Origin: an uncultured Ignavibacteriales bacterium
GTDB taxonomy: Bacteria > Zixibacteria > MSB-5A5 > GN15 > FEB-12
Assembly (NCBI GenBank): GCA_964464605.1
Contig: CAYXJN010000004.1
Location: forward strand, 186,001 to 250,000
Direction: 5' to 3'
DNA: 64,000 nt
Translations under genes and position numbers: made by a program
Shown here: positions 1 through 64,000 of the stretch, piece after piece
Position numbering within the stretch: the first letter of the stretch is position 1
How the letters are laid out: the number at the start of each line of letters is the position of its first letter
Notes under the pieces: generated by a model
Database searches by the model: none
What the model saw: the letters and a program-made list of their open reading frames with translations, nothing else
What the model was told of the DNA's origin: nothing

Positions 1-816
1 GCGAATGGCAAACCGGTTGAGTGCGATCTGATTTTACATGTGCGCATCATACCGAATAACTTCCGGGTTGTGCTGAATGCACCGGTTAATGCCGACCTGT
101 CGATAACAAGACAAACATTGTATTTTCAGAGCATCGAACTTAATGACATTACTCTCCCGCGTCTGGTGTCATTCCCGTCATATTGGTGCAACCTTACCAT
201 GTCTGACAGTACCGACATTCAAAAGTTCATTCTGTTGGAAGTATCGGCAGGGAAAACGGGAGTGATAGAAAACATACAGGTCGTGCGATCCAATTATCCT
301 GCATTCGAATCACAAGTGGTTGCGGCAGCTACCCGGGCAGTAATAACCCCGGCTTTAGTGAAAGGAAAACCGATCGCCGCTCATTTTTTTCTTTGCCTGA
401 CCTTCTATCCCGGGAATAACTACCCGACGTTACCATTTACAGATCAAACCTTCGCCGCATTGCCGCTTCGTGAGCGCATACAGCTGCTCTGTCTTGCAGA
501 TACTATTGGTTTGTTGTCCGGACCTATTCCAAAGTTCAATCCGGCGGAATCAGTTACGGGGGGAGATGAAGTGAAATGGCTGAACAACGATACCGTTGCG
601 GTATACTTGGCTGTTAGCGCTACGGGTAAGGGGGGAGCGCTTCGGCATGATGAAATTTCGCCGAAAATGTCTGACTGGATTAGGAAAACTGCATCATGGA
701 TGAGATTCTATCCGGCGCTGAACTACTCAGGTGAACAGTCGGCATTTGCCGAAACTGTCTATTTCATTTTTTCGGACAGTACAGCGGTACGAATTGTTTA
801 CCCCTGGCTTCAGTAA
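1..816 (+). CDS. Multi-domain TonB C-terminal-like protein, 5'-truncated by the window edge
   Basis: Frame 1 is open from base 1 (ANGKPVECDLILHVRI..), so the gene starts upstream of the window. Three TonB-CTD-like endings are visible: NGKPVECDLILHV, PALVKGKPIAAHFFLCLTF, FYPALNYSGEQSAFAETVYFIF. Confidence 0.6.
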   Translation, partial: ANGKPVECDLILHVRIIPNNFRVVLNAPVNADLSITRQTLYFQSIELNDITLPRLVSFPSYWCNLTMSDSTDIQKFILLEVSAGKTGVIENIQVVRSNYPAFESQVVAAATRAVITPALVKGKPIAAHFFLCLTFYPGNNYPTLPFTDQTFAALPLRERIQLLCLADTIGLLSGPIPKFNPAESVTGGDEVKWLNNDTVAVYLAVSATGKGGALRHDEISPKMSDWIRKTASWMRFYPALNYSGEQSAFAETVYFIFSDSTAVRIVYPWLQ

Positions 817-1410
817 AGCTGTGAGTCAGCAGCCATGCTTAACTATCTATAAATCAATACATTACATCACGTCTTCATAGTCATTCTTTTTCGTGTCGCA
901 TAAAGTGCGTTAGGATTCTGTCTGTACTATGAGGCTGCTTTTCGGGCAGTCTCGTATCTCCTTGTGGTTCAATAACAAATGAATTAACACCAGGCAGGGG
1001 AGTTTTGGCATGCGGTATGTCCCTACATTAACCCAGAAGTAGCCATGATCGGCTCAAGAGGGCCGACGAAGGACGGGAAGAAAGATGCAGTACCAACGGT
1101 ATAACAAAGTAGAGCATCGGTTACGGCGCAGTGCCCGCGTGTTAGATAAGCTGGCCGTGTCGTTGCTGCTCGGCACCGGTTGGTATGTGTGGTTTGTGTT
1201 TGACTCACTCATAACCAATGCAACCGGGCTCGTGGTACTTATTGGTTGCAGTCTTTGTTTTGCCGGAACCTGTTTCGGAAAAGGAGTGAACATTCAGTTA
1301 TGGCTACGCATGTACACAGAGAGAACGACAGCCCTTCGGGCAATTTATCGCTTGACTTCACCGGGACGCCGGAACTTACTTTAGTTTTTACTAATTTTGG
1401 AACATCGTAC

Positions 1411-3309
1411 ATGAAAGAAGTTGTCAAAAGCGGTGACATCAAGGCACAGATTTGTGTCTTTTTACTGATATTTACTTCGTTTTTCATTGTCTGGAGTTCA
1501 TCTGCTCAAGCCGATGAACTAAAACCGGAAATTCAATCATTGCTCACCGGCGGTGATACGGCCAGAGCAATCCAGATGCTTAATAATGACATTTCAGTCG
1601 ACAAGTCCTATTACCTCAATTATTACACCCTCGGCCGGATTTATTATCAGCGTGAAGAATACACCAAAGCAAAAGAACAGTTCGCTCAGGCGGTGGCGCA
1701 TAAAGGAAAAGACTGGTCATCGCAGTATTACCTCGGTTTGTCTTATTTAAAACTGAATCAGCTCGATAGCGCCGCGGCGGTCATGGATGAAGGCCGTAAA
1801 AAAGCCAAAGGGGACAGCCACATTTTTGAAAACGGCTATGGCTTAGTTATGATGGCGAAAAAAGATTACGGCGAAGCCGACCGTGCGTTTCGTAAGGCGC
1901 TGTTAACCGAGCCGAAGAATATCGAATATCGTCTTAATTTAGGTGACGCGAATTTCTATCAGGGGGTTCCGTCATTGGCTATTGCCGAGTATGAACAGGC
2001 GCTCAAAGATAATGAAGGCTCACTGGAAGTCTATTATCACTGGGCTGAAGCCTGTATCGAAATGAAAGACTACAACTGTGCCCTTGAAAAACTTGGGCTC
2101 GTGTTAGCCAAAGACTCTACTCATGCCTCAGCTTGGCTTCGCGCCGGCAGCATTTATTTTAAAGCTGCCATGTCATCCCGTTCACGTGAAGAACGGCTCG
2201 GCCGTTTCAAAGGCACTATTGATGCGTATGAACATGCAATCATGCTCAATGGGGGGAAAGCAGATTCAGCTAATGTCCGGGCATTCTATGAAATCGGTTT
2301 GGCGTATGTGCAAATTTTTGAATTCGACAGTGCCCGTACCCACTTCGAACGCGTCTTGGCAATTCCGTATGAACCGCGGGATATTTACTTCAACTACGGC
2401 AAAGCGCTCTGGGGCTTGAAAGATTTTGAAAAGAGTGCAGAGATGCTTAACAAGCATGTCGAGATCATGAAGCAACCGGATGCGCCGGAAACCAGAGCCT
2501 CCGAAGCGGAGTTATACCAGTTATTAGGGGATGGACTTTTTTACCGTAAGCCTGCCGATTTTGTCGGAGCGGTTGATGCCTATAAGAAGTCGCTGGAAAA
2601 AGATTCGACGCAGAAACGCGCACTCTATAATATCGCTATCGCGTACCAGAGCTTAAAGAGCTATAATCAAGCGCTCGATTATTATGAAAAACGGATCGCC
2701 ATGGGTGTCGATTCGTCAACCTGTACCATCTACAAGAACGCAGCCTACACAGCACTTAACCTTGCTACCGATCAATCGGGTGGGGAAGAGGCTGGCGGGC
2801 TTGATGAAGAAACGGGAGATGCTGCTTCTGTTCAGCCGCGAGATTACATAACGCTGACAGGAGAGTATTTTGATAAATATCTTGCATGCGTACCGAATGA
2901 CACGGTAGCCATAAAAACAGCAGCTAACATATTTCTCTACCAGTTGAAAAATTGCGATAAAGGAGTGAAGTATTTCACTGACCTGCTTGCCATTATGCCG
3001 AACAACTGTGAAGCCCAAAAAGGACTTGGCTTCGCCTATTTCGGCGGCCTTTGCTCCAAAAACTATTCCAAAGCAATCACTTATCTTACCGGAGCCTACG
3101 GTTGCAGTGCGGAAATGCGCAAAGACGTAGACCTTGCGCTTTGGATTGCCCAAGCCTATCATTTGCTGGCGGCCGACAAATCGGCAGCTAAACAGGACCC
3201 GAAACCGGAATTTAAGAACGCGAATGAATGGTATTCCAAAGTACTGGCGTTACAGCCCTCAAATAGCATCGCGAAAAAAGGGTTTGATGACACTCGTTTT
3301 GAATTTTAG
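1411..3309 (+). CDS. Secreted tetratricopeptide-repeat (TPR) protein
   Basis: Many TPR units (YYTLGRIYYQREEYTKAKEQF, YYLGLSYLKLNQLDSA, LYNIAIAYQSLKSYNQALDYY). ATG 1411 gives a signal peptide ending SSAQA; an in-frame ATG at 1300 is an alternative start. Confidence 0.85.
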   Translation: MKEVVKSGDIKAQICVFLLIFTSFFIVWSSSAQADELKPEIQSLLTGGDTARAIQMLNNDISVDKSYYLNYYTLGRIYYQREEYTKAKEQFAQAVAHKGKDWSSQYYLGLSYLKLNQLDSAAAVMDEGRKKAKGDSHIFENGYGLVMMAKKDYGEADRAFRKALLTEPKNIEYRLNLGDANFYQGVPSLAIAEYEQALKDNEGSLEVYYHWAEACIEMKDYNCALEKLGLVLAKDSTHASAWLRAGSIYFKAAMSSRSREERLGRFKGTIDAYEHAIMLNGGKADSANVRAFYEIGLAYVQIFEFDSARTHFERVLAIPYEPRDIYFNYGKALWGLKDFEKSAEMLNKHVEIMKQPDAPETRASEAELYQLLGDGLFYRKPADFVGAVDAYKKSLEKDSTQKRALYNIAIAYQSLKSYNQALDYYEKRIAMGVDSSTCTIYKNAAYTALNLATDQSGGEEAGGLDEETGDAASVQPRDYITLTGEYFDKYLACVPNDTVAIKTAANIFLYQLKNCDKGVKYFTDLLAIMPNNCEAQKGLGFAYFGGLCSKNYSKAITYLTGAYGCSAEMRKDVDLALWIAQAYHLLAADKSAAKQDPKPEFKNANEWYSKVLALQPSNSIAKKGFDDTRFEF

Positions 3310-3344
3310 TCCCCGTTTATATGATGAGGAGCCGCAACTAATCC

Positions 3345-4151
3345 ATGGCTGAAAAACAGGCTGAAAAACCGACTGGCGGACGGGTTACCGAGCGCCAGCG
3401 ATTCAATTACATCGGATTTGATGTTTTCCCCGGCGACCCGAAAGACCTGTTCGGGACCGATGCGGAAAAAGGGAAACTGGTCGACCAGGTGCGCCGTCGC
3501 CGCGAATCCCACGATACGCTTCGCGCGAACAATTCACTTATTGAGGAGCGAGTCTCCAAACTCGACCGACTGGTTCTAACGGTTGCAGCCATTGCCATGG
3601 TTGTGTCGCTGTTGTTCCCCTTCTACTCTGCATACACAGAGAAGGTAGAGGAAAGTCAGGTTCAGGCATCGACCTCATCAACAACCGGAATCGGAACCGA
3701 AGAGGTTATCACCGGTTATGTTCCCAAAAAGAAGATTACCAAAGAATATAGTTCGGTCACCGGCTTGGGTTCATTCGCGTATATCGGTAGTATTTTTTCT
3801 GCCGGTCCGATTCTGATGCTAACCGGTATCCTGCTGCTTTTGTATACGCTGGTCTGTTTGATCGTACCGGCCTATACCTTGTACGGATTGTACGGACTCA
3901 AAGGAAATCCGGATGATCGGGCGCTCAAGCTGAAAGAGATTTTGCGGTTCGGCTGGCTGCCGCTGCTCACGTTAGTAGTGGTGCTGTTATTCTCATTCTT
4001 AGGCTCAGGCTACGGCTCAAGCGGAGCAAGCGAGTTTACCAGTTTCGGCGCCAGTTATTCTGTCGGTGTCTTCTTCACGACACTGTCGATCGGAATTTTG
4101 ATTTCGATGATCGGCGGAATCGTGATCGCGGTTAAGGGAATTGAAATTTAA
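3345..4151 (+). CDS. Integral membrane protein of unknown function, about 4 TM helices, in the ExbBD/TonB operon
   Basis: SD GAGGAG upstream; four hydrophobic stretches; lies between the TPR gene and exbB with short spacers. Confidence 0.75.
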   Translation: MAEKQAEKPTGGRVTERQRFNYIGFDVFPGDPKDLFGTDAEKGKLVDQVRRRRESHDTLRANNSLIEERVSKLDRLVLTVAAIAMVVSLLFPFYSAYTEKVEESQVQASTSSTTGIGTEEVITGYVPKKKITKEYSSVTGLGSFAYIGSIFSAGPILMLTGILLLLYTLVCLIVPAYTLYGLYGLKGNPDDRALKLKEILRFGWLPLLTLVVVLLFSFLGSGYGSSGASEFTSFGASYSVGVFFTTLSIGILISMIGGIVIAVKGIEI

Positions 4152-4186
4152 CTTGTAACGTATAGGTTTTACGGAGGAACGTATCT

Positions 4187-4945
4187 GTGGTCAAGCAAAC
4201 GGTATTCATCACGATCAATGCGTTGATCGGATTTGTCGTCGGAGCCGGATTATTTTACGGCGTGTTCAGAACTGCCGAAGATCCAATCCTGCACTCAATT
4301 TATAAAGGCGGCCCGCTCGTTATTCTGCTCATCATGATCATGGTCATGTTGTTCATCTTTATCGGTGAGCGTTATTTTTCATTGTACGGCGCAGCCAAAG
4401 GTACCAGCTCGGTACAGGTGTTCTTCAAGAAAGTCGTGACGCTGCTTCAGGCGAACGATTTCGACGGCGCCCTGGCCGCGTGCGACAAACAGCGCGGTAC
4501 CACCGCCAACGTCCTTCGTGCTGGTATTGAACGCTATCGGGAAGTGAAAGACAGCAAAGACTTGACCTCAGAAAAGCGTATTGAATTGACCCAGGCCGCG
4601 ATTGAAGAAGCGAACGCCCTTGAAGGACCGCTCCTTGAGCGCAACCTGATCGCCCTGTCGACCATTGCCTCCATCGCCACCATGGTGGGGCTGTTGGGAA
4701 CCACGATCGGAATGATTCGCGCCTTCGCGGCTACCGGTAACGTCGAAGGCGGCGTTATTGACGCTACCGCATTGGCGACCGGTATTTCCGAAGCGCTGGT
4801 GAACACCGCGGGCGGACTGATTTCCGGTATTCTCGGAATCTTCTTCTACAATTTCTTTGTTAATAAGGTAGATGCATTCAACTATACCACGGATGAAGCA
4901 TCCTTTGAAGTCATGCAGATTTTGAAGGATAAAGAAGGTATCTAA
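4187..4945 (+). CDS. exbB: MotA/TolQ/ExbB proton channel protein
   Basis: LSTIASIATMVGLLGTTIGMIRAF and GISEALVNTAGG motifs; SD GGAGG; GTG start. Confidence 0.92.
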   Translation: MVKQTVFITINALIGFVVGAGLFYGVFRTAEDPILHSIYKGGPLVILLIMIMVMLFIFIGERYFSLYGAAKGTSSVQVFFKKVVTLLQANDFDGALAACDKQRGTTANVLRAGIERYREVKDSKDLTSEKRIELTQAAIEEANALEGPLLERNLIALSTIASIATMVGLLGTTIGMIRAFAATGNVEGGVIDATALATGISEALVNTAGGLISGILGIFFYNFFVNKVDAFNYTTDEASFEVMQILKDKEGI

Positions 4946-4947
4946 GG

Positions 4948-5424
4948 ATGTCTAAAGGAAAGAAAAGACGCGTAAGCATCCGTATCGACATGACGCCCAT
5001 GGTCGATATCGCGTTCTTGCTTTTGATTTTCTACATGGCGACTACGCAGTTTAAACCACCAGAAGCTCGCGCGGTGGAACTGCCGGAATCCCATTCGCAG
5101 ATCGAACTGCCGGAAAAAGATGTTATTTTCATCACCGTGACGCAGTACGATTCGATGTACGTCGATTTCGTCGAGAAGGCGAAAATCGAAATGGAAGGTC
5201 AGGAAGTGACCACTACGGTGCGTCGCGTTCGCTCGGTCGACCGGTTCTCAGCAGCGAGTGTGATTAATGATGTCCGTGCCAAAAACAGCCGCGCATTGGT
5301 CGTGGTGAAAGCGGATAAAGAGGCCTCGTTCGGGGTCATGCAAGGGTTGATGAAGACGATGCAGGAAAACTTTCTGGAGCGCTTCCTCATCATTACCGAA
5401 AAAGAATCTGATCAAGCATCCTGA
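4948..5424 (+). CDS. exbD: ExbD/TolR biopolymer transport protein
   Basis: IDMTPMVDIAFLLLIF with the conserved TM Asp; VVKADKEASFG. Confidence 0.92.
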   Translation: MSKGKKRRVSIRIDMTPMVDIAFLLLIFYMATTQFKPPEARAVELPESHSQIELPEKDVIFITVTQYDSMYVDFVEKAKIEMEGQEVTTTVRRVRSVDRFSAASVINDVRAKNSRALVVVKADKEASFGVMQGLMKTMQENFLERFLIITEKESDQAS

Positions 5425-5473
5425 TGATATTCAGGAATTGCGATACACTGACGGAAGGAGAGTGAGAGAATAG

Positions 5474-6124
5474 ATGGCCGGTGAAGTAGCTGAACGGGCT
5501 GCGAAAGGACCCAAAAAAGGTTTACGACGACCCAAGCGGCGTGTGTCTATTCGTATCGACATGACCCCCATGGTCGATATCGCTTTTCTTTTGCTAATCT
5601 TCTACATGGTCTCGACCGTGTTTGCCAAACCGCAGGCGATGGAAATCAACCTGCCGCCGAAAGACCAGAAGGAAGATATCGAAGTAGCCGAATCGAATTT
5701 GCTCACGATCCGCGTGGATGGTGAGAGCCGGTTTTGGTGGCATTTAAAGACGGCCACGCCGGAAAATCTGCCGAAGTTGCTTCCGAGCGATCCGAACAAA
5801 CCGGATTCGGTTGCCTACAAGCTCAATCATAAAGAGCTGCAAAAGCTGTTGGTTGAAAAAAATCGGGAAAACAACAAGCTGAACACGCTTATTTTGATTA
5901 GTCCGGAAGGAAACTATGCCGACATGGTCGACATTTTGGATGAAATCGATCTTATCGAACGTTCCTGGAATGCCTACACGGCGAAGGAAAAGAACGTGAA
6001 GGTTGAAGATTTAGGCGCAGATAAGTTTTCCTATCGTTATGCTCTGGGTGAATGGGAAGAACGTGATGCCAAAATCATGGAAGCCGCCATTGATGCGGCT
6101 CGTCTGAAAGGAGAGTTACGATGA
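5474..6124 (+). CDS. exbD: Second ExbD/TolR protein
   Basis: IDMTPMVDIAFLLLIF; YADMVDILDEI; SD AAGGAG. Confidence 0.9.
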   Translation: MAGEVAERAAKGPKKGLRRPKRRVSIRIDMTPMVDIAFLLLIFYMVSTVFAKPQAMEINLPPKDQKEDIEVAESNLLTIRVDGESRFWWHLKTATPENLPKLLPSDPNKPDSVAYKLNHKELQKLLVEKNRENNKLNTLILISPEGNYADMVDILDEIDLIERSWNAYTAKEKNVKVEDLGADKFSYRYALGEWEERDAKIMEAAIDAARLKGELR

Positions 6125-6840
6125 GCACACGCAGCGTGCTGTATTCTCCATACGGCGCTTATGAACTCAAAGCAAGCTATCAGAAGAATTTCTTCCGCTC
6201 GACGATGATCGTAACCGGTGCGATCGTGCTGGGTATTATTATCGCGTATGTCGCGCAGGCAATTTCCGGTTCGGGGGATGAAAATATCCCTGTGCGGACC
6301 ATCAAAACGATCGCCGAACTTGGCCCGCCGCCGTCGGTGGCTAAACGCCCGCCGCAGGTACAGGTGCAGCAGCCGGATGTGAAACTGCCGAAGGTCGGTA
6401 TTCCGAAACCGGTTGCGGATGAAGAAGTAATGGACGAGGATGTCGTTTTGGCAACCCGCGATGAAATGGCGAATATCAGCGCTCCGGACATTATGGCCGG
6501 CGACGGGGATGTCGTTGTCGATATCGAAGAGGATTATATCCCGGCTCCGGACGAATTCGTCGCCGTGGAAGTCGAGCCGGAAATGATTTTCTCTCCGCCG
6601 CTTGAATACCCCAAGATGGCCAAAACTGCCGGTCTTGAAGGTGTCGTGTTTGTGCAGGCCCTGGTGAATGAAAAAGGGGAAGTGCAGGATGTTCGCGTAG
6701 CGAAATCATCGGGCGTGACCTCGCTTGATGAAGCTGCCCTTACCCAGGCGCGCGGCTGCAAATACAAACCGGCAATTCAGAACGGCCGCCCGATCAAGCT
6801 GTGGGTGAGCTATAAGGTTAACTTCTCACTCGACGGTTGA
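6121..6840 (+). CDS. tonB: Energy transducer TonB
   Basis: N-terminal YGAYELK motif plus TM helix, Pro-rich linker, CTD YPKMAKTAGLEGVV..PAIQNGRPI; ATGA overlap with exbD. Confidence 0.9.
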   Translation: MSTRSVLYSPYGAYELKASYQKNFFRSTMIVTGAIVLGIIIAYVAQAISGSGDENIPVRTIKTIAELGPPPSVAKRPPQVQVQQPDVKLPKVGIPKPVADEEVMDEDVVLATRDEMANISAPDIMAGDGDVVVDIEEDYIPAPDEFVAVEVEPEMIFSPPLEYPKMAKTAGLEGVVFVQALVNEKGEVQDVRVAKSSGVTSLDEAALTQARGCKYKPAIQNGRPIKLWVSYKVNFSLDG

Positions 6841-6861
6841 TTTGTTTAGAGGGAGGGGATA

Positions 6862-7341
6862 GTGATAAGACAACGTACAACGCCGCGGCTGGTACTCAGC
6901 GCGGCGTTTTTGTTTTGCCTGCTTTCCCTGCTCGGCTGTCCTCCGCAATCGGATAGCGTGGTAACCTCCGAAAGCGGAATACAGTCATCGGCGGGCAGCA
7001 TATCCGGTGTTTTTCAAGATTGCGGATGGGCAGATGATATTCCTGATTCGACTAAAGTAATTCCGGTCGATGCCATGCCGGAGATGATTTATTCACCGCC
7101 GCTTCAGTATCCCAAAATGGCCAAGACTGCCGGGTTACAGGGAGTGGTGCGAGTTATGGCATTGATTTGCGAAAGCGGTCAAATCGGACGGCTCTGGGTT
7201 TCTGAATCATCAGGTATAGCTTCGCTTGATGCTGCTGCTTTAGCACAAGCGCGTGAGTGCAGATATAAACCGGCAATGAAAGATGGCCGGCCGATAAAGC
7301 TCTGGGTTACGTATCCTATTGAGTTTCGGCTTGATGATTAG
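6862..7341 (+). CDS. Predicted lipoprotein with one TonB C-terminal domain
   Basis: Lipobox LLG-C; CTD YPKMAKTAGLQGVV..PAMKDGRPI; SD GGGAGG. Confidence 0.8.
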   Translation: MIRQRTTPRLVLSAAFLFCLLSLLGCPPQSDSVVTSESGIQSSAGSISGVFQDCGWADDIPDSTKVIPVDAMPEMIYSPPLQYPKMAKTAGLQGVVRVMALICESGQIGRLWVSESSGIASLDAAALAQARECRYKPAMKDGRPIKLWVTYPIEFRLDD

Positions 7342-7382
7342 GTCGTAAATGTAGTGAATCGTTCTTTTGTGCGGGGAGGTTT

Positions 7383-8219
7383 ATGAAAACTATTACAGAG
7401 GGTGTTCAGGTGGTCATTCGATGTGGCTGCATACTGATTTTCATTGTTATGAGCAGTTTAGTCAGCTGCGTTCCTGTATCTGAGTCTGAACTGGGAGAGA
7501 AACGGCAGGTAGTACCAGCGCCGACTCCGAGAGTTGAACGCCCGGTGCCGACACGGGATTATCCTGAGGATTGCTCTTCCGACGCCGATATTCCACCGGT
7601 CGATTCATTTATAGCCGTTCAATGGGAGCCGGAAATGATTTTTACTCCCCGGCTTGAATATCCGGAATCAGCGAAAGCAAAAAAGCAGGAAGGCAAGGTT
7701 ATGATCCGGTCTTTGGTATGCGAAAGCGGGTTTGTGGGTAAAGCCGAAATTCTACGATCATCGGGATTCCCACTCTTAGATAGTGCTGCAATTCAGCAAG
7801 CGCGTGAGTGTGAATATGAACCGGCAATCAAAGATAGGGAACCGGTAAAGGTCTGGGTCAGTTACGCAGTTGATTTCAAGCTCGATCGGGGCGGTTCATC
7901 GAACGGAGAAGAGGATTACATACCGAATACCGACGAGTTTGTCGCTGTTGAAGTGGAACCGGAACGTACTTATGAAGCTCCATTAGAGCTTCCCAAAGAA
8001 GCTGATACCCTGCGTGTGAATGTCACCGCTTATGTACAGGCGCTGGTAACAGAGAATGGCCGTGTTAGTGACGCACGAATAGGAAAGACATCGGGCTATC
8101 CCATTTTAGATAGCGCTGCCGTTAAACAGGCGTATTTGCATAGATATAATCCAGCAATACAACAAGGAAGGCCGATTAAAATCTGGGTAAGTTATAGAGT
8201 AAATTTCGATTTGAAATGA
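7383..8219 (+). CDS. Predicted lipoprotein with two tandem TonB C-terminal domains
   Basis: Lipobox-like LVS-C; two CTDs (YPESAKAKKQEGKV..PAIKDREPV and ..PAIQQGRPI); SD GGAGGT. Confidence 0.8.
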   Translation: MKTITEGVQVVIRCGCILIFIVMSSLVSCVPVSESELGEKRQVVPAPTPRVERPVPTRDYPEDCSSDADIPPVDSFIAVQWEPEMIFTPRLEYPESAKAKKQEGKVMIRSLVCESGFVGKAEILRSSGFPLLDSAAIQQARECEYEPAIKDREPVKVWVSYAVDFKLDRGGSSNGEEDYIPNTDEFVAVEVEPERTYEAPLELPKEADTLRVNVTAYVQALVTENGRVSDARIGKTSGYPILDSAAVKQAYLHRYNPAIQQGRPIKIWVSYRVNFDLK

Positions 8220-8312
8220 GGGTGTATTAATACGCTTGAGTTAAGCTAAACAGATTCCTTTGCCTGTTCGTCATTATTCATAGCCGCCGCAACATTCGCA
8301 CAGGAGGGATCT

Positions 8313-9041
8313 ATGAATCCGTTGTATTCTCCCTATGGAGCCTACGAAATGAAGGCGGCCTATCAACGCAATGGCCTGAAAGCAAGTCTTTGGGTGGCAG
8401 GAATCGGGTGTTTGTTAGGGTTGACGCTTACACTCTATGATCGACTTCCAGAAGAGCAAATAGTTATTATCCCACCCACTCCGCCTATCATCATTAGCAG
8501 TGAACTGTTCTCGAAAGCTCCAAAAATAAAATCTGAACAACCGCGTCCGAAAGCGGCTGTTAGCGCACCGGTGGAGGAAGGGATACCGACACCGGTGCCT
8601 GATGAAACTATGCAGACAGAAGAACTGCAGAGCTTGCCTGAATCCGAATTATCCGGTACTTCCGACTCTTTGTTTGGTGGCGGGACTGGAACCGAAGATG
8701 GCATCGGCGGAGTTGGCGGTGATTTACCGGGAGAATACATCGCACCGCCTCCTGACAGCTTTGTGCCGGTTGAAAAAGAAGCGGTGGCAATATATGAGTG
8801 CAAGCCGGACTACCCACGTTTTGCTCGTCAGGCAGGATTGGAAGGAGTGGTTTACCTGTTTGTTTTGGTAGCGGCAAACGGCGGCGTCAAAGAGGTAAGA
8901 ATTAATAAAGCATCTGGTGTTACGGTGCTCGATGAAGCCGCCAAACAATGCGCGTATAACAACATGTATAGCCCGGCGATACAAAATGGAATCGCAATCG
9001 ACTATTGGATGGGATACAAAGTAATCTTTGAATTGGAATAG
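8313..9041 (+). CDS. tonB: Second membrane-anchored TonB
   Basis: LYSPYGAYEMKAAYQ N-terminus shared with 6121, TM helix, Pro/Gly-rich linker, YPRFARQAGLEGVV CTD; SD AGGAGG. Confidence 0.85.
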   Translation: MNPLYSPYGAYEMKAAYQRNGLKASLWVAGIGCLLGLTLTLYDRLPEEQIVIIPPTPPIIISSELFSKAPKIKSEQPRPKAAVSAPVEEGIPTPVPDETMQTEELQSLPESELSGTSDSLFGGGTGTEDGIGGVGGDLPGEYIAPPPDSFVPVEKEAVAIYECKPDYPRFARQAGLEGVVYLFVLVAANGGVKEVRINKASGVTVLDEAAKQCAYNNMYSPAIQNGIAIDYWMGYKVIFELE

Positions 9042-9067
9042 AAAAAAAGGCCGGTCACCCCGGCCTT
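9042..9067 (-). terminator. Intrinsic terminator between convergent genes
   Basis: AAGGCCGG-tcacc-CCGGCCTT stem preceded by an A tract (U tract on the minus strand). Confidence 0.7.
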
Positions 9068-9090
9068 CATCGTGGATAATCTTTACTACG

Positions 9091-10995
9091 TCACGGACAA
9101 GCCGGTGGCGGGGCGCCGGAGTTGAACAGGAACTGCACGAGGAAAGTCAGGTCGGCAACAGTAATACCGCCGAGACCATTGACATTACCTTCATCCGCGC
9201 ATGGAGACGGGTTGCCGCCGTTGAATAAGTATTGTACCAGATACGTCAGGTCGGCAATCGTGGGACTTTCAGACACGCTGCCGTTGACATTGCCGCGCGA
9301 ACCTATACAGCAACTGCCGGAGTTGAGTTTGACCGCACCCGGAATCGTATCCGGCTCATAAGCAATGCACTCAGTGACAAAGGCCGGATTATGCGATCCG
9401 CCGCCGAATATATACGGCGTAAACGATACCGGGTTAATCTGTCCGCTCGCTGCGCCAGGTACATCGAAGGTGACCGATAATATCTTACCTGTTCCCGGTG
9501 GCAGATCCGGTGCAGTTTCGTTAGTCGAGGTTTTCAGCGCAATAGCGACACGATTGTTGCCTATATCAATACCCAAGAATGATTCCGATTGAAAATACTC
9601 AGTCCGGGTGCCTGTTCTGCTCGTTCCGACCAGCGACATACCGTAGGGACCGGTCCAATTAAGCGGGATAGTAAACTGACGCAACGGGAGTGAGTTCTTG
9701 GCGTAAATATCGACAATCGCCTGAGTACCAGCGGCAACAAACGTGGTTTCGGCCCACATAGTATCCGAGAGCACATCAAGGTGCTCGGAGAACACATACA
9801 TTTTACCGTCCATATTCGATGCATACACGAATCCGTTGCCGGTAAAGGGATAGGCGCCCCAGCAGCCGTTAAAGTCCGGATCTTCCGTCGGCCAGGTATC
9901 ATGCTGGTAAATTTGCTGTGGATTAGTCGGGTCGGAAACATCGACTACGGTGATTCCGGATTCGTAGTGCGATGTATACAGTTTGTCACCTTTCCAGTGG
10001 GTGTTATGCGCAAGACGATTGGGAGCGAGATATTCACCGACCAACTCGATATTCGCCAGGTTATGCAAATCCCAAATTTTTATCGTCTTGTTGGCGGTTT
10101 CTTCGGTGGTTGCCGCATACTTCAGGTCTTCACGCGGCCAGATATTATGGACATATCCACCGGCCGGAATCGGTACGCGGGCGATAAGCTGCGGGCTGGT
10201 TTTATTCGCCATATTCCAAATGGAAAAGGTGCTGTTCCACCCTTCTGCCAAAAACATCGTATCGTTCTGAACGAAGATATCATGGATGCCGTTGTCACCA
10301 TAGTTAATGCCCATACTGGTAACGAAGGTGGGGTTTGCCTGATTGGAGAGGTTGTAAATAGAAAGCGTAACACCGTTAGCTTCGATTCCCTCAAGATACA
10401 TGTACCCTTTCATGGTATCGATAGAAAGGTTGTGGCTTGTATAATTTCCCCATGAAGGAGTAACGATAACCGAGCCGACATACGAAAAGCTGGTCGGAAG
10501 GTTGGTCATGTTGAGAATCATAACCCCTTGATTGGTCCCGGTGCATTCAGAGGTAATATAGACATAGCGGCGGTATGACTTCATATCCCGCCAGCGGGGT
10601 CCAGCCACTGCGCCGCCACAGCCGTTTTCCGGGCCGATTACCGTGCCGACAACAGCCATCGTGCTGGTATTGACTACGGCAACGCCGTTGTAGATGCCGA
10701 AGATTGCATATTCGGTTCCGTTGGGAGCGCGATATCCCCAACAGTCGGTTCCGGCGCCGGTTCCGAACTGGAATGACTTTTCGGCGCAGAGGTAATAGGC
10801 CGTGTCACCCGAATGAAACTGACTTACCTGCGGGCTGAAGGCGGCATCCAGTGCCCCCTGCTGTTTTGTTTCTGTCTGGATCTCATTCCAGGTAAGACGC
10901 TCCGCTACCGGATCAAGTTTGGCGGTTTCGGCTGAAACCGAAAGAGCCAGAATCACGAGCGCGAAGGTGTTCAGCGTTAGCCGAAGGATGTTCAT
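9091..10995 (-). CDS. Secreted choice-of-anchor B-like (LVIVD-repeat propeller) protein with C-terminal cohesin-like and dockerin-like domains, paralog 3
   Basis: DCWGYRAPNGTEYA, WRDMK, SHNL, IHD, HNIW, SHYESG, GCWGAYPF motifs. Ends CCIGSRGNVNG..TIADLTYLVQYLF..C..GNVNG..ITVADLTFLVQFLF..PPPACP. Start placed at 10995 (AAGGA SD, signal peptide). Confidence 0.8.
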   Translation of the reverse strand: MNILRLTLNTFALVILALSVSAETAKLDPVAERLTWNEIQTETKQQGALDAAFSPQVSQFHSGDTAYYLCAEKSFQFGTGAGTDCWGYRAPNGTEYAIFGIYNGVAVVNTSTMAVVGTVIGPENGCGGAVAGPRWRDMKSYRRYVYITSECTGTNQGVMILNMTNLPTSFSYVGSVIVTPSWGNYTSHNLSIDTMKGYMYLEGIEANGVTLSIYNLSNQANPTFVTSMGINYGDNGIHDIFVQNDTMFLAEGWNSTFSIWNMANKTSPQLIARVPIPAGGYVHNIWPREDLKYAATTEETANKTIKIWDLHNLANIELVGEYLAPNRLAHNTHWKGDKLYTSHYESGITVVDVSDPTNPQQIYQHDTWPTEDPDFNGCWGAYPFTGNGFVYASNMDGKMYVFSEHLDVLSDTMWAETTFVAAGTQAIVDIYAKNSLPLRQFTIPLNWTGPYGMSLVGTSRTGTRTEYFQSESFLGIDIGNNRVAIALKTSTNETAPDLPPGTGKILSVTFDVPGAASGQINPVSFTPYIFGGGSHNPAFVTECIAYEPDTIPGAVKLNSGSCCIGSRGNVNGSVSESPTIADLTYLVQYLFNGGNPSPCADEGNVNGLGGITVADLTFLVQFLFNSGAPPPACP

Positions 10996-11159
10996 GTGCA
11001 TGTCCTTATCGATAGAAGATTCGTTCCGGCGGTAGAAGCTGTTCTTCCGGTGCGCCGTTTTCACGGCAGCCGGTATGTCTTATAACAAGATAATACGTAC
11101 TGTCTGTTCAAAAGAATGCTTTTTTGTTAAAAAAACCACGATACACTGAAATATCAGTC

Positions 11160-12950
11160 CTAAAAGGGGCAGGTAGCAGGGGGTGGCCCTCCGGCATACA
11201 AATACTGAACCAGGTAAGTGACATCGGCAATCGTAATTTTACCGATACCGTTCGCGTTTCCTTCCTCGAAACAGGCAGGCATGGGGCCGGAGTTAAACAG
11301 ATAGCTGACTAAAAAGGTCAGATCGGCAATCGTAGCATTGCCGCCGCTGTTGTTAGCGTCGCCGCGTATGCCCGTACAGCAGCTTACCACCTGTACGGCC
11401 CCGGAAGCGGTAACAGGATGTGCCGCGAGGCAATGTGATGCAAAGCTCGGTTCATAGGGAATAGAATCCGGGTAATCGGTAAAGGAAATCATGTTTGTTC
11501 CGGCTGAAGCGTTTCCCGGGATAGCGAAACGTACTTTCACAACCGGACCGCTGCCTGCGGGCAATGGAGGGATGGAATCACTGCCACCGGAAAGCATAAT
11601 CACCATGCGGTTATTGCTTGAATCAAGCAGGGTAGTTTCCGATTGAAAATACTCAGTTCGTGTTTCGGTGCGATCCAAATCGACAAAATGCAGTGTTGAC
11701 GTTCCGGGCCATGACACGGGAATTTGAAATTGTCGAACCGGGTGTGAATTGCTTGCGGAAATCGTAACTTCGGCTTCTGTGCCGTTGGTTGCTATTATCG
11801 CATCTGTCCACATGGTATCATGGATGACATCAGTGCGTTCTTCGATGACAAACAGTTTTCCGTCGGTGTTTGAAATGTACATAGTGCCGTTGTTTGTGTA
11901 TGGGTAGCCGCCCCACGCGCCCCGAAAGTTCGCAAAGTTCGTCGGCCACGTGTCATATTGCAGTTCAACCGTCGGATTAGTCGGATCGGAAACGTCAAAA
12001 ATCACTGCGCCGGCTTCGTAATGCGAGGTGTAAACCCGATCTCCCTTCCAGTAGGCGTTGTGCGTGACATGGCTCGGCCCGAGAATTTCACCGATAAGGG
12101 ATATCGAATGAATATCCTGCATATCCCAAATCTTGAGCGTTTTGTCGGCAGTTTCTTCAGTGGTTACCAAATACCTGCGATCATCACTCGGCCAGAGATT
12201 ATGCATATACCCGCCACCTGGGATCGGAACGCGGGTGATGAGAGCAGGGGACATTTTATCCGCCATGTCGTAAATGGAAAATGAGACATTCCATCCTTCG
12301 GCAATATAGAGAGTGTCATCAAGCGCCGTCATATCGTGAATCCCGCCGGCAATGCCAAAACTGTTCACATAGACCGGTACAGCCGGATTAGCGAGGTCAT
12401 GGATATAAATTGCTTTGCTTGCGGTTGTAATTCCTTCGAGATATGCAAAGCCGTTGGTGGTATCGATGCTTAAACTATGCGATGCAACTTGTATCACCCC
12501 GTTTGTCGGATAGATACCGGCGATACTGACACTGTCAGGTAAATTTTCTAAATCGATTACCATGAGTCCGGCATTGGTGCCTGCACATTCGGAAGTAATA
12601 TAGGCGAAATGATTGTAGACTCGCATTTCCCGCCAGCGAGGGCCATTGATAGCCGAACCGCAGGCAGTCACCGGACCGGGGATAATATCGACCACGGTCA
12701 TGTTTGCCGTATTCACTACCGCGATGCCTTCGTAAACGCCATAAATTGCGTACTCGGTGCCGTCTGGCGCACGATATCCCCAGCATCCGGTTCCGGCGCC
12801 GGTACCGATCTGGATAATCCCTTTATCGCACAGATAATGCGCAGTATCGCCGGAGTTGTATTGGTTGAGTATCGGTTGAGCTGTTATCGAAATAGGCAGT
12901 GTGAGTAAAAAAAGAATAGTTACTAAAAGATATCGAGTGCAAGTACTCAT
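11160..12950 (-). CDS. Secreted choice-of-anchor B-like protein with cohesin-like and dockerin-like domains, paralog 2
   Basis: Same motif set as 9091; signal peptide; C-terminal CCTGIRGDANN..TIADLTFLVSYLF repeat pair. Confidence 0.8.
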   Translation of the reverse strand: MSTCTRYLLVTILFLLTLPISITAQPILNQYNSGDTAHYLCDKGIIQIGTGAGTGCWGYRAPDGTEYAIYGVYEGIAVVNTANMTVVDIIPGPVTACGSAINGPRWREMRVYNHFAYITSECAGTNAGLMVIDLENLPDSVSIAGIYPTNGVIQVASHSLSIDTTNGFAYLEGITTASKAIYIHDLANPAVPVYVNSFGIAGGIHDMTALDDTLYIAEGWNVSFSIYDMADKMSPALITRVPIPGGGYMHNLWPSDDRRYLVTTEETADKTLKIWDMQDIHSISLIGEILGPSHVTHNAYWKGDRVYTSHYEAGAVIFDVSDPTNPTVELQYDTWPTNFANFRGAWGGYPYTNNGTMYISNTDGKLFVIEERTDVIHDTMWTDAIIATNGTEAEVTISASNSHPVRQFQIPVSWPGTSTLHFVDLDRTETRTEYFQSETTLLDSSNNRMVIMLSGGSDSIPPLPAGSGPVVKVRFAIPGNASAGTNMISFTDYPDSIPYEPSFASHCLAAHPVTASGAVQVVSCCTGIRGDANNSGGNATIADLTFLVSYLFNSGPMPACFEEGNANGIGKITIADVTYLVQYLYAGGPPPATCPF

Positions 12951-12981
12951 CTGACTACCGTTCGTTTAAACCCTATCTACG

Positions 12982-13010
12982 AAAAAGACGGGTAATATGC
13001 TTACCCGTCT
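12982..13010 (-). terminator. Intrinsic terminator after paralog 1
   Basis: AGACGGGTAA-tatgc-TTACCCGTCT perfect stem with a U tract on the minus strand. Confidence 0.7.
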
Positions 13011-13052
13011 CTGTTTATCAGAAGGTGGCGATGACCATCAGGACTGACTTCA

Positions 13053-14924
13053 TCACGGACAGGCGGGCGGGGTTGCGCCGCTGTTAAAGAGATACTGTAC
13101 CAAGTAGGTCAAATCCGCAACAGTAATTCCGCTGATCCCGTTCACATTCGCTTCATCGGTACACGAGGGTGAGGTGCCGTCGTTGAACAGATATTGCACC
13201 AGGAATGTAAGATCCGCAACGGTGATCGTTCCGTTGCCGTTTACGTCGCCGCGTGTTCCCACGCAGCAGCCGGCAACTTGCACTTCACCGGAACTGGTGT
13301 CCGGATGAACCGTAATGCACTTGGTGATGAACCCGGGTTCATACGTATTAGGACCGCTCACGAACGGAGCGAAAGTAACCGGATTGGTCGTTCCCAAAAC
13401 GCCGTTCGGCACACTATAGATCACTTTGAGAATTGGTCCGGAACCCGGGGCGAGATCCGGCGCAGTATTGTTGGTTGAAGAGGTTAGGTTCACCACCAAA
13501 CGACGGCCGGGGAGGTCGTTAGCCGGATAGCTTTCCGACTGGAAATAATCCGTTCTGGTGCCGGTGCGATCGGTCGTTACGAAATCCATATTGGACGGGC
13601 CGTTCCAGTCGAGCGGAATCTGGAATTTACGAATCGGATGCGAGTTGCTGGCATAGATCGTTACCGTGACCTGTGTCCCTTCTCCGGTTACCGTCGTGTC
13701 AGCCCACATCGTATCGTTTAAGATTTCATTTTTCTCTTCGAGTACATAGAGCTTACCGTCTAAGTTGGAACCGAAAAACGCGCCACTGTTGGTGTACGGG
13801 AATCCGCCCCACATACCGTTGAAGTTGTGCGTTGCCGTCGGCCAGGTGTCGTAGCCAAGAACTTCAACAATGTTTTCCGGATCGCTGGCATCGAAAATCT
13901 TCATCCCCGCTTCATAGTGGGAGAAGTAGATGCGGTCTCCTTTCCAATACGCATTGTGAGTCAGGCCATCCGGCGGGTTGTACTGATTGACAAACTGCAC
14001 GTCGCCGAGATCGGAGATATTCCACATGGTGATATTCGGGCCGCCGAGTTCGTCGGTAGCAACCAGATAATCACGATCATCGCTCGGCCAGATGTTATGG
14101 ATATACTGAGCACCCGGAACGGCGATGCGCGTAATCAGCGCCGGCGCCATTTTGTTTGCCATATTGTAAATACCGATGGACAGATTAGAACCTTCCGCTA
14201 CATACAGTGTGTCATCAAGCGCGGTGCAATCATGGATACCGCCGCCGATACCGAAGCTGTTGACATAGACCGGGGCTGCCGGATTTGCCAAATTGTGAAT
14301 GCGGATTGAATTGTTCGCAGCCGAGGTTCCCTCAAGGTAGGCGTAGCCGTTGGTGGTATCGATATCAAGACTGTGTGACGTTACCAATCCACCGGGAGGA
14401 TAGGCCTGAAACGCGCCGACTAAATTGACACTAGCCGGCAGATTGCCGAGGTTAATAACCATTAATCCGGCGTTCGTTCCCGTACATTCAGACACGGCGT
14501 ATGCATAATGGTTATAGACACGCATTTCACGCCAGAGTACCGTTCCGCATCCACCGGTCGGACCGGGAATAATACCGACAGTGGTCATGGTGCTGGTATT
14601 GACGACAGCGATACCGGTGGCAACACCCATGATGGCGTAGTCAGTACCATCCGGTGCGCGATACCCCCAGCAACCTGTTCCGCCGAAGGTACCGAACGAC
14701 AAAATTCCTTTGTCGCAGATGTATTGAGCCGTGTCACCGGTTTCATACACAATCTGCTCGGCTTCTTCCGGGCTTGAAGCCAACTGCGTACCGGCTTCTT
14801 TGCTCGGCTTGTTCCGATTATCCCAGTTGGGATCGTTGAGTACCGAAAGCGGCACTGCGTACAGCGATGCGGAAATACAGAGCACCGCTAAGGCTACAGT
14901 TAACATTCCTCTGAATCGCGTCAT
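13053..14924 (-). CDS. Secreted choice-of-anchor B-like protein with cohesin-like and dockerin-like domains, paralog 1
   Basis: SD GAGGAG, signal peptide, same motif set, C-terminal CCVGTRGDVNGNGTITVADLTFLVQYLF repeat pair. Confidence 0.82.
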   Translation of the reverse strand: MTRFRGMLTVALAVLCISASLYAVPLSVLNDPNWDNRNKPSKEAGTQLASSPEEAEQIVYETGDTAQYICDKGILSFGTFGGTGCWGYRAPDGTDYAIMGVATGIAVVNTSTMTTVGIIPGPTGGCGTVLWREMRVYNHYAYAVSECTGTNAGLMVINLGNLPASVNLVGAFQAYPPGGLVTSHSLDIDTTNGYAYLEGTSAANNSIRIHNLANPAAPVYVNSFGIGGGIHDCTALDDTLYVAEGSNLSIGIYNMANKMAPALITRIAVPGAQYIHNIWPSDDRDYLVATDELGGPNITMWNISDLGDVQFVNQYNPPDGLTHNAYWKGDRIYFSHYEAGMKIFDASDPENIVEVLGYDTWPTATHNFNGMWGGFPYTNSGAFFGSNLDGKLYVLEEKNEILNDTMWADTTVTGEGTQVTVTIYASNSHPIRKFQIPLDWNGPSNMDFVTTDRTGTRTDYFQSESYPANDLPGRRLVVNLTSSTNNTAPDLAPGSGPILKVIYSVPNGVLGTTNPVTFAPFVSGPNTYEPGFITKCITVHPDTSSGEVQVAGCCVGTRGDVNGNGTITVADLTFLVQYLFNDGTSPSCTDEANVNGISGITVADLTYLVQYLFNSGATPPACP

Positions 14925-15108
14925 GTTCTCCTCGAACTCTTATGGTGTAGAAGCAGATTATCGTCGGTTACAGTGAGGTAATACCGGGTACGGCTATAAA
15001 GGTAAGTGATTTTGCATATCTGTCAATCATTAAACGGTTTATACCAGCAAATAAGGGGATAAAACCGGTCAGAAATTGGGCGTCCGCCCAAAAGACAATC
15101 TTTTCTAC

Positions 15109-15138
15109 TTGACACACTGAACAAATGTTCAGTATCTT
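15109..15138 (+). promoter_or_regulatory. Sigma70-type promoter with a LexA/Cheo-like operator in the spacer
   Basis: TTGACA (15109-15114), N18, TATCTT (15133-15138); perfect palindrome ACTGAAC-aaat-GTTCAGT at 15116-15133. Confidence 0.7.
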
Positions 15139-15243
15139 GCGTGACCAGCCGATAAAGGGCAGGGAGAAAGGAACAGACCAATGGAACAACCAATCAAGGC
15201 CACGGCTCAACTAAAAACTTGGCGAGCCGGATGGGGAGTCGGT

Positions 15244-15417
15244 ATGGCAGATACAGAGGAGGTATCTCCATTATCACTTTCCATTCCGGCAGAGACTGAG
15301 TCCGACTACTGCTTTCAGAATGCCGCTACCTGCACTGAGTGCGGGGGAGGAATGATGCGGCTTGGTTCCTGTTTTGTCTGCGCAACGTGCGGTTCCGGAG
15401 GATGTGAAGGGGGCTGA
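15244..15417 (+). CDS. Small zinc-ribbon protein (57 aa) resembling the C-terminal tail of class II ribonucleotide reductase
   Basis: SD GGGGAG before ATG 15244; CTECGGGMMRLGSCFVCATCGSGGC. Confidence 0.6.
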   Translation: MADTEEVSPLSLSIPAETESDYCFQNAATCTECGGGMMRLGSCFVCATCGSGGCEGG

Positions 15418-15446
15418 CCATATAGGTCGTCCGTAAGGAGGCAACT

Positions 15447-18128
15447 ATGATGACAGTAAGCGAACTGAGAACATTCGGTATACCGGAAACAGTAATCGGC
15501 GCCTGGCAGAAACGGCAGGGGGATATTTTGCTTCCGGTGCAAAGCCGGGCCGTCCGGCAGGGGCTGTTAGCCCAGTTTGAACGGGAGCGGAAAACGGTGC
15601 ATCGGAACATGATTATTTCCGCGCCGACTTCCGCCGGGAAATCTTTCTGCGCCGAACTGGCGATTGCCAAAGGATTAGCTGAACGCCGGAAAAGCATCTA
15701 TTTAGTGCCGCTCAAATCACTCGCGGAACAACGTCATCGTGCCTTTTTGGAAACCTACGGCCCGCTCGGTGTCCGCTGTTTGATCGTAACCGGGGATCAT
15801 CCGGATCATGATGCCCCGTTTGCCGCCGGAGAATACGATATCGCGGTGGTCATCTATGAAAAACTCGATCTCTTGTTATGCGACCGGCTTGATCTGTTAC
15901 AGTCAGTCGGGTTGTTGATTGTCGATGAGATGCAAACTATCGCCGAACCGGGCAGAGGTCCGGTGCTGGAGCGACTGCTTACGACGGTGCTTACTTCGGT
16001 ATACAATCCGCAGATTATCGCGCTCTCGGCCGTCATCGGTGATCGCTCGCTTGAGCTGTTAGCGCAGTGGTTGGGAGCGTCTATTGTCGAGGAGCATGCC
16101 CGCCCGGTTGAATTGTTACGCGGGGTGTTGGTGGATAATCAATACACCTATCGCTCATTTAACGCGGGTCATCGTGGGCAACAGCAACTGACTAAGGATA
16201 CATCGGCCGAAAATCATTTCGATATGTTTGCCGAATTAGTCAAATCAGACAGCGGTGCGACATTAGTGTTTTTAAAATCCCGCAGGGAAACAATAGAACG
16301 GGCGGTTGCCTTAGCTGCACAGGTCAATTGGCCGACTGCGCAACAAGCGGTGGATGAACTGGGGGATGAAGAACCATCTTTCTTGAATCGCACGTTGCGC
16401 CAGGCCTTGAGTCGGGGAATTGCGTTTCACAATGCCGATCTCACCGCGCGGCAGCGTCGGATTATCGAAGATGCCTTTTTGCGCAAAGAAGTACGTGTGC
16501 TGTTTTCGACGACGACATTGGCGATGGGTGTCAATCTTTCCGCCGACACGGTATTTCTGGAAACGGTGAAATACGCCGAAGCGGAATATGAAGGACGGCC
16601 ATCGTTAGTACCGGTCAGCCGCGCTGAGTTTGATAATATGACCGGACGCGCCGGACGGTTCGCTTCCGAGCGGCCGAACAGCACCGGTCGCGCAATCATC
16701 ATGGCGCAGACACCGCTTGAGCAGGAGATTTTGTGGGATGCCTATATCGCTCCGCAAAAAGAGGAGCCGTTAGTTTCGGCATTCTCTCTCTATTTGATCA
16801 CTGATTGGCTCTTGCATGGAATCGTATCCGGATTGGTGCATTCATCCGTATCGGCTGAACAGCTGTTTGCGAAAAGTTTGTATACGACCTCAGGCGGCGT
16901 CATTGAAGATATCCCGAAAGCGCTTTCGACATTAGTTGATACCGAACTCGTTTCGGTGCATCAAAGCAGCACCTACGCGGCGACATCATTGGGTTGCGCG
17001 GTTGCGGGAAGCGGATTAACGATTTCACAGGCAACCTATTTGATACGTTCACTCTCGTCATATCAACCTGCTTCAACCGTTGAATGGTTAGCGCTGGCCA
17101 TAAGTATTCCGGATTGGCGCTTGCCGACGGCACTGCTTACGCAGTTTGAATATCGGGACCGGATTCCGCTGAAATCTGCTTATCGCCGCTATGAGGATAT
17201 GTTTCCCGGTATCGAGCGGATGATTCCCGCCTTGCGCGCCGGCCGGCCGGATCGCCGTACCCTTTCATTGCTCAAATGTCTGTTGCTCTTAGATGATTGG
17301 CGCGCCGGTTTACCAATTCCCAAGCTGGAAGAGCGGTACGGCATTCATCACGGACAGATTATTTCACTCGGTGAAACGATCGGACATCTGGTCAGAGCGA
17401 TTGCGATGATTCGAGAGGTAACCGAACAAACGGCATCCTGCGCTGAACTCTACGCGCTCGCATTTTCATTGCGTACCGGATTGCCGCCGGAACTGCAGCA
17501 TCTGCACAATTGTTTCGGCACATTTTTACAACGGCGGGAACTGCTCGCACTGCGCGCGGAAGGAATCACGACCGCCGCCGCGTGTGCCGCGCTCACGGAT
17601 GAGCAATTACACCCGTTGATTCATGGAATTTCACGACTACATCAATTTAAAGAAATACTTACACACATGTACGAGGAGGTTGTCATGCAAACGTCAGGTT
17701 CTCTGTCCACCACGCAGCAGCTTTCACCGCTGAGTTCCACTCAGCCGAATCTGGTTGAAGTCGACGGATCGCAGGAAGGTGAACGCTATGTTATTAAAAT
17801 CAACGGTCAGCCGGTTCGGTTGACGGCGAAATCATTCAAGTATTTTGCCAAACTCGCCTGGGCCCGGGTGAACAGTGAAAACGGCTGGCTGTTCAAAGAG
17901 GAGATAGAGGTCGGTTTTAATCAGGCGCGCTATCTCTATCGGATGAAACAGGAGATTGCAGGCGGCAATAACTTGCCCTGGCAGGTTATCGAAAATAACC
18001 GGTTAGGCTATTACCGGCTTGCTGTTTCCCGTGATCAGATTCGGGTTAATGTAGAAGCTTTGCGTACCAGCGACGATTACGAACTGCGTAAGCTGGCTGA
18101 AACAGAACTGTTGCGGACGGTAAATTGA
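15447..18128 (+). CDS. Ski2/Hel308-like superfamily 2 helicase with a C-terminal winged-helix extension
   Basis: SD TAAGGAGG; Q motif LPVQ; Walker A APTSAGKS; PLKSLAEQ; DEMQ; LSAV; FHNADL; TTTLAMGVN; NMTGRAGR; Hel308-like WH, ratchet and HhH regions. Confidence 0.88.
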   Translation: MMTVSELRTFGIPETVIGAWQKRQGDILLPVQSRAVRQGLLAQFERERKTVHRNMIISAPTSAGKSFCAELAIAKGLAERRKSIYLVPLKSLAEQRHRAFLETYGPLGVRCLIVTGDHPDHDAPFAAGEYDIAVVIYEKLDLLLCDRLDLLQSVGLLIVDEMQTIAEPGRGPVLERLLTTVLTSVYNPQIIALSAVIGDRSLELLAQWLGASIVEEHARPVELLRGVLVDNQYTYRSFNAGHRGQQQLTKDTSAENHFDMFAELVKSDSGATLVFLKSRRETIERAVALAAQVNWPTAQQAVDELGDEEPSFLNRTLRQALSRGIAFHNADLTARQRRIIEDAFLRKEVRVLFSTTTLAMGVNLSADTVFLETVKYAEAEYEGRPSLVPVSRAEFDNMTGRAGRFASERPNSTGRAIIMAQTPLEQEILWDAYIAPQKEEPLVSAFSLYLITDWLLHGIVSGLVHSSVSAEQLFAKSLYTTSGGVIEDIPKALSTLVDTELVSVHQSSTYAATSLGCAVAGSGLTISQATYLIRSLSSYQPASTVEWLALAISIPDWRLPTALLTQFEYRDRIPLKSAYRRYEDMFPGIERMIPALRAGRPDRRTLSLLKCLLLLDDWRAGLPIPKLEERYGIHHGQIISLGETIGHLVRAIAMIREVTEQTASCAELYALAFSLRTGLPPELQHLHNCFGTFLQRRELLALRAEGITTAAACAALTDEQLHPLIHGISRLHQFKEILTHMYEEVVMQTSGSLSTTQQLSPLSSTQPNLVEVDGSQEGERYVIKINGQPVRLTAKSFKYFAKLAWARVNSENGWLFKEEIEVGFNQARYLYRMKQEIAGGNNLPWQVIENNRLGYYRLAVSRDQIRVNVEALRTSDDYELRKLAETELLRTVN

Positions 18129-18203
18129 TTCAGTCGAATAAGTTTTTTGAAAAAAACCGGCTTCAGGTACAGGATTGGTGGTAAATAGGTTACAGGTTAT
18201 GTA

Positions 18204-18232
18204 TTGACTTCGCCAGTGCCCGGCGGTAAGCT
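18204..18232 (+). promoter_or_regulatory. Putative sigma70 promoter of lon
   Basis: TTGACT-N17-TAAGCT. Confidence 0.5.
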
Positions 18233-18287
18233 GTTCCGGAAAAGAGATAGGAATTTCTTCCGATACTGATATTCAGAACAGACAGTC

Positions 18288-20744
18288 ATGATAATACGAG
18301 CCAAAACGACCATACCTGCCCCTGAATCCGGCAAAGCCTCGACTCGCCCGATTCTCCCGCTTCGTTCCGGTGTCCTATTCCCCGGAACGGTGTTGACCTT
18401 GCATATCAGCCGTCCGGATAATGTCAGCCTGATTAATGCCTGCTCTGCGAATAAAGAATCTTTTGTCGCTTCGTTCACCTTAGCAAATTCCGAAAATGGT
18501 TCCGCAACACCGATTCACCAGGTCGGTGTGCTTGCCCGTTTGGTCGATACCCGTCCGGATAAACATGGTCCGATGGTCGTCACCATTGAAGGAACAAAAC
18601 GGGTTTCGATTAATGAAATCGCTCATACGACTCCATACTTGCAGGGAATCGTTACCGAAATTCCGGAAAAAGCCGGAAAGCATGAACAGTTCACGGCCAT
18701 CATCGAACAGATTTTAGCCGCAGTTCGGGACATTATCGCGATCGACCCGACCTATTCATCTGAACAGGTTCGGTTGTTGGAACAGCATATTGATACTCCG
18801 TCGATTTTTGCCGACCGCGCTGCTGCGCTGTTTCATTTGCCGTTGACCAACAAACAGGAACTTTTGGAGACGGTGAATATCGAAAAGCGGCTTGAACTGT
18901 TACTGGTTAATCTCAAAGAAGAATTAAATCAGGTTTCGGTTTTGCACTCGATCCGTGACCGGGTAGAGCAGAATATCGAAGAGGACAGAAAAAAATATTT
19001 CCTTCGTCAGCAGGTCAACGAAATCCGCCGACAGTTAGGGGAGGATGTCACCGAGGAGCGCGACCTTGTCCGCTTACGCTCGGTTCTTGCCGGTATTTCT
19101 ACAATGTCGCCGGAAGCCGCCAGCCGTGCCGCAATTGAACTTGATCGTCTCACGCAGTTGTCGACTGCCTCAGCCGAGTACGGCGTTACCAAAAATTATC
19201 TCGATTGGTTATTGAGTCTGCCCTGGGGGAAATTTTCGGCGGAAGATTACGCCATTGCCGATGTCGAAAAAATACTGAGCACTGAATACTACGGTCCCTC
19301 GGCGTTAAAAGAGCAAATTCTCCAGCGGATATCTGTTCGCAAACTGTTAGGCGGAACGCAGGAAGGCCCGACCCTTTGTATGGTCGGTGCACCGGGAACC
19401 GGTAAAGCGGCCTTGGCGCGCGCAATAGCCCGGTCGATGAAGAAAGAATTTATTCGTATCTCCGTCGGCGGTGTATCCGACATCACTGAGCTCAAGGGAG
19501 CGCCGCGAACATTTTTAGGGGCAATGCCCGGAAAAATTATGCGGGCGCTGCGCGATGCCGGCTCGTCCGATCCGGTCATTCTGCTTGAGGATATCGATTA
19601 TTTCAACGTCGATAATAATTCCTCAGTCAACATGGCGCTCTTGGATGCTATCGATACGCGCAGAAACTCACGCTTTTTAGACAATTACTTAGGCGTCCCG
19701 TTTGATTTAAGCAAAGTGCTGTTTATCTGTTCCGTTCGTTCATTCGAAGAGATTCCGGAAGCGTTTATTCCCCGGTTCGAATTGCTTGAGTTGCCGGGAT
19801 ATATCGAAAAAGAAAAAATTGCCATTGCCCGGAAATATATTATTCCGAAACTGCTCAAACAGCACGGCATCACCAAATCGGAAGTCCATTTTACCGGCAG
19901 CGTGCTTTCCAAAATTATTCATTCCTATACGCAGGAAGCCGGACTGCTCGGGTGTTCGCAGCAAATTGAACGTATTTGCCGTAAAATTGCCCTGCAAAAA
20001 ACTCAGGGGCATAAGCATGTTTGGAATGTGACAGAAAAGAATTTAGAATCCTTTCTCGGTTCACCAACCTTCATCCTGGAAAAAGCAGAAGCGAAACCGG
20101 AGATCGGTACCGCTGCCGGATTGGCATGGACCGGGGCGGGCGGTGATTTAATGTTCATCGAGGGCTTAAAGATGAAAGGGGAGGGACAGATTATCACGAC
20201 CGGTTCACTCGGTGAAGTGATGCGTGAATCAATTCAGGCCGCCCACTCATACGTCCGCTCAAAATCCGATATGCTGGCGATTGATTTTGCCGACTTCAAT
20301 CAGTTCGATATTCATATTCACTTTCCGTCGGGAGCTATCCCTAAAGACGGCCCTTCTGCCGGTGCCGCTGTCTGTTTGGTTATCGCATCGGTAATGTCGG
20401 AACGTCCGATTCGGAATGATATCGCCATGACCGGTGAAGTAACCTTGCGCGGCCGCGTATTGCCGGTCGCCGGTATCAAAGAGAAAGTTTCGGCGGCGTA
20501 TCGCGCCGGAATTTCACATGTTGCTCTGCCGAAAGAAAACCAAAAGGATGTTAAAAATCTTCCTAAAGATATTCTGCGTAAGATCAATTTCTCATTTATT
20601 GATCGTGTCGATGAATTGTTCGCGATTTGTTTGATGGATTTCACGCCGTCAGCCTATACGCTTGAAAAAATCTTCACCGAAGAAATCGAAAAAGCAAAAC
20701 GTCGTCGCCGTCAGCAAAAGGCACGCCTGGCGCGTCGTCACTGA
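18288..20744 (+). CDS. lon: Lon (endopeptidase La) homolog with degenerate AAA+ motifs
   Basis: Lon N domain LPLRSGVLFPG; protease PKDGPSAG (Ser) and GIKEK (Lys) intact; Walker A GAPGTGKAA and Walker B ILLEDID are non-canonical. Confidence 0.9.
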   Translation: MIIRAKTTIPAPESGKASTRPILPLRSGVLFPGTVLTLHISRPDNVSLINACSANKESFVASFTLANSENGSATPIHQVGVLARLVDTRPDKHGPMVVTIEGTKRVSINEIAHTTPYLQGIVTEIPEKAGKHEQFTAIIEQILAAVRDIIAIDPTYSSEQVRLLEQHIDTPSIFADRAAALFHLPLTNKQELLETVNIEKRLELLLVNLKEELNQVSVLHSIRDRVEQNIEEDRKKYFLRQQVNEIRRQLGEDVTEERDLVRLRSVLAGISTMSPEAASRAAIELDRLTQLSTASAEYGVTKNYLDWLLSLPWGKFSAEDYAIADVEKILSTEYYGPSALKEQILQRISVRKLLGGTQEGPTLCMVGAPGTGKAALARAIARSMKKEFIRISVGGVSDITELKGAPRTFLGAMPGKIMRALRDAGSSDPVILLEDIDYFNVDNNSSVNMALLDAIDTRRNSRFLDNYLGVPFDLSKVLFICSVRSFEEIPEAFIPRFELLELPGYIEKEKIAIARKYIIPKLLKQHGITKSEVHFTGSVLSKIIHSYTQEAGLLGCSQQIERICRKIALQKTQGHKHVWNVTEKNLESFLGSPTFILEKAEAKPEIGTAAGLAWTGAGGDLMFIEGLKMKGEGQIITTGSLGEVMRESIQAAHSYVRSKSDMLAIDFADFNQFDIHIHFPSGAIPKDGPSAGAAVCLVIASVMSERPIRNDIAMTGEVTLRGRVLPVAGIKEKVSAAYRAGISHVALPKENQKDVKNLPKDILRKINFSFIDRVDELFAICLMDFTPSAYTLEKIFTEEIEKAKRRRRQQKARLARRH

Positions 20745-20776
20745 CCGTCGTTCATACCCTTCCCCCTCATTTTCGC

Positions 20777-20806
20777 TTGACAATCGCATGCGAGTGCGGC
20801 TATGTT
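20777..20806 (+). promoter_or_regulatory. Putative sigma70 promoter, implying a leader of about 255 nt
   Basis: TTGACA-N18-TATGTT. Confidence 0.45.
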
Positions 20807-21069
20807 ACAGGGAGTATTCACGCCCACGCATCCGTCATTAGTAGTTACAGAATTCGCTGGTTTGGTTGTCATCGCATGATTGCCGGAGTAGTGGAGTTTG
20901 GAAATGTCAGCAACGGGAGTAAGGTACGCGCACTACCATCACATTCTCGCGAACGAGCAGGCAGAGCTTACCGATGATCGGGAAAGCAGGTGTCGTGGGT
21001 TTATTTCGTTTACCATCATTTTTGATACATTCTGTTCAGAACTTAGAAACCCGCATGGAGGCTTGAGGT

Positions 21070-23415
21070 ATGGCTAAGAAGTTGTTCGGATTGGTGTTTG
21101 GCATCGTAATGTGGGTTGCAGGCTCTGCGACTGCGCAGTTCACACAAAGTCCGGCTGATTCAGGGGCTGCCGATTCACTCATTATGGTGTATTCGGTGAT
21201 TCCCGACGTTACCACCAGTCAATTCAAGTTCCGGATGGACTTGTACTATTTTAATGACGCGAACAAATACATCGGGGCCGGTGTTGGATTCAAGTGGGAC
21301 AATATCAACATGCAGATGGACAGCGCGAAAGCAACGCCGATGATGGTGACCGCATTCGATGGCGGCCGGTTCTTTTATGAGGGGAACAACATAAACACTA
21401 CCAATCTGAACCGTCGTTTTCAGTTTGCCGGTTTCCAGCAGACCGGCCCCGGATTTTTGCCGGGTGCGAATAGACAGCTTTGGGCGAGTTATTACTTCAC
21501 GCTATCGAATTGGTCATTGACCGATTCAATCTGTCTGGACACGATGGTTTTCAGTGGCGGTACCGCGTACGAATTTCTTATTGAAACGAACAACGATGTT
21601 GTTGCACCGTATTTTGACGGACATTCCTGTGCCTTCGATACTGCTTATACACCACCCTCAGCGATTGTTTTAACTCAGGACTCACTGCATTTTTCCGGCA
21701 TAGCCGGCGGATCAAACCCGCCGGGACAAACTTTCCAGGTGCAGTCTGATAATGCGAATTTTCCTTTTACCCTGACAGAAACCAGCAGTTGGATGGTGGT
21801 GAATCCGCTGGTGGGAACGACTCCGAAAACGATTAACGTGTCGGCGAATATCACCGCACTTCCGGCCGGGAATTACAAGGATTCAATTTTAGTCTCTGCG
21901 CCAACCTCGACAAATTCTCCACAATACGTAGTTGTTACGCTCAGTCTGGTACCACCGCCACCGACAATCTCGGCGACACCGAGCACATTCATTTTTAACG
22001 GCATAGCCAACGGCTCAAATCCCGCATCGCAGACGCTGACGATCAAAAATACCGGCGGATCAACATTGAATTGGACGGTGGCAAACAGCCAGCCCTGGCT
22101 GGATTTGGCGCCGACAAGCGGCACTGACAGCGGTGGGGTTGTTGTGTCAATTGACAATACCGGTCTTGTTACCGGAACCTACACGGACACGATTGTCATT
22201 ACCGATCCGGCGGCGTCGAACAATCCGGTGAAACGCCCGGTGACGCTTAATCTGGGCAGTGATTTGCCTTCTATTGTTGCTCCCAGCAACATTACCATTG
22301 TCGTCGACAATGATTCCTCAACCATCGGTCCGCGTACGTTTGAAATTACCAACGGCGGTATCGGTACGCTGACCTTTACACTTTCAGAAACATCGCCCCG
22401 TATTCTGTCAGTAACTCCAAGCAGTGGTACGGCACCGCAGTCGATAACGGTGGATTTTAAGCTCATTGGCGGCAGCTTCCAAAATGATTATTTCGATACC
22501 CTCTGGATAACCTCGCCAGAAGCGACCAATTCGCCCTACCCGGTTGAGTTTTTTCTGCACTATATCAATAATCCGGCGATTCTGGCCGTGAGTGAAGACA
22601 CGATTGATTTACGGGTCTACGAATGTTCGCAGGGACAGGGGAATAGTCTGCCGACTGTTCTGTTCTCAGTAACAAATATCGGATTGGACAATCCGCAGGC
22701 ATTTAGTCTCACGTATGAATCTGACTTGTTCCAAACTGATATTACCAATGGAGAATTACCATCGCTTGTTGAAGTCGCAGCAAAAAATCCCGGGCTGCCG
22801 GTCGGCGTATACTACGATACTATTATCGTAACGGCGCCGGTTGCGTTAGGCAGTCCGAAACTGGTTATCGTACGGTACACCATGAGCGCTGGTACTATTC
22901 AACCGCAAGCGCTACTCAGCGGCCTTGATTTTACTGTTCCGACTCAGGAAAATGAAGGGCCGCTTTTGGGTTCTGCGCTTGTTATTGAAAATAAGTATGG
23001 CGGCTGTATGCCCTGGCACATTGTGGAAACGATACCATGGTTGTCTTTCGGTTCAACCAGTGGTGATGTAGCCGGCGCAACCAGTATGATTATTGATGCA
23101 ACAGGATTCGTTTTTGGGCAATACCCGGATTCGTTTAAGGTTGTTACGCCTGGGGCAGTACATGACACCACCGTGGTGAAGATTAAGATGGTGGTCTGGA
23201 AATTCTTCGGTGATGTCAATTACGATAAGAAAATTACGGTGGCAGACTTAGTCTATCTGGTGCAGTATCTGTTTAACGGCGGACCGGTACCAAAACCTGA
23301 GCGGCGTGTCGGCGACGTAAACTGCGACCGTTTCCCGACTGTTCAGGACTTGGTCTACATGGTACAGTACATGTATAATAACGGGCCGATACCTTGCGGG
23401 AATCCGTTTAAGTAG
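21070..23415 (+). CDS. Secreted surface protein: N-terminal beta-sandwich (possibly cohesin-like), several BACON/Ig-like repeats, C-terminal dockerin-like domain
   Basis: SD GGAGG and a signal peptide; repeats such as NPASQTLTIKNTGGSTLNWTVANSQPWLDLAPTSG; ends GDVNYDKKITVADLVYLVQYLFNGGP..GDVNCDRFPTVQDLVYMVQYMYNNGPIPC. Confidence 0.8.
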   Translation: MAKKLFGLVFGIVMWVAGSATAQFTQSPADSGAADSLIMVYSVIPDVTTSQFKFRMDLYYFNDANKYIGAGVGFKWDNINMQMDSAKATPMMVTAFDGGRFFYEGNNINTTNLNRRFQFAGFQQTGPGFLPGANRQLWASYYFTLSNWSLTDSICLDTMVFSGGTAYEFLIETNNDVVAPYFDGHSCAFDTAYTPPSAIVLTQDSLHFSGIAGGSNPPGQTFQVQSDNANFPFTLTETSSWMVVNPLVGTTPKTINVSANITALPAGNYKDSILVSAPTSTNSPQYVVVTLSLVPPPPTISATPSTFIFNGIANGSNPASQTLTIKNTGGSTLNWTVANSQPWLDLAPTSGTDSGGVVVSIDNTGLVTGTYTDTIVITDPAASNNPVKRPVTLNLGSDLPSIVAPSNITIVVDNDSSTIGPRTFEITNGGIGTLTFTLSETSPRILSVTPSSGTAPQSITVDFKLIGGSFQNDYFDTLWITSPEATNSPYPVEFFLHYINNPAILAVSEDTIDLRVYECSQGQGNSLPTVLFSVTNIGLDNPQAFSLTYESDLFQTDITNGELPSLVEVAAKNPGLPVGVYYDTIIVTAPVALGSPKLVIVRYTMSAGTIQPQALLSGLDFTVPTQENEGPLLGSALVIENKYGGCMPWHIVETIPWLSFGSTSGDVAGATSMIIDATGFVFGQYPDSFKVVTPGAVHDTTVVKIKMVVWKFFGDVNYDKKITVADLVYLVQYLFNGGPVPKPERRVGDVNCDRFPTVQDLVYMVQYMYNNGPIPCGNPFK

Positions 23416-23431
23416 CAAAATCTTGGGGTGG

Positions 23432-23469
23432 AAAAGGCGCCGCACCGTAACAGGTGAGGCGCCTTTTTT
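23432..23469 (+). terminator. Intrinsic terminator
   Basis: AAAAGGCGCC..GGCGCCTTTTTT hairpin with a U tract. Confidence 0.8.
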
Positions 23470-23538
23470 ATTGGCTGTGTCTCGGTTTTTTCGTATGCTT
23501 GAACCTCGATGGTTCCATGCCCGGAAGGCGGGTCAAAT

Positions 23539-24858
23539 ATGCGCCAAGAAAAACAGGTCAACACGTTCCATATCACTACATTCGGCTGCCAGATGAACGC
23601 CGCCGATTCGTCGACTTTGGCTGCTACGCTGACTACGCGCGGATACCGCCGGGTGGAGGATGAATCCAAAGCTGACCTGCTGATTCTTAATACCTGTTCA
23701 ATCCGTGAAACGGCCGAACAGCGGGTGTATGGGCGGTTGGGGGATATCTACCGGTACAAGAAACGTAAACCGAATCTCAAAGTCGCTGTCGTCGGCTGCA
23801 TGGCACAGCGGTTAGGAGATGCTTTAATCCAGCAGGTACCGCACGTCGATTATGTGCTCGGCACCGATCGTTTATTTGAACTGCCGGATGTACTGGAAGG
23901 GCAGGAAGGAATCAAATCGGTTATGACCGCCTTCGGTCATGAAAACATGGATTCGATTCTCCCGATCAAAGAGACGCCATACTCAGGGTTCGTAACGATT
24001 TCCCGCGGTTGCGATAATTACTGCACCTATTGTATTGTGCCATATGTGCGCGGCAAAGAGCGTGAACATTCGGCGGATTATATTGTCGATGCGGTCAAGA
24101 AGATGGTTGATGAGGGAGTGGTTGAAGTTATGCTCCTCGGCCAGAACGTGAACAGCTATAAATACGAAAAAACCGATTTCCCCGATTTACTTTCGCGCGT
24201 TGCGAAAGAAACCGGTATTCAACGGATTCGGTACATGACTTCCCATCCGAAAGATATGTCGAAAAAACTGATCGATTTGATGGCCGATGAACCGAAGCTC
24301 ATGCCGCAGATCCATCTGCCGTTGCAATCAGGATCGAATCGGGTGCTTGAGGTAATGGGACGTATTTACACGTTTCAGCATTACATGAAGATGGTGTCGT
24401 ATATCTACAAGAAACTCGACTATGTTTCGTTGACGACTGATTTGATCGTCGGTTATCCGACCGAAACAGAAGCAGAGTTTCAGGAAACACTCAACGCGGT
24501 CCAAGAGATTCAGTATGACAGCGCTTATATGTTCAAATACTCTTCCCGACCGGGAACGGTTGCGTCGCGGATTCCTGATGATGTTCCCGAACCGGTCAAA
24601 CTCGAACGTTTGGATCGATTGATTTCTTTGCAGCAGCAGATCGGGTATGAACGGAATCAGCGGGATGTCGGTACGACCTGCATGAGTTTGGTCGAAGGAG
24701 TCTCCCGTAAACATGCCGAAAAACAGCGGGCCAAAACTGAAGCGAACAAAACAGTATTGTTTCACAACAGTGAAACTCCGGTCGGCAGTATTATTCCGGT
24801 TCGCATCACTGCGGCAGACGCCTTCACCCTGCATGGGGAAGTAGTAGGAATAAACTGA
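23539..24858 (+). CDS. miaB: tRNA-2-methylthio-N6-dimethylallyladenosine synthase MiaB
   Basis: TFGCQMN, NTCSIRETAE, GCMAQ, radical SAM CDNYCTYC, LLGQNVNSY, C-terminal TRAM domain. Confidence 0.95.
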   Translation: MRQEKQVNTFHITTFGCQMNAADSSTLAATLTTRGYRRVEDESKADLLILNTCSIRETAEQRVYGRLGDIYRYKKRKPNLKVAVVGCMAQRLGDALIQQVPHVDYVLGTDRLFELPDVLEGQEGIKSVMTAFGHENMDSILPIKETPYSGFVTISRGCDNYCTYCIVPYVRGKEREHSADYIVDAVKKMVDEGVVEVMLLGQNVNSYKYEKTDFPDLLSRVAKETGIQRIRYMTSHPKDMSKKLIDLMADEPKLMPQIHLPLQSGSNRVLEVMGRIYTFQHYMKMVSYIYKKLDYVSLTTDLIVGYPTETEAEFQETLNAVQEIQYDSAYMFKYSSRPGTVASRIPDDVPEPVKLERLDRLISLQQQIGYERNQRDVGTTCMSLVEGVSRKHAEKQRAKTEANKTVLFHNSETPVGSIIPVRITAADAFTLHGEVVGIN

Positions 24859-27782
24859 TGAACCTCTGGCTGGCGATACTCTTCCCGCTGTTTACGCTGG
24901 CCGTGAGTATCTATCTGTTTGTCCGGCTGCGGTTGTTCAGCGATGAAAAACCGAATGGCCGGGTTCTGTTGTTTGCGGCGGCAGCGCTTGCTGTCGCGAC
25001 GGTGCTATGGCAGGGCGTGAAACCGCTTCCGGCGTTCAGCACCTGGTTTCTGCCAGGTGTCTATCCGATTTTGGAATGGGTGCATCTTGGGCTTATCGTT
25101 CTTGCCGTCGGCTTAGCGGTAGCAGGATTGTTTCGTTATGTCGGCTGGTGGAAAAACCGGCTCGAAGAATATCGTCAGCGGGAATGGGCAAGCGCAGTGT
25201 TGGTTTCACTCTATGAACAATCCCGAGAACCGAAACATCTGCTGGAGTTTCTGAACAGCGCGGTTGGCAGCTGTCTGCATGATGGTGTTGATGCCGCCGC
25301 GATTTTGTTTGTCAACCGTACTCGTCGCCAGTTTGTACTTGCGGCATCAACCGGAATTGCCCGGGAAGAAACTGCACAGCTTGAATATTACCCGCTCGAC
25401 AGAAACCCGCTCGGACAGTCGATAGAATTGGAAGAGCCGCTTATCACCGATACGTTCTTGTTTATCGACCAGGCCGGAACACAAACACCAAGCCGGTTTA
25501 CGGCGTCGATGATTCTTCCGCTCGTATCTGGGCAGGAAAAAGTAGGGGTTCTGGTACTCTTGTCGCAGCAATCGAAAGTATTCGCCCGCAGTCATGTGAA
25601 GGCATTGCAGCCGGTAGCCGGATGGCTCGCTGAGCGAATCCGCGCCGCCCGCTTACTGCGGGAACTGAATACGGCAAAAGAACAGCAGGAGCAAACGACC
25701 CAGGCGCAGATGGAACTGTCGTCCCGTTTACAGCGTGGATTAGCTGCGTCGGTATCACCGCAGCCGCTTCATGAGTTTGCCGAAACTTTGATCGGCTTTG
25801 CGGGGGCGACTGATGTACAATTCTGCGGCTTAGTTGGTGGCAGCGTAACGCTGTTGGGGCACAGTCAACGGGGACAAACCGAATGGTCGGAAAATTATCG
25901 AGCGGCATTGTCGAATGCGTTGGATGGTTCCAAACCGCTCGTTATTAATCAGGAAGGGACATCGGCTGATGGTCGTTCCTATTTAGTCGCTTCGACTGTC
26001 GTATTTCCGGTGCCGTCCGGCAATCAGAAGTTCGCACTGTTATTGCGCCGTGAACATGCCGCTATCACCCTTTCGGAATTAGAACTCAAATATCTTGCTG
26101 TCTTCGGTCAGCTTGCCTATACGCTGTTGCAATATCAACAGGTACAGAATCTCGATTCCGGCAGGCGGAAAGGATTTGATGCCGTCGCACGTCTACTGCG
26201 CAGCGAAACGGTGCCGTCGATTATTCAGGATGCCGGTTATTTCGCCCGCCAATTTGCACCGGTACTGAGAGCGCCGTCGAGTATAATTACCTGTATGCGC
26301 AGCGCCGAAGGATTTCTTGCCCCTGCGGCAGCGGTCGGTATTCCGCTTGAGAAAATTGAGGGCTTCCATTTTGAACCGGCAGAATCGCTCGTCGGAACGG
26401 CGGCGACATCTGCTGAGTTACGATTTGCTGAAGACAGAACAGAAATTCGGAACGCGTTTGATCATCTCGCCATTCCGAATCGGGAAGTTATCAATAAGCT
26501 AACGGCAAATCACGGTATTCCTGATATGCTCGCGGTTTGTCCGCTTGTTGCCAGCGGATCGGTGCATGGATTCTCATTGTTTTTGCTCTATGATGTTTCA
26601 CCTGCGGAACGGGGAGAGTGGCGCCGCTTGCTTACGTTGGCTGCCGGATTATTTTCATTGCGTGCGAGTATCGGTGAGATGCAAAACGCGCCGCACCACC
26701 ACGGCAGTATTACAACTTCAGTAGCCATCGAACCGGCGTTGTTGAATGAATTGAATAATCATTTTTCTATCGTCATTGGCAACGCGGAACTAGCGTCCAA
26801 ACGTGACGACGCAACCGGTGATATCCGCGCTTATTTTACCGGTATTATCGAAGAAACTGAGCATGCGGCTGCCAAAGTGCGCAAGCTGGGTGAAGGGAAA
26901 CCGGAGCAAGCAGCGCATGTGCCGGAAGTTGCTTCATTGGGCGGCGACTTAAACCAAGCCCTGAACAGCCTGCTCTCCGGATCACGAATTTCAGATACGC
27001 TGCACATGATCGCCGGCCGCCCGCGGGAGATATTTACCAAATTAGGAGCCGTATCCGCAATCCAGTTAGCCAGTGACAAGATTGCCCAGTTTGCCTCGGA
27101 AACGGTCCAGCGATTTGCTTCCTTGGCAGAGGATGATGATGTCATTACGCTCTCAACGTACGTTCAGGATGGTTACGCTTTTCTCGATATCTCACGTCAC
27201 CGCAAAAATTTTCCGCCCGTTGAGCCGGTTGCCGGATTTGGAAAATATCTGCTCAGCGCCGAAGCAGCCCGGTTTCGTCCGGCTGATACGTTTTTGAAAA
27301 AAGTAGCAGACGGTGAAACCTGGTATGCTTTCGACAGCTATTCGGCGATACCTTCTTACTTGTCATTTAAGTTCCCGTTAAAAAATCGGGAAGAGCAGAC
27401 CAGCGCAAAAACAGTCCGTATTTTGGCGATTGATGACCAGCCGATTATTCTGGATTTAATCAGTGCAATGTGTATTTCGCTGGGGTACACCGTTCGAACT
27501 GCGCCAACCGGTGAAGAGGGAATACGATTGGTTGAAAAAGAATCATTCGATATGGTTCTCACCGATCTGGCTATGCCCGGCCTTTCCGGTCTGGAAACTG
27601 CCAAACGGATACATGAAATCAGTCCGCGTATGCCGATTGTGCTGGTCACGGGCTGGGAAGCATCCGTTTCCGGTACCGACCTTGCAACTGCGGGAATAGC
27701 CCGTGTCCTCTACAAGCCGTTTCGAATTGAACAACTGACGGAATTGATTCAGTCTTTTGTCGAAAATCGGTCATTTGTGTAA
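24858..27782 (+). CDS. Membrane-anchored GAF-containing hybrid pseudo-histidine kinase with a C-terminal receiver domain
   Basis: About 3 N-terminal TM helices, GAF-like regions, H-box LLNELNN lacking His, eroded HATPase, intact REC (ILAIDDQ..DMVLTDLAMPGLSG..VTG..KPF). Confidence 0.8.
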   Translation: MNLWLAILFPLFTLAVSIYLFVRLRLFSDEKPNGRVLLFAAAALAVATVLWQGVKPLPAFSTWFLPGVYPILEWVHLGLIVLAVGLAVAGLFRYVGWWKNRLEEYRQREWASAVLVSLYEQSREPKHLLEFLNSAVGSCLHDGVDAAAILFVNRTRRQFVLAASTGIAREETAQLEYYPLDRNPLGQSIELEEPLITDTFLFIDQAGTQTPSRFTASMILPLVSGQEKVGVLVLLSQQSKVFARSHVKALQPVAGWLAERIRAARLLRELNTAKEQQEQTTQAQMELSSRLQRGLAASVSPQPLHEFAETLIGFAGATDVQFCGLVGGSVTLLGHSQRGQTEWSENYRAALSNALDGSKPLVINQEGTSADGRSYLVASTVVFPVPSGNQKFALLLRREHAAITLSELELKYLAVFGQLAYTLLQYQQVQNLDSGRRKGFDAVARLLRSETVPSIIQDAGYFARQFAPVLRAPSSIITCMRSAEGFLAPAAAVGIPLEKIEGFHFEPAESLVGTAATSAELRFAEDRTEIRNAFDHLAIPNREVINKLTANHGIPDMLAVCPLVASGSVHGFSLFLLYDVSPAERGEWRRLLTLAAGLFSLRASIGEMQNAPHHHGSITTSVAIEPALLNELNNHFSIVIGNAELASKRDDATGDIRAYFTGIIEETEHAAAKVRKLGEGKPEQAAHVPEVASLGGDLNQALNSLLSGSRISDTLHMIAGRPREIFTKLGAVSAIQLASDKIAQFASETVQRFASLAEDDDVITLSTYVQDGYAFLDISRHRKNFPPVEPVAGFGKYLLSAEAARFRPADTFLKKVADGETWYAFDSYSAIPSYLSFKFPLKNREEQTSAKTVRILAIDDQPIILDLISAMCISLGYTVRTAPTGEEGIRLVEKESFDMVLTDLAMPGLSGLETAKRIHEISPRMPIVLVTGWEASVSGTDLATAGIARVLYKPFRIEQLTELIQSFVENRSFV

Positions 27783-27865
27783 GCATCTTTCGATTCCCGC
27801 TTAACTCTCAGCCGCAAGCTTCCGATGATACTTTCTAAGATAGTACTCACCCGGAAGGTAAGGCG

Positions 27866-29185
27866 ATGAACAAGCTCCAAATCGCGGAACAGATTGCCAA
27901 TAACGAACAAATTCTTTCTATGCCGCAGGCCATTTCGCAATTGCTGAATGAGGCCGGTAAAGAGGATTTTTCACCCGATCGTCTTTCTAAGATTATTCTC
28001 AAAGACCCGGCCATTACCGGTCGAATTTTACGGCTGGCCAATTCTCCGTTCTATCAGCGTTTCGGACAAATCAAAACCGTCAATCAAGCGGTTTCGATAC
28101 TTGGCGTTACGACCGTCAAATGTTTAGTGCTTTCCTCGTCCGTATTCAATCCCGACAAAATTGGCAAAGACTCCGGTTTAGAGCCGAAAAAATATTTTTC
28201 CTATGTCATGTCGGTGGCGGCCGCTTCTGAAAAACTGGCGCGATTAGTCAATTACCAATCGGCAGAAGAAGCGCTCATAGCCGGACTGTTGCATGATATC
28301 GGTGTTCTGTATTTGTCGCACCATTATCCGCAGGAATACCGTAAGGTGCTTGCATTGCAGTCACCGAATTGCTCGCTTTTAAAAGCAGAACATCAGGTTT
28401 TCGGAACCGACCATTGCGAAGTCGGCGCGCTATTGTGCGAGCTGTGGCATTTGCCTCCGTATATCAGCGCCAGTATCGCCCATCACCACGCCGCCGATGA
28501 TTCTAACAGCGCCGGCGTGCTTGAAAAAATCGTGCAGCTTGCGGTGGTGTTAAGCAATGATCAAAGCGCCGATACGGCTCAGCACCTGGAACAGCGGATC
28601 ATTCGTATTCAGGAATTGTCCGAACAGCTCAAGCTGCAGAAAGAGCAGGTAGATACGGTTTCCAAAACACTGGCGATTGCCTCGCTTGAAATGGCGAATT
28701 ATGTCGGTGTTGATATCGGTAATCTCGATGAAATGCTCGGACGTGCGAATGAAGAGATCTGGAAATCCTATTTACTGATCGAAAATCTGTTTAAGCAGCG
28801 GCAGGAGCTTAGCCAGAGCTTGCTTGATCAGGAACGGGCGCGGGGGGCGCTGCAATCGAAGAATGTCGCGATGGCGACACTCTCGCACTATGTCAACAAC
28901 GCCGTCATGGCGATATTCGGCCGTACCCAGTTATTGCGAATGCACATGAATCGCGGCAATACTGAAAAAATGCTGACCCAGTTGCCCGGGCATCTGGAAG
29001 TTATCGATAGATCACTTAAAAAAATCGTCGCGGTACTTGAAGAGATGAAAGATATCTCGCCGATTGATCAGATGGAATTCTACAACATGTCGGAAGCGCT
29101 CAGTATCGATGACCGTATTGAGACCCGCATGCAAAAAATGTCGGAAGAAAGCGGATTAGTACTGCCCGAAGAGGCATCGCTGTAG
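27866..29185 (+). CDS. HDOD domain protein with a C-terminal HisKA/DHp-like region
   Basis: KDPAITGRILRLANSPFY, AGLLHDIG, DHCEVGALLCELWHLP; C-terminal ATLSHYVNNAVMAIFG; no HATPase. Confidence 0.85.
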   Translation: MNKLQIAEQIANNEQILSMPQAISQLLNEAGKEDFSPDRLSKIILKDPAITGRILRLANSPFYQRFGQIKTVNQAVSILGVTTVKCLVLSSSVFNPDKIGKDSGLEPKKYFSYVMSVAAASEKLARLVNYQSAEEALIAGLLHDIGVLYLSHHYPQEYRKVLALQSPNCSLLKAEHQVFGTDHCEVGALLCELWHLPPYISASIAHHHAADDSNSAGVLEKIVQLAVVLSNDQSADTAQHLEQRIIRIQELSEQLKLQKEQVDTVSKTLAIASLEMANYVGVDIGNLDEMLGRANEEIWKSYLLIENLFKQRQELSQSLLDQERARGALQSKNVAMATLSHYVNNAVMAIFGRTQLLRMHMNRGNTEKMLTQLPGHLEVIDRSLKKIVAVLEEMKDISPIDQMEFYNMSEALSIDDRIETRMQKMSEESGLVLPEEASL

Positions 29186-29197
29186 CGTTTACTTTCG

Positions 29198-29226
29198 TTG
29201 ACCTGACGCACGCAGTTATCTACACT
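29198..29226 (+). promoter_or_regulatory. Sigma70 promoter abutting the aroC start codon
   Basis: TTGACC-N17-TACACT, with ATG 7 nt after the -10 box. Confidence 0.55.
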
Positions 29227-29232
29227 TAGTCT

Positions 29233-30432
29233 ATGCTCACTTATTTGACCTCAGGCGAATCCCACGGGCCGCAGCTGACTGCGGTTATTGATGGATTCCC
29301 GGCAGGATTCACGGTTTCCGTAGACCAAATCAATTATCACCTCGCCCGCCGGCAAAAGGGATACGGCCGCGGGGGGCGAATGAAGATCGAGCAGGATCGG
29401 GTGGAAATTGTTTCCGGTATCCGTAACAGCCGGACAATGGGCGGTCCTATTACTTTCGTTATCAGCAATAAAGATTGGGCGAACTGGACTGAAGTCATGC
29501 ACCCGGTTAATCCGCTCTCAGAACAGCTCGGATTGCGCGAGGAACGGCTTGCCCATGAAACCCGCGCCCCACGGCCGGGACATGCCGATCTCCCCGGCGG
29601 GATAAAGTGGAATCACCATGACCTGCGCAACGTGCTTGAACGCGCCTCGGCGCGGGAAACCGCCGCCCGGGTATCGCTCGGCAGTTTAGCCCGGCAGCTG
29701 TTAGAGCATTTCGACGTACAGTTTGCTTCCCACGTTGTTCAGATTGGAACGGTTAAACTGGAGGCCGGATATTCGACTGATGATTTAGCAAAGCTGAATG
29801 AAATTGCCGAAGCCTCCGAAGTGCGCTGTCTTGATGCCGCTACAGGTGAGAGAATGATTGAAGAGATAAAGGCCGCAAAAAATGAACGTGACTCCGTCGG
29901 CGGCGTGGTTGAATGTATTGTTCGCGGTTTGCCGATCGGCTTGGGTGGTTTCTCCCAATGGTATCATCGTTTGGATGGCCGCCTTGCCCAGGCGCTTATG
30001 TCGATTCATTCAGTCAAAGGGGTGGAAGTCGGACAGGGATTTGCCGGTGCCGGCTTGCGCGGCTCGCAATTTCAGGATGAGATTTTCTACGATTCGAAAA
30101 CGGATAAAGCGAAAAAAGGATTTTATCGCACCACGAACAATGCCGGCGGTCTCGAAGGCGGTATTACCAACGGTGAAGATATTATCGTTCGGGTGGCGAA
30201 TAAGCCGATTTCAACCTTGAACCGTCCGCTGCAAACGGTAAACGTCGAGACAAAGAAACCGGCTGAGGCGATGGTCGAACGTACCGACAACTGCGTTGTT
30301 CCGGCGCTGGGTGTTGTCTGTGAAGCGGTGATTGCACTCGTGCTGGTGGAAGCGTTTCTGCAAAAGTTCGGTTCGGATAATCTGGTCGAAACCGAGCGGA
30401 ATTATCAGGCCTTTCTTGATTCTGCCTATTAA
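29233..30432 (+). CDS. aroC: Chorismate synthase
   Basis: TSGESHG, RRQKGYGRGGRM, PRPGHAD, ERASARETAARV, GGLEGGITNG. Confidence 0.97.
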   Translation: MLTYLTSGESHGPQLTAVIDGFPAGFTVSVDQINYHLARRQKGYGRGGRMKIEQDRVEIVSGIRNSRTMGGPITFVISNKDWANWTEVMHPVNPLSEQLGLREERLAHETRAPRPGHADLPGGIKWNHHDLRNVLERASARETAARVSLGSLARQLLEHFDVQFASHVVQIGTVKLEAGYSTDDLAKLNEIAEASEVRCLDAATGERMIEEIKAAKNERDSVGGVVECIVRGLPIGLGGFSQWYHRLDGRLAQALMSIHSVKGVEVGQGFAGAGLRGSQFQDEIFYDSKTDKAKKGFYRTTNNAGGLEGGITNGEDIIVRVANKPISTLNRPLQTVNVETKKPAEAMVERTDNCVVPALGVVCEAVIALVLVEAFLQKFGSDNLVETERNYQAFLDSAY

Positions 30433-30526
30433 TCCATTCTAAAAATCCCACTCTTCTCATTCTCTTATTCGTTGCTCCTGCGCATGAAGTTTTCTACTTT
30501 CTCCGCATGCAAAAAGGAGAGAGCAA

Positions 30527-32017
30527 ATGAAATTTGATGTGCAGCTGCGCACCGGAAAAACACCGGGTGAAACGTTAGTGCTTTTCGTCACGCAATCGGA
30601 TCGTCCGTCGGATAAAGCGCTCAAACAGCTTGATGTCGCGTCAGGCGGTATGCTTTCAAGTTTATTTAGCAGCGGTGAGTTTACCGGAAAGTCGGGTGAA
30701 GTTGCCGTTGTCACCAGGCCGCAGGGATTCAGCGCATCCCGTGTGTTGGTAGCCGGTGTCGGCAGCCGTAAAGGTCTCACCAGTGATGCAATCCGTCGTG
30801 CGGCCGGTACTGTTTCACGCAATCGTTCACTGACGATGGTCGCCGGTGCATCGTTCTGGATGCCCGGTCTTGATTCACCGGAAAATGTTCAAGCGGCAGT
30901 GGAAGGGTATCTGCTCGGCAGTTACAAGCTGCTCATGTACAAATCCGGTGAAGCACAAAAGAGCAAAGAGAAACTGAAATCAATTACGATTCTCGCCGAT
31001 GACCGCCGCTCTCTTGCGAAATCAGCTGCCGCCGTGCAAAAGGGAATGATTATCGCCGAGGGGCAAAATCTCGTTCGCGATTTAGCCGCGACGCCGTCGA
31101 ATTTTCTCACGCCACGCATGTTCGCTGAAAAGGCGCAGCAACTGGCACGGACATATAAATACTCCTGTAAAATTCTTGATGAGAAGGCAATCGCCGCGCA
31201 AAAGATGGGCGGTGTGCTCAGTGTCGCCAAAGGCTCAATTGAACCACCCCGCTTTATTATTCTGGAATACAAAGGCAAAAAGAGTTCCGGTAAACCGATT
31301 GTGTTGGTCGGTAAAGGGGTGACCTTCGACAGCGGTGGTATCTCTATCAAACCTGCGGAGGGGATGCAGGAAATGAAAGGGGACATGACCGGCGGCGCCT
31401 GTGTGTTAAGTGCTATAACCGTTGCGGCTCGCTTACAATTACCGCTGCATATCGTTGCGCTGATTCCGTCGGTCGAGAATATGCCCTCAGGTACCGCTTT
31501 CAAGCCGGGAGATATTATTACGCTTCGCAAAGGTATCACCGTTGAAATCACCAATACCGATGCCGAAGGGCGATTGATACTTTCGGATGCGTTGGATTAC
31601 GCGAACGAATTCAAACCGCAGGCCGTGCTTGATATTGCCACGTTAACCGGAGCGGCGCTGTTTATTCTCGGTTATGCCGGTGCGCCGATCATGGGAAACG
31701 ATCAGCGTTTGCTCGACCGGGTTGCCAGCGCCTCAAAACAGTGCGGAGAAAAGGTCTGGCAATTGCCGATTTGGGATGAGATTCGTGACCGGATGAAATC
31801 CTCAATCGCGGATCTCTTGAACTCCGCCGGAAGACCGGCTGGAACGATTGCAGCGGCTGCATTTTTGGAAAACTCGGTAGGAGATTACCCGTGGGCGCAT
31901 ATAGATATTGCCTGGGTTGACATTGAACCAAGCGGTCAGCCGTATATACCAAAAGGGCCGACAGGCATTGGGTTACGGCTCTTAGTTGAAGTGTTGCTAA
32001 ACTGGAAAAAGATATAG
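30527..32017 (+). CDS. pepA: Leucyl aminopeptidase (M17)
   Basis: VGKGVTFDSGGISIK, MKGDM, NTDAEGRLILSDAL, DIATLTGA. Confidence 0.95.
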   Translation: MKFDVQLRTGKTPGETLVLFVTQSDRPSDKALKQLDVASGGMLSSLFSSGEFTGKSGEVAVVTRPQGFSASRVLVAGVGSRKGLTSDAIRRAAGTVSRNRSLTMVAGASFWMPGLDSPENVQAAVEGYLLGSYKLLMYKSGEAQKSKEKLKSITILADDRRSLAKSAAAVQKGMIIAEGQNLVRDLAATPSNFLTPRMFAEKAQQLARTYKYSCKILDEKAIAAQKMGGVLSVAKGSIEPPRFIILEYKGKKSSGKPIVLVGKGVTFDSGGISIKPAEGMQEMKGDMTGGACVLSAITVAARLQLPLHIVALIPSVENMPSGTAFKPGDIITLRKGITVEITNTDAEGRLILSDALDYANEFKPQAVLDIATLTGAALFILGYAGAPIMGNDQRLLDRVASASKQCGEKVWQLPIWDEIRDRMKSSIADLLNSAGRPAGTIAAAAFLENSVGDYPWAHIDIAWVDIEPSGQPYIPKGPTGIGLRLLVEVLLNWKKI

Positions 32018-32018
32018 G

Positions 32019-32046
32019 AAAAGGCCGCTGAAAAGCGGCCTTTTTT
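32019..32046. terminator. Bidirectional intrinsic terminator
   Basis: AAAAGGCCGCT-gaaa-AGCGGCCTTTTTT between convergent genes. Confidence 0.85.
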
Positions 32047-32048
32047 AT

Positions 32049-33080
32049 TTAGAGTCCGATTCGGACTGTTGAAGTCTTTGACCAGGCAGGCCCAAAATCA
32101 GCACCGGGTCCGGTAAGTCGTTTCGCTCCCTGACCGGTAATATCGCAAATCCAGACTGAACCGTCTTGGGTGGAAAAGGTCAGCCATTTTCCATCCGGAG
32201 ACCATGATGGGGCAAACGTCGCCGTCGTCAAACCGACTGACGGTTTAAAAACCAGAAACTTCTCTTTGAGATCGGCTGAGAGAATATAGACCGAAGCATC
32301 GTTCATTTTCCCTGATACTGCGGCGATCCACTTGCCGTCCGGTGACCATGCCGGTCCGATCCAGCTTTGATTCCGCCGAGCTTGAGCGATGATAGTATCC
32401 ATCGACATCATATATTTTCCTGCCGGAATAACCGCAAGCCCGACTTCTTTTTTATCGGCGATCGAAAACACGATGCAGGCAATATCGCCGGCAGCGTTCA
32501 TCGTTGGTGATTTGAGCATAGCAGTCGGGTTCTGCCAATCTTTGCGAATCATCTGGACATCATTGCCGTCCGGATCCATTATACAAATCTGATAATTCGG
32601 TTCGCCGGCATTGGGACGGTTCGCGTTCATATCTTTCCAGAAAATAATTTTCTGGCCATCCGCGCTCCACTCCGGGTCACGGCTGCCCAAATCAAGCGTC
32701 GGGCGAATCCAGTATTCGGTGTTGTTATTGTAGACGGAATCGAGAATGACTTGGAAGATGTCATACACTTTGTAAAAGCCGCCGAGCAGATCAGGTCCTT
32801 TAAGATTAACGGTGCCGCCGCGGGTGAAGGCGATACGTTCACCGTCAGCGCTCCAACTTAAACGTCCGTCAGCATTCGTGGCTTCACAGACCTTTTGCTG
32901 ATTGGTATTGTCGACATCCATGATCCAGACATTTTTTTCGCGCAGAAAGGCGATTTTGCCTGCCGGTTTGCCGACGACTCCGGCCCGTTCTTTGGGAAGG
33001 TACTGCGCCGAAACCGAGGCGCACAGGAGACTGGTTGCCAGAAGCGCAGTCCCGATCAATCGAGATACAATCATGTTCAA
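32049..33080 (-). CDS. Secreted TolB-like PD40/WD40 beta-propeller protein
   Basis: Signal peptide; repeated WSADGERIAF, WSADGQKIIF, WSPDGKWIAA, WSPDGKWLTF. Confidence 0.85.
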   Translation of the reverse strand: MNMIVSRLIGTALLATSLLCASVSAQYLPKERAGVVGKPAGKIAFLREKNVWIMDVDNTNQQKVCEATNADGRLSWSADGERIAFTRGGTVNLKGPDLLGGFYKVYDIFQVILDSVYNNNTEYWIRPTLDLGSRDPEWSADGQKIIFWKDMNANRPNAGEPNYQICIMDPDGNDVQMIRKDWQNPTAMLKSPTMNAAGDIACIVFSIADKKEVGLAVIPAGKYMMSMDTIIAQARRNQSWIGPAWSPDGKWIAAVSGKMNDASVYILSADLKEKFLVFKPSVGLTTATFAPSWSPDGKWLTFSTQDGSVWICDITGQGAKRLTGPGADFGPAWSKTSTVRIGL

Positions 33081-33170
33081 ATCGTTTATTCCTTGTTGTA
33101 AGCTATCAGTTCAAATGAATGCACTAATTTGATCGGGTACTGCGGCGCTGTCAATTGCTTTGTGGCAGCC

Positions 33171-34043
33171 TTACCAGCTGAAATACTTACGCAGTTCGAT
33201 ATTACCGCGAACACCCGAGAACTTCAGGTCAACCCGGCCATCTTCGGTGCCGTCGTACGAAGCAATGACTTCTTCGTTCTGGCCGTTATACCAGGCAACA
33301 TTACTAAAGTTCAGGTGAAAATATCCGGCTTTGGCACCGAACATCAGACCACCCATGCTGATCGGATACTCCACGCCCATGTTAAAGCTGAAGCCGGGGG
33401 CAGTACCGGTATACGTGGCGTTTTCACCTTCAGTGGTCGAGGTCGATAAATTCAGGTTCTGGTATTCATTGAACAGATCCCAGCTGGCATGATAAAAGCC
33501 GATGGTACCGTTGGCAAAGAGGGAGAAGTTCTTTACCGGCTGATTTGCCTGTGGGGGATTCATGAAATAATAGCTGACGCCGGTGCTGAAACCATAGACG
33601 CTGATTTCGGAACGGAGCGTACTGATAGTATCGGTACCGCTGCCGGAGCTATACTCGAATGAACCGGATTCGTTCTGACCCATCTTCATCCAGTATTCAC
33701 CGCCGACATGCCAGGCGAGTTTTTTCGAAACAACCATACCGAGTTCAAGCCCAAAGCTCTGCGCGGTATTGAGCCAGCTCATTTCACCATTCGACAAAGA
33801 ACCGTTTATGGAGTTGGCGAAGCTATTGTAATCATTGTTACGATTGATTCGGTTCAAACCAAAATTGAACGAAGCCCAGCCCATGCGGTGTTTATGTTTC
33901 TTTTCAGTCTTCTTCAAGTAGCTGTTGACCGCATCTTGTTCCGCTTTGTTCGGAGTTCTGATCGGTTCATCAGTAGTAGCCGGTTCGGCAAGCGCAACAG
34001 AACACGTGCAAAGCGCAATTGCCAGAGTAGTTTTGAACGACAT
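33171..34043 (-). CDS. Probable outer-membrane beta-barrel protein
   Basis: SD AAGGAGG before ATG 34043; signal peptide; alternating aromatic/Gly beta strands; C-terminal RKYFSW. Confidence 0.65.
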   Translation of the reverse strand: MSFKTTLAIALCTCSVALAEPATTDEPIRTPNKAEQDAVNSYLKKTEKKHKHRMGWASFNFGLNRINRNNDYNSFANSINGSLSNGEMSWLNTAQSFGLELGMVVSKKLAWHVGGEYWMKMGQNESGSFEYSSGSGTDTISTLRSEISVYGFSTGVSYYFMNPPQANQPVKNFSLFANGTIGFYHASWDLFNEYQNLNLSTSTTEGENATYTGTAPGFSFNMGVEYPISMGGLMFGAKAGYFHLNFSNVAWYNGQNEEVIASYDGTEDGRVDLKFSGVRGNIELRKYFSW

Positions 34044-34081
34044 GATTCCTCCTTGTGTCATACCTGTTTCGATACAAGGAA

Positions 34082-34109
34082 TTATCGGCGGAATCTTGTG
34101 CTGTCTTGA
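34082..34109 (-). promoter_or_regulatory. Sigma28 (FliA/WhiG)-like promoter
   Basis: Minus strand TCAAG-N15-GCCGATAA upstream of the OMP gene. Confidence 0.5.
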
Positions 34110-34175
34110 CTAATACGAAGGGAAAAGCAGGTGAGGGGTTTTACAGTAAAACTATGGGGGACAGCCCATTACTTT

Positions 34176-34733
34176 TTAGTCTCGTCCCTTGGCCAGGGTA
34201 ATTTCCTTTTGGGCCTGGTATTTCCCCTTTTTATCGGCGTACGACTGCAGGCAGTCGCCGTCCCCTTCAAGAAAAATCAGTTGGGCAATCCCTTCATTGG
34301 CGTACACGCGCAAAGGAACAGGGGCGGTATTGGAAAGGGAGATGGTCGCGAAACCTTCCCACTCCGGTTCAAACGGCGTAACGTTGACGACCAGGCCGCT
34401 GCGGGCGTAGGTCGACTTGCCGAAGCAGATGGTGATGATATTCCGGGGGATTCGAAAATACTCTTTGGTGCGGGCAAGCACGAAGGAGTTAGCGGGAATA
34501 AGCACAGTGTCGGCGGTAATCGCCGTGAATTGCTGCGGGTCACTTTTTTTCGGGTCGAGTTCAGCAATTGCATTCGGATTTAAGATTTTAAATTCATCAG
34601 CAAGGCTGATATCGTAGCCGTATGAAGAAACTCCAAAACTGATGCCGGTTCGAATTTGCGTTTCAGAAAACGGTTCGATCATCTGGTGCCGACGGCACAT
34701 TTCAATTATCCAGCTATCAGGTTTGGCAGGCAT
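34176..34733 (-). CDS. dcd: dCTP deaminase
   Basis: [37 protein letters not shown]. Confidence 0.95.
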
Positions 34734-34813
34734 TCAGACACTTTCTGTATTTGCGGTCTCTTTACGCAAACATACCCGAATACCTGCCAACTGTAAAGCG
34801 TCGCTATTGCCAG

Positions 34814-35248
34814 CTATTGCATTGGAACCATCTGCTCCTGCTGCCAGGTTGCCAAATCCGCAAGCGTATGCTTTTCGAAGACCGCCATAAGCTGCTTTTC
34901 AGCAATCGACAAAAGTTCGGTCAGGGCATCGAATTCCGGACTGGTCTGTACCGGGTCATCACTTTGCCTGATCGAGCGGCTCAAGTGATACGGTCCTTGT
35001 ATAGTTTCGATAACTTCACGGATAGAAATCTGTCCGGGTTCCTTGGCCAGTGTAAAACCGCCATGGGCACCGCGATGAGAGTTAACGACGCCCCCTCTGG
35101 CGAGGGATTGAAAGATCTTTGCGAGAAATCGGTCAGGAATCTTGGTAGCAGAAGCGATTTCTGACAGCGGGGTAATTGTAGTACGCTGCTTGTGCGCCAA
35201 GTAAAGCGTTCCCAGCACCCCATATTCTTCAGCTTTGGTAAACTGCAT
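34814..35248 (-). CDS. Rrf2 family transcriptional regulator without Cys ligands
   Basis: EIASATKIPDRFLAKIFQSL, SHRGAHGGFTLAK, ISIREVIETIQG. Confidence 0.9.
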   Translation of the reverse strand: MQFTKAEEYGVLGTLYLAHKQRTTITPLSEIASATKIPDRFLAKIFQSLARGGVVNSHRGAHGGFTLAKEPGQISIREVIETIQGPYHLSRSIRQSDDPVQTSPEFDALTELLSIAEKQLMAVFEKHTLADLATWQQEQMVPMQ

Positions 35249-35361
35249 AACGAACTCCTTTGGTCCGCTGCTCTTTTGTCTAACACGTTTTGCTATTCAC
35301 AAGAGCAGCACGTGCGACCAAGGGAAACATGACAGAAGGGGGAGTTTTTGTCAAGAATAGT

Positions 35362-35379
35362 TTGTGATTTTTTTCACAA
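35362..35379. promoter_or_regulatory. Rex/CRP-like operator palindrome
   Basis: TTGTGAT-tttt-TTCACAA in the divergent rrf2/cobO spacer, just upstream of a minus-strand TTGACA (35354-35349). Confidence 0.55.
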
Positions 35380-35489
35380 AGCATTACGAAATCAGTAATG
35401 ATTTTAGCTGCCAGTTTGCCAGAGGGTTTGCGCCGCGCGCGTCGCTCGGTTACCTTAGGTTATGATGCGGTATCTCAGGAACGGAATTG

Positions 35490-36038
35490 ATGACTAACCA
35501 ACAATCAAACCAGCAGGGTCTTTTGGTCGTTTACACCGGCAACGGTAAAGGGAAAACAACTGCCGCGCTCGGGATGGTCGTCCGTGCCGTCGGCTATGAC
35601 TGGAAAGTGCTGATTATCCAATTCGTCAAAGGGAGCTGGAAGTACGGCGAATTAAAAGGGGTAAAACGTCTCGCGCCGAATGTGGTACTGCATACGGTTG
35701 GTGAAGGGTTTGTCGGTATCGTGGATGATAAAAAGGAATTTTCGGAACATCAGAAAGCGGCCAAAGAAGGAATAGCCTTTTCCGTCGATCAGATTCGCAC
35801 AGGGGAGTATCAGCTGATTATTCTGGATGAACTGAATGTTGCGCTCAGTTTAGGGCTGGTCGATCAGCAGGATGTCGAAGCAATTCTTGCTGCGCGTTCG
35901 CCGAAACAGCACCTGGTTATCACCGGTCGCGGCGCCCCTGAATGGCTTGTTGAAAAAGCGGATTTGGTGACGGAAATGACTGAAATCAAACATCCGTACC
36001 AGAAGGGAATACTCGCTCAAAAGGGAGTTGACTGGTAA
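35490..36038 (+). CDS. cobO: Cob(I)yrinic acid a,c-diamide adenosyltransferase (CobO/BtuR)
   Basis: VYTGNGKGKTTAALG, IQFVKG, ILDELN, LVITGR, ADLVTEM..KHPY. Confidence 0.93.
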   Translation: MTNQQSNQQGLLVVYTGNGKGKTTAALGMVVRAVGYDWKVLIIQFVKGSWKYGELKGVKRLAPNVVLHTVGEGFVGIVDDKKEFSEHQKAAKEGIAFSVDQIRTGEYQLIILDELNVALSLGLVDQQDVEAILAARSPKQHLVITGRGAPEWLVEKADLVTEMTEIKHPYQKGILAQKGVDW

Positions 36039-36138
36039 CTGCCGCATGAACATTTTTTACAATTCCGTGTTAGAATTGGGTACGCAATGCGACTACTCAG
36101 CAAAACTGCGATGAAACAGAAGAGATGAAGGATACAGA

Positions 36139-37113
36139 ATGAGCCAAATTAAAGAATATGATATCGTTGTTGTCGGTGGCGGTCCGGGCGGTTTATGCGC
36201 AGCCATGTACGGTGCGCGTGCCAAGCGGAAGACGGTCGTGTTGGAAAAATATCTCCCCGGCGGACAAATTGCCAACACCGGCGAGGTAGAGGATTACCTC
36301 GGCTTTGAACATATTGAAGGCTCTGAATTAGGTATCAAATTCACCGAACATGCGAAAAAGTTCGGCGCGGAAATAGAGTCCGAAGAAGTCGCCGAAGTGT
36401 ACACTGATGGGGATTACCGGATGGTGCGTTGTGCTTCCGGTGTTATCTACAAGGCGAAAGCAGTCATCATTGCTACCGGCGGCTCACCGGTCTATTTGGG
36501 TATTCCGGGTGAAGTGGAATTCTCCGGAAAAGGTGTTTCCTACTGTGCGATCTGCGACGGCGCCTTTTTCAAAAACCAGGTGATTGCCGTGGTCGGCGGC
36601 GGGGATGCCGCGGTGGAAGAAGCGACCTATTTGACCAAGTATGGTTCCAAGGTCTACATCATTCATCGGCGCGATCAGTTCCGCGCGCAAAAAATCATTC
36701 AGCAGCGTGCCTTCGATAATCCGAAGATCGAAGTTATCTGGGATACCGCGGTTGAAACGATCAACGGTGATGACCGCAAGGTTACGAATCTTTCTCTCGC
36801 GAATTTGAAAACGAACGAACGTAGTACGCTGCCGGTTGGCGCGATTTTTATTTTCATCGGGTTCAAGCCGAACTCCAATGTAACCCGTGAGCCGGTGGAT
36901 AAGGATGCCGGCGGGTATATCATTACCAACGAGCGGATGGAAACCTCACTGCCCGGTATCTTTGCCTGCGGCGATGTCCGCGCGCAATTAGTACGGCAGG
37001 TGACCAATGCGGTCGGTGACGGCACCACAGCGGCTGTGGCGGCTGAAAAGTATATCGAACAGCTTGAAGACAAGCATTTGAACCGGGCCGAGAAGGCGAA
37101 AACGATCGCGTAG
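36139..37113 (+). CDS. trxB: Thioredoxin-disulfide reductase
   Basis: GGGPGG, GVSYCAICDG, GGGDAAVEEA, IHRRD, GIFACGD. Confidence 0.95.
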   Translation: MSQIKEYDIVVVGGGPGGLCAAMYGARAKRKTVVLEKYLPGGQIANTGEVEDYLGFEHIEGSELGIKFTEHAKKFGAEIESEEVAEVYTDGDYRMVRCASGVIYKAKAVIIATGGSPVYLGIPGEVEFSGKGVSYCAICDGAFFKNQVIAVVGGGDAAVEEATYLTKYGSKVYIIHRRDQFRAQKIIQQRAFDNPKIEVIWDTAVETINGDDRKVTNLSLANLKTNERSTLPVGAIFIFIGFKPNSNVTREPVDKDAGGYIITNERMETSLPGIFACGDVRAQLVRQVTNAVGDGTTAAVAAEKYIEQLEDKHLNRAEKAKTIA

Positions 37114-37145
37114 CTGGCCAAGCTACAGAGAAACAGACAAAGGGG

Positions 37146-37170
37146 AGGCGCAGAGACTGCGACCTTTTTG
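37146..37170 (+). terminator. Probable trxB terminator
   Basis: AGGCGCAG-aga-CTGCGACCT followed by TTTT. Confidence 0.5.
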
Positions 37171-37306
37171 ACCCCAAATTTCTTCTTGTCACCATTGTTG
37201 GTATACTATAAGTTATTCTTGGTCTAATCATTCAACCGGGGAAAGACCTTTCCTCGGCCTTCATTCTTTTTCTCCCGTGTCGATATTAGCAGGAACACTA
37301 AAATAC

Positions 37307-37375
37307 GGGAGTGGTGTGCGCTGGCTAAAACCAGCCACCTGACGTTAGAGTCGGGCATCCCCCTCCACCACTCCC
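37307..37375 (+). ncRNA. Candidate structured RNA (three-way junction), family not recognised
   Basis: 10-bp closing stem GGGAGTGGTG/CACCACTCCC enclosing two hairpins, followed by a U-rich tract. Confidence 0.5.
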
Positions 37376-37421
37376 ATTTCTTTTATTTGCCCAGTCGAAT
37401 CTCTAAGCGATAGTTTGCGGT

Positions 37422-39425
37422 ATGAATACCGTGAACAACAAAGCCGCGTACTTTATCGATCGCCCGGTCGCTTTACTCATTCTCATCGGACTGATTATTG
37501 CCATAGCCGGTTTCGCACTTACCAGTATCATTAAAAGCCGTTCGGATAACGAAAGTATTCTGGTCAATCAGGGGGTCGCCTTTACGGAAGCAATCGCGCA
37601 GTCGGCGCAGACGGCAATCAATGCCGAAGTCACCTACGAAAATCTGTTACAGCGCCGTTTCAGCGGATTGCTGGAACCGATGTTTGAAGCATCATCACCC
37701 GCCAAGCAATCAGCATTGGCCGAGTGGGCGGTGCAGGGGAAAGAGATCGAAGGGATTTTTCTTTTAGACGCCAACGACCTGCATATCATGCTCCGTGTCA
37801 GTGAAACCAGTACCCTTCCTGCGATGGTCACGCAAAAGGCGGCGGAGTTAGTCAAAAATCCGGAGCCGCAGTTTCAACTGTTGTTGGATGATTCGCAGGA
37901 ACTGGGAACTTCACTCCATTATTATTTAGAAATCTCAAATGATCTGCAAACAATCGGCGTACTGGTTGCAGCGGCAGGATATTACACCGAAGCGTTATCC
38001 CATACCCAGATCGGATACCTGGCGCAGAGTATCGCTCAGGAAAGAGGGGTTACGTATGTAATCTATCAGACTCCTCAGGGGATTATCTTTTCCTCACGCA
38101 AAGTAAACCAGTTACTTGCCATCGATTCCGATCCGTTTCTTGCACAGGCGCTTGAAAGCGATACGACGATGCATCGTTTCTACACGCTGAACGAACTCAA
38201 TGTAATGGAGTTTGTCAGGCCGTTTTCATCCCGGAGTTATCCGTTCGGATTATTACGGGTCGGGATTTCGCTGCGACGGTTTAATGCGATAACGCAGGGG
38301 TACCAGATACAGATGGCCGTACTGGCTGGGGCGTTAATCGTGCTGATGTCGGTCGCGCTGTTATATTTGAATGCCCGCAAGAAACGGTTCGAGTTGTCCC
38401 GTCAGTTCGGGCAGTACAAATCGATTTCCGACACGATTTTCGAACGGCTCGTTACCGGTGTCGCGGCGGTGGATACCAGCGGCATTATTAGGGTTACCAA
38501 TTCCGCCTTCAATGATTTACTCAACGTCAAAAATCCGGTCGGCAAACAATGGGATACGTTGTTCAACGGTCAGCTTGCACTTGGCGCATTAATCAATCGC
38601 GCAAAAGCTGAGCGGGAATTTGAACTCGATCTTCAGGAAAGAAATGCAGCTCGTTCTTTATTAGTGGGAGCGTCGCCGTTGCCGGATGATGAAGGAAGCG
38701 GATGGGTGTTTGTTATTTCCGATGTCACCCGTATTAAAGAGATGGAGCAGCAATCGGCGCATAAAGAGCGGTTATCCGAACTCGGTAATTTGGCGGCGGG
38801 AGTGGCGCATGAAATCCGTAATCCGCTCAATGCTATTTCTATCGCCGCGCAGCGACTCGAAACAGAATACAAACATGACCATCCGGACTATGGGCAGTTA
38901 ACCCAGCAAATACGAGGTGAAACAAAACGGCTGAATGATATCATCGCCAAATTTTTAGCCTTAACTCGCACGGAACAAACGCATGCAACGAGTATCGATC
39001 TTGGTGCGGAAATAGAAAAGAGCCTCCGGCTCTTTCGTTTAGAAGCGGAACAAGCCGGTATTGAGTTAACTACGTCAATTATTGGGGGAGTGCATTCCTC
39101 GGTAACGCCGGAGCAGATTAAAACGATTATCGGGAACCTGTTCACCAACACCAAAGAAGCGTTGGAAGGACGTTCTGGGAAGATAGAAATAACTTTGTCA
39201 ATAAAAGGGCAAAATGCCCTTCTGACATTTTCCGATAACGGTCCCGGTATTGCACCGGAAATTCGCGCGAAAGTGTTTACGCCATATTTCACCACTAAAC
39301 CGAGCGGCACCGGACTTGGACTGGCCGCCGTTCATGCGGCGGTGACATCGTTTAAGGGGACAATCAGCATCGAAACCAACCAATGGGGTGGGGCGAAGTT
39401 TGTGATTGAGATTCCGAGAGGGTAA
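37422..39425 (+). CDS. Membrane sensor histidine kinase with PAS (NtrB/ZraS-like)
   Basis: Two TM regions; LAAGVAHEIRNPLN; NLFTN; DNGPGI; FTPYFTTK; GTGLGLA. Confidence 0.92.
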   Translation: MNTVNNKAAYFIDRPVALLILIGLIIAIAGFALTSIIKSRSDNESILVNQGVAFTEAIAQSAQTAINAEVTYENLLQRRFSGLLEPMFEASSPAKQSALAEWAVQGKEIEGIFLLDANDLHIMLRVSETSTLPAMVTQKAAELVKNPEPQFQLLLDDSQELGTSLHYYLEISNDLQTIGVLVAAAGYYTEALSHTQIGYLAQSIAQERGVTYVIYQTPQGIIFSSRKVNQLLAIDSDPFLAQALESDTTMHRFYTLNELNVMEFVRPFSSRSYPFGLLRVGISLRRFNAITQGYQIQMAVLAGALIVLMSVALLYLNARKKRFELSRQFGQYKSISDTIFERLVTGVAAVDTSGIIRVTNSAFNDLLNVKNPVGKQWDTLFNGQLALGALINRAKAEREFELDLQERNAARSLLVGASPLPDDEGSGWVFVISDVTRIKEMEQQSAHKERLSELGNLAAGVAHEIRNPLNAISIAAQRLETEYKHDHPDYGQLTQQIRGETKRLNDIIAKFLALTRTEQTHATSIDLGAEIEKSLRLFRLEAEQAGIELTTSIIGGVHSSVTPEQIKTIIGNLFTNTKEALEGRSGKIEITLSIKGQNALLTFSDNGPGIAPEIRAKVFTPYFTTKPSGTGLGLAAVHAAVTSFKGTISIETNQWGGAKFVIEIPRG

Positions 39426-39427
39426 TT

Positions 39428-39925
39428 ATGCGAGTTGCTTTGATCTTATTGGCGGGTGTAATATTACTTGGCATGAATTGTAAAAAAAATATAATTAATC
39501 ATGAACAGAAGAATTTTAGCAAAAAAACAAGCACAGATTTGCATGCAGATATTTCAGATACATTGTATGCAGATATTAATTGTGACAATATATCCGATCT
39601 CGTGTATGGGTATATTGATAGTTCAGACTTTATTTTGAGGGTTGTTTTAGGACCCTTCTCTGATTCTTCAAAATCTTCATTTATACGCCTCATTGCTTAT
39701 GAACCCGGGAGCCAGAGTGGTTTGTGTGGGAAAGAGATTCATTTAGAGTTCGAGAGCTTTAACTATACGGAAGAAGAAATAGAAGAGATAGGAGGGTTAC
39801 CGGAAGGGATGAAAGTATCCGATAAATGCCCGGGTATTAATGTATCCACTCTGGATAGTGAGTGTGATAGTTTTCATTGTTATTGGAATCATGAACGGAA
39901 CCAACTTTACTGGTGGCGACTGTAG
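39428..39925 (+). CDS. Hypothetical lipoprotein, AT-rich
   Basis: Signal peptide with GMN-C lipobox; four further Cys; visibly lower GC than the flanking genes. Confidence 0.65.
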   Translation: MRVALILLAGVILLGMNCKKNIINHEQKNFSKKTSTDLHADISDTLYADINCDNISDLVYGYIDSSDFILRVVLGPFSDSSKSSFIRLIAYEPGSQSGLCGKEIHLEFESFNYTEEEIEEIGGLPEGMKVSDKCPGINVSTLDSECDSFHCYWNHERNQLYWWRL

Positions 39926-39954
39926 TATTTTTAGTAGTCGAAATATCTGATATT

Positions 39955-40209
39955 ATGTACCACCTCTACATTCTCAAATGCGCTGATGGGACGTTGTATA
40001 CCGGGATTACGGTTGATGTAACGCGAAGGATGAAAGAGCATAATACCTCGCATCTCGGAGCGAAGTATACGCGAGGGAGAAGACCGGTTGAGCTTGTTTA
40101 TTCGCAGAAGTTTCGCACGCGCTCGAATGCTCCCAAGGCAGAAGCACGAATCAAGAAGCTGCCTCGCACAGAAAAATTGAAATTACTCGGAAACAAAAAG
40201 CGGCAGTGA
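39955..40209 (+). CDS. GIY-YIG nuclease family protein (UPF0213/YazA-like)
   Basis: YHLYILKCADGTLYTGITVDVTRRMKEHN..GAKYTRGRRPVELVY..E..IK. Confidence 0.88.
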   Translation: MYHLYILKCADGTLYTGITVDVTRRMKEHNTSHLGAKYTRGRRPVELVYSQKFRTRSNAPKAEARIKKLPRTEKLKLLGNKKRQ

Positions 40210-40225
40210 ACATTGTTCACTGCCG
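40195..40225 (-). terminator. Citrate synthase terminator, overlapping the GIY-YIG stop
   Basis: CGGCAGTGAAC-att-GTTCACTGCCG with an upstream A tract. Confidence 0.7.
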
Positions 40226-40238
40226 TTAAATTCAAGAT

Positions 40239-40266
40239 GTCAAACCCCGCAGGGGTTTTGACCTAC
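40239..40266 (-). repeat. GTAG-type REP-like palindrome
   Basis: Minus strand GTAG-GTCAAAACCCC-tgc-GGGGTTTGAC: GTAG tetranucleotide followed by an imperfect hairpin in an intergenic position. Confidence 0.5.
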
Positions 40267-40278
40267 AAAGAAGACAAT

Positions 40279-41559
40279 CTACTTAGCGGCCTGTTGTTTC
40301 AGCCATTCGGTGCTGACTGATTTCGGGCGGGTAATCGGTTCGCCGATGGCGCGGCTCAAGATCAACTGCGACAGCATACCCATCGCACGGGAGACCGAGA
40401 AGAGCACCGTGTAATATTGGAACTCTTTTAAGCCGTAGTAGTGAAGCACCGACCCGGAGGCGGCATCGACATTCGGCCAGGGGTCTTTCGCTTTACCCTG
40501 TTCGGTGAGCACTTTCGGGACAACGTCGAATACGCGCTGAACGGTTTGGAAGACCGGGTCTTTGCCGAGATATTTCTGTCCGAAGTTGATAAAGGCTGTA
40601 AACCGCGGATCAGTGATACGCAGCACTGCGTGACCGTACCCGGGAATAACATGGCCACCTTTGAGCGTCGACCAGGCATAATCGTATAGTTGCTTTTCAG
40701 TGGGCGTTCCGCCGAATTTCTCGACCGTTTCCAGCACCCATTTCAGGCATTCCTGATTGGCCAAGCCATGCAAGGGGCCTGCCAGGCCGTTCAGACCGGC
40801 TGAGACGGCGTAATACGGGTCGGAGAGGGCAGAGCCGACGGTATGGCAGGTAAGAGCCGACACGTTGCCGCTTTCATGGTCGGAGTGAACCGTAAGGTAA
40901 AGCTGCATCATCTTGGCGGTTTCCCCTTTTTTGGGGGCAAGGCCAAGCATTTTGACATAGTCGGACGCCCAGTCGAGCTTTTTGGAAGGCTCAATCAGTT
41001 CACCCTTTTTGTATTTGATTCGATAGATACCGGCGGCAATGGTGTGAATCGTTCCCATGATCCGCATCGAGTCGGCAAGGGTGGCTTCCCAGTACTCGTT
41101 CTTGTTCATTCCTTCGTCGTAGCGTTTGCGGAAGATTGATTCATTTTCCATCGCCAGAATCGCGGTGTCGAGCATAGCCATCGGATGGGATGTTTTAGGC
41201 ATCGCCTTGAGAATTTTCCAGACATAGGCCGGAACTTCGCCGTTTGCCTTGAGGTCTTTTTGAAACTGCGCCAATTCATCTGCCGTCGGCAGTTCACCGA
41301 TCAACAAGAGCCAGAAAATTTCTTCGGGGAGACGGTCGGTAAGTTTCAGGATCGGAATGCCGCGGATAACGAGGCCGGTATCCTGCTCGACTACCGAGGT
41401 ATCGCAGAGTAAACACCGGACGCCACGTATTCCGCCCAGGGTTTGGCCAATCGTAACTTTGGATATCTCTTTTTCGCCGTGTTTTTGGGCCAGTTCGTTG
41501 ACGTCAGCTTTCAGACGGGGGACTAACTCGGCGAATCTTTCTTTAATCGTTTTGGCCAT
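40279..41559 (-). CDS. gltA: Citrate (Si)-synthase, eukaryote-like dimeric type
   Basis: HSDHESGNVSA, GLAGPLHGLANQE, IPGYGHAVLRITDPR, PWPNVDA; N-terminal GGIRG segment typical of the eukaryotic type. Confidence 0.93.
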   Translation of the reverse strand: MAKTIKERFAELVPRLKADVNELAQKHGEKEISKVTIGQTLGGIRGVRCLLCDTSVVEQDTGLVIRGIPILKLTDRLPEEIFWLLLIGELPTADELAQFQKDLKANGEVPAYVWKILKAMPKTSHPMAMLDTAILAMENESIFRKRYDEGMNKNEYWEATLADSMRIMGTIHTIAAGIYRIKYKKGELIEPSKKLDWASDYVKMLGLAPKKGETAKMMQLYLTVHSDHESGNVSALTCHTVGSALSDPYYAVSAGLNGLAGPLHGLANQECLKWVLETVEKFGGTPTEKQLYDYAWSTLKGGHVIPGYGHAVLRITDPRFTAFINFGQKYLGKDPVFQTVQRVFDVVPKVLTEQGKAKDPWPNVDAASGSVLHYYGLKEFQYYTVLFSVSRAMGMLSQLILSRAIGEPITRPKSVSTEWLKQQAAK

Positions 41560-41625
41560 ATCGGGGCAAGCTCCTTATGCGTGGTTACCTCACTGGTATC
41601 ATCGACACTTCGACTTTTTTGCTTA

Positions 41626-41679
41626 ATGTGAAAGGATTCACATTTTTTTGAGAATACAACGGGATTTTTGGGCTGTCAA
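41626..41679 (-). promoter_or_regulatory. gltA promoter with a Rex/CRP-like palindrome at the start site
   Basis: TTGACA (41679-41674), N17, TATTCT (41656-41651); ATGTGAA-agga-TTCACAT at 41626-41643. Confidence 0.6.
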
Positions 41680-41702
41680 GAGCCGTCGTTTTGTGTGCGA
41701 TG

Positions 41703-43076
41703 TTATGCTGAAAGAAAGATTTTTCCCGGGTTCAAAAGCCCGGAGGGGTCGAAGATCGATTTGATGGTTTTCATCGCGCCGATTGTCGGCTGGTCAAACT
41801 CCCACGAAAGGTATTTTCGCTTGGCGATTCCGACACCATGCTCGCCGGTCAGCGTACCGCCCAGCTGAATCGTTTTTTTCAGCATCGCTTCGATTTCCTC
41901 TTCGATAATCGCAAGCTCTTCCGGCGTTTTAGTCATTCCCATGAAGTTGACATGCAGGTTCCCATCTCCGGCGTGCCCGAAAGCGTTCATTTTCAATCGG
42001 CCACGCCGATTTCTTTCATCAACAAATGCTACCAGTTCAGCAAATTTAGAATTAGGGACGGCGACATCCTCTGAAACCCGGATTTTTGCCATCGCTTTTA
42101 CCGCCTTTGAAAGGTTGCGGCGAATCTTCCAGAGTGTCTGCGCTTTTAACGGGTCGGTTTCGACGCGGAAATAGGAAGCGGCATGCTGCCGGCAGATATT
42201 CTCGAGTGATTTGGTGTCGATTTCCGCTGTTTCCTCCGTCGTTTCTAAAAGCAGGAGGGCGGCGACATTGTCGAGTCCATCCGTTTTCTCATAGGTGTTG
42301 GAGCAGGCGGCGGCATCGCCGTCGAGATATTCCATAACGGTCAGGATCATTCCGGATCGGTTAATCGCTTCGATTGTTTTGGCTGCGTTGGTCGGATTGG
42401 CGAACGCGACCAGCAGTGTCGCTCCCGGTTTCGGAATCGGAATCAATCGGAATGCTATTTTCGTAATGACCGCGAGTGTCCCTTCGGAGGCGATAAGAAT
42501 ATCTTCAATCGCGAACCCCTGCTGTTTTGCAAAGAGACCGGTCTGAATTTTTTCGCTGTTGCAGGTGATTGCTTCAAGCCCGATTACATAATCTTCCGTT
42601 ACGCCGAATCGCTTACAGCGCAAGCCGCCCGCCCCTTCGGCCACATTGCCCCCGAGCGTTGATTCAGCAAAACTGGCCGGGTCGGGTGGGTAGGTGAGAC
42701 CATACACAGCGGCGGCATCAATCAGTTCTTTCGTTATCAATCCCGGCCCACACACTGCAACCTGCTGTTTGCTGTCGATCGTGAGTTCTTTCATTCGCTC
42801 GGTTGAAAGCACAACCCCGCCCTGTTCGGCGATACAACCACCTGATAACCCGGTGCCGGCACCACGCGGAACGACTGATAGTTTGTTTTCATGGCAGAAT
42901 TGAAGTGTTGCGATAACATCCTGTTCCGTCTCGGCCATAATCACGGCGTCAGGGATGCCTATGTCGGTGGTAGCGTCATGGGAGTATGGATCGAGTGATT
43001 GTAAATCCGTCATAAGCAGTTGAGGCCGCGACAAGCGCGACCTCAATGTATCAATTTGTGCTGGTGTAATGGCCAC
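41703..43076 (-). CDS. FAD-linked oxidase, GlcD/D-lactate dehydrogenase family
   Basis: PRGAGTGLSGG, YPPDPAS, GHAGDGNLH, GEHGVG, DPSGLLNPGK. Start placed at GTG 43076, just after the upstream stop. Confidence 0.9.
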   Translation of the reverse strand: MAITPAQIDTLRSRLSRPQLLMTDLQSLDPYSHDATTDIGIPDAVIMAETEQDVIATLQFCHENKLSVVPRGAGTGLSGGCIAEQGGVVLSTERMKELTIDSKQQVAVCGPGLITKELIDAAAVYGLTYPPDPASFAESTLGGNVAEGAGGLRCKRFGVTEDYVIGLEAITCNSEKIQTGLFAKQQGFAIEDILIASEGTLAVITKIAFRLIPIPKPGATLLVAFANPTNAAKTIEAINRSGMILTVMEYLDGDAAACSNTYEKTDGLDNVAALLLLETTEETAEIDTKSLENICRQHAASYFRVETDPLKAQTLWKIRRNLSKAVKAMAKIRVSEDVAVPNSKFAELVAFVDERNRRGRLKMNAFGHAGDGNLHVNFMGMTKTPEELAIIEEEIEAMLKKTIQLGGTLTGEHGVGIAKRKYLSWEFDQPTIGAMKTIKSIFDPSGLLNPGKIFLSA

Positions 43077-43077
43077 G

Positions 43078-43353
43078 TCAGGAATTACCGGATGAGGAGG
43101 AGGGTTTACTCTCGCTCGGTTTCGACTCTTTTTTGCTTTCCGAGGATGATCCACCCGAATCTGATTTCGGCTTGTTTTTGTAATCGGTCAGATAAAATCC
43201 GGAGCCTTTGAAAATAAGCCCGGCGCCGCCGCTGATCAGCCGTTCCGGTTTTCCACCGCAGAAAGGACATTTGTCTATTGGCGGGTCGCTGATTTTTTGG
43301 AGTTCTTCAAATTCCTTGCCGCAGTTCGTGCAGCGATACTGATATGTTGGCAT
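43078..43353 (-). CDS. FmdB family zinc-ribbon regulatory protein
   Basis: MPTYQYRCTNCG..CPFCGG..FKGSGFYLTDY. Confidence 0.9.
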   Translation of the reverse strand: MPTYQYRCTNCGKEFEELQKISDPPIDKCPFCGGKPERLISGGAGLIFKGSGFYLTDYKNKPKSDSGGSSSESKKESKPSESKPSSSSGNS

Positions 43354-43362
43354 GGCGGTGTT

Positions 43363-44556
43363 CTACAGTAATGCTTCTAAATCTTGTTTAATCCGCTTAC
43401 AACCTTCAACGACCTGATCGTAGGAAGTCGCATAGGAGATACGCAGATTCGTATCGGCACCAAAACCTGAACCGGGGACAACGGCAGCATGGCTTCGGTT
43501 TAGCAGATACATACAAAGATCGTCGGACCCTTTAATCTCCTGTCCGGCTGCTCTGCGACCAAAGAAGCGGCGAATGTCGGGAAAAAGGTAAAACGCGCCT
43601 TCCGGTTTCGGACAAACGACACCTGGAATAGTAGCGAGAATCTCCATGGCGGCATCCCGGTTTTTCAGCAGTTTCGGAATAAGTCGTTTGGCGAATCCCG
43701 GGTCTTGCTGCATTGCGGCAAGCGCTGCTGCCTGCGAAAGAGAACAGGCGTTGGAGGTGCTGTGCGATTGAATTGTCGCAGCGGCATCCATGACCTCTTT
43801 CGGTCCGGCAGAGTAGCCGACTCGCCAGCCGGTCATGGCAAACGCTTTGGAAAAACCGTTTACGATAATCGTTCGTGAGGCAATTTCCGGAACAATCTGA
43901 GCAGGCGTATGATGCTGCGCGGGCGGGAAGACCAGTTCTTCATAAATCTCATCAGATAAAATCCAGCAGTCAAACTCGGTGGCTATCTTTGCGACAACTG
44001 CAAACGATTCTTTCGTAAATACAGCGCCGGTCGGATTGTTCGGCGAACAGATGATAATCAGTTTCGTTCGGCGGGACATGGCGGCGCGCAGGCGATTTTC
44101 ATCGATTTGAAAATTCTCCGATGCCCGTGTCTCGACAATAACCGGAGTCGCATTGGCAATTTTTACCTGTTGCGGATACGTCGGCCAATAAGGAGCAAAG
44201 ATAATAACTTCATCACCGGCATTGCAAAGCGCAAGCACGGTATTGAACATTGCCTGTTTCACGCCGGCGGAAACGACAATCTGTTCCGGGGTGAATGACT
44301 GTCCGTTATCCCGCAAAAGCTTTTCGGCAATCGCGCGGCGTAGTTCTATCGTACCGGTGTTGAGGGTGTAGTGGGTGAAGTTATCATCGATCGCTTTGCG
44401 TCCGGCCGCTTTGGCGACTTCGGGCGTTGGTTCATCCAGTTCTCCGGCTACAAGGGAAATAACATCGACACCGCTTGCCTTAAGCGCCTTCACGCGCGCA
44501 AAAAAGGCGAGGGTGTCCGACTCGCGAACGTTTGCCATGGTTGTGGAAAGATTCAT
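43363..44556 (-). CDS. Class I PLP-dependent (aspartate) aminotransferase
   Basis: SPNNPTG, SDEIYE, NGFSKAFAMTGWRVG, PGSGFG..RISYA. Confidence 0.93.
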   Translation of the reverse strand: MNLSTTMANVRESDTLAFFARVKALKASGVDVISLVAGELDEPTPEVAKAAGRKAIDDNFTHYTLNTGTIELRRAIAEKLLRDNGQSFTPEQIVVSAGVKQAMFNTVLALCNAGDEVIIFAPYWPTYPQQVKIANATPVIVETRASENFQIDENRLRAAMSRRTKLIIICSPNNPTGAVFTKESFAVVAKIATEFDCWILSDEIYEELVFPPAQHHTPAQIVPEIASRTIIVNGFSKAFAMTGWRVGYSAGPKEVMDAAATIQSHSTSNACSLSQAAALAAMQQDPGFAKRLIPKLLKNRDAAMEILATIPGVVCPKPEGAFYLFPDIRRFFGRRAAGQEIKGSDDLCMYLLNRSHAAVVPGSGFGADTNLRISYATSYDQVVEGCKRIKQDLEALL

Positions 44557-44601
44557 ATCAGTTGCTAATCAAACGCCGTTTGTTCCGCATGTCAACTTCG
44601 C

Positions 44602-45606
44602 TCAACCTTTCATCAGGACGGCAATAGCGGAGGTGTCGACAATATCTTCCGCCGAACAGCCGCGCGACAGATCGTTCGCCGGTTTGGCCAATCCCTGGCT
44701 GACCGGGCCGGTAGCTGTCGCTCCCGCAAGACGTTCTGTCAGTTTGTAGCCGATGTTGCCGGCATCCAAATCAGGGAATATCAGGATATTCGCTTGTCCG
44801 GCAATCTCTGAATTGGGAGCTTTTCGCTTACCGATTTCCGGCAGTAATGCGGCATCTAACTGCAATTCACCGTCAGCTTTTATTTCCGGTCGCATTTTTT
44901 GGAATATCTCCAACCCTTTGAGTACCTTTTCTACGTCCGGATGTGTTGCCGAACCTTTGGTCGAAAATGAAAGGAAGGCGACTTTCGGTTCCATGCCCAG
45001 AAGGTTGATCATGGTATCGACGGTTGCTGACGCTATCGAGGCGAGTTGCTCTGAGGTCGGATTTGGTACGACCGCGCAGTCAGCAAACAGAATAATCTTG
45101 TTTAATTCTTCACGAAAACGGGGAAGGGTCATAATGAACGAACTGGAAATCGTGCTAATCCCTTCTTTCATCCCGATAACCTGAATAGCGGCGCGCAGCA
45201 CATCGCCGGTAGTATTGACCGCACCGGAAACGGAAGCGTCGGCAATATCCTTTCGTACCATCATCGCGCCGTAGTACAGCGGGTTACTCATCGCCGTGTG
45301 CGCCTGTTGCTCGGTGATTCCTTTTTGTTTGCGCAGCGCCATAAAATCATCGACAAAGGCCGCATAGTTTGCTGCTTTTGACGGTTCGATAACTTCTATC
45401 TTTGCCAGATTTAACCCATGCTCTTTCGCTAACGCAGTGATGTGATTCTGGTCGCCTAAAATAGTAACCGATGCGATGCTCTCACTGATTAGTTTCTTGG
45501 CTGCCTGAATCGTGCGCGGATCGGTCCCTTCCGGCAGAACGACTCGCCGTTTTTTTGCGCGGGCTTTATCTCTGAAAAAAGATGATACGTTCATATACCG
45601 TGTCAC
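44602..45606 (-). CDS. pta: Phosphate acetyltransferase
   Basis: VVLPEG, ADCAVVPNP, FLSFSTKGS, DGELQLDAA, FPDLDAGNIGYK, NDLSRGCS. Confidence 0.93.
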   Translation of the reverse strand: MTRYMNVSSFFRDKARAKKRRVVLPEGTDPRTIQAAKKLISESIASVTILGDQNHITALAKEHGLNLAKIEVIEPSKAANYAAFVDDFMALRKQKGITEQQAHTAMSNPLYYGAMMVRKDIADASVSGAVNTTGDVLRAAIQVIGMKEGISTISSSFIMTLPRFREELNKIILFADCAVVPNPTSEQLASIASATVDTMINLLGMEPKVAFLSFSTKGSATHPDVEKVLKGLEIFQKMRPEIKADGELQLDAALLPEIGKRKAPNSEIAGQANILIFPDLDAGNIGYKLTERLAGATATGPVSQGLAKPANDLSRGCSAEDIVDTSAIAVLMKG

Positions 45607-46726
45607 TTATGCCGGTTTTCCGTCGGTGTTAAGTTCGGGGTCTGCTAAAAATGCTTCGATAAACCGGTCGATATCCCCGTCCATCACCGCCTGCACGTTG
45701 CCGGTTTCGACATCGGTGCGGTGATCTTTGACCATGTTGTACGGATGAAACACATACGACCGAATCTGCGAGCCCCATTCGATTTTCTTTTTCGATTGCT
45801 CAAATTTGTTCATCTTCGCCGCTTCCTCCTCTTTTCTGAGTTGGTACAGCCGGGCTTTTAACACGGTAAAGGCGGCATCCTTGTTTTTGTGCTGGCTGCG
45901 CTCTGATTGGCAGGTCACCACGATTCCGGTAGGGAAGTGGGTAATGCGGATGGCTGAAGATGTTTTGTTAATGTGCTGGCCGCCTGCACCGGAGGAGCGG
46001 AAGGTGTCGATACGAATGTCATCCTCTTTGATTTCAATGTCGATATTGTCTTCCACCATCGGATACACATGCACCGACACGAACGAGGTATGTCTGCGGG
46101 CGTTGGAATCAAACGGTGAGATACGCACCAAGCGATGTACACCCGATTCCGCTTTCAAAAAACCGTAAGCGTAGTCCCCTTTAATTTCGATGGTCGCCGA
46201 TTTCAAGCCGGCTTCTTCACCCGGTTGATAGTCGATTAATTCCGAGCCGAACCCTTTCCGTTCAACCCAGCGGTTATACATGCGGAAAAGCATGTCCGCC
46301 CAATCCTGCGACTCTGTGCCACCTGCGCCGGGATGGATAGTGACAATCGCATCCCGTAAATCATCCGGGCCTGAAAGCATGGCGGTCATTTCAAAATTAT
46401 TGATCGCCTCTTCCAATGTCTCCATTGATTTGGTCAGCTCTTTGGCGTCGGCCGGATTGCTGTCAGGATCAGTCAGTTCGATAAGCTCTTCATTATCCTG
46501 AATGTCACGGGCAAGACGGGAATGGGTATCGAGAATTTTCTTTTGCGCGGAGAGTTCTTTTAAAACAGCCTGCGCCGCCTGGTTGTTATTCCAAAAGTCA
46601 GCGCCGGTAGAGCGCTCTTCCAGTTGGACAACTTTGGCGCGCCGGGAGTCGAGGTCAAAGATACCTCGCTAACTTATCCAGCCGCTCACGTAATTCAGGG
46701 AGCCGGGATTTGAGTTCGCTAATCAT
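45607..46726 (-). CDS. prfB: Peptide chain release factor 2 with a programmed +1 frameshift (372 aa joined)
   Basis: ATG 46726, 23 codons, then AGG TAT CTT TGA C (CTT at 46660-46658); the +1 frame runs to 45607 with SPF and GGQ motifs. Confidence 0.95.
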
Positions 46727-46812
46727 AGGCTGAAAAGTATACTGATATTCAATACGCGGGTCAAACGAATAGACTACCTGTTCTACCTGAAAATCAGTAC
46801 ATTGTGTGTCCT

Positions 46813-47454
46813 ATGAACGTTAAAGCGCTGGTACTCGGCCCGTATGAGATGAATTGTTATTTGTATTGGGATGACTCCACCAAAACCGGCGTCGTGATTG
46901 ATCCGGGGGATGAGTTCCCGCGAATCCAAAAAGAGATCGAACGTATCGGGTTTACGCCGAAAGCGATCTTGCTGACGCACGGGCATGTCGACCATATTGG
47001 TGCTGTCGGTGAGATGAAAAATCAGTATGACATTCCGATTTATATAGGCAAAGGGGAAGAGCACTTGTTGGTAGACCCACAGGCAAATCTATCGGCATGG
47101 TCAGGTGTTCCGGTGGTATCGCCGCCGGCCGACAAACTGCTCAGACACAATGATACGCTGACCTTCGATGGCGTCACCTTCCAGATTCTTTCCACGCCCG
47201 GTCATTCACCGGCGTCGATCTGTTATTACGACAAAAACACTGGCAATCTGTTTTGTGGCGATGCGCTTTTTAACGGTTCCATCGGCCGCACCGATTTTCC
47301 CGGCTGTTCCCTTGATGTGTTGTTGAAAAGCATCGAAGAACATATTTTGTCATTGCCGGATACGACTATCTGCTTTCCCGGGCACGGCCCGACGACAACC
47401 GTCGGCGCTGAACGTAAACATAATCCGTTTTTATTGGGAAGGTATCATGGCTGA
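46813..47454 (+). CDS. MBL-fold metallo-hydrolase (glyoxalase II/YcbL-like)
   Basis: THGHVDHIG, TPGHS, GDALFNGSIGRTD, PGHGP. Confidence 0.9.
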   Translation: MNVKALVLGPYEMNCYLYWDDSTKTGVVIDPGDEFPRIQKEIERIGFTPKAILLTHGHVDHIGAVGEMKNQYDIPIYIGKGEEHLLVDPQANLSAWSGVPVVSPPADKLLRHNDTLTFDGVTFQILSTPGHSPASICYYDKNTGNLFCGDALFNGSIGRTDFPGCSLDVLLKSIEEHILSLPDTTICFPGHGPTTTVGAERKHNPFLLGRYHG

Positions 47455-48301
47455 AACTGTTCGCCCGCTTGAAATAGAAGGACTCGAAGACCATCATTGT
47501 CACTGCGATTATTCCATCGATGCCGCTAACACTATCGATGACTACTGCCAGGCGGCGATCTCGCGAAATTTGAAAACGCTTTGCTTTACGACGCATTATG
47601 ACCCGAATCCGACATCGCTGATTAAGGCGTATTACATCCGGGTTAAAGGGGTTGATACACCCGTTTCACCGGAGGCATTGGCGCCGTATGTCGATGATGT
47701 CCTTCGCGCCAAAGAGCGATACGCGAAGCAGAATCTGACCGTCAAACTCGGTGTCGAATATGGGTGGTATCATGGCGCGGAAGAAGCGGCGATAAAGCTT
47801 TTCGAGAGATATCCGTTTGAGTACAAACTTTGCGGGGTGCATGAAATAGATGACGTTTGTTTCTGTTCGCAAAGTTCGTATGAACGTTGTTTCGAAGGAA
47901 AATCGATAGAATACATCGTCGAAGACTACTTCAAACAGGCAACCGATGCCGCCAATTGCGGTTTGTTTACGACTATCGCGCACTTGGGATATTATTTGCG
48001 CAAAGGGTTAATCTACTACGGTGAATCGATGCTTTCGGCGCATCGCCCGTTCATGGCTGATTTCTTTAAGGCAATGAAGCGTACCGGCACTGTTTTGGAA
48101 ATCAATACCGGCGGAGTGCGGCATGGGCATTCGTTTTATTACCCGACTCCGGAGATGATTGCGATGGCCGCACAGGCGGGAGTGCCGGTGAAATACCTCG
48201 GTTCTGATTCACACCGCCCTGAACATGTCGGTTTCCAGTTCGACAAAGCAGTGCAAGGACTCACGCATGACCCCAGAAAAATCACCGGTAGTCCGGCCTA
48301 A
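47447..48301 (+). CDS. PHP-domain phosphoesterase, histidinol-phosphatase-like
   Basis: DHHCHCDYS, FTTH, GVE, EINTGG, GSDSH. Confidence 0.8.
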   Translation: MAETVRPLEIEGLEDHHCHCDYSIDAANTIDDYCQAAISRNLKTLCFTTHYDPNPTSLIKAYYIRVKGVDTPVSPEALAPYVDDVLRAKERYAKQNLTVKLGVEYGWYHGAEEAAIKLFERYPFEYKLCGVHEIDDVCFCSQSSYERCFEGKSIEYIVEDYFKQATDAANCGLFTTIAHLGYYLRKGLIYYGESMLSAHRPFMADFFKAMKRTGTVLEINTGGVRHGHSFYYPTPEMIAMAAQAGVPVKYLGSDSHRPEHVGFQFDKAVQGLTHDPRKITGSPA

Positions 48302-48893
48302 AGCCAAAGTCTCTTTTCCGAAACTCACCAGAGAATTTTATAACCGTCCGACTTTGGAAGTCGCGCCGGAATTGCTCGGTAAATATCTGATCTATCATCA
48401 TCCGCTTGGCGTTATGTCTGCCAAGATCGTGGAAGTGGAAGCATATATCGGAATGGATGATCCCGCCTGTCACGCCGCGCCGGGAAAAACGCCGAGAAAC
48501 GCAGTCATGTTCGGCAAAGCCGGGATGACATACATCTATTTCATTTACGGTATGTATTATTGCCTGAATGTCGTGACCGAGCCGAAAGATTATCCGGCCG
48601 CGGTGTTGATCCGTGCGGCTGAGCCGGTTGAAGGGATTGAAATCATGCGCCAATTTTCACTAAAAAAGACCGAATTAGCCCTCTTAAACGGCCCCGGAAA
48701 GCTATGTCGGTCATTCGATTTGACCCGAAAGCAGAATGGCCTTGATTTGACCAAAGGGCAGATATATCTTCAAAACCGTTTTGAACAGGTACGAAGAATG
48801 AAGCGGTCAAAACGAATCGGAATCTCTGTTGGTGTCGAGCGCCGTTGGCGCTTTTTTGATGCAGACTCACCGGCTGTTTCGATTCGCTTGTGA
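48267..48893 (+). CDS. mpg: DNA-3-methyladenine glycosylase (MPG/AAG family)
   Basis: IVEVEAY, YIYFIYGMYYCLNVV, AVLIRAAEP, NGPGKLC, RIGIS. Confidence 0.92.
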   Translation: MTPEKSPVVRPKAKVSFPKLTREFYNRPTLEVAPELLGKYLIYHHPLGVMSAKIVEVEAYIGMDDPACHAAPGKTPRNAVMFGKAGMTYIYFIYGMYYCLNVVTEPKDYPAAVLIRAAEPVEGIEIMRQFSLKKTELALLNGPGKLCRSFDLTRKQNGLDLTKGQIYLQNRFEQVRRMKRSKRIGISVGVERRWRFFDADSPAVSIRL

Positions 48894-48922
48894 CCAAAAA
48901 ATAAGCATAGGGAGTTGATAGT

Positions 48923-50266
48923 ATGCCGAAACCGGCGCCGCTCAAGAAAAAAATAGACAAGAATGGCAGGGGGCTTCATCAGAACCACCACCATAACTCC
49001 GCTGATCAGATGGACAAAAATCCGACTAAATCGGTTCTTGAAAATGTGATGAAACAGGTGGATGAAGCAGCGGGTCACATGAAACTCGAAAGAACAACTG
49101 TCGAGTTTATCAAAAAGGCACGTCGCAGCACGATCGTGAATCTTCCGGTGCTGATGGATAACGGTACCCACCGGATGTTTGAAGGCTATCGTGTGCAACA
49201 TTCCATCGCCCGTGGTCCGGCAAAAGGTGGAATTCGCTACCATCAGGATGTTACCCTCGATGAAGTTCAGGCGCTTGCTGCCTGGATGACGTTCAAATGC
49301 GCTGTCGTAAACATTCCGTTCGGCGGCGGTAAGGGTGGTATCATCGTTGACCCGACCAAGTTGTCCAAAGGTGAATTGGAGCGGTTGACCCGTCGTTACG
49401 TTTCCGATTTGATGAATGTGTTCGGTCCGGAAAGTGACGTTCCAGCTCCCGACGTGGGTACCAACCCGCAGGTAATGGCCTGGTTTATGGATACGTTTTC
49501 CATGCGAGGCGGGCATCTTGCACCATCTGTTGTGACCGGCAAACCGATCGAACTCGGTGGTTCGCTGGGGCGTACCGAAGCAACCGGCCGCGGCGTTATG
49601 ATTACGACTCGTGAAGCTGCCAAGCATTTGAAAATGGATTTACGCAAAGCGACTGCTTCCGTGCAGGGGTTTGGTAATGTCGGTTCAATCTCCGCTAAGC
49701 TGATTCATCAACTGGGTGTAAAGATCACACATGTTTCCGATGTCGGCGGCGCAATTACCAATCCGAATGGATTGGACATTCCGGCATTGTTGAAATGGGT
49801 CGAGACCAAGAAAACAGTTGCCGGATTTCCGGGTTCAAAGAAAATCGAACCGGAAGAAGTTCTGTTTGCCAAAGTAGACGTGTTAGTTCCCGCTGCTTTG
49901 GAAAATCAGATAACCAAAGATAATGCCGCAAAAATTCAGGCGCGTATTATTTCCGAAGGCGCGAACGGACCGACCACACCGGAAGCGGATCCGATTCTTG
50001 AAAAGAAGGGAATTGTCGTTATTCCGGACATTCTTTGCAATGCCGGCGGTGTGACTGTTTCCTATTTCGAATGGGTGCAAAACCGTTTGGGATATTTCTG
50101 GTCTGAATCGGAAGTTAACAACCGGTTGGAAGAAAAGATGGTGGATTCCTTTGAAGGGGTTCTGGAAATGTCCAAACGGTACAAAACCAGCCTTCGCATC
50201 AGCGCATTTATTTTAGCCCTGGATCGCCTTGTGAAGGTCATTAACCTTCGCGGCATATACAGTTAA
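48923..50266 (+). CDS. gdhA: Glutamate dehydrogenase (Glu/Leu/Phe/Val family)
   Basis: GPAKGGIRYH, PFGGGKGG, DVPAPDVGT, QGFGNVG, EGANGP, NAGGVTVSYFEWVQN. Confidence 0.93.
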   Translation: MPKPAPLKKKIDKNGRGLHQNHHHNSADQMDKNPTKSVLENVMKQVDEAAGHMKLERTTVEFIKKARRSTIVNLPVLMDNGTHRMFEGYRVQHSIARGPAKGGIRYHQDVTLDEVQALAAWMTFKCAVVNIPFGGGKGGIIVDPTKLSKGELERLTRRYVSDLMNVFGPESDVPAPDVGTNPQVMAWFMDTFSMRGGHLAPSVVTGKPIELGGSLGRTEATGRGVMITTREAAKHLKMDLRKATASVQGFGNVGSISAKLIHQLGVKITHVSDVGGAITNPNGLDIPALLKWVETKKTVAGFPGSKKIEPEEVLFAKVDVLVPAALENQITKDNAAKIQARIISEGANGPTTPEADPILEKKGIVVIPDILCNAGGVTVSYFEWVQNRLGYFWSESEVNNRLEEKMVDSFEGVLEMSKRYKTSLRISAFILALDRLVKVINLRGIYS

Positions 50267-50292
50267 GGGGTCTTTTTTGGGTGGAAACCATG

Positions 50293-50325
50293 AACGGCTC
50301 TGCGTGTGCAGAGCCGTTTCTTTTT
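50293..50325 (+). terminator. Intrinsic terminator after gdhA
   Basis: AACGGCTCTGC-gtgt-GCAGAGCCGTT followed by a T-rich tract. Confidence 0.8.
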
Positions 50326-50374
50326 CTTGTGTACCAAAGCCGATGTTGCGTGTATAATCGGACAACAAAAACAG

Positions 50375-51004
50375 ATGTTTGACGAAAACTACATACAACG
50401 GGCGATTATTGCGGCGCCGGCGATTTTGTTTTCGCTGACGGTGCATGAATACTTTCATGCCTGGACGGCGATGAAATTCGGCGATAACACGGCAAAAGAT
50501 TTAGGGCGCCTGTCGCTCAATCCGCTTGTGCATCTCGACTGGATGGGAACGCTTTTGCTGTTCTTTACCAATTTTCGTTTCGGCTGGGCGAAACCGGTAC
50601 CGGTGAATCTGTACAATGTTCGTGACCCGCGCAAAGCGGATCTCTGGATCTCGTTTGCCGGGCCGCTTTCCAATGTCGGACTCGCGATTATTTTTGCGGC
50701 GATTACCCGGATTGTGCTGAACGTTGATGCTTTTTATAACCAGGGTGTTTTGCTCTTTTTGGTCTTGTCGGTCGGTATCAATGTTTCGCTCGCTATCTTC
50801 AACATGGTTCCGCTCTTTCCGCTGGATGGTTCGCATATTCTCCGATCACTGTTGCCGCCGTCATATGGTCCGAAACTGGATATGCTCGATCAGATTTCAC
50901 CGTTCATTCTTATCGCACTGGTCATTTTCGGCGGCCTTTCGCTGATATTAGGACCGATCGCCAATACCTTTATTAATCTGCTCATCGGCGTTAATGTTGT
51001 GTGA
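50375..51004 (+). CDS. Site-2 protease family (M50) membrane metalloprotease
   Basis: HEYFH, GWAKPVPVN, AGPLSN, FNMVPLFPLDG. Confidence 0.92.
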   Translation: MFDENYIQRAIIAAPAILFSLTVHEYFHAWTAMKFGDNTAKDLGRLSLNPLVHLDWMGTLLLFFTNFRFGWAKPVPVNLYNVRDPRKADLWISFAGPLSNVGLAIIFAAITRIVLNVDAFYNQGVLLFLVLSVGINVSLAIFNMVPLFPLDGSHILRSLLPPSYGPKLDMLDQISPFILIALVIFGGLSLILGPIANTFINLLIGVNVV

Positions 51005-51005
51005 C

Positions 51006-51659
51006 ATGCCCCGTTTACTTTGCACCGTTTTACTTTTCGCTTTTCTGTTAACGCATTGTTCATCCGGTCGCAAAGCAGAGCCTGCTCAGGAAACAGTATC
51101 TGCTATTGAACCGGGGAAAGTGTTCGCGGATGCGTATTTGTTTGACTGCAAGCTGAAGCGGCAGGGGAAGTCGAATTCGTTTCGTTTGGAATTGTTCGTT
51201 GCCGATAGTATCGCGGCATTTTCCGGAAAAGGATATTTAGGGAAAGGGATTTTCAGCGGATTGTTGACACGTGACAGTATCTATATCGTTTTCCCGACAA
51301 AGAAAGAATATATGGCTGAGGCAGTCACGACACTTTTGCGCTCCGGCGACTGCGTGCCGGAACTTTCCGACAGCAATGTGCATTCCTTTTTGCTGCCGTT
51401 AACGCAAGTGATGGCCGCTGATGCAGCCAGGAAAACGCAGACACGAACAATTGACAAACAGGGTGATAACTGTTCGCTGTCGTTGCACTTCAGCTACAAG
51501 AAGCGAAATCAGCGTTGGTATCCGGATCAGATTCAGTACGAAGACAACAGAGATAACCGGTTAACGGCAAAAAGCCGTGAGGTAAAAATCCGGGCGAAAA
51601 TCGCCGTTAACCGCTTTCGTTTTTCACCGCCTGGGCAGGCGGTTCGTATTTTCCCGTGA
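51006..51659 (+). CDS. Hypothetical lipoprotein
   Basis: Signal peptide with LTH-C lipobox; coupled to neighbouring genes. Confidence 0.65.
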   Translation: MPRLLCTVLLFAFLLTHCSSGRKAEPAQETVSAIEPGKVFADAYLFDCKLKRQGKSNSFRLELFVADSIAAFSGKGYLGKGIFSGLLTRDSIYIVFPTKKEYMAEAVTTLLRSGDCVPELSDSNVHSFLLPLTQVMAADAARKTQTRTIDKQGDNCSLSLHFSYKKRNQRWYPDQIQYEDNRDNRLTAKSREVKIRAKIAVNRFRFSPPGQAVRIFP

Positions 51660-51729
51660 ACCAGCCGGTAACCGGAGTTGTTGATAACTGACAACGCTCA
51701 TGGTACATTACGCAAAATGAGACAATTGA

Positions 51730-53574
51730 ATGAATCTATATAAACGAACATTTCGGGTAATCGGGGAGTTTTGGCGGCAGTTGGTGGTCGCTTCGACATC
51801 ATCGGCTATCCATGCTGTTCTGTCGGCGCTTTTGGTCTGGATGGTCGGGCCGCTGTTGATGACGCTTTTCAAAAGCGATGCGGGCACGGCATTGCCGTTT
51901 GGTGCGGATGCGGTCGGAGCGCCATCCACAGTATCAGGTGCGAAGAACTGGCTGCATGATATTGTCGATACAATCGTGCTGACCGATTCGAGTGAGGCAA
52001 CACTTATCCGTTTCTGTTTCATGATAATCGGGATCGTGCTGCTACGTAATATTTTCTACTACATCCAGTGGTTTTTTATGTCCTATGTGCAGCAGGCGAC
52101 TATGCAGCGACTGCGTAATTTGTTGTTTGAAAAGTATCAACGGCTGTCGCTTGATTATTTTCACCGCCAGCGTACAGGTCAGATTATTTCCCGAATTACC
52201 AACGATGTCGCGGTGCTGAATGCTTCACTTGATGTCGGTTTCAACCAGCTTATCGGGGATGGCATTTTAGTCATCGTGCTTTTTTCATTCCTGTTGATTC
52301 TGAGTCCAAAGCTGACGCTCTTATCGCTGATTCTTTTGCCGATTATTTTCGGGTTTATCTGGTTCATCGGGAAAAAACTCCGCAAGTACTCCGGACGGGC
52401 GCAGGAAAAGATGGCGGATGTCAGCTCGGTCGTTGAAGAATCGGTCAACAATATTCGCATTATCAAAGCGTTTTCGATGGAGCCTTTCGAAACGAAAAAG
52501 TTCTTTGCCGCAACCCGTGATTATTTCAAATCTCTTTTGCGCATGGCGCGAGTACGGCATTTAGCTTCGCCGATCAATGACACGCTGACGACTATTGCGG
52601 GTGTAATCATTCTCTATTTCGCCGGTTCAAAGATTCTTGCCGGGCACGGTGAGTTAAGCGCCGGGGATTTTATTACCTACATCGTGGCGATGTTTTCAAT
52701 GATCAAGCCGGTAAAATCACTCAGTCAAGTGCATGTCAAACTGCAGGAAGGAATGGCGGCATCGGAACGAATTTTCGATGTGCTCGACCAACCGGAGAAG
52801 GTAGTCGACCCACCGAATCCAAAGCGGATAGAAAAATTTACGAATACCATCCGCTACCAGAATGTCTCGTTCCGATACTTGCACGATGTTCCGGTGCTCG
52901 TCGATGTTGCTTTCGATGTCAAAATCGGAGAAACGATCGCTATTGTCGGTCCGTCAGGCGCCGGGAAATCGACACTCGTTGACCTGTTGCCTCGCTTTTA
53001 TGACCCACAGCAGGGGACAATCACGATTGACGGTATAAACGTCAAAGATATGTCACTCTCTTCGCTCCGTGGGCTAATGGGAATCGTGACGCAGGATACG
53101 TTTTTATTCAACGATACCGTGCGGAACAATATCGCATATGGCGTCGCCGATATGCCGCAGGAAAAGATTGTCGAAGCGGCGCAGATGGCGAATGCGCATG
53201 AGTTTATCAAAGATTTGCAGCATGGGTATGATACGCAGGTCGGCAACCGCGGTGTTATGTTGTCCGGCGGACAAAAACAGCGTATAGCAATTGCTCGTGC
53301 TCTACTCAAAAATCCACAGATACTTATTTTCGATGAGGCAACCTCCGCGCTTGATACCGAATCGGAACATTTAGTGCAGGAAGCGATCGACCGATTGATG
53401 GCAGATCGCACAGTGCTGGTTATCGCTCATCGGTTGTCGACCGTCAAAAACGCCGACCGTATTTTAGTGTTGGATAAAGGAAAGATTGTCGAATCGGGTC
53501 GTCATACCGATTTGCTGGATGATAATGGTTTGTACGCCCGTTTGTATTCGATGCAGTTTTCCGGAGGAGTATGA
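51730..53574 (+). CDS. msbA: MsbA-like lipid A/LPS export ABC transporter
   Basis: ABC TM domain plus GPSGAGKST, LSGGQKQR, DEATSALD, AHRLST; adjacent to LPS glycosyltransferases. Confidence 0.85.
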   Translation: MNLYKRTFRVIGEFWRQLVVASTSSAIHAVLSALLVWMVGPLLMTLFKSDAGTALPFGADAVGAPSTVSGAKNWLHDIVDTIVLTDSSEATLIRFCFMIIGIVLLRNIFYYIQWFFMSYVQQATMQRLRNLLFEKYQRLSLDYFHRQRTGQIISRITNDVAVLNASLDVGFNQLIGDGILVIVLFSFLLILSPKLTLLSLILLPIIFGFIWFIGKKLRKYSGRAQEKMADVSSVVEESVNNIRIIKAFSMEPFETKKFFAATRDYFKSLLRMARVRHLASPINDTLTTIAGVIILYFAGSKILAGHGELSAGDFITYIVAMFSMIKPVKSLSQVHVKLQEGMAASERIFDVLDQPEKVVDPPNPKRIEKFTNTIRYQNVSFRYLHDVPVLVDVAFDVKIGETIAIVGPSGAGKSTLVDLLPRFYDPQQGTITIDGINVKDMSLSSLRGLMGIVTQDTFLFNDTVRNNIAYGVADMPQEKIVEAAQMANAHEFIKDLQHGYDTQVGNRGVMLSGGQKQRIAIARALLKNPQILIFDEATSALDTESEHLVQEAIDRLMADRTVLVIAHRLSTVKNADRILVLDKGKIVESGRHTDLLDDNGLYARLYSMQFSGGV

Positions 53575-54677
53575 ACGTACTCTTTCTCGATTCCATCGAG
53601 CGCTCGACGTTCGGCGGGGTGGAAGCATGGATCGGACTTGTCTCCGAAGGGCTCGTTTCGCGGGGGCACAACGTTACCGTCGCCGGACGAAACGGTTCAG
53701 AATTTTTACGACGAACTGCATTACAATCAGAACAAATCCAATTACTTCCGCTGCACATAAGCGGGGATTTTGATCCGGTGACCATTTCCAGATTATGGCG
53801 TGAACTGCGAGGTCGGGAAATCGATACTATTGTCGTGGTCTTCAACAAAGATGTCCGTCTTGGCGGCATAGCCGCCCGTCTTCGGGGGAAAACCCGAATC
53901 ATTTGGCGGTTGGGAATCAATCTTACCCGGCAAACGTTTCTTCATAAAAAAATGACACCGATGTTAATCGATGCGGTCATTACTCCTTCGACTTCATTGA
54001 AACAGGAGATAACGGCATCCGGGTATGTCTCAGCAGATGATATCACCGTCATTCCTACCGGCCTGCCGGATGTTCGGTTGCATGAAACAAACGGAAATCA
54101 GCGGGAGTCGCTGCGTAAACGTTACGGCTTGCCGCAGGATGCACTTATCGCGGTTACATCCGGACGTTTTGTTACCCAAAAGGGGCATAAATATCTCGTT
54201 GATGCTGCTCCTGAAATTGTCGAAGCGTTTCCCGATATCGTGTTTCTATTGCTTGGTGACGGTCCGCTTGAGGGTGAGCTTCGCAAGAAGATCGATGTAT
54301 TAGGCCTGCGCCGCCGTTTCATTTTCGCAGGGATGCTTGACACGCCAGAATATGAGTTAGCCGGATCGGATATCATGGTTCACCCGTCGGTCGTCGAGCC
54401 GTTCGGTATTGCGGTGCTCGAAGGGATGCGCGCCGGACTGCCGGTGGTGGCATCGCGAGTGGATGGTATCCCTGAAGTAGTGGAAGAAAACAAGAATGCG
54501 GTGCTGGTGCCATCGCAAGATCCGAAAGCGCTCAGTAAAGCGGTAATTGCTGTGTTAGGTGATGCCGAGCGTATGAAACAGATGGGAAAAGTCTCCCGTA
54601 ACCGCTGGCAGACTATCTTTAGTTATGACCGGATGCTCGATCAAGTGGAATCGGTATTGCAGGGGAAAGCCAAGTGA
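53571..54677 (+). CDS. Glycosyltransferase family 4
   Basis: GGVE, GRFVTQKG, EPFGIAVLEGM, SRVDGIPE. Confidence 0.9.
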   Translation: MNVLFLDSIERSTFGGVEAWIGLVSEGLVSRGHNVTVAGRNGSEFLRRTALQSEQIQLLPLHISGDFDPVTISRLWRELRGREIDTIVVVFNKDVRLGGIAARLRGKTRIIWRLGINLTRQTFLHKKMTPMLIDAVITPSTSLKQEITASGYVSADDITVIPTGLPDVRLHETNGNQRESLRKRYGLPQDALIAVTSGRFVTQKGHKYLVDAAPEIVEAFPDIVFLLLGDGPLEGELRKKIDVLGLRRRFIFAGMLDTPEYELAGSDIMVHPSVVEPFGIAVLEGMRAGLPVVASRVDGIPEVVEENKNAVLVPSQDPKALSKAVIAVLGDAERMKQMGKVSRNRWQTIFSYDRMLDQVESVLQGKAK

Positions 54678-55804
54678 GTATCAACTGGGAGCGAGTTCGC
54701 AAGCGATCGGAAAAGAAAGTAAAAGTATCTTTCTTTTATTTAGTATGTGCTTTTCTGCAAAAGGGACGGTCATTCAAACAGGTCGATCCGAAACAGGTCA
54801 AGCGGGTTCTGTTGCTTCGCCCGGAATCAAAACTTGGGGATATGGTTATCTCTTTGCCGGTAGTAGACAATCTGCGCCGCTTGTATCCGCATATCTCCGT
54901 TTCAATTCTCTGCTCACCACGTAATGCAATTTTGATTGATTCCGATTCCCGCTTCACGACCATTTACCGGTACACTAAGAGTCTCTGGCATGATTTTAAG
55001 ATGATGCAAAAAGTTCGCGCGGAAAAATTCGACTGCGTGATTGATTTATTAATCAATGACTCAGTAACTGCTTTAGTGCTTTCGCAGCTTTGCGGTAAAC
55101 AGGCGATACGAATCGGAGCAGGGAAGCATGCGTATGCGAAGTATTATGATTTCCATCTCGATGTTCCGCTTGAAAACGAAGACCAAATAATCTTCAGCAC
55201 GCTCAAAACACTTATGCCGTTCGGCGTGAAGCTTGAGCAAATGAATGGTTACTCAGAAGTGTACACTGGTAAAGAAGCTGATGCGACGGCTAACTGCTTC
55301 CTTACAGAGTTTCAGAAAGATGGCTCTAAAGGACTCGTGATTGGACACAACATTTCTGCGGGTTCGGCGAATCGGGTATGGGAAATTGAACGATCCCGTG
55401 AACTGATACGCCGTCTGCTCGCTGCGTATTCACTTGCCAAGGTAATAGTATTTACGGCACCCTCTGAACGGCATCGCGGAGAAGCGATTGTTGAAGGTTT
55501 TGATTCCCGAGTAACGATTGTTCCACCAAAGCTTTCTATTTTGGATGTTGCGGCTATTATCCGTCAACTCGATTTATTGATTTCACCGGATACTTCATTG
55601 GTGCATATCGCACGTGGATTCAAAGTGCCGGTTGTTGCGCTGATGCCAAACAAAACGCTACGACGCTGGCGGCCGTTTGGGCAGGAATTGGGAATGGTGG
55701 TCTGCAAAACAGGAGACCATATTCATGATATCACGGTTGATGAAGTGTTCGACATGACGCAAAAAATGCTGTCCGTAAAATCGCAGGAGATGGTTCGCCA
55801 ATGA
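54674..55804 (+). CDS. Glycosyltransferase family 9 (heptosyltransferase-like)
   Basis: KLGDMV, ISPDTSLVHIA. Confidence 0.88.
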   Translation: MSINWERVRKRSEKKVKVSFFYLVCAFLQKGRSFKQVDPKQVKRVLLLRPESKLGDMVISLPVVDNLRRLYPHISVSILCSPRNAILIDSDSRFTTIYRYTKSLWHDFKMMQKVRAEKFDCVIDLLINDSVTALVLSQLCGKQAIRIGAGKHAYAKYYDFHLDVPLENEDQIIFSTLKTLMPFGVKLEQMNGYSEVYTGKEADATANCFLTEFQKDGSKGLVIGHNISAGSANRVWEIERSRELIRRLLAAYSLAKVIVFTAPSERHRGEAIVEGFDSRVTIVPPKLSILDVAAIIRQLDLLISPDTSLVHIARGFKVPVVALMPNKTLRRWRPFGQELGMVVCKTGDHIHDITVDEVFDMTQKMLSVKSQEMVRQ

Positions 55805-56574
55805 AGCTTTCGGTTGCGATTATCACTAAAAACGAGGAAGCGAATATCGCGCGCTGTCTGAAATCGGTCAGTTGGGCGGATGAGCGGATTGTTTTGGATT
55901 CGAATTCGACTGATAAAACGGTGCAGATAGCCAAAGAACATGGCGCGATTGTGCACAACGCCGAGTGGGAAGGGTTCGGTAAAGCAAAACAGCACGTAAT
56001 TGAATTGACCACTGGTGATTGGATTTTGTCTCTTGATGCAGATGAAGAAGTCACCGAGCCGCTCGCTGAAGAGATGCAAAGGGTGATGAGTTCATCATCT
56101 GATATTGTCGGATACTACATGAAACGTCGCAATCTGTTTTTGAACCGCTGGATTTCGCATTGCGGCTGGTATCCGGATTACACTCTGCGTTTGTTCAAGC
56201 GGGATCATGGAAAATTCGATCTGGCGATTGTGCATGAGGAACTGCTTATCGACGGTAGAACCGCCTTTTTGAACGGTGAGCTTAGACATTACAATTATCC
56301 ATCGTTGGCGCTTTACCTTGAGCGTTCAAACCGATACACGACGCTTGGGGCGCAAAAGGCATACGAGGCCGGTATTCGCGCTAACTGGTTCGACCTGACA
56401 ATTCGACCAGCAGTTTCCTTTTTTTCGCATTATATTATAAAACAAGGATTTCGTGACGGACTGGAAGGATTCCTTATCTCAACCCTTTCGGCGGTTGCAG
56501 TCCAGACCAAATACGCAAAATTACGGGAATTACAAAACCATGCTGATACACCGCGAAACAGAAGCAGCAACTGA
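55801..56574 (+). CDS. Glycosyltransferase family 2 (WaaE/LgtF-like)
   Basis: IITKNEEANI, DSNSTD, SLDADE, GWYPD, VHE. Confidence 0.9.
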   Translation: MKLSVAIITKNEEANIARCLKSVSWADERIVLDSNSTDKTVQIAKEHGAIVHNAEWEGFGKAKQHVIELTTGDWILSLDADEEVTEPLAEEMQRVMSSSSDIVGYYMKRRNLFLNRWISHCGWYPDYTLRLFKRDHGKFDLAIVHEELLIDGRTAFLNGELRHYNYPSLALYLERSNRYTTLGAQKAYEAGIRANWFDLTIRPAVSFFSHYIIKQGFRDGLEGFLISTLSAVAVQTKYAKLRELQNHADTPRNRSSN

Positions 56575-57601
56575 AAAAATAGATATCAAACCCGGCTCAC
56601 GGGTGCTTATCAGCCGGACCGACCGATTGGGTGATCTGGTACTGGCTTTGCCGTTTGTAGAAACGATGAAAATGCGGTATCCGGAATGTCAGATTGAAGT
56701 GTTGGCATCGCTGTACGCCTCCCCGATTTTGGAAAACAATCCGCATATCGACCGTATCATGCGCGTGCAAAACGACCAGTTAGCGATAAACAAGTTTTAC
56801 GAAAAAGATGCCTTCAACAAAATCAAACGGGCGAAGTATGATGTTGTCGTTGTGTTGTACCCTGACCGGCGAATCAGCCGGATGTTTTATAAAGCGAATA
56901 TTCCAGACCGTATCGGCACGGCCGGTCGTTTTCACTCCATCTTTTTCAATCATCGGTTATTGCATAGCCGAAAGAAAAATCTCAAGCATGAGTTCGAATA
57001 CAATCTCGATTTCCTGACCTTTTTCAAGGACGGGGAAACCCAGCGGATGCCAAAGGTCTACCTGCGGGAGAAGGAAATCGTCAACGCCCAGCGTCTATTG
57101 CGGGATGCAGGCGTAGTCGGGGATTTTGTGGTTCTTCACCCCGGTTCAGGAGGCTCTGCAGAACGGTGGCAGTTCGACCGATTTATACGGTTATATGATG
57201 AACTTTCCGGTGCAGGGTTGCAGGTAGTTATGTCAGGTTCTGAGCGGGAAAAAGAACTGCTGCATGAAATGTCGCAATCAATGGGGATAACCACCCGCCA
57301 TATTGCAGGGGAAACCGATCTGCGAACATTGGCTGCCGTGTTGCGCTTAGCCAATGTCGTGGTGGCCAATTCCACCGGTCCGCTGCATTTAGCGGTTTCG
57401 GTCGGGACGAAAGTGGTCGGTTTGTATCCGGGTAAAAAAGTTATGTCACCCCGTCGCTGGGGGCCGCTCGGTCGCTATGACCGGGTTATTCAGCCGATCG
57501 GACCCGATTGTACTTGCCCGCCCAAACAGTGTACCTGTATGGAACGGATAACGGTTGAGCGGGTTGCCGGGGAAGTAAAAGCTCTCCTGGCGCATCGCTA
57601 G
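56540..57601 (+). CDS. Glycosyltransferase family 9
   Basis: RTDRLGDLVLALP, HPGSGGS, NSTGPLHLA. Confidence 0.88.
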   Translation: MLIHRETEAATEKIDIKPGSRVLISRTDRLGDLVLALPFVETMKMRYPECQIEVLASLYASPILENNPHIDRIMRVQNDQLAINKFYEKDAFNKIKRAKYDVVVVLYPDRRISRMFYKANIPDRIGTAGRFHSIFFNHRLLHSRKKNLKHEFEYNLDFLTFFKDGETQRMPKVYLREKEIVNAQRLLRDAGVVGDFVVLHPGSGGSAERWQFDRFIRLYDELSGAGLQVVMSGSEREKELLHEMSQSMGITTRHIAGETDLRTLAAVLRLANVVVANSTGPLHLAVSVGTKVVGLYPGKKVMSPRRWGPLGRYDRVIQPIGPDCTCPPKQCTCMERITVERVAGEVKALLAHR

Positions 57602-57619
57602 TAAAGCTTACGTGCTTCT

Positions 57620-59767
57620 ATGAATTTAGCAGAATTCATCATCCATATCGAATCGTATAACTCCAACGTCAACGTTGAGCTTATCCGCCGGGCCTATCAG
57701 TTTTCCGATCATGCCCACGCCGGTCAGAAGCGGTCATCGGGTGAACCGTACATCGAGCATTGCCTTGAGGTCGCGTTTATTCTGGCCGAACAGCATATGG
57801 ATTCATCTACCATCGCCGCCGGATTGCTGCATGATGTTATCGAAGACACCGATGCCACTGTCGACACGCTGCGCAAAGAGTTTGACGATGAAATCGCCGA
57901 GCTGGTCGATGGGGTCACAAAAATCGGATCGATTCAGTACTCCTCCCGCGAGGAACAGCAAGCCGATTATTTCCGGAAAATGCTTTTGTCGATGGCGAAG
58001 GATATCCGGATTATCGTTATCAAGCTCGCCGACCGCCTGCATAACATGCGGACATTGGAGCACCTGCCGCCGGAAAAGCAGAAAAAAATCGCTCAGGAAA
58101 CACGAGATGTCTACTGCCCGATGGCGCACCGATTCGGTATCAACCGCGTCAAACTCGAACTCGAAGATCTCTGCTTAAAATATTTAGAGCCGGATGTATA
58201 CGCCGATTTGAACCGTCTCGTTACCGAGCGACTTGAAGAGCGGGAAGAATATATCGAAGAAGTTGTCACGCCACTTAAAGAGGCGCTGGAAAAAGATCAT
58301 ATCAAAGCGACGGTCTATGGCCGTGCAAAACATTTGGCATCTATCTACTGGAAAATCAAATATCGCAAGGTACCGTTCGGTGAAATCTATGATCTCTTCG
58401 CCATTCGCGTAATTGTGAATACCGAGCGGGAATGTTACCACACATTGGGAATAGTGCATGCAATGTGGAAACCGGTCGGGGGAGAGCGGTTTCATGATTA
58501 CATCGCCAACCCGAAACCGAATGGCTATCGCTCGCTGCATACCACCGTCTTCGGTCCGCGCCACAAGATGGTGGAAATACAGATTCGCACGCATGTGATG
58601 CATCATATCGCCGAAAACGGTATCGCTGCTCACTGGCTCTACAAAGAAGGGCGGCATCAGATGAGCAAAACCGACCGTCAGATGGTCTGGCTGCGGGAAG
58701 TACTCGACTGGCAGCGGGAGACAAGCAATCCGGCGGAGTTTTTGGAATATCTCAAAGTCGATCTGTATTCTGAAGACATTTTCGTCTTTACGCCGAATGG
58801 AAAAATTATCCACTTGCCCAAAGGCTCAACACCGCTCGATTTCGCATTCAATATTCATAGTGAAGTAGGCATTCATTGCGCCGGTGCAAAAATAAATAAC
58901 CGGCTGATGCCGCTTTCGACTGAGTTAGAGTCCGGCGATACGGTTGAAATTATGACCAATCCGAGCCGGACACCATCACATGACTGGCTCAAACTCGTCA
59001 AAACCAGCCATGCCCGCGCGAAAATTCGCCGCTGGCTCAATCAGGCCGGATTTGAGCAGGCGGTCGCGCTGGGCCGCCAGATAGTAGAGCGGAAACTCAA
59101 AGAGCATCACCACAAGATGCCGACCGAAGAGCAGTTTCAAGAATATGCCGAGCGCTTAGACCGGAAATCTCCGGAAGATTTGTTCGCATCCATCGGTAAC
59201 GGTTCAATCACTGCCCGACCGCTTGTTGATTTGATACTACCGCCGGTCGAGGAAGAACCGCCGCCGACGGTCGTAGACAAAGTATTGGAAAAAATCCGCG
59301 GCAGCAAAGGTATCGAAGTTCAGGGTATTGACAACCTCATGTTCCGGTTCGCCGGCTGCTGCCAGCCGGTGCCGGGGGAAGATATTGTCGGCTTTATTAC
59401 CCGTGGGCGCGGTGTGACCATTCACCGCTCCAATTGCCCGATGGCGATTCAGTTGCAGCATGATCACGCGGAGCGGGTGATGGAAGTTTCCTGGGATGCG
59501 GCGAAAGGGCAGTCGTTTGTCGTTGAGCTGTTGATTATCGTCGAGGACCGCAAAAATATGCTGCGTGATGTTACTCAAGCCGTCGCCGATTCTGATACCA
59601 ATGTCCGCGCCGCCGAAATGCGAACTCAGGATTCTACCGGTATGGGAAAGTTTCTGGTCGAAGTTACCAGTCTTTCCCATCTCAATCGCGTCATGGACAA
59701 AATCAAAAAGGTCAAAGGGGTCATTTCGGTCGCCCGTTCACAAGGACGCGAAACCGAAGAAGTGTGA
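57620..59767 (+). CDS. relA: Bifunctional (p)ppGpp synthetase/hydrolase (long RSH)
   Basis: GEPYIEH, LLHDVIED (HD intact), KLADRLHNMRT, YRSLHT, EIQIRT, TGS domain, CCQPVPG, ACT domain. Confidence 0.95.
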   Translation: MNLAEFIIHIESYNSNVNVELIRRAYQFSDHAHAGQKRSSGEPYIEHCLEVAFILAEQHMDSSTIAAGLLHDVIEDTDATVDTLRKEFDDEIAELVDGVTKIGSIQYSSREEQQADYFRKMLLSMAKDIRIIVIKLADRLHNMRTLEHLPPEKQKKIAQETRDVYCPMAHRFGINRVKLELEDLCLKYLEPDVYADLNRLVTERLEEREEYIEEVVTPLKEALEKDHIKATVYGRAKHLASIYWKIKYRKVPFGEIYDLFAIRVIVNTERECYHTLGIVHAMWKPVGGERFHDYIANPKPNGYRSLHTTVFGPRHKMVEIQIRTHVMHHIAENGIAAHWLYKEGRHQMSKTDRQMVWLREVLDWQRETSNPAEFLEYLKVDLYSEDIFVFTPNGKIIHLPKGSTPLDFAFNIHSEVGIHCAGAKINNRLMPLSTELESGDTVEIMTNPSRTPSHDWLKLVKTSHARAKIRRWLNQAGFEQAVALGRQIVERKLKEHHHKMPTEEQFQEYAERLDRKSPEDLFASIGNGSITARPLVDLILPPVEEEPPPTVVDKVLEKIRGSKGIEVQGIDNLMFRFAGCCQPVPGEDIVGFITRGRGVTIHRSNCPMAIQLQHDHAERVMEVSWDAAKGQSFVVELLIIVEDRKNMLRDVTQAVADSDTNVRAAEMRTQDSTGMGKFLVEVTSLSHLNRVMDKIKKVKGVISVARSQGRETEEV

Positions 59768-59778
59768 CGTTGTCACCT

Positions 59779-61491
59779 TTATTTAAACACAACAGGCAGT
59801 GATAATGTATCGGCTCCACGTACGACAACGGCCATTGTCGAATCATTCTTTCTGAATTTTCCAAGCGCCGTCATGTAATCATTAATATCCGCGATGTTCA
59901 CTGTCCCCAAGCGGATAATGACATCTCCCGCCTTAATTCCTGCGCGCTCCGCAGGACGATTAGCAGAAACGCCGTCCACCTGTAAGCCTTTTACCTCGGC
60001 GACATAATCAGGCATAATACCGAGCGTGACTGAAAACCCGCTCGACATTTTGCCTGCATTCGGATCGACCGTTTTCTGGAATGTTAACGGGCCGAGTTTG
60101 CTTTCGAAGGCGTCAGTTATATCAGAAATAACACTGAGCACTTTAACCATTCCATCGTAGTCGATTTTGTCGGCGTCATCGGATGGCTTGTGGTAGTCGC
60201 TGTGAGCGCCGGTAAAGAAGTGAAGTACCGGAATGTTCCGATTGTAAAACGCGGTATGATCCGATGGTCCGGTGCCCGGTTCACGAAACGCGAGCTTGAT
60301 ATCATCCCGCTTATATGTCTCAAAGTATGATTTGAATTCGCTTGATGTACCGGTGCCGAAAACGGCAAGGCCGGTGTCGTTGCCGCTTAAACGGCCGATC
60401 ATATCCATATTGAGCATCATCCGAATCTTTGAAGAATCAACAGTCATATGCTTCACGAAATGATTCGAACCAAGCAGTCCGGATTCTTCACCGGAAAATG
60501 CCATGAACAAAAGTGAATAGTGCAGTTTCTCTTTTTGGGAAGCGAACAGCCGCGCTAATTCGATTACGCCGGCCGTACCGGAAGCGTTGTCATCCGCGCC
60601 GTTATGAATCTGCCGGTCGCTTCCGGCATAGAGTGATGCTTCCGATCCCCAGCCGAGATGGTCATAATGCGCGCCAATAACGATACAGGTATCGCTTTTG
60701 CCCGGAAGCATACCGATAACGTTGTAGCCGGTATCGCGGGTTTTGACTAATTCAACCTCGCCGACTGCGTTAGTTATCGCCGGTTTATCCAAATCCAGTC
60801 CGATTTTTTTCAGTCCTGCTTGGCGGATATAGACAATTGGGATTTCTTTGGGCGAGATATTCGTTGCACCGAAACGGGGGAGGGTGTCATCTTTATCGGA
60901 CGGCGTTATGAGTAGGATCGCCGATGCACCGGCTTCTATGGCTGTGTTAATCTTATCCGTTATCGATGCGTATTTATCGAAATTCACATGCGGGTTGCTG
61001 TCTTTTGCGGGCGCATGGCGCAGGATAATGACTCCTTTGCCTTTTACCTCTTTGCCAGAATAATCGTCATATGAGCCATCTTCCGGTTTCGTTTTGATTC
61101 CGTAACTGACAAAAACCGGGTCGGTCAGATTGAATGTCCCGTTGGCTGATTGCCGCATCGGGATATATTCTTCATTAATCGTCAGTGTAGTGCCGTTAAT
61201 GCTCAGGCTGTTCTTGCCGCCGGTCGTTATCTCTTTGACGAACTCAAAGGACTGGCGAAAACCGTCAATTCCTTTTGGGGTAAGGCCGATAGTTTGAAAT
61301 TGGTTGATGATATAGGCGGCCGCTTTTTCCTCTCCGGCCTCGCCGACCTGACGGCCCTCAAGTGAATCACTCGCCAGAATCCCGACATGCTTTTTCAGCG
61401 AGTCGACATTGATTTGATAGGCTTGTGCGTTTATTGCGACAAGCATGATTACTAAGACGGTAAGTGAGGATATACCCGAAATCCGTTTCAT
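59779..61491 (-). CDS. Secreted M28 aminopeptidase with PA and PDZ domains
   Basis: GAHYDHLG, GADDNASG, GEESGLLGS, NMDMIG, SDH, YHKPSD; PDZ LGIMPD..PAERAGIKAGD. Start 61491 gives a signal peptide. Confidence 0.9.
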   Translation of the reverse strand: MKRISGISSLTVLVIMLVAINAQAYQINVDSLKKHVGILASDSLEGRQVGEAGEEKAAAYIINQFQTIGLTPKGIDGFRQSFEFVKEITTGGKNSLSINGTTLTINEEYIPMRQSANGTFNLTDPVFVSYGIKTKPEDGSYDDYSGKEVKGKGVIILRHAPAKDSNPHVNFDKYASITDKINTAIEAGASAILLITPSDKDDTLPRFGATNISPKEIPIVYIRQAGLKKIGLDLDKPAITNAVGEVELVKTRDTGYNVIGMLPGKSDTCIVIGAHYDHLGWGSEASLYAGSDRQIHNGADDNASGTAGVIELARLFASQKEKLHYSLLFMAFSGEESGLLGSNHFVKHMTVDSSKIRMMLNMDMIGRLSGNDTGLAVFGTGTSSEFKSYFETYKRDDIKLAFREPGTGPSDHTAFYNRNIPVLHFFTGAHSDYHKPSDDADKIDYDGMVKVLSVISDITDAFESKLGPLTFQKTVDPNAGKMSSGFSVTLGIMPDYVAEVKGLQVDGVSANRPAERAGIKAGDVIIRLGTVNIADINDYMTALGKFRKNDSTMAVVVRGADTLSLPVVFK

Positions 61492-61586
61492 TTTATTTTC
61501 TTTCTCCGGTTGCATTTTTCAGGAATTTATACGAAACTAACGGGGAAATCAGTGGTTTTTCTGTGATTGAAAGATAATTTTTTAGT

Positions 61587-62258
61587 ATGACGAAACCAGA
61601 AAGCGCTCCGAACTCATCAGTATGCCCGGAATGCGGCACCGAATGCGGCGTAGGGGACAAATATTGTCGTGAATGCGGCGCACAGCTGGGGGGAGTAGAA
61701 ACTCAGCCGGCCAAATCAGGTCCCTCAACATTACCGTTTCCTATGCAGGTCGGTATTTTAGTCGGCGGTTTAGCTGTTGTTGCCGTGCTCTTTTTTCTGT
61801 TCAAGGAAATCAAGCATGATGACGCCAATCAGCCACCGCAGCAAAACCAGCCGGCGCAGACCGCAGGCCAGAATCCGCATGAGATAACCGATCTCCCGAC
61901 CGACTTTGACGGCTTGGTGAAAATGGGGAATGGCCTTATGGATGCCGGCGGGTATCCGATGGCCACTGAGTGTTACCGCCGCGCACTGATGATTAATCCG
62001 GAAGCCTTCGACGTTCGTGTCGATTTCGCTATCTGCCTGCACTCGGTAGGTATGACAACCCGGGCACTTGACGAATTACGACTGGTTCATTCTGAGCACC
62101 CGGAACATGCGCTCGCGTATTTTAATGCCGGAATTATTTTTCTGGAATCGAAGCAGCTTGATTCGGCGAAGATCTATCTCGATCAATATATCGAGAAGTT
62201 TCCGAATGGCACGCATATCGAAGACGCCCGTAATATCCTCCAGGGCATGAGCAATTAG
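61587..62258 (+). CDS. Zinc-ribbon, TM and TPR protein
   Basis: CPECG..CRECG, one TM helix, C-terminal TPRs. Confidence 0.75.
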   Translation: MTKPESAPNSSVCPECGTECGVGDKYCRECGAQLGGVETQPAKSGPSTLPFPMQVGILVGGLAVVAVLFFLFKEIKHDDANQPPQQNQPAQTAGQNPHEITDLPTDFDGLVKMGNGLMDAGGYPMATECYRRALMINPEAFDVRVDFAICLHSVGMTTRALDELRLVHSEHPEHALAYFNAGIIFLESKQLDSAKIYLDQYIEKFPNGTHIEDARNILQGMSN

Positions 62259-62317
62259 CGCCAATCCCGCTCGTACTTTTAGATAGCCCGAATACTCCGT
62301 ATTGCATTATTTGGGGC

Positions 62318-63043
62318 ATGTCTCATACTCCTGCAACCCATCCACAGTGGCTATCACCGCTGATTGATTTTTTCTTTCCCCCTTTGTGTCCCGGGTGCGG
62401 GGTGGTGGTGGCGGAGTATCCGGCCTTGTGCGTTTCCTGCGACAAGCGAATCGACCGCTTGCATGACCCTTTTTGCCTGAGCTGTTTTGGTTTTTATCGT
62501 TCAGGAAGCAGCAAACGCTGCTGCGATTCACCGCTGCCGTTGTTTGCCTTTGCGACCTACAGCGCGCCGTATGACGAAATCGTCAAACAATTCAAGTTTC
62601 ACGGTATTACGTTTCCCGCATCATTAGCTGCGGATGCGATCACCGAGCACTGGCAGTCAAATATCATAAAACTTGGTGCATCGGCGCTCGTTCCCGTGCC
62701 GCTGCATATACGAAGGGAAAAATGGCGCGGATTTAATCAGGCGACCGTGTTTGCGACGCATTTAGCCAGACACCTTTCAATTCCAGTCGTGACTGATCTC
62801 ATCGAACGGGAACAGGCAAAACGTCCGCAGGCGAAACTGACGCTTGCAAAGCGTGCTAAGAATATCGAAGGGGCGTTTCATGTCGATCGATATGACGATA
62901 TGCCGAAACGGATAATCTTGGTAGATGATGTTGTCACCTCCGGCATGACGATGAAAGAAGCTGTCAAAGCCTGCACTGCAGCTGGTGTGGAAGTAACGGG
63001 ATGCATCAGCATGGCGCTGAGCGCACACGCAATACACCTATGA
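62318..63043 (+). CDS. comF: ComF family phosphoribosyltransferase-like protein
   Basis: N-terminal Cys knuckles, PVPLH, RGFNQ, ILVDDVVTSG. Confidence 0.9.
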   Translation: MSHTPATHPQWLSPLIDFFFPPLCPGCGVVVAEYPALCVSCDKRIDRLHDPFCLSCFGFYRSGSSKRCCDSPLPLFAFATYSAPYDEIVKQFKFHGITFPASLAADAITEHWQSNIIKLGASALVPVPLHIRREKWRGFNQATVFATHLARHLSIPVVTDLIEREQAKRPQAKLTLAKRAKNIEGAFHVDRYDDMPKRIILVDDVVTSGMTMKEAVKACTAAGVEVTGCISMALSAHAIHL

Positions 63044-63933
63044 AACATATCGACAGTTTTTTACAGTATGTCGCCCTTGAGCGTGGACTGTCGCAGAAGA
63101 CTGTACAATCATATCAGTCAGACATCGCCGATTTCGGTAAGCGAACGGAATTGAAAGAGATTCATAAAGCCTCGCTTGCTGATTTCAATCAGTTCGTCAA
63201 AAAGCTAACGGCAAGCGGCAGCAAGCCGACGACGATTGCGCGAAAACTTTCCTCACTTCGCCATTTTTTCACATATCTCGTTGAGAGCGGTGTTATCAAA
63301 CAGAATCCGGCGAAAAGTATCGCAACGCCAAAATTGGGGCGATACCATCCAACGTATTTAACACAGCGGGAAGTCGCGGCGATTCTGGAAACGATCGATG
63401 TTGCCACACCAGCCGGTAAACGGGATCGTGCGATATTAGAAATGCTCTATGGTTCCGGTTTGCGCATATCAGAATTAATCAGCCTCAGGTTGTCTGATAT
63501 CGAATTTGAAGCCGGTTTTTTGCGGATAACCGGTAAAGGAAACAAAACGCGCTTAGTTCCGCTCGGTGAGTTTGCCAAACAAGCAGTGGAAAGTTATTTG
63601 AACGAATCGAAAGCAAATCCGACCAAACAGAAAACCCCGGTTCTGTTCGTCAACAATGACGGGAACCGGTTTTCCCGGGTCGGTATTTGGAAAATGGTGA
63701 AAAAACGGGTTGCGCAGGCAGGCATTACCAAAATTGTTACCCCCCATACCTTCCGTCATTCCTTTGCCACACATATACTTGAGGGGGGAGCCGATTTACG
63801 GATAGTGCAAGAAATGCTCGGTCATGCCGATATATCTACTACACAGGTATATACACGGATTGACCGGGATTATTTGATTGCAGAACACAAGCGATTTCAT
63901 CCTCGAGAACTGGCTCGCCGCCCACGCCGGTGA
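63040..63933 (+). CDS. xerD: Site-specific tyrosine recombinase XerD
   Basis: RDRAILEMLYGSGLRISE, GKGNKTRLVP, HTFRHSFATH, LGHADISTTQVY; ATGA overlap with comF. Confidence 0.9.
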   Translation: MKHIDSFLQYVALERGLSQKTVQSYQSDIADFGKRTELKEIHKASLADFNQFVKKLTASGSKPTTIARKLSSLRHFFTYLVESGVIKQNPAKSIATPKLGRYHPTYLTQREVAAILETIDVATPAGKRDRAILEMLYGSGLRISELISLRLSDIEFEAGFLRITGKGNKTRLVPLGEFAKQAVESYLNESKANPTKQKTPVLFVNNDGNRFSRVGIWKMVKKRVAQAGITKIVTPHTFRHSFATHILEGGADLRIVQEMLGHADISTTQVYTRIDRDYLIAEHKRFHPRELARRPRR

Positions 63934-64000
63934 GCAATCCAAGCCGCGACGGTATCAATTTGCCTGCCGTCAGCACCGGGTCAGTCTCGACTTTCATGTT

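Follow-up and report, generated by a model that had tools for sequence, protein, structure and literature searches.

How might a secreted protein be used that carries both halves of a docking pair, a cohesin (the socket) and a dockerin (the plug), in one chain? The question is raised by three tandem genes in the window, the whole 64,000-nucleotide stretch of Zixibacteria DNA analysed here. Zixibacteria, an uncultured group, are found widely in soils and sediments; to our knowledge their handling of extracellular polymers has been deduced only from gene lists. A literature search outside subscription papers and supplements found no paper linking Zixibacteria with dockerin or cohesin. Separately, the words “Zixibacteria” and “cellulosome” occur once each in one paper.

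Three tandem propeller genes

Minus-strand ORFs of 657, 596 and 623 aa (genes A, B and C; Table 1) encode three paralogs, B and C being 51% and 49% identical to A in alignment. The coordinates, shared architecture and motifs given by the initial annotation agree with the ORFs, the alignment, the propeller family profile TIGR04312 and a structural model; DTMW, R.F.IP..W, RT.TRT.YFQSE and CC..C..CP are all invariant columns of the A/B/C alignment. The common order is a signal-peptide-like start, a propeller, an all-beta domain of ~150-155 aa and a duplicated EF-hand-like tail bracketed by Cys residues. Judged by eye, the N-termini resemble Sec signal peptides, with a basic residue, a hydrophobic run and a small-x-small site. 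Gene A probably starts at Met24 (coordinate 10995), giving 634 aa and a gene spanning 9091-10995, because the genome's own recorded protein (P0157) has 634 aa. A scan of the region lists no terminator-like hairpin on the minus strand between the genes. The position of the one past gene A is only suggestive of a single transcription unit, as shuffled sequence has no fewer such sites than the region does.

Table 1. Features of the three-gene locus and the window, followed by proteins elsewhere in the genome that combine a cohesin with a T9SS C-terminal domain (CTD; contig and position)
Feature	Position	Strand	Basis
Gene C, 623 aa	13053..14924	-	ORF; TIGR04312 166.0 bits; Pfam Dockerin_1 25.9 bits
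Gene C propeller, aa 58-400, predicted seven-bladed beta-propeller	13725..14753	-	AlphaFold2 model
Gene C cohesin (predicted fold), aa 398-552	13269..13733	-	AlphaFold2 model, Foldseek, profile A5
Gene C dockerin tail, aa 553-623: CC, loop-helix, C, loop-helix, C-P end	13056..13268	-	Pfam Dockerin_1 2.4e-7; phmmer
Gene B, 596 aa, architecture as gene C	11160..12950	-	ORF; TIGR04312 164.7 bits; alignment
Gene B cohesin (by profile), aa 372-523	11382..11837	-	own-genome mid HMM 2.8e-49
Gene B dockerin tail (by profile)	11163..11381	-	own-genome tail HMM 4.0e-34
Gene A, longest ORF 657 aa	9091..11064	-	ORF; TIGR04312 158.7 bits
Gene A cohesin (by profile), aa 428-584	9313..9783	-	own-genome mid HMM 7.1e-53
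Gene A dockerin tail (by profile), first loop longer	9094..9312	-	own-genome tail HMM 1.5e-32
Terminator-like hairpin, 9 pairs, 6 GC, T-run	9046..9068	-	23 bases past gene A stop
Tail-bearing gene elsewhere in window, 781 aa, BACON_2 + non-CC dockerin tail	21070..23415	+	tail HMM 1.1e-28
T9SS-CTD protein, two cohesins	C1:435183-437648		Pfam Cohesin 51.3 bits (whole protein)
T9SS-CTD protein with cohesin	C1:437685-440387		Pfam Cohesin 44.7 bits (whole protein)
T9SS-CTD protein with cohesin	C3:94003-98658
T9SS-CTD protein with cohesin	C4:255546-256382
T9SS-CTD protein with cohesin	C5:3998-4864
T9SS-CTD protein with cohesin	C6:306133-309126

All three proteins exceed the 100-bit cut-off of NCBIfam TIGR04312 (choice_anch_B; E-values 1e-46 to 1e-48) and are its only matches in the whole genome. 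An AlphaFold2 model of the gene C propeller, built from a 103-row alignment, has seven blades (pLDDT 95.6, pTM 0.92) and matches generic WD40-like propellers in a structure search (VIA Z about 30-32). His, Asp and Glu columns are invariant across 103 homologs, and the domain may serve for binding or catalyse a metal-dependent reaction. Among the 120 homologs listed, the C-terminal ends include T9SS domains (PF18962/PF13860), TSP_3, PKD plus Dockerin_1, and the cohesin-dockerin cassette.

A cohesin joined directly to a dockerin

In an AlphaFold2 model of the last two domains of gene C (pLDDT 95.6, pTM 0.82), the middle domain is all-beta and about 155 aa long. Every top match listed by Foldseek against the PDB is a cohesin (TM (target) 0.7-0.8, prob 1.00), among them 6kgf_A and 1aoh_A at 0.80 and the non-cellulosomal 2xdh of A. 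fulgidus at 0.74. A profile of 14 own-genome domains (A5) matches 18 solved cohesins at E<=0.0035, best 1aoh_A (6.3e-8), and including 4ums_A (3.3e-7) and 2xdh_A (9.3e-5). When the 14 domains are scanned singly, 6 match Pfam Cohesin (PF00963) at E<=0.1; paralogs of the A/B/C type pass with 31.2, 30.9 and 25.3 bits, and the A, B and C domains scanned in this way give no match even at E<=10. By profile homology, and by a predicted fold that agrees with the nine-stranded jelly-roll beta-sandwich of cohesins, the middle domain is a true cohesin. The initial annotation, which called it cohesin-like, had allowed that it might lack a cohesin fold, and that reservation falls away.

By sequence, the tail is a dockerin, again as first proposed. 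Gene C passes Pfam Dockerin_1 (PF00404, cut-off 22.9 bits) with 25.9 bits as a whole protein and 31.3 when its tail is scanned separately, and the only PDB sequences that phmmer matches to the tail belong to solved dockerins. Scanned singly, tails A and B have no Dockerin_1 match at E<=10; all three match a genome-derived tail HMM (1e-32 to 1e-36) alongside Pfam-passing ORFs. ORFs were called in six frames, and both HMMs, tail and mid, were refined iteratively on this single 2.8-Mb genome, so the numbers that follow could err by a few ORFs: the tail is present in 64 ORFs, and in 59 it stops 0-6 residues before the C-terminus with a conserved ...PP.CP end. Pfam alone finds 20 dockerin matches in the genome.

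Between the Cys brackets, the A/B/C alignment shows two EF-hand-like repeats of a loop and then a helix, and the gene C model places tail helices at 172-183, 192-195 and 205-216. Both loops are detected in 57/59 own-genome tails, with D at position 12 (51/57 in the first loop, 57/57 in the second), N at position 1 (26/57 and 32/57), T at position 9 (44/57 and 47/57) and often a hydrophobic residue at position 5. These loops are poor in acidic ligands, and calcium dependence is therefore uncertain. The Cys positions are conserved in 83, 98, 77 and 101 of 104 aligned cassettes. In the dockerin, the opening, central and closing cysteines are probably joined by one or two disulfides that hold its two ends together like a clasp.

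Essentially no linker separates the last cohesin strand from the CC of the dockerin, and pLDDT stays at 88 or more through the junction of the gene C model. It may follow that the cohesin acts as a structural prop instead of an open socket, stiffening and stabilizing the dockerin much as the X module does in type II X-dockerin dyads and binding nothing itself, so that the proteins would be end cargo. The dyad is also inherited as a unit, the tail directly following the middle domain in 139 of the best 150 metagenome representatives, and the A, B and C cohesins, which lack single matches, diverge more from Pfam Cohesin than the T9SS-anchored ones. We nevertheless consider this role unlikely. 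The same cohesin type occurs without a dockerin on T9SS-CTD proteins, in single, double or four tandem copies, which is the layout of a binding scaffold; two of the best 150 representatives end in a T9SS CTD instead of the tail, and one of these, the four-copy P0047, reaches 77 bits with Pfam Cohesin (2.1e-21). Furthermore, only 8 ORFs of the genome carry the full cassette and 51 of the 59 tail ORFs lack a cis cohesin, so the stability of the dockerin does not need one.

A probable docking kit for the cell surface

The mid-domain profile retrieves 390 proteins at E<=1e-3 among 1.84 billion representatives, a similarity which, like that of the propellers, chance cannot account for, and the cassette is found on dozens of unrelated cargo types. 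This cohesin type is present in 164/201 genomes sampled from the phylum and in 72/72 of the same family. Judged by its distribution, the cohesin-dockerin pair is used across the phylum as a C-terminal cassette for many kinds of cargo, and the impression that it is peculiar to these three genes has to be given up. The window itself holds a further tail-bearing gene (Table 1), with Pfam BACON_2 at 3.2e-11 and Dockerin_1 at 20.4 bits, below the cut-off.

This spread bears on one proposed use of the two modules, head-to-tail self-assembly. Here each propeller protein would plug its dockerin into the cohesin of another copy or of a paralog, and A, B and C would form homo- or heteropolymers, building a lattice of propellers either attached to the cell or free of it. 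None of the three tandem paralogs has lost either module, all share the same CC tail type, and there is an experimental precedent, R. bromii Amy4, in which the cohesin is reported to bind the dockerin of the same protein (PMC4611034). A dedicated polymer is quite unlikely, however, because a general docking network better fits a cassette with so many unrelated cargo types. In addition, the propeller gene is single at a relative's locus (L001), and choice_anch_B copies above cut-off vary from 0 to 5 among 31 genomes (30 relatives plus G000).

Candidate docking partners are encoded in the same genome. It has one SprA match, two secretins and 28 T9SS type A sorting domain matches, and at least six of its proteins combine a cohesin with a T9SS CTD, one of them with two cohesins. 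The T9SS domains suggest that these are cell-anchored, scaffoldin-like proteins. A, B and C themselves show no T9SS type A CTD (TIGR04183 / PF18962) at E<=1. As for the cargo, 14/56 scanned tail ORFs are peptidases (S8 x8, M14 x2, trypsin-like x2, M43 and M12), and 0/56 match glycoside hydrolase families at E<=1e-5. By a crude hydrophobicity heuristic, 55/59 tail ORFs have a signal-peptide-like start as against 723/1486 background ORFs.

The other early suggestion was that the tail is the lineage's own sorting or anchoring signal. As regards anchoring, it largely holds: the tail ends 59 ORFs and fills the slot held by T9SS domains or other C-terminal ends in homologs. A stronger version would make the tail primarily a sorting or export signal for dedicated machinery, its dockerin likeness reflecting ancestry and not present function. 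Strict C-terminal placement in 59/64 cases, with the shared end motif, and some 60 substrates in one 2.8-Mb genome would suit such a signal; so would the many evidently extracellular enzymes among tail proteins that lack a T9SS domain. We rate it as very unlikely all the same, given that matching cohesins sit on putatively surface-anchored proteins in the same genome and that three proteins have an internal dockerin upstream of a real T9SS CTD, so that the module is evidently usable at non-terminal positions too. Nor do the A, B and C tails have the transmembrane helix or basic end of sortase- or exosortase-type signals.

The account we favour, with moderate confidence, is a non-cellulosomal docking system on the cell surface, whose base is formed by T9SS-anchored cohesins and whose cargo adds a further socket. 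A, B and C would be Sec-exported seven-bladed propellers ending in a compact cohesin-dockerin dyad, apparently a regular terminal cassette of the proteins that Zixibacteria secrete. Their dockerin most likely binds the cohesins of T9SS-CTD proteins. A T9SS CTD would fix such a cohesin protein on the outer membrane, and docked cargo would therefore be kept on the outside of the cell. Through its own cohesin, the cargo most likely gives one more dockerin-tailed protein a place to dock, and peptidases, propellers and adhesin-like proteins could in this way be linked, in chains or with branching, into a non-cellulolytic, cellulosome-like display. The probable purpose of the kit is surface display of peptidases and other proteins, not the digestion of cellulose. 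A bolder version, to which we give only a slim chance, makes the Cys-clasped dyad both a self-propagating block and an export ticket: dockerin cargo lacking a T9SS domain would pair in the periplasm with T9SS cohesin proteins and cross the wide SprA channel as folded complexes, each cargo adding a socket to branched, T9SS-rooted trees of peptidases and propellers.

The reasons to suspect a surface proteome organized by cohesin-dockerin docking are its roughly 60 secreted proteins sharing a plug, its T9SS-anchored sockets and its many socket-bearing cargo proteins. If correct, this would mean that a Gram-negative phylum applies the cellulosome principle to the breakdown of proteins. The survey also provides a concrete set of candidate cohesin-dockerin pairs, and compact, putatively disulfide-stapled dyads are possible parts for protein display.

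Comparison with known systems

Clostridial type I pairs, represented by 1aoh/1anu (C. thermocellum CipA cohesins) and 1ohz (a complex), have both folds in common with the present proteins, the cohesin beta-sandwich matching at TM 0.75-0.80 and the dockerin being recognized by Pfam and phmmer. In contrast to clostridial cellulosomes, the host here is Gram-negative, glycoside hydrolases (0/56) are not the main dockerin cargo, and anchoring would proceed via T9SS CTDs instead of SLH domains or sortase. Moreover, the cargo itself bears both modules with no linker between them, and the dockerin is putatively Cys-clasped with loops poor in acidic ligands. The X module-dockerin dyads of type II/III systems (such as 3kcp and 4iu2) likewise place a beta-sandwich domain directly before the dockerin, probably packed against it; their X module is Ig-like, whereas the preceding domain here is a cohesin by predicted fold and profile. 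Among TIGR04312 / Pfam LVIVD repeat propellers, a family without an assigned function whose curated cut-off A, B and C exceed, C-terminal anchors are interchangeable; in A, B and C the end is the cohesin-dockerin cassette.

The premise that cohesin and dockerin normally reside on separate proteins holds with known exceptions, namely adaptor scaffoldins, Amy4 and ANME proteins. ANME archaeal proteins are reported to combine a dockerin with up to five cohesins (PMC9012536). Together with A. fulgidus 2xdh they resemble the present case in uniting both modules in one polypeptide outside cellulose degradation. They differ in being archaeal and otherwise anchored, and are not known to have a fixed cohesin-CC-dockerin junction or a PKD-cohesin-dockerin cargo layout. 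In the R. bromii amylosome enzyme Amy4 the cohesin and the C-terminal dockerin are reported to bind each other, and the protein also binds the dockerins of other enzymes and docks to a cell-anchored scaffoldin (PMC4611034). Like A, B and C, it is a functional protein carrying both modules with the dockerin C-terminal; it is one enzyme of a Firmicute with sortase anchoring, whereas here the two modules recur as a family-wide cassette.

A close parallel is Ca. Stygibacter (Cloacimonadota), for which a cellulosome-like complex has been predicted from the genome, with dockerin-tailed S8 and C25 peptidases, cargo including GH18 and GH57, and a 3,755-aa scaffoldin with tandem cohesins, CBMs and a T9SS C-terminal domain (PMC8542988). 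Both are uncultured Gram-negative bacteria in which dockerin-tailed peptidases and T9SS-CTD cohesin proteins are deduced from the genome. Compared with that one giant scaffoldin, the present genome encodes several small, putatively T9SS-anchored proteins with <=2 cohesins of this type each, and its cargo carries a cohesin of its own.

Modules of the three propeller proteins

Genes A, B and C, three paralogs encoding secreted propellers, follow one another head to tail on the minus strand, with intergenic gaps of 95 and 102 bases. Their products share 49-51% identity in alignment, and the motifs quoted in the initial annotation fall in its invariant columns. The start of gene A is probably Met24, giving a product of 634 aa, since the own-genome product in the metagenome collection (P0157) has this length. 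A promoter and terminator scan of the region gave a site total not above that of shuffles. The flanking genes are unrelated to the trio: ExbD and four TonB_C genes, an unusual TonB-like pile-up, converge on gene A, and DEAD-box helicase and Lon genes lie past gene C. A conserved tandem trio was rejected, as a single copy stands at one relative's locus and copy number is variable among relatives; homologs P0155, P0156 and P0158, whose longest contigs are all given as 12,777, no more than hint at a trio in one close relative.

Features of the window and of its own genome (G000; C1, C3, C4 and C5 are contigs)
Feature	Position	Strand	Size	Remarks
Gene A	window 9091-11064	-	657 aa	Longest ORF
Gene B	window 11160-12950	-	596 aa	ORF
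Gene C	window 13053-14924	-	623 aa	ORF
Propeller part of gene C	window 13725-14753	-		Residues 58-400
Terminator-like hairpin	window 9046-9068			Terminator scan; after gene A, last of the trio; none such after B or C
TonB-like pile-up	window 5474-9041	+		ExbD, then four consecutive TonB_C genes
Four TonB_C-domain genes	window 6121-6840, 6862-7341, 7383-8219, 8313-9041	+		One with two TonB_C domains
Fourth dockerin-tailed gene	window 21070-23415	+	781 aa	BACON_2 domain, tail not of the CC type
Minimal anchored cohesin protein	G000 C4:255546-256382		278 aa	Signal-like start, one cohesin, T9SS sorting domain; 5.5 kb past window end
Minimal anchored cohesin protein	G000 C5:3998-4864		288 aa	Signal-like start, one cohesin, T9SS sorting domain
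Docking-gene cluster	G000 C1:425900-446966		21 kb	Seven same-strand genes; cohesin, dockerin, Ig-like (Big_9, cadherin-like) and T9SS domains only
Lysyl-oxidase-domain protein	G000 C3:135738-137708			Internal partial Por_Secre_tail-like stretch (residues 322-374), dockerin tail at end

All three proteins match the choice-of-anchor B family (NCBIfam TIGR04312) with 159-166 bits against a cut-off of 100, and they are its only matches in the genome. Pfam finds only sub-threshold LVIVD repeats in the propeller part; the LVIVD literature searched yielded a 2004 description of the repeat and one preprint guessing at attachment. An AlphaFold2 model of the gene C propeller, built with 103 aligned homologs, is seven-bladed (pLDDT 95.6, pTM 0.92). 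Its structural neighbours (Foldseek, VIA-align) are exclusively generic WD40-like seven-bladed propellers with Z of about 30-32, and the fold therefore gives no function. Invariant across the 103 homologs, in the numbering of the 343-residue part, are His127, Asp132, His174-Asp175, His219, Glu235 and His266-Asn267. The binuclear-manganese phosphotriesterase of Sphingobium (5ioj_A) aligns over 313 residues with an rmsd of 3.0 and a Z of 30.2, tied with many unrelated rows; its 18% identity is the highest among the structural neighbours listed. A profile search also matches this protein weakly (E 0.014-0.028, no stretch passing). The invariant His, Asp and Glu columns and this weak likeness to a binuclear-metal hydrolase point to a possible metal site, as a lead only.

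The middle domain had been described as cohesin-like. Pfam finds no match in any of the three domains taken singly, even at E<=10, and three further lines of evidence were therefore needed: fold, profile and a transitive link. For the C-terminal 226 residues of gene C, an AlphaFold2 model (104 aligned sequences) reached a pLDDT of 95.6 and a pTM of 0.82. In a Foldseek search of the PDB with this model, all matches listed are cohesins (target-normalised TM 0.7-0.8, probability 1.00), among them the non-cellulosomal cohesin 2xdh of A. fulgidus. A profile of 14 own-genome domains of the same type retrieves, by sequence alone, 18 solved cohesin sequences at E<=0.0035, with 1aoh_A at 6.3e-8. Six of these 14 domains match Pfam Cohesin singly, and P0047, a metagenome protein in which the domain occurs four times in tandem, scores 77 bits there. 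By fold, profile and transitive link, the middle domain of A, B and C is thus a cohesin, and the case that the initial annotation named as refuting, a middle domain of another fold, did not arise.

The tail is a dockerin, as had also been proposed. Pfam Dockerin_1 passes in gene C with 25.9 bits (31.3 bits for the tail alone, residues 553-623) and gives no match in the tails of A and B taken singly. PDB sequence matches of the tail are dockerins only, and in the gene C model it forms the expected succession of loop-helix, short helix and loop-helix. Four cysteines, at the start, in the inter-repeat linker and at the very end, are present in 83, 98, 77 and 101 of 104 aligned cassettes (cohesin directly joined to the Cys-bracketed tail). 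Their positions suggest two disulfides, one almost invariable and the other common, in a putative pairing that would tie the dockerin ends together; Cys157-Cys225 and Cys156-Cys191 (numbering of the 226-residue part) are the candidate pairs.

The cassette across metagenomes and the phylum

The combination had been taken for a peculiarity of these three genes, which it is not. Searched against 1.84 billion representatives, the middle-domain profile retrieves 390 proteins at E<=1e-3. Among the best 150 of the 390, the tail ends within 6 residues of the C-terminus in 139, is internal in 2 and is missing from 9; most of these 9 seem to be truncated, while 2 of them have a T9SS (type IX secretion) sorting domain at the end instead. 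A Pfam scan covered 87 of the 150, and the domains were counted from its output. Peptidase domains occur in 33 of the 87 (C1, C10, C25, M43, S8, M28, trypsin-like, C39-like, S41 and M66) and PKD domains in 63; others have lysyl oxidase, beta-helix, lectin-like or LVIVD domains. The proteins of genes A, B and C are distinguished by the lack of a PKD spacer. Where a source is named, it is Zixibacteria. In a phylum-wide sample of 201 genomes the cohesin type is found in 164, including 72 of 72 in the window's own family, with at most 14 copies per genome. In homologous propellers elsewhere, the C-terminal end is formed by T9SS domains, TSP_3 repeats or PKD plus dockerin, and the cassette therefore sits in the anchor position. 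This choice-of-anchor pattern agrees with the docking network considered below.

Docking parts in the genome and a proposed network

The genome, assembled into 18 contigs, measures 2.8 Mb and has a computed completeness of 100%. A tail HMM, seeded with the three window tails and iterated on the genome's own six-frame ORFs, matched 64 ORFs, 59 of which have it at their very C-terminal end; Pfam alone gives 20 dockerin matches. By a crude hydrophobicity test, a signal-like N-terminus is found in 55 of the 59, against 723 of 1486 background ORFs. Peptidases make up 14 of the 56 tail ORFs scanned, beside FG-GAP/ASPIC, DUF7948+SBBP propellers, GSDH, beta-helix, PhoD, lectin, kelch and unknowns. No glycoside hydrolase family was found among these 56 at E<=1e-5, and a cellulosome proper was rejected for want of such cargo.

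In most of the tail loops, positions 1 and 3 are N, position 9 is T and position 12 is D; position 5 of the second loop is often hydrophobic. Loops of classical dockerins are more acidic, and the calcium dependence of these tails is therefore uncertain. By cysteine pattern, 30 of the 59 tails are CC...C...C, as in genes A, B and C, and 29 are other, often having one C ahead of the first loop and an NC within the second. The two classes could mark two binding specificities.

Secretion genes include a single match to SprA and two secretins, and T9SS type A sorting domains occur 28 times. Genes A, B and C were rejected as T9SS substrates, as no such domain occurs in the three proteins. The genome has roughly 20 cohesins. 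Six T9SS-domain proteins carry cohesins, among them C1:435183-437648 and C1:437685-440387, and one of the six has two. The two minimal cohesin proteins would be the simplest conceivable surface sockets. The cluster on C1 is likely the docking system's core. One of its proteins, 2185 aa long, has 12 Big_9 stretches and ends in a dockerin tail, and two others have internal dockerins ahead of a T9SS domain; three proteins in the genome have this last arrangement. In the lysyl-oxidase-domain protein on C3, one type of anchor may have been replaced by the other.

A docking network is most likely how the system works; this reading fits the observations above and follows established cohesin-dockerin knowledge and two published cases (PMC8542988, PMC4611034). 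T9SS would export the cohesin proteins and fix them on the outer membrane, dockerin-tailed proteins would attach to these anchored cohesins, and cohesin-bearing cargo such as A, B and C could take a further dockerin protein; we infer the binding steps, surface location, disulfides and outer-membrane crossing alike. The main rival holds that the cohesin on the same chain is merely a rigid support for the dockerin. In its favour, no linker separates the two modules and the model is confident through their junction; against it, anchored proteins carry this type of cohesin both as a lone domain and in tandem, and 51 of the 59 own-genome tails have no cohesin in cis. A two-copy complex prediction for the cohesin-dockerin part of gene C, run without controls, scored 0.28 (mark 0.42) and counts neither for nor against pairing.

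Relation to known systems

Both modules belong to superfamilies already known, and the concept of cohesin-dockerin systems outside cellulosomes, T9SS-anchored ones included, has been published. In the literature searched (most subscription journals and supplements being outside its scope), no paper was found on dockerins or cohesins in Zixibacteria, on a fixed cohesin-CC-dockerin cassette on cargo or on a dockerin cysteine clasp; 'Zixibacteria' and 'cellulosome' coincide in a single paper, once each. A study of Cloacimonadota predicts a T9SS-anchored scaffoldin with dockerin-tailed peptidases (PMC8542988), and another describes the R. bromii enzyme Amy4, in which the cohesin binds the dockerin of the same enzyme as well as other dockerins (PMC4611034).

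Follow-up and report, generated by a model that had tools for sequence, protein, structure and literature searches.

The locus described here raises the question of whether a single DNA-repair helicase gene encodes two proteins. The gene lies in a window of 64,000 nucleotides (the whole stretch of DNA that was analysed) from the genome of an uncultured member of the Zixibacteria, and at the boundary of its final domain it contains a Shine-Dalgarno (SD) sequence followed by an in-frame ATG (Table 1). Comparison of orthologous genes and structure prediction indicate that it very likely makes both a 99.8-kDa helicase ending in a winged-helix (wHTH) domain and a free wHTH protein of 16.9 kDa. From these comparisons we infer both that the internal signals are used and what the role of the free protein could be.

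Table 1. Features of the helicase locus, in window coordinates
Feature	Position	Strand	Remarks
Sigma-70-like promoter	15109..15138	+	TTGACA, 18 nt, TATCTT; 10/12 matches
Palindrome ACTGAACAAATGTTCAGT, predicted LexA-type (SOS) operator	15116-15133		Fills the promoter spacer; shared with lexA and recA promoters
Small Cys-rich zinc-ribbon-like ORF, 78 aa	15181..15417	+	First gene of the operon
Primary ribosome-binding site and ATG of the helicase	15435..15449	+	AAGGAGG 15435-15441, caact, ATG 15447
Full-length ORF, 893 aa, 99.8 kDa	15447..18128	+	Hel308/Hjm-like SF2 body (1 to ~746), linker, C-terminal winged helix
Internal Shine-Dalgarno AGGAGG	17674..17679	+	Within codons 743-745 (GAG GAG GTT)
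Internal in-frame start ATG (Met747)	17685..17687	+	ATG/GTG kept among relatives
Nested cistron, predicted free isoform of 147 aa, 16.9 kDa, pI 8.9	17685..18128	+	Locus L116 is a natural stand-alone version
Disordered S/T/Q-rich linker, variable in length and sequence	17685..17744	+	pLDDT <50 at residues 747-764
OmpR/PhoB-type winged-helix fold, residues 767-861	17745..18029	+	Predicted structure, alignment
Conserved C-terminal extension, strand and two helices	18030..18125	+	Motif HPDYE.R
lon (endopeptidase La), downstream neighbour	18288..20744	+	TIGR00763, 716 bits vs cut-off 608

Start signals inside a Hel308-like helicase gene

Direct reading of the sequence gives GAGGAGGT at 17673-17680, then tgtc, then the ATG, which is codon 747 of the helicase frame ((17685-15447)/3 = 746); the SD-like site and the start after 746 codons proposed in the initial annotation are reproduced in both coordinates and frame. 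The spacer between AGGAGG and ATG measures 5 nt, as at the helicase's own start, and this is the modal spacer among the AGGAGG-led gene starts of this genome (13/62, with 6 nt in 11/62). The 16S rRNA of the same genome ends in ...GGATCACCTCCTTTCT, a canonical anti-SD of the CCUCCU type. The arrangement found is that of internal initiation, namely an in-frame start preceded, at a working distance, by an SD complementary to the host 16S tail. Since only 78 AGGAGG-N4-8-ATG sites exist in the whole 2.8-Mb genome and the one at 17685 is extreme among them, the internal SD and ATG are more than chance would produce: 48 of the 78 open ORFs of at least 100 codons, just four of these 48 have at least 150 open codons upstream in frame, and the site at 17685 tops them with 753. 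A contig from a sequencing run (X2, either an independent run or the source run) spans 17245-17854 with zero differences. A consensus scan, the only search made for a separate wHTH transcript, returned no sigma-70-like site near 17685.

The RNA window from -30 to +20 around the junction start is less structured than the remaining gene (mean z +1.49), and it falls within the least-structured tenth for 67% of 76 genes. The K/E-rich end of the helix encoded at the junction may account for part of the low GC and low structure.

The AF2 model of the full-length protein has a pLDDT of 85. Pfam matches comprise DEAD (E 2.9e-23), Helicase_C (E 3.9e-8) and the archaeal helicase domain 4, and the best Foldseek match is 2zj8 Hjm (E 9.3e-39, TM 0.87 by target, 765 columns), followed by 2va8, 2p6r and then the PolQ helicase domain. 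By structure match, the body has the five-domain architecture which PMC13623763 describes for Hel308 (RecA1, RecA2, WH, ratchet and HhH domain 5), and it superposes on the archaeal Hel308/Hjm structures 2zj8, 2va8 and 2p6r over ~750 columns with TM 0.82-0.89 by target. The protein differs from them in being bacterial and far under the NCBIfam equivalog cut-offs (PRK02362, 279 bits vs 887; helicase_Hel308, 206 bits vs 1200), in the linker and OmpR-type wHTH added after domain 5, and in the position of its gene behind a LexA-type operator. It is a predicted Hel308-like helicase, whose 3'-5' DNA translocase/helicase function is assigned from motifs only. In public records these genes are called simply 'DEAD/DEAH box helicase' or 'helicase', and none of the listed names hints at a second product.

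Conservation of the junction among relatives

The gene is near-universal and single-copy in Zixibacteria, its domain being present in 196 of the 201 genomes sampled. In a set of 30 relatives the junction was defined by its alignment column alone, which leaves no start-picking bias; in 80 further loci the start was chosen as the best SD within a 73-codon window, so that their counts are biased. The aligned sequences are related, and the counts given below are not independent events. Among the 30 column-aligned relatives, the start codon is ATG in 29 and GTG in one, and AGGAGG at -11..-6 is perfect in 24, matches at five of six positions in 5 and is absent in one (L025). Pooling 91 distinct junctions yields 88 ATG and 3 GTG, with 1.62-1.83 bits of information at -11..-7, 0.39 at -12 and at most 0.52 at +3..+17. 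In 94 distinct genes, the 87 junction ATGs have an SD score of 6/6 in 62 cases, 5/6 in 24 and 1/6 in one; the 1,326 other in-frame ATGs of these genes, taken as a control, reach 6/6 once and 5/6 in 37 cases. The initial annotation had named orthologues devoid of SD and Met as the outcome that would speak against it, and the opposite emerged, as both are kept in ~100 orthologous genes.

Such conservation could reside in the peptide, if [EKQ]-E-[VD]-x-M served as a degron, a protease site or a helix cap and the nucleotide pattern followed from it. As residues, E744 and M747 show at least 90% conservation and, in the model, M747 lies within the last turn of helix 728-749. However, the neighbouring residues differ chemically while the SD bases A-G-G-A-G remain constant: codon 743 is GAG in 18 relatives, AAG in 5, CAG in 3, TTG in 1 and TCT in 1, never NAA, with the residue varying among E, K, Q and L, and codon 745 begins with G in 26/30 whichever of V, D, E or A it specifies, N and L also occurring at this residue. 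The synonymous third positions rank with the best conserved in the gene (1.78 bits at codon 743 and 1.79 at codon 744, in the top ~1% of 882 columns), model confidence is low over the block 741-750 (mean pLDDT 54), and families f5, f7, f15 and f18 share AGGAGG-N5-ATG in differing peptide contexts. A protein motif is very unlikely as the explanation; judged from the alignments, the SD and start are conserved at the nucleotide level, beyond amino-acid need.

A lost stop codon between two genes is also expected to leave an SD where the helicase body ends and an ATG before the next domain, and the two could be unused remains of an old gene fusion from which only the full-length protein is made, the more so as one clade manages without the site. 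Unused signals would decay, however. The proteins compared are merely 38-52% identical, a distance at which synonymous sites elsewhere are randomised (at 20 other conserved Glu columns, the GAG share has a mean of 0.52 and a maximum of 0.70), whereas the Glu codon 744 is GAG in 28 members of the 30-relative set and GAA in none, and the sole exception to ATG, GTG, is itself a start codon. A dead relic is accordingly given very little credence. Two isoforms or a gene fusion had originally been offered as alternatives: each of them finds support and the either/or does not, the junction most likely descending from a boundary between two genes which lost its stop codon and whose signals selection would still maintain.

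The SD, the 5-nt spacer and the ATG were found in families f1-f5, f7, f15 (3/3) and f18, and they are the same in the distant f2, f5, f7, f15 and f18, even though the linker ranges from 6 to 49 aa across families. In the gene tree, rows with the internal site stand on both sides of the midpoint root; for this root only, the tree suggests an ancestral site with three losses. It is missing in one well-supported clade (f10, f11, f12 and f16; 12/12 rows), in one f8 row and in L025, and the linker contains no Met in roughly half of the remote fused homologues seen at the protein level only. Since the site or the Met is lacking in all these cases, the short isoform would be dispensable in some lineages.

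Genomes carrying split genes had been suggested as a check of the fusion, and a clean helicase-stop-wHTH split was found in none. The short frames that resembled one are explained by contig ends (G185, G206, G150, G131, G152 and G201), by runs of N (L064, L087 and L140), by frameshifts, in the long-read MAGs L058 (= G186) and L118 and in L060, or by local frameshifts and stops in frame midway through the helicase (L063 and G153). The nearest case is L116, a MAG locus of genome G041, where the helicase and the zinc ribbon are gone and the promoter-operator runs straight into AAGGAGG-acaaa-ATG, behind which an intact wHTH of 166 aa stands alone, with lon downstream. G041 is just 1.9 Mb, and a helicase elsewhere in that organism is possible.

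SD-like sequences stimulate programmed frameshifting in dnaX and prfB. The internal SD, a strong one within an ORF and at a domain border, might likewise act on elongating ribosomes, through a folding pause or frameshifting, and yield a helicase without the wHTH, a truncated isoform that would be biologically sensible. Such an effect leaves unexplained the invariant ATG/GTG exactly 5 nt downstream; neither a slippery heptamer nor a stop is conserved, as the low information at +3..+17 indicates, and in L116 the same SD and ATG serve as an ordinary gene start. An effect on elongation is hardly credible next to internal initiation.

The C-terminal winged helix and its stand-alone relatives

In the model, Met747 stands at the end of the last helix of the body (728-749), where the segment of low pLDDT begins; 14 of the first 23 residues of the nested product are S, T or Q, and conservation just downstream of the junction ATG is near zero. 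Model and composition alike bear out the domain border drawn in the initial annotation, with the start at the end of the Hel308-like body and before an S/T/Q-rich linker. Modelled alone, the wHTH domain reaches a pLDDT of 83.8, and the nested product is predicted to be an autonomous folded unit.

The domain had been likened to the OmpR/ToxR type, and this holds by fold and fails by Pfam. The predicted structure has the four-stranded N-terminal sheet, alpha1-alpha3 and the C-terminal beta-hairpin wing of that class. At the sequence level, hhalign aligned the wHTH alignment with three Trans_reg_C domains of the same genome in the expected register, with a probability of just 52% (E 1.4e-4, 39 columns). 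PF00486 Trans_reg_C matched none of 24 family members, which also gave no meaningful Pfam family and no PHROGs match (0/24), and the nested protein has no Pfam family at E <=1; a PDB sequence search with the wHTH profile returned only chance-level rows (best E 0.045). The putative recognition helix NQARYLYRMK and the wing NNRLGYYRL are invariant (30/30) and, together with the pI of 8.9, point to a putative DNA-binding domain. It differs from the effector domains of OmpR, PhoB, CadC and ToxR in having neither receiver domain nor membrane anchor, and in its conserved 30-aa C-terminal extension. Free wHTH homologues of 110-170 aa are numerous, and the two inspected lie in phage-like regions. L116 and these stand-alone relatives indicate that the module works without the helicase. 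The analysis delimits an OmpR-fold domain family which was previously unannotated.

Probable SOS-type control and the predicted free protein

In 71 of 110 loci the helicase is preceded by this layout of promoter plus palindrome, the box reading CTG[A/C]ACAnnTGT[T/G]CAG. The same box is found in the lexA promoters of six of nine genomes (G010, G027, G012, G209, G022 and G210), and a matching one precedes recA in the genome under study (G000); none precedes lexA in G000, G008 and G023, and nothing convincing was seen before recA in five other genomes. An inverted repeat lying over the promoter and shared with lexA and recA is what a LexA regulon would display, and the palindrome is a predicted operator of this kind.

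The initial annotation had considered the free wHTH as an alternative ligand of the palindrome, that is, as an autoregulator. The position of the box in the promoter spacer of the wHTH's own operon agrees with this, as does its presence directly before the free wHTH gene in L116, and recognition helix and box are both strongly conserved through the phylum. The occurrence of the box in the same promoter position before lexA, and of a matching box before recA of G000, is instead a LexA-regulon signature. OmpR-type domains usually read direct repeats, unlike this 16-18-bp inverted repeat, and in G000, L016 and L075 both arms change from GCAC to GAAC while the wHTH helix stays unchanged. Autoregulation through this site is improbable, and because the box is shared with lexA and recA, LexA would be the better candidate for binding it. 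Two further leads on the box were discarded: the Cheo-box pattern CGAACNNNNGTTCG has 9 matches in G000 against 8 for a reversed control, which is no enrichment, and covariation between box and LexA recognition helix fails, as G000 has H for R and G022, with the same GAAC box, keeps R.

With LexA as the probable repressor, a single mRNA from the promoter would carry the zinc-ribbon and helicase ORFs. Ribosomes initiating at 15447 would produce the helicase with its tethered OmpR/PhoB-type winged helix, and others, binding the internal AGGAGG, would initiate at ATG 17685 and produce the free basic winged helix with its linker. Provided that this isoform exists, the chances are roughly even that it acts on DNA apart from the helicase after SOS induction, either as a damage-induced regulator that binds DNA, or by competing or partnering at sites read by the helicase's own wHTH. 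More speculatively, and with less weight, the nested cistron might encode an independent damage-induced DNA-binding factor, belonging to an undescribed wHTH family, and the phylum-wide gene a captured mobile-element regulator that keeps its own start. LexA cleavage would then turn on an operon hiding a second diffusible OmpR-fold protein in a helicase gene; this protein would set a second SOS tier, or gate the Hel308-like helicase by occupying or marking the sites of the tethered wHTH, and its family, for which Pfam and PHROGs hold no model, would also circulate as stand-alone genes in phage-like regions.

Genes for DNA enzymes with an in-frame internal start include phage T7 gene 4 (4A, 4B), phiX174 A/A* and the Tn5 transposase/inhibitor, and the short Tn5 form acts as a modulator of the long one. 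Their short forms retain the catalytic part and drop an N-terminal DNA-binding part, whereas the short form predicted here is the DNA-binding tail alone. In bacterial type I systems, Cas11 also arises from within cas8. According to PMC11899642, Cas11b is translated from an internal Met within Haloferax cas8b. As predicted for the wHTH, a large protein that handles nucleic acids has its C-terminal portion translated separately from an internal Met, and the small and large Cas11 products share one pathway, several Cas11 copies joining the same complex, whereas the present free wHTH is predicted from sequence. A close parallel is ArcB-C of E. coli which, in Meydan et al. (bioRxiv 10.1101/520783), starts in frame at the boundary of its C-terminal HPt domain and was verified by Ribo-RET and western blot; the same source has rpnE/ypaA as a further case, which resembles the present one in having stand-alone homologues. 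ArcB likewise has an SD-like sequence and start within a long ORF, exactly at the last domain and conserved among orthologues, by which this domain is released as a free diffusible protein, as predicted here. ArcB is a sensor kinase and its short product is verified, whereas the present protein is a helicase with a DNA-binding fold as the predicted freed domain, and its site, which has a perfect AGGAGG, is conserved over a large part of a phylum. The nested start may be assigned to the ArcB-C/Cas11 type of in-frame internal initiation. A literature search, with most subscription journals outside it, returned no Hel308-like helicase with an OmpR-type tail and no nested start in such a gene.

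Use of the internal start would mean that one near-universal, single-copy gene of the Zixibacteria specifies two proteins and that an unlisted free winged-helix factor belongs to the SOS response of this uncultured phylum; the locus would also rank with the clearest comparative examples of a nested cistron in frame. Such sites usually come from ribosome profiling in model organisms, and this one came from sequence conservation alone. The clade without the internal site and the locus without the helicase offer natural controls.

Regarding the neighbouring genes, the 78-aa ORF has a weak NCBIfam match, far below cut-off, to the C-terminal Zn finger of the B12-dependent ribonucleotide reductase (E 3.1e-5), and ORFs of similar CxxC...CxxC type are present upstream in L058 and L060. 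An RNA-library contig is identical to 15232-15442 and carries no information on translation; lack of contig cover elsewhere in the window has no significance. Downstream, Lon-like N-termini occur in L058, L060, L064 and L116, and synteny is kept.

Helicase architecture and the candidate internal start

The source genome (2.8 Mb in 18 contigs; its relatives are Candidatus Zixiibacteriota MAGs) encodes a helicase with a winged helix-turn-helix (wHTH) tail. The full-length protein (99.8 kDa, pI 6.2) matches archaeal Hel308-type models over residues 3-721 (PRK02362, E 7.6e-83, 279 bits, far under the 887-bit cut-off), and Pfam places DEAD, Helicase_C and archaeal helicase domain 4 in its body. AlphaFold, run with 24 orthologues, gave a model (pLDDT 85, pTM 0.75) that superposes on Hjm/Hel308 (2zj8, E 9.3e-39, TM 0.87 by target, 765 columns), the next structural matches being 2va8, 2p6r and the PolQ helicase domain; this superposition indicates that the modelled body is laid out in the five domains that PMC13623763 describes for Hel308. 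In the model, the final helix of the body occupies residues 728-749, pLDDT falls below 50 over 747-764 and a compact domain follows at 770-890. An internal Shine-Dalgarno (SD) sequence and an in-frame ATG are placed exactly where the last helix passes into the linker.

Features of the helicase locus and of related loci (window coordinates unless a locus is named)
Feature	Position	Strand	Remark
Choice-of-anchor B family gene	11160-12950	-	TIGR04312, E about 1e-48
Choice-of-anchor B family gene	13053-14924	-	TIGR04312, E about 1e-48
Palindrome ACTGAACAAATGTTCAGT	15116-15133		fills spacer of TTGACA-18-TATCTT promoter
Cys-rich ORF	15181-15417		78 aa, ahead of helicase
Identity to RNA-library contig	15232-15442
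Helicase-wHTH ORF	15447..18128	+	893 aa
Internal SD GAGGAGGT	17673-17680	+	sequence
Internal start ATG	17685	+	sequence; in frame, codon 747
Stand-alone wHTH locus, L116	3620-4283		genome G041
Free wHTH paralogue, L135	3957..4391	-	144 aa; among phage-like genes, small phage-type ORFs
Free wHTH paralogue, L136	350..796	+	148 aa; among phage-like genes, beside ParB-methylase and terminase-small-like ORF

The 5-nt spacer between the AGGAGG core and the ATG equals that of the helicase's own start (AAGGAGG-caact-ATG) and is the one most often met at gene starts led by AGGAGG in this genome, the 16S rRNA tail of which carries the canonical anti-SD. Genome-wide there are only 78 AGGAGG-N4-8-ATG sites, 48 of which open ORFs of at least 100 codons; only four of these 48 have at least 150 open codons upstream, the helicase site being extreme at 753. 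The predicted nested product comprises 147 aa (16.9 kDa, pI 8.9), with S, T or Q at 14 of its first 23 residues. A second nested candidate lies outside the window, on the minus strand of contig C8: in an open frame of 407 aa, AGGAGG and an ATG (codon 287) stand just before a C-terminal part that looks OmpA-type by eye; two further AGGAGG/ATG sites (contigs C5 and C3) look like chance.

Conservation of the nested site

The initial annotation had proposed either two isoforms or fused genes, a reading that orthologues devoid of SD and Met would contradict; the opposite emerged, as SD and start are kept beyond amino-acid constraint in nearly all of 30 loci. The helicase is present in all 41 relatives' genomes searched, and in the 30 returned loci, where the junction was set purely by alignment column, 29 begin at ATG and one (L019) at GTG, while the AGGAGG at -11..-6 is intact in 24, matches at 5/6 in five and is missing in one (L025). 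Codon 743 is GAG in 18 loci, AAG in 5, CAG in 3, TTG in 1 and TCT in 1, and at codon 745 the residue may be V, D, E, A, N or L, yet the first base is mostly G. Codon 744 is GAG in 28 loci and GAA in none; over 20 further conserved Glu columns in that alignment, GAG has a mean share of 0.52 (maximum 0.70). At codons 743 and 744 the third position carries 1.78 and 1.79 bits, among the highest ~1% of 882 columns. From these alignments, conservation at the junction is evidently not that of amino acids: a dead relic of gene fusion does not fit the synonymous conservation, nor does a peptide motif fit the varying residues.

The picture was the same in 80 more loci taken from genome_contigs, although the SD there was chosen as the best one within 73 codons, which biases the counts. 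Pooling 91 distinct junctions gave 1.62-1.83 bits at -11..-7, 0.39 at -12 and at most 0.52 in the 15 bases past the start, with ATG in 88 and GTG in 3. Among 94 distinct genes, 87 junction ATGs scored 6/6 for SD in 62 cases, 5/6 in 24 and 1/6 in 1, while 1,326 other in-frame ATGs of those genes, used as control, reached 6/6 once and 5/6 37 times. The RNA round the junction is unusually unstructured for the gene (mean z +1.49; in the least-structured tenth in 67% of 76 genes), and a local GC dip is found there.

We consider it likely, with good confidence, that one mRNA would yield both helicase-wHTH and, from the internal start, free wHTH. The gene, whose nested product is predicted from sequence, shares its anatomy with ArcB-C, where an internal start exactly at the C-terminal domain border was shown by western blot, and rpnE/ypaA offers a parallel for free paralogues of a nested domain (both in bioRxiv 10.1101/520783); Cas11b within cas8b has the same anatomy (PMC11899642). 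Public records label the genes simply 'DEAD/DEAH box helicase' or 'helicase', and a literature search yielded no paper on a helicase tail of this sort or on the nested start, for which the comparative support is unusually clean.

The wHTH tail, its spread and its free relatives

Nowhere in the protein is conservation higher than in the tail, whose putative recognition helix NQARYLYRMK and wing NNRLGYYRL are invariant in 30/30 loci. Folded alone (pLDDT 83.8, pTM 0.78), it has OmpR/PhoB/CadC domains as top Foldseek rows, at weak E of 0.03-0.3; Pfam and PHROG gave no match at sequence level, and profile-profile comparison with the genome's own Trans_reg_C domains was weak (probability 52%, E 1.4e-4, 39 columns). 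Taken together, these results lead us to class the modelled tail as a winged helix with the OmpR/PhoB fold, belonging to a family so far undescribed, and not to place it in PF00486. The earlier OmpR/ToxR-type assignment is thus retained by fold, on weak Foldseek E, and finds no backing in Pfam.

The domain was detected in 196 of 201 sampled genomes of the phylum, almost always as one copy, set in a frame that is open over about 870-1,060 aa. Junctions were fetched from 20 genomes of more distant families. An AGGAGG-type SD, 5-nt spacer and ATG are present in f5, f7, f15 (3/3) and f18, only 6-11 aa ahead of the domain; they are absent in f10, f11 (3), f12 (4) and f16 (4), and f8 has one ambiguous row and one without them. 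Outside this set, AGGAGA-N5-ATG is kept in f2, with a linker of 46-49 aa. When 35 C-terminal segments were placed in a maximum-likelihood tree with a provisional midpoint root, the 12 rows without the internal start form one cluster (support 97/94) and those with it fall on either side of the root. The simplest reading, given this root, is that the internal start is old and was lost in one clade, f8 and L025. About half of still more distant fused homologues, seen as protein sequences alone, have no Met in the linker; together with the siteless clade, this indicates that the predicted short isoform is strongly maintained in many lineages, yet not indispensable.

A clean helicase-stop-wHTH split, which the initial annotation had suggested looking for, was found in no genome examined, short frames being explained by contig ends, N runs, or frameshifts or stops elsewhere in the gene. 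Stops or frameshifts within the helicase body with the wHTH frame open occur in L063 (5095-5097), L167 (1624-1626), L058, L118 and L060; either misassembly (two of the MAGs are long-read) or decay of helicases whose wHTH is kept could account for them. The nearest case to a split is L116, where the zinc-ribbon ORF and helicase are missing from the orthologous locus and no helicase match occurs anywhere in the 1.9 Mb assembly. The same promoter-operator and a short leader are followed by AAGGAGG-acaaa-ATG and an intact 166-aa wHTH, with lon downstream as in the window; by this arrangement, the nested start serves as a predicted ordinary gene start. A pause or frameshift signal at the junction would leave both L116 and the fixed ATG unexplained.

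Free wHTH relatives of 110-170 aa are numerous, with 253 matches, fused and free, at E <=1e-3 in a 1.84-billion-protein library. Many of those nearest in sequence, 143-149 aa long, lie on contigs of ~0.5-2 kb and may be fragments. The two free paralogues inspected, in L135 and L136, both sit among phage-like genes. Free wHTH could bind DNA independently of the helicase once SOS is induced, or compete or partner at the tethered domain's sites; these roles are favoured because L116 and the phage-context homologues appear to work without the helicase.

Promoter, palindrome and LexA

A phylum-wide promoter-operator module, CTTGACA-n-CTG[C/A]ACAAATGT[G/T]CAG-TAT, occupies 15109-15138 of the window; in the upstream regions of loci L002-L117 it was seen ahead of the helicase operon in 71 cases out of 110. 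The arms of the box are mostly GCAC/GTGC; the source genome (G000), L016 and L075 have the symmetric GAAC/GTTC variant, with the wHTH helix unchanged. The same box occupies the same promoter position before lexA in G010, G027 and G012 (<=1 mismatch) and in G209, G022 and G210 (<=2 mismatches); it was not found before lexA of G008, G023 and G000. Upstream of recA, G000 carries TGAACGTTTGTTCA, and five other genomes gave no convincing match. The box shared with lexA and recA promoters, and its change without a change in the wHTH helix, make LexA a better candidate than the wHTH for binding the palindrome, so that the autoregulation by free wHTH first envisaged is the less likely reading. We regard the module as the probable SOS box of Zixibacteria, and SOS control of the operon as probable.

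LexA of G000 (L037) has His in the STNGV-R-xH helix where eight other Zixibacteria LexA have Arg; a tie between this change and the box variant was rejected, as G022, with the same variant, keeps Arg. For the Cys-rich ORF, a likeness to the C-terminal zinc finger found in B12-dependent ribonucleotide reductases scores far under the cut-off (E 3.1e-5); similar ORFs recur upstream in other loci (L058 and L060). The two adjacent choice-of-anchor B genes are paralogous and lie upstream of the operon on the opposite strand.

Follow-up and report, generated by a model that had tools for sequence, protein, structure and literature searches.

We found that the 64,000-nucleotide stretch of DNA analysed here (the window) encodes a Lon protease, Lon3, that combines the full LonA body plan with a nucleotide site that has been rebuilt and apparently frozen by selection across a phylum-level lineage. 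Judged by the residues concerned, Lon3 is probably a hydrolysis-deficient LonA for which nucleotide, if it is used, would be a structural or allosteric ligand, and which would have converged on LonC. The textbook example of an ATPase fused to a protease in a single polypeptide is LonA, and to our knowledge LonC, the architecture of which differs from that of LonA, is the sole Lon described that is without ATPase activity. In Zixibacteria, an uncultured phylum, Lon3 represents a third Lon that arose by an ancient duplication. Sitting beside two normal LonA proteins, it amounts to a natural experiment on what an AAA+ ring may do without ATP hydrolysis (assembly, gating or sensing), and it supplies a correlated set of substitutions (T to A, DE to ED, N to R and R to L). 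A literature search found no description of this protein family; public databases label proteins of the Lon3 type 'endopeptidase La / ATP-dependent Lon protease', in which the words 'ATP-dependent' are, from the residues present, probably wrong.

Translation of the Lon3 gene gives a frame that is open over its whole length and closed by a stop codon, and the ATG at its first position is supported by an N-terminus (MIIR/K...) that is common to the orthologs. The positions of the features discussed below are listed in Table 1. Pfam places the domains in the order N domain, AAA+, lid and S16 protease, and the full-length protein aligned to solved LonA chains at E 1e-153. In a structure model the N domain is predicted as a beta-barrel plus helices, and residues 361-500 have a pLDDT of 84-94 per 10-residue block. 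Lon3 passed the NCBIfam model TIGR00763 (endopeptidase La) with 716 bits against a cut-off of 608, 200-250 bits lower than the canonical paralogs of the same genome (971 and 916 bits), and it fell below the cut-off of the stricter model NF008053 (534 bits; cut-off 891). Judged by its N domain, its S16 dyad and its TIGR00763 score, Lon3 belongs to LonA.

Table 1. Positions in the window of Lon3, its domains and motifs, and its upstream neighbours.
Feature	Position	Strand	Remarks
Hel308-type helicase gene, directly upstream of Lon3	15447..18128	+	159-nt spacer
Candidate own promoter	18204..18232	+	TTGACT 18204-18209, 17-nt spacer, TAAGCT 18227-18232
Lon3 ORF	18288..20744	+	818 aa; full-length LonA architecture
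LonA N-terminal substrate-binding domain	18345..18917	+	residues 20-210; LON_substr_bdg, PF02190, E 4e-35
AAA+ large subdomain	19374..19781	+	residues 363-498; AAA, PF00004, E 3e-16
Walker A GAPGTGKAA	19386..19412	+	Lys373 kept; Thr replaced by Ala374; canonical GPPGVGKTS
Pore-loop-1 region GAPRTFLG	19497..19520	+	F409, L410 kept; His and Arg395 equivalents gone; canonical GHRRTYIG
Walker B LLEDID	19581..19598	+	Asp-Glu inverted to Glu434-Asp435; canonical L(L/I)DE(I/V)D
Sensor-1 strand FICSVRS	19722..19742	+	Asn473 equivalent is Arg484 (codon 19737-19739); canonical FITTAN
Trans Arg finger Arg496	19773..19775	+	kept; E. coli/Y. pestis R484; 150/150 rows
Lon lid (small AAA+ subdomain)	19857..20012	+	residues 524-575; Lon_lid, PF22667; holds YTQEAGLLG 19926-19952
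S16 protease domain	20028..20633	+	residues 581-782; Lon_C, PF05362, E 4e-79; Ser690 20355-20357, Lys733 20484-20486
Clade-specific C-terminal extension	20634..20741	+	conserved helix (..FTPSAYTLEKIFTEEIEKAK) then K/R-rich tail

Two further LonA genes, Lon1 and Lon2, are found in the same genome and have all of the canonical motifs, so that Lon3 is a paralog beside canonical Lon, as the original prediction had supposed. Lon1 and Lon2 were also found in 40/41 and 39/41 relatives, respectively; ATP-driven Lon function would thus be covered elsewhere in this genome and in nearly all of its relatives. Over the same relatives, the identity is 45-65% for Lon3, 61-75% for Lon1 and 56-71% for Lon2.

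Lon3 was aligned residue by residue with the LonA chains 7p6u and 6u5z and with Lon1 and Lon2. For Lon of Y. pestis and E. coli, the available text of PMC7239648 gives Walker A as 356-GPPGVGKTS-364, the Walker B acids as D423/E424, sensor-1 as N473, the Arg finger as R484, sensor-2 as R542 and the pore-loop pair as Y398/I399, and documents roles for R395/R396-E458 and for E447. In this numbering T363, D423, E424, N473, R542, R395, E447 and E458 are altered in Lon3, and K362, R484 and Y398/I399 are retained in kind, the pore-loop aromatic-hydrophobic pair being F409-L410. The canonical AAA+ catalytic set is therefore incomplete, being reduced to the Walker A Lys and the Arg finger, and the residues that have been exchanged among those positioning Mg-ATP and the attacking water are the Walker A Thr, both Walker B acids, the sensor-1 Asn and the sensor-2 Arg. 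The Walker A Ser/Thr is a direct Mg2+ ligand in P-loop NTPases.

It had been claimed from the sequence that five motifs of the motor are degenerate. All of the letters quoted in support are present, the Mg-binding Thr of Walker A is indeed lost, and the Walker B and sensor-1 motifs both deviate from canonical LonA; however, the pore-loop-1 region and the Arg-finger region (FIPRFE against the canonical L(R/K)DRME) do not represent the loss of a key residue, since F409-L410 and Arg496 are retained. Four further differences had been overlooked: sensor-2 Arg542 is replaced by Leu554 (YTQEAGLLG against YTRE(A/S)G(V/L)R), Arg stands in place of the bridging Glu447 (DTRRN against DPEQN), the canonical RGDP reads NSSV, and EYYGP is found where Lon1 and Lon2 have DH(Y/F)(G/N)L.

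Far from being unique to this assembly, the same states are fixed in 149 orthologs. Residue frequencies were taken over 150 rows (the 149 orthologs and the query), with 115 canonical LonA proteins as the comparison set. It can be seen that A374 and R496 are present in 100% of rows, K373, E434 and D435 in 99%, R484 in 97% and L554 in 92%, while position 409 is F in 91 rows, Y in 41, W in 14, D in three and E in one, and so is aromatic in 146/150. When a class switch is defined as a position at least 85% conserved in the 115 canonical LonA proteins and at least 80% another residue in the 150 Lon3 proteins, the motor substitutions are class switches, which are fixed and not drifting. Mean pairwise identity among 30 orthologs is 65% over AAA+ residues 320-500, 40-45% in the N domain and 79% in the protease; by comparison, Lon1 and Lon2 of the same genome are 70% identical in the AAA+ subdomain and 49% in the protease, so the most conserved domain has moved to the protease. 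On the evidence of this alignment, we conclude that the new residue set is kept by selection across the whole order.

The protease site is intact, as had been predicted. Both PKDGPSAG, with Ser690, and GIKEK, with Lys733, are present in Lon3; PKDGPSAG is found in 149/149 orthologs, and S690 and K733 are invariant (alignment A1). Pro689 precedes the catalytic Ser690 and there are 42 residues between Ser690 and Lys733, which agrees with the LonA criterion in the available part of PMC9569914 (Pro before Ser, and 42 residues from Ser to Lys). Lon3 thus shares with canonical LonA (TIGR00763; E. coli, Y. pestis, Thermus and Meiothermus; PDB 6u5z and 7p6u) the domain order, the Pro before Ser, the 42-residue Ser-Lys gap, the Walker A Lys, the Arg finger and the pore-loop aromatic, and it differs from it in the Thr to Ala, DE to ED, sensor-1 Asn to Arg and sensor-2 Arg to Leu exchanges, in the replacement of the E447, E458 and R395 equivalents, and in carrying an extra conserved C-terminal helix and polybasic tail. 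Like Lon3, second LonA paralogs such as AsrA of Pseudomonas are extra LonA-type genes beside a housekeeping lon; AsrA is called an ATP-dependent protease in the available portion of its description (bioRxiv 10.64898/2026.09.03.749167).

The closest functional comparison is with LonC (MEROPS S16 subfamily C), represented by MtaLonC of Meiothermus taiwanensis. As described in the available part of PMC3391209, MtaLonC has the Walker-A-like sequence GPPSLGKHE, is without the Walker B Glu and both sensors, and has no ATPase activity, yet it binds six nucleotides and degrades unfolded substrates; the accessible text of PMC13069640 adds that ATPgammaS pushes it into closed, active hexamers. On these accounts LonC and Lon3 both have a degenerate AAA-like module in which the P-loop GK is retained, and both are without canonical Walker B and sensors, and by analogy Lon3 most likely works like LonC. 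However, as far as the same sources describe it, LonC is without the LonA N domain, which Lon3 has, and carries an N-terminal extension of its own (PMC9569914, PMC3391209), has Asp before the catalytic Ser where Lon3 has Pro689-Ser690 (PMC9569914), and carries a helical-hairpin insertion (PMC9569914, PMC3391209). The match of Lon3 to the LonC-type chain 4fwg was limited to residues 643-740 (E 2e-4), with none over the AAA-like module. The LonA N domain, the Pro-Ser pair and the weak match to 4fwg make the resemblance one of convergence and place Lon3 outside LonC.

Phylogenetic analysis used columns of the N domain, the protease and the C-terminus, with the AAA+ columns left out (quick search, mixture model). 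All 23 Zixibacteria third-Lon rows formed one clade (SH-aLRT 97), with Lon1 and Lon2 placed elsewhere. The third-Lon clade is old. An earlier tree, made from all columns with a simple model, grouped all of the degenerate LonA-like proteins together; it was not relied on because it included the columns of the trait itself. The canonical D-E Walker B pair is found in 0/20 distant members of the clade, which have EE, EG, EQ, EN, ED or DD instead. Outright absence of either the Arg finger or the sensor-2 Arg is seen in all of them except the two from family f10, in which an Arg precedes the sensor-2 position by one column. Both DGPSAG and the catalytic Lys are kept in 20/20 distant members, and the combination of a non-canonical Walker B, an intact dyad and a basic tail occurs in 20/20 distant loci as well as in 149/149 close orthologs. 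Since branches without the Arg finger, or with the catalytic Glu replaced by Gly, Gln or Asn, keep the protease, the lineage tolerates loss of hydrolysis. Family f7 is the mildest, keeping GKT, E-E, a sensor-1 Thr and the Arg finger; from these residues its members could well be active ATPases, and loss of hydrolysis need not, then, be ancestral.

Because the residues that burn ATP have been swapped for another conserved set, Lon3 probably cuts proteins without an ATP-driven motor. In the mechanism we propose, it would be a LonA-derived, self-compartmentalising serine protease in which the AAA+ ring would no longer be an ATP-burning motor. The glycine-rich loop, the Lys, the trans Arg finger and the new sensor-1 Arg would still build a phosphate-binding pocket which, without its Thr ligand and with its acids swapped, would bind nucleotide, possibly Mg2+-free, with hydrolysis that would be very slow or nil. 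As a structural or allosteric ligand, nucleotide would then bring the hexamer into its closed form and activate the protease, as ATPgammaS does with LonC, and the substrates would be unfolded or disordered proteins that reach the chamber without mechanical unfolding. It speaks against this proposal that the invariant Arg finger and the pore-loop aromatic are motor parts not obviously needed by a passive ring, and that Glu-Asp in place of Asp-Glu is a chemically conservative exchange; some AAA+ switch proteins function with non-standard Walker B acids.

The same observations bear on a rather unlikely reading in which Lon3 is still an ATPase, non-canonical and probably slow, and so an ATP-dependent or ATP-switched protease with altered kinetics. 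Glu434 would take over the Mg2+ contact of the missing Thr and Asp, Asp435 or a water network would serve as the base, and Arg484 would replace the sensor-2 Arg at the gamma-phosphate. The changes do look compensatory, as one gamma-phosphate Arg is lost and one gained and the acids are swapped, not removed; moreover, the AAA+ module is well conserved and is confidently folded in the predicted model, and GKT, a Glu in Walker B and the Arg finger survive in the mild f7 relatives. Set against this, the Mg2+-ligand Ser/Thr of Walker A is Ala in 150/150 rows, the network that couples the nucleotide site to the pore loop (E447, E458 and R395) has been replaced too, and other branches of the clade have lost the Arg finger or the catalytic Glu yet keep the protease.

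A different use for the Arg finger would be found if Lon3 were a regulatory subunit in mixed hexamers with Lon1 or Lon2, giving its finger to a neighbour while its own site did not hydrolyse. The trans Arg finger is the one invariant catalytic ATPase residue, and nearly all relatives have Lon1 and Lon2 alongside Lon3, but such assemblies seem improbable since the identity of Lon3 to Lon1 and Lon2 is as low as 34-37% over the whole protein and 42-45% in the protease domain, which forms much of the ring, since both an N domain and a tail of its own are conserved in Lon3, and since clade branches without the Arg finger (f6, f10 and f16) persist. Mixed LonA hexamers are not known to us from any bacterium that has more than one Lon. 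It is very improbable that the main role of Lon3 is non-proteolytic, as a chaperone or DNA-bound scaffold of the kind proposed for heptameric LonC; a dual chaperone-protease function without ATPase is described for LonC in the available part of PMC13069640 and Lon3 has a polybasic tail, but no other part of Lon3 is as conserved as the protease domain (79%), the dyad of which is invariant in every member examined. Finally, sequencing or assembly error, or early pseudogenisation, has next to no chance of accounting for the substitutions, for apart from a somewhat faster evolution of Lon3 than of Lon1 and Lon2 nothing speaks for it, and it is ruled out by the same residues in the orthologs, by a frame that is open in 41/41 relatives searched, and by single contigs from the metagenome assemblies of three studies that span 17600-21000 with 0, 0 and 1 differences (some of the metagenome runs matching this interval may be the source of this DNA), which, together with an AAA+ module more identical than the N domain, agrees with the original view that this is not decay.

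The very basic C-terminal tail (KRRRRQQKARLARRH) that had been pointed out in Lon3 is well above what is usual in canonical LonA, with K+R medians of 15 in 42.5 residues for the 150 Lon3 proteins versus 2 in 24 for the 115 canonical LonA proteins. Since the tails of Lon1 (6/21 K+R) and Lon2 (7/29 K+R) are also fairly basic, the difference is a matter of degree within the genome. In the structure model, a C-terminal helix is predicted at residues 792-815 with low confidence. The most speculative step of the mechanism is that this polybasic tail would tether Lon3 to a polyanion, for which DNA is the obvious candidate because of the fixed position of the gene after the Hel308 repair-helicase operon.

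The Hel308-Lon3 neighbourhood is kept in 22/29 and 8/9 close loci and in 7/20 distant loci, and the spacers are 88-302 nt in 29/30 loci; on these counts the position of Lon3 after the Hel308 operon is conserved in one subclade. Hel308 itself was found in 189/201 genomes of the phylum, including families without a detected third Lon, and as it is nearly universal its co-occurrence with Lon3 is uninformative and only the adjacency carries information. A concrete hypothesis of a DNA-linked role is suggested by the polybasic tail and by the fixed place of the gene behind an SOS-type helicase operon. In its fullest form, which we regard as a long shot, Lon3 would be a DNA-tethered, ATP-hydrolysis-independent protease that partners a LexA-controlled Hel308 and strips DNA-bound or cross-linked proteins laid bare by the helicase at stalled or damaged forks, with the tail holding the permanently assembled chamber on DNA and the rebuilt nucleotide site gating the protease as a Mg-free sensor of ATP or another polyphosphate. 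DNA-tethered Lon3 and Hel308 would, if this were true, be the bacterial equivalent of the repair protease and helicase that are paired in eukaryotes.

The upstream Zn-ribbon/Hel308 operon has a GAAC-N4-GTTC palindrome of the LexA type in its promoter (CTGAACAAATGTTCAG). We considered and rejected control of Lon3 by LexA, as no such palindrome was found in the 260 nt that precede Lon3, either in the query or in 11 orthologous loci. The sole inverted repeat in the Hel308-Lon3 spacer is a weak 9-nt palindrome, and a simple scan saw no terminator in the spacer, so read-through from Hel308 may occur. In one metatranscriptome run, two 151-nt contigs were identical to 18633-18783 and 18836-18986; such libraries can contain DNA, and the contigs are a weak hint of expression at most. 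A simple consensus promoter scan did not list the candidate promoter in Table 1, the -10 element of which is weak. The proposal that Lon3 has a promoter of its own does, however, gain comparative support, in that 17/30 Hel308-Lon3 spacers have a -35-like [TG]TGAC[AT] box 55-100 nt upstream of the start codon, compared with 1.4 on average after shuffling.

The open frame of 818 codons that encodes Lon3, the third Lon of this genome, has a complete LonA architecture (see the table). It scored 716 bits with the NCBIfam model for endopeptidase La (TIGR00763, cut-off 608), did not reach the stricter NF008053 model (534 against 891) and could be aligned over its whole length with LonA chains of known structure (7p6u, 6u5z and others; E ~1e-153). 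An AlphaFold2 model based on 68 relatives had a mean pLDDT of 84.9, the AAA+ and protease parts being confident throughout and an extra C-terminal helix (residues 792-815) being of low confidence.

Positions of the features discussed (window positions unless stated otherwise)
Feature	Position	Strand	Remark
Choice-of-anchor B family protein, 623 aa	13053-14924	-	C-terminal dockerin-like repeat; adjoins helicase operon
Hel308 helicase	15447-18128	+	directly upstream of Lon3
Candidate own promoter of Lon3	TTGACT at 18204-18209	+	17 nt, then TAAGCT; box conserved in orthologous spacers
Lon3	18288-20744	+	
LON substrate-binding domain	Lon3 residues 20-210		Pfam
AAA domain	Lon3 residues 363-498		Pfam
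Lon lid	Lon3 residues 524-575		Pfam
Lon_C protease	Lon3 residues 581-782		Pfam
781-aa protein	21070-23415	+	BACON_2 and weak dockerin matches; next after Lon3
974-aa protein	24858-27782	+	Pfam: only GAF (128-261) and C-terminal receiver domain (855-964)
Additional Lon3-like matches	G019:C172:247-2652; G061:C6:42632-44926; G098:C33:11716-14028		other genomes

Motifs were assigned by alignment to 6u5z and to the two canonical LonA proteins of the same genome (Lon1 and Lon2), with the published roles of Lon residues, those for Y. pestis and E. coli Lon coming from PMC7239648. It can be seen that Walker A reads GAPGTGKAA in place of GPPGVGKTS, with Thr replaced by Ala374 and Lys373 retained; that the Walker B pair D423-E424 has become E434-D435; that sensor-1 N473 is R484 and sensor-2 R542 is L554; and that the Arg finger R484 is retained as R496. 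The pore-loop Y398-I399 is kept in kind as F409-L410, Pro takes the place of R395, Arg that of the bridging E447 and Gly that of E458, and NSSV stands at the conserved RGDP of LonA. In the protease the dyad of Ser690 and Lys733 is present, with Pro before the Ser and 42 residues between the two, both of which are LonA hallmarks according to PMC9569914. The original prediction, of a degenerate AAA+ motor beside an intact dyad, had listed its motifs correctly, positions included; of its five degenerate items all are real changes, but two that it counted as losses keep their key residue (the pore aromatic and the Arg finger), and it had overlooked the loss of sensor-2. Lon3 thus has the body of a LonA and a protease that does not vary. 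Its nucleotide pocket retains the trans Arg finger and the glycine-rich loop with its Lys, but the Mg2+ ligand is lost and the two acids are swapped; the cis gamma-phosphate Arg, absent from the lid (sensor-2), now sits in the large subdomain at the sensor-1 position, and the residues coupling the nucleotide site to the pore loop are replaced.

The genome (2.8 Mb, 18 contigs) encodes three LonA proteins above the TIGR00763 cut-off (971, 916 and 716 bits), and every canonical motif is present in Lon1 and Lon2, so the view of Lon3 as a paralog of a canonical Lon holds. Lon1-type orthologs (at least 61% identity) were found in 40 of 41 relatives, the exception being G024 (71% complete), and Lon2-type orthologs (at least 56%) in 39 of the 41, the exceptions being G005 (81% complete) and G034 (76% complete). 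Lon2 itself (L002, G000:C10) has GGLNEK where most LonA have GG[LIV]KEK, the changed Lys being non-catalytic (equivalent to E. coli K720) and the catalytic Lys being retained. An ortholog of Lon3 was present in all 40 related genomes searched, or 41/41 with its own. Across the same genomes identity was 61-75% for Lon1, 56-71% for Lon2 and 45-65% for Lon3, which therefore evolves faster than the other two, yet not freely.

A word-index search returned 120 close relatives of Lon3 (60-65% identity), all labelled endopeptidase La or ATP-dependent Lon protease, and most of those named are Zixibacteria. Together with 29 genome loci these gave a set of 149 orthologs in which the altered states are essentially fixed: GxxGTGKA[S/A] occurs in 148, with Ile replacing Lys in the other, and the patterns are [LIV]ED[ILV]DYF at Walker B, F[IV]CSVR[STA] at sensor-1, PR[LF]E around the Arg finger and YT[QM]EAGLL at sensor-2, while PKDGPSAG is found in 149/149. 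When 150 Lon3 sequences were compared column by column with 115 canonical LonA (representatives of length 700-900 with GKT[ST], a DE Walker B and DG[PA]SAG, plus Lon1 and Lon2), class switches, where each group is conserved and the residues differ, included, from canonical LonA to Lon3, H to Y334, T to A374, D to E434, E to D435, K to Y438, GDP to SSV445-447, N to R484, D to P495, R to L554 and R to Q558. Among 30 Lon3 orthologs the protease is the most conserved part (79% identity), ahead of the C-terminal helix (68%), the AAA+ large subdomain (65%), the lid (60%) and the N domain (40-45%); between Lon1 and Lon2 the highest value (70%) is that of the AAA+ large subdomain, with 49% for the protease. 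These values indicate that the AAA+ module of Lon3 is still constrained and that the strongest constraint has shifted to the protease. As a check on the codons themselves, single contigs from three metagenome runs in three studies spanned 17600-21000 with 0, 0 and 1 differences, some of these runs possibly representing the source DNA. We conclude that the altered site is real and strongly conserved, and is neither error nor, as had been anticipated, decay.

In a phylum survey of 201 Zixibacteria genomes, matches to Lon3 lay at 56-65% identity in its own family, 45-53% in the same order and 38-45% in other orders, and several of the sampled families had only canonical-level scores. One LonA above the cut-off was found in four of five genomes (94-98% complete), G063 (family f9), G089 (f12), G101 (f14) and G105 (f17), the fifth, G104 (f11), having two partial matches; the three-Lon set is therefore limited to part of the phylum. 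Twenty distant third-Lon loci were fetched and their motifs read. None has the canonical D-E pair, which is EE, EG, EQ, EN, ED or DD instead, and all lack the sensor-2 Arg and/or the Arg finger except two f10 members, where an Arg lies one column ahead of the sensor-2 position. GKT or GKS is retained in f6 (one GRT), f7, f8, f10, f15, f16 and f18, GKA is common to f5, f1, f3 and f4, f5 has lost the pore-loop aromatic, and all 20 have DGPSAG and the catalytic Lys. The mildest forms, those of f7, have GKT, E-E and a Thr at sensor-1 and keep the Arg finger; judged by these motifs they could still be ATPases, so that the site seems to have degenerated gradually and not in one event.

To keep the trait from shaping the result, a 58-row tree (LG+C20 PMSF, quick search) was computed without the AAA+ columns. 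All 23 Zixibacteria third-Lon rows formed one clade (SH-aLRT 97), Lon1 clustered with the single Lon of other families (support 100) and Lon2 was placed elsewhere among canonical LonA; a tree computed before from all columns showed this grouping too, but is not independent, as it includes the trait's own columns. Three LonA-like representatives from outside the Zixibacteria clade, P0147, P0156 and P0161 (the last named Candidatus Eisenbacteria), adjoin the third-Lon clade with weaker support (88); their ATPase motifs are degenerate too (IEDIDEI, LDSIDGI and VIDDIDKL are examples), and P0147 lacks the Arg finger. In some genomes additional Lon3-like matches (39-42% identity, 610-690 bits) occur beside the main third Lon, and may be additional paralogs, transferred genes or contaminants of the bin.

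From what is known of P-loop NTPases and AAA+ proteins, a site altered like that of Lon3 should still bind phosphates but hydrolyse Mg-ATP weakly, if at all. Reading of the nucleotide state by the lid drives the AAA+ power stroke; with the sensor-2 Arg gone, the lid of Lon3 would no longer read that state, and nucleotide may be bound Mg-free with the help of Arg484. The closest precedent for such a mode of operation is LonC, which has no ATPase, binds six nucleotides and degrades unfolded substrates (PMC3391209), and forms closed active hexamers when induced by ATPgammaS (PMC13069640). Given the altered site and this precedent, Lon3 is a LonA by descent that is likely LonC-like in operation, and we favour, with moderate confidence, a convergent, LonA-derived counterpart of LonC in which nucleotide is an assembly or gating ligand and only unfolded or disordered chains are substrates. 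Since the Arg finger is invariant and the pore aromatic is retained, two other readings have to be weighed: that Lon3 is a slow, non-canonical ATPase or switch, which seems rather unlikely, and that it is a partner within mixed hexamers, which we regard as improbable. The literature contains work on LonA, LonB, LonC, LonBA and Lon-like-Ms; in open-access PMC and bioRxiv articles we found no natural LonA with a site rebuilt in this way and nothing on Lon in Zixibacteria. Lon3 bears on AAA+ protease mechanism.

The part of the Lon3 proteins past residue 782 consists of a conserved segment (consensus LDFTPSxYTLEKIFAxEIEKAKKK) and, after it, a variable tail rich in Lys and Arg, through which Lon3 might be tethered to DNA. 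The median K+R count past this point is 15 in 42.5 residues for 150 Lon3 against 2 in 24 for 115 canonical LonA; Lon3 of this genome has 11 in 36, and a basic tail (12-25 K+R) is present in all 20 distant third Lons. The shorter tails of Lon1 and Lon2 are also fairly basic (6/21 and 7/29), as are those of a few canonical representatives.

A Hel308-type helicase gene adjoins lon3 upstream on the same strand. Of 29 loci in related genomes, taken with 1.5-kb flanks, 22 show this order (one of the seven misses begins within Lon3), as do 8/9 Zixibacteria loci of a species collection, one with a 2.1-kb insert, where the sole miss again begins within Lon3. In a hand tally of the 21 genomes first listed below our own among the Lon3 places of the phylum survey, Hel308 lay on the same strand at most 420 nt away in 18, within less than 2 kb in two and on another contig in one. 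As Hel308 itself occurs in 189/201 genomes, co-occurrence is uninformative and only adjacency is informative. Among the 20 distant loci the order was found in seven (f5, f8 and f18) and was absent from f6, f7, f10, f15 and f16; in the tree without AAA+ columns the families with the linkage fall into a single 12-row subclade (SH-aLRT 94), indicating that the linkage arose once and was then kept.

The spacer between the two genes is 88-302 nt in 29 of 30 loci, and a [TG]TGAC[AT] box lies 55-100 nt ahead of the start codon in 17 of the 30; mononucleotide shuffles gave 1.4 on average. This conservation supports the proposed own promoter of lon3; the spacer showed no terminator-like site, and read-through from Hel308 may therefore also occur. 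In the 260 nt upstream of lon3, none of 12 loci showed a LexA-type box. The promoter of the Zn-ribbon/Hel308 operon (15109-15128) has TTGACA directly followed by the palindrome CTGAACAAATGTTCAG (GAAC-N4-GTTC type). A biofilm metatranscriptome run (X20) contains two 151-nt contigs identical to lon3 coding sequence (18633-18783 and 18836-18986) and gave no cover over the rest of the stretch. Downstream of lon3 lie the BACON/dockerin protein, whose position is kept in most orthologous loci, and then MiaB. About 590 residues between the GAF and receiver domains of the 974-aa protein have no family match, and the choice-of-anchor B family protein is found upstream in two other loci (L039 and L043) too.
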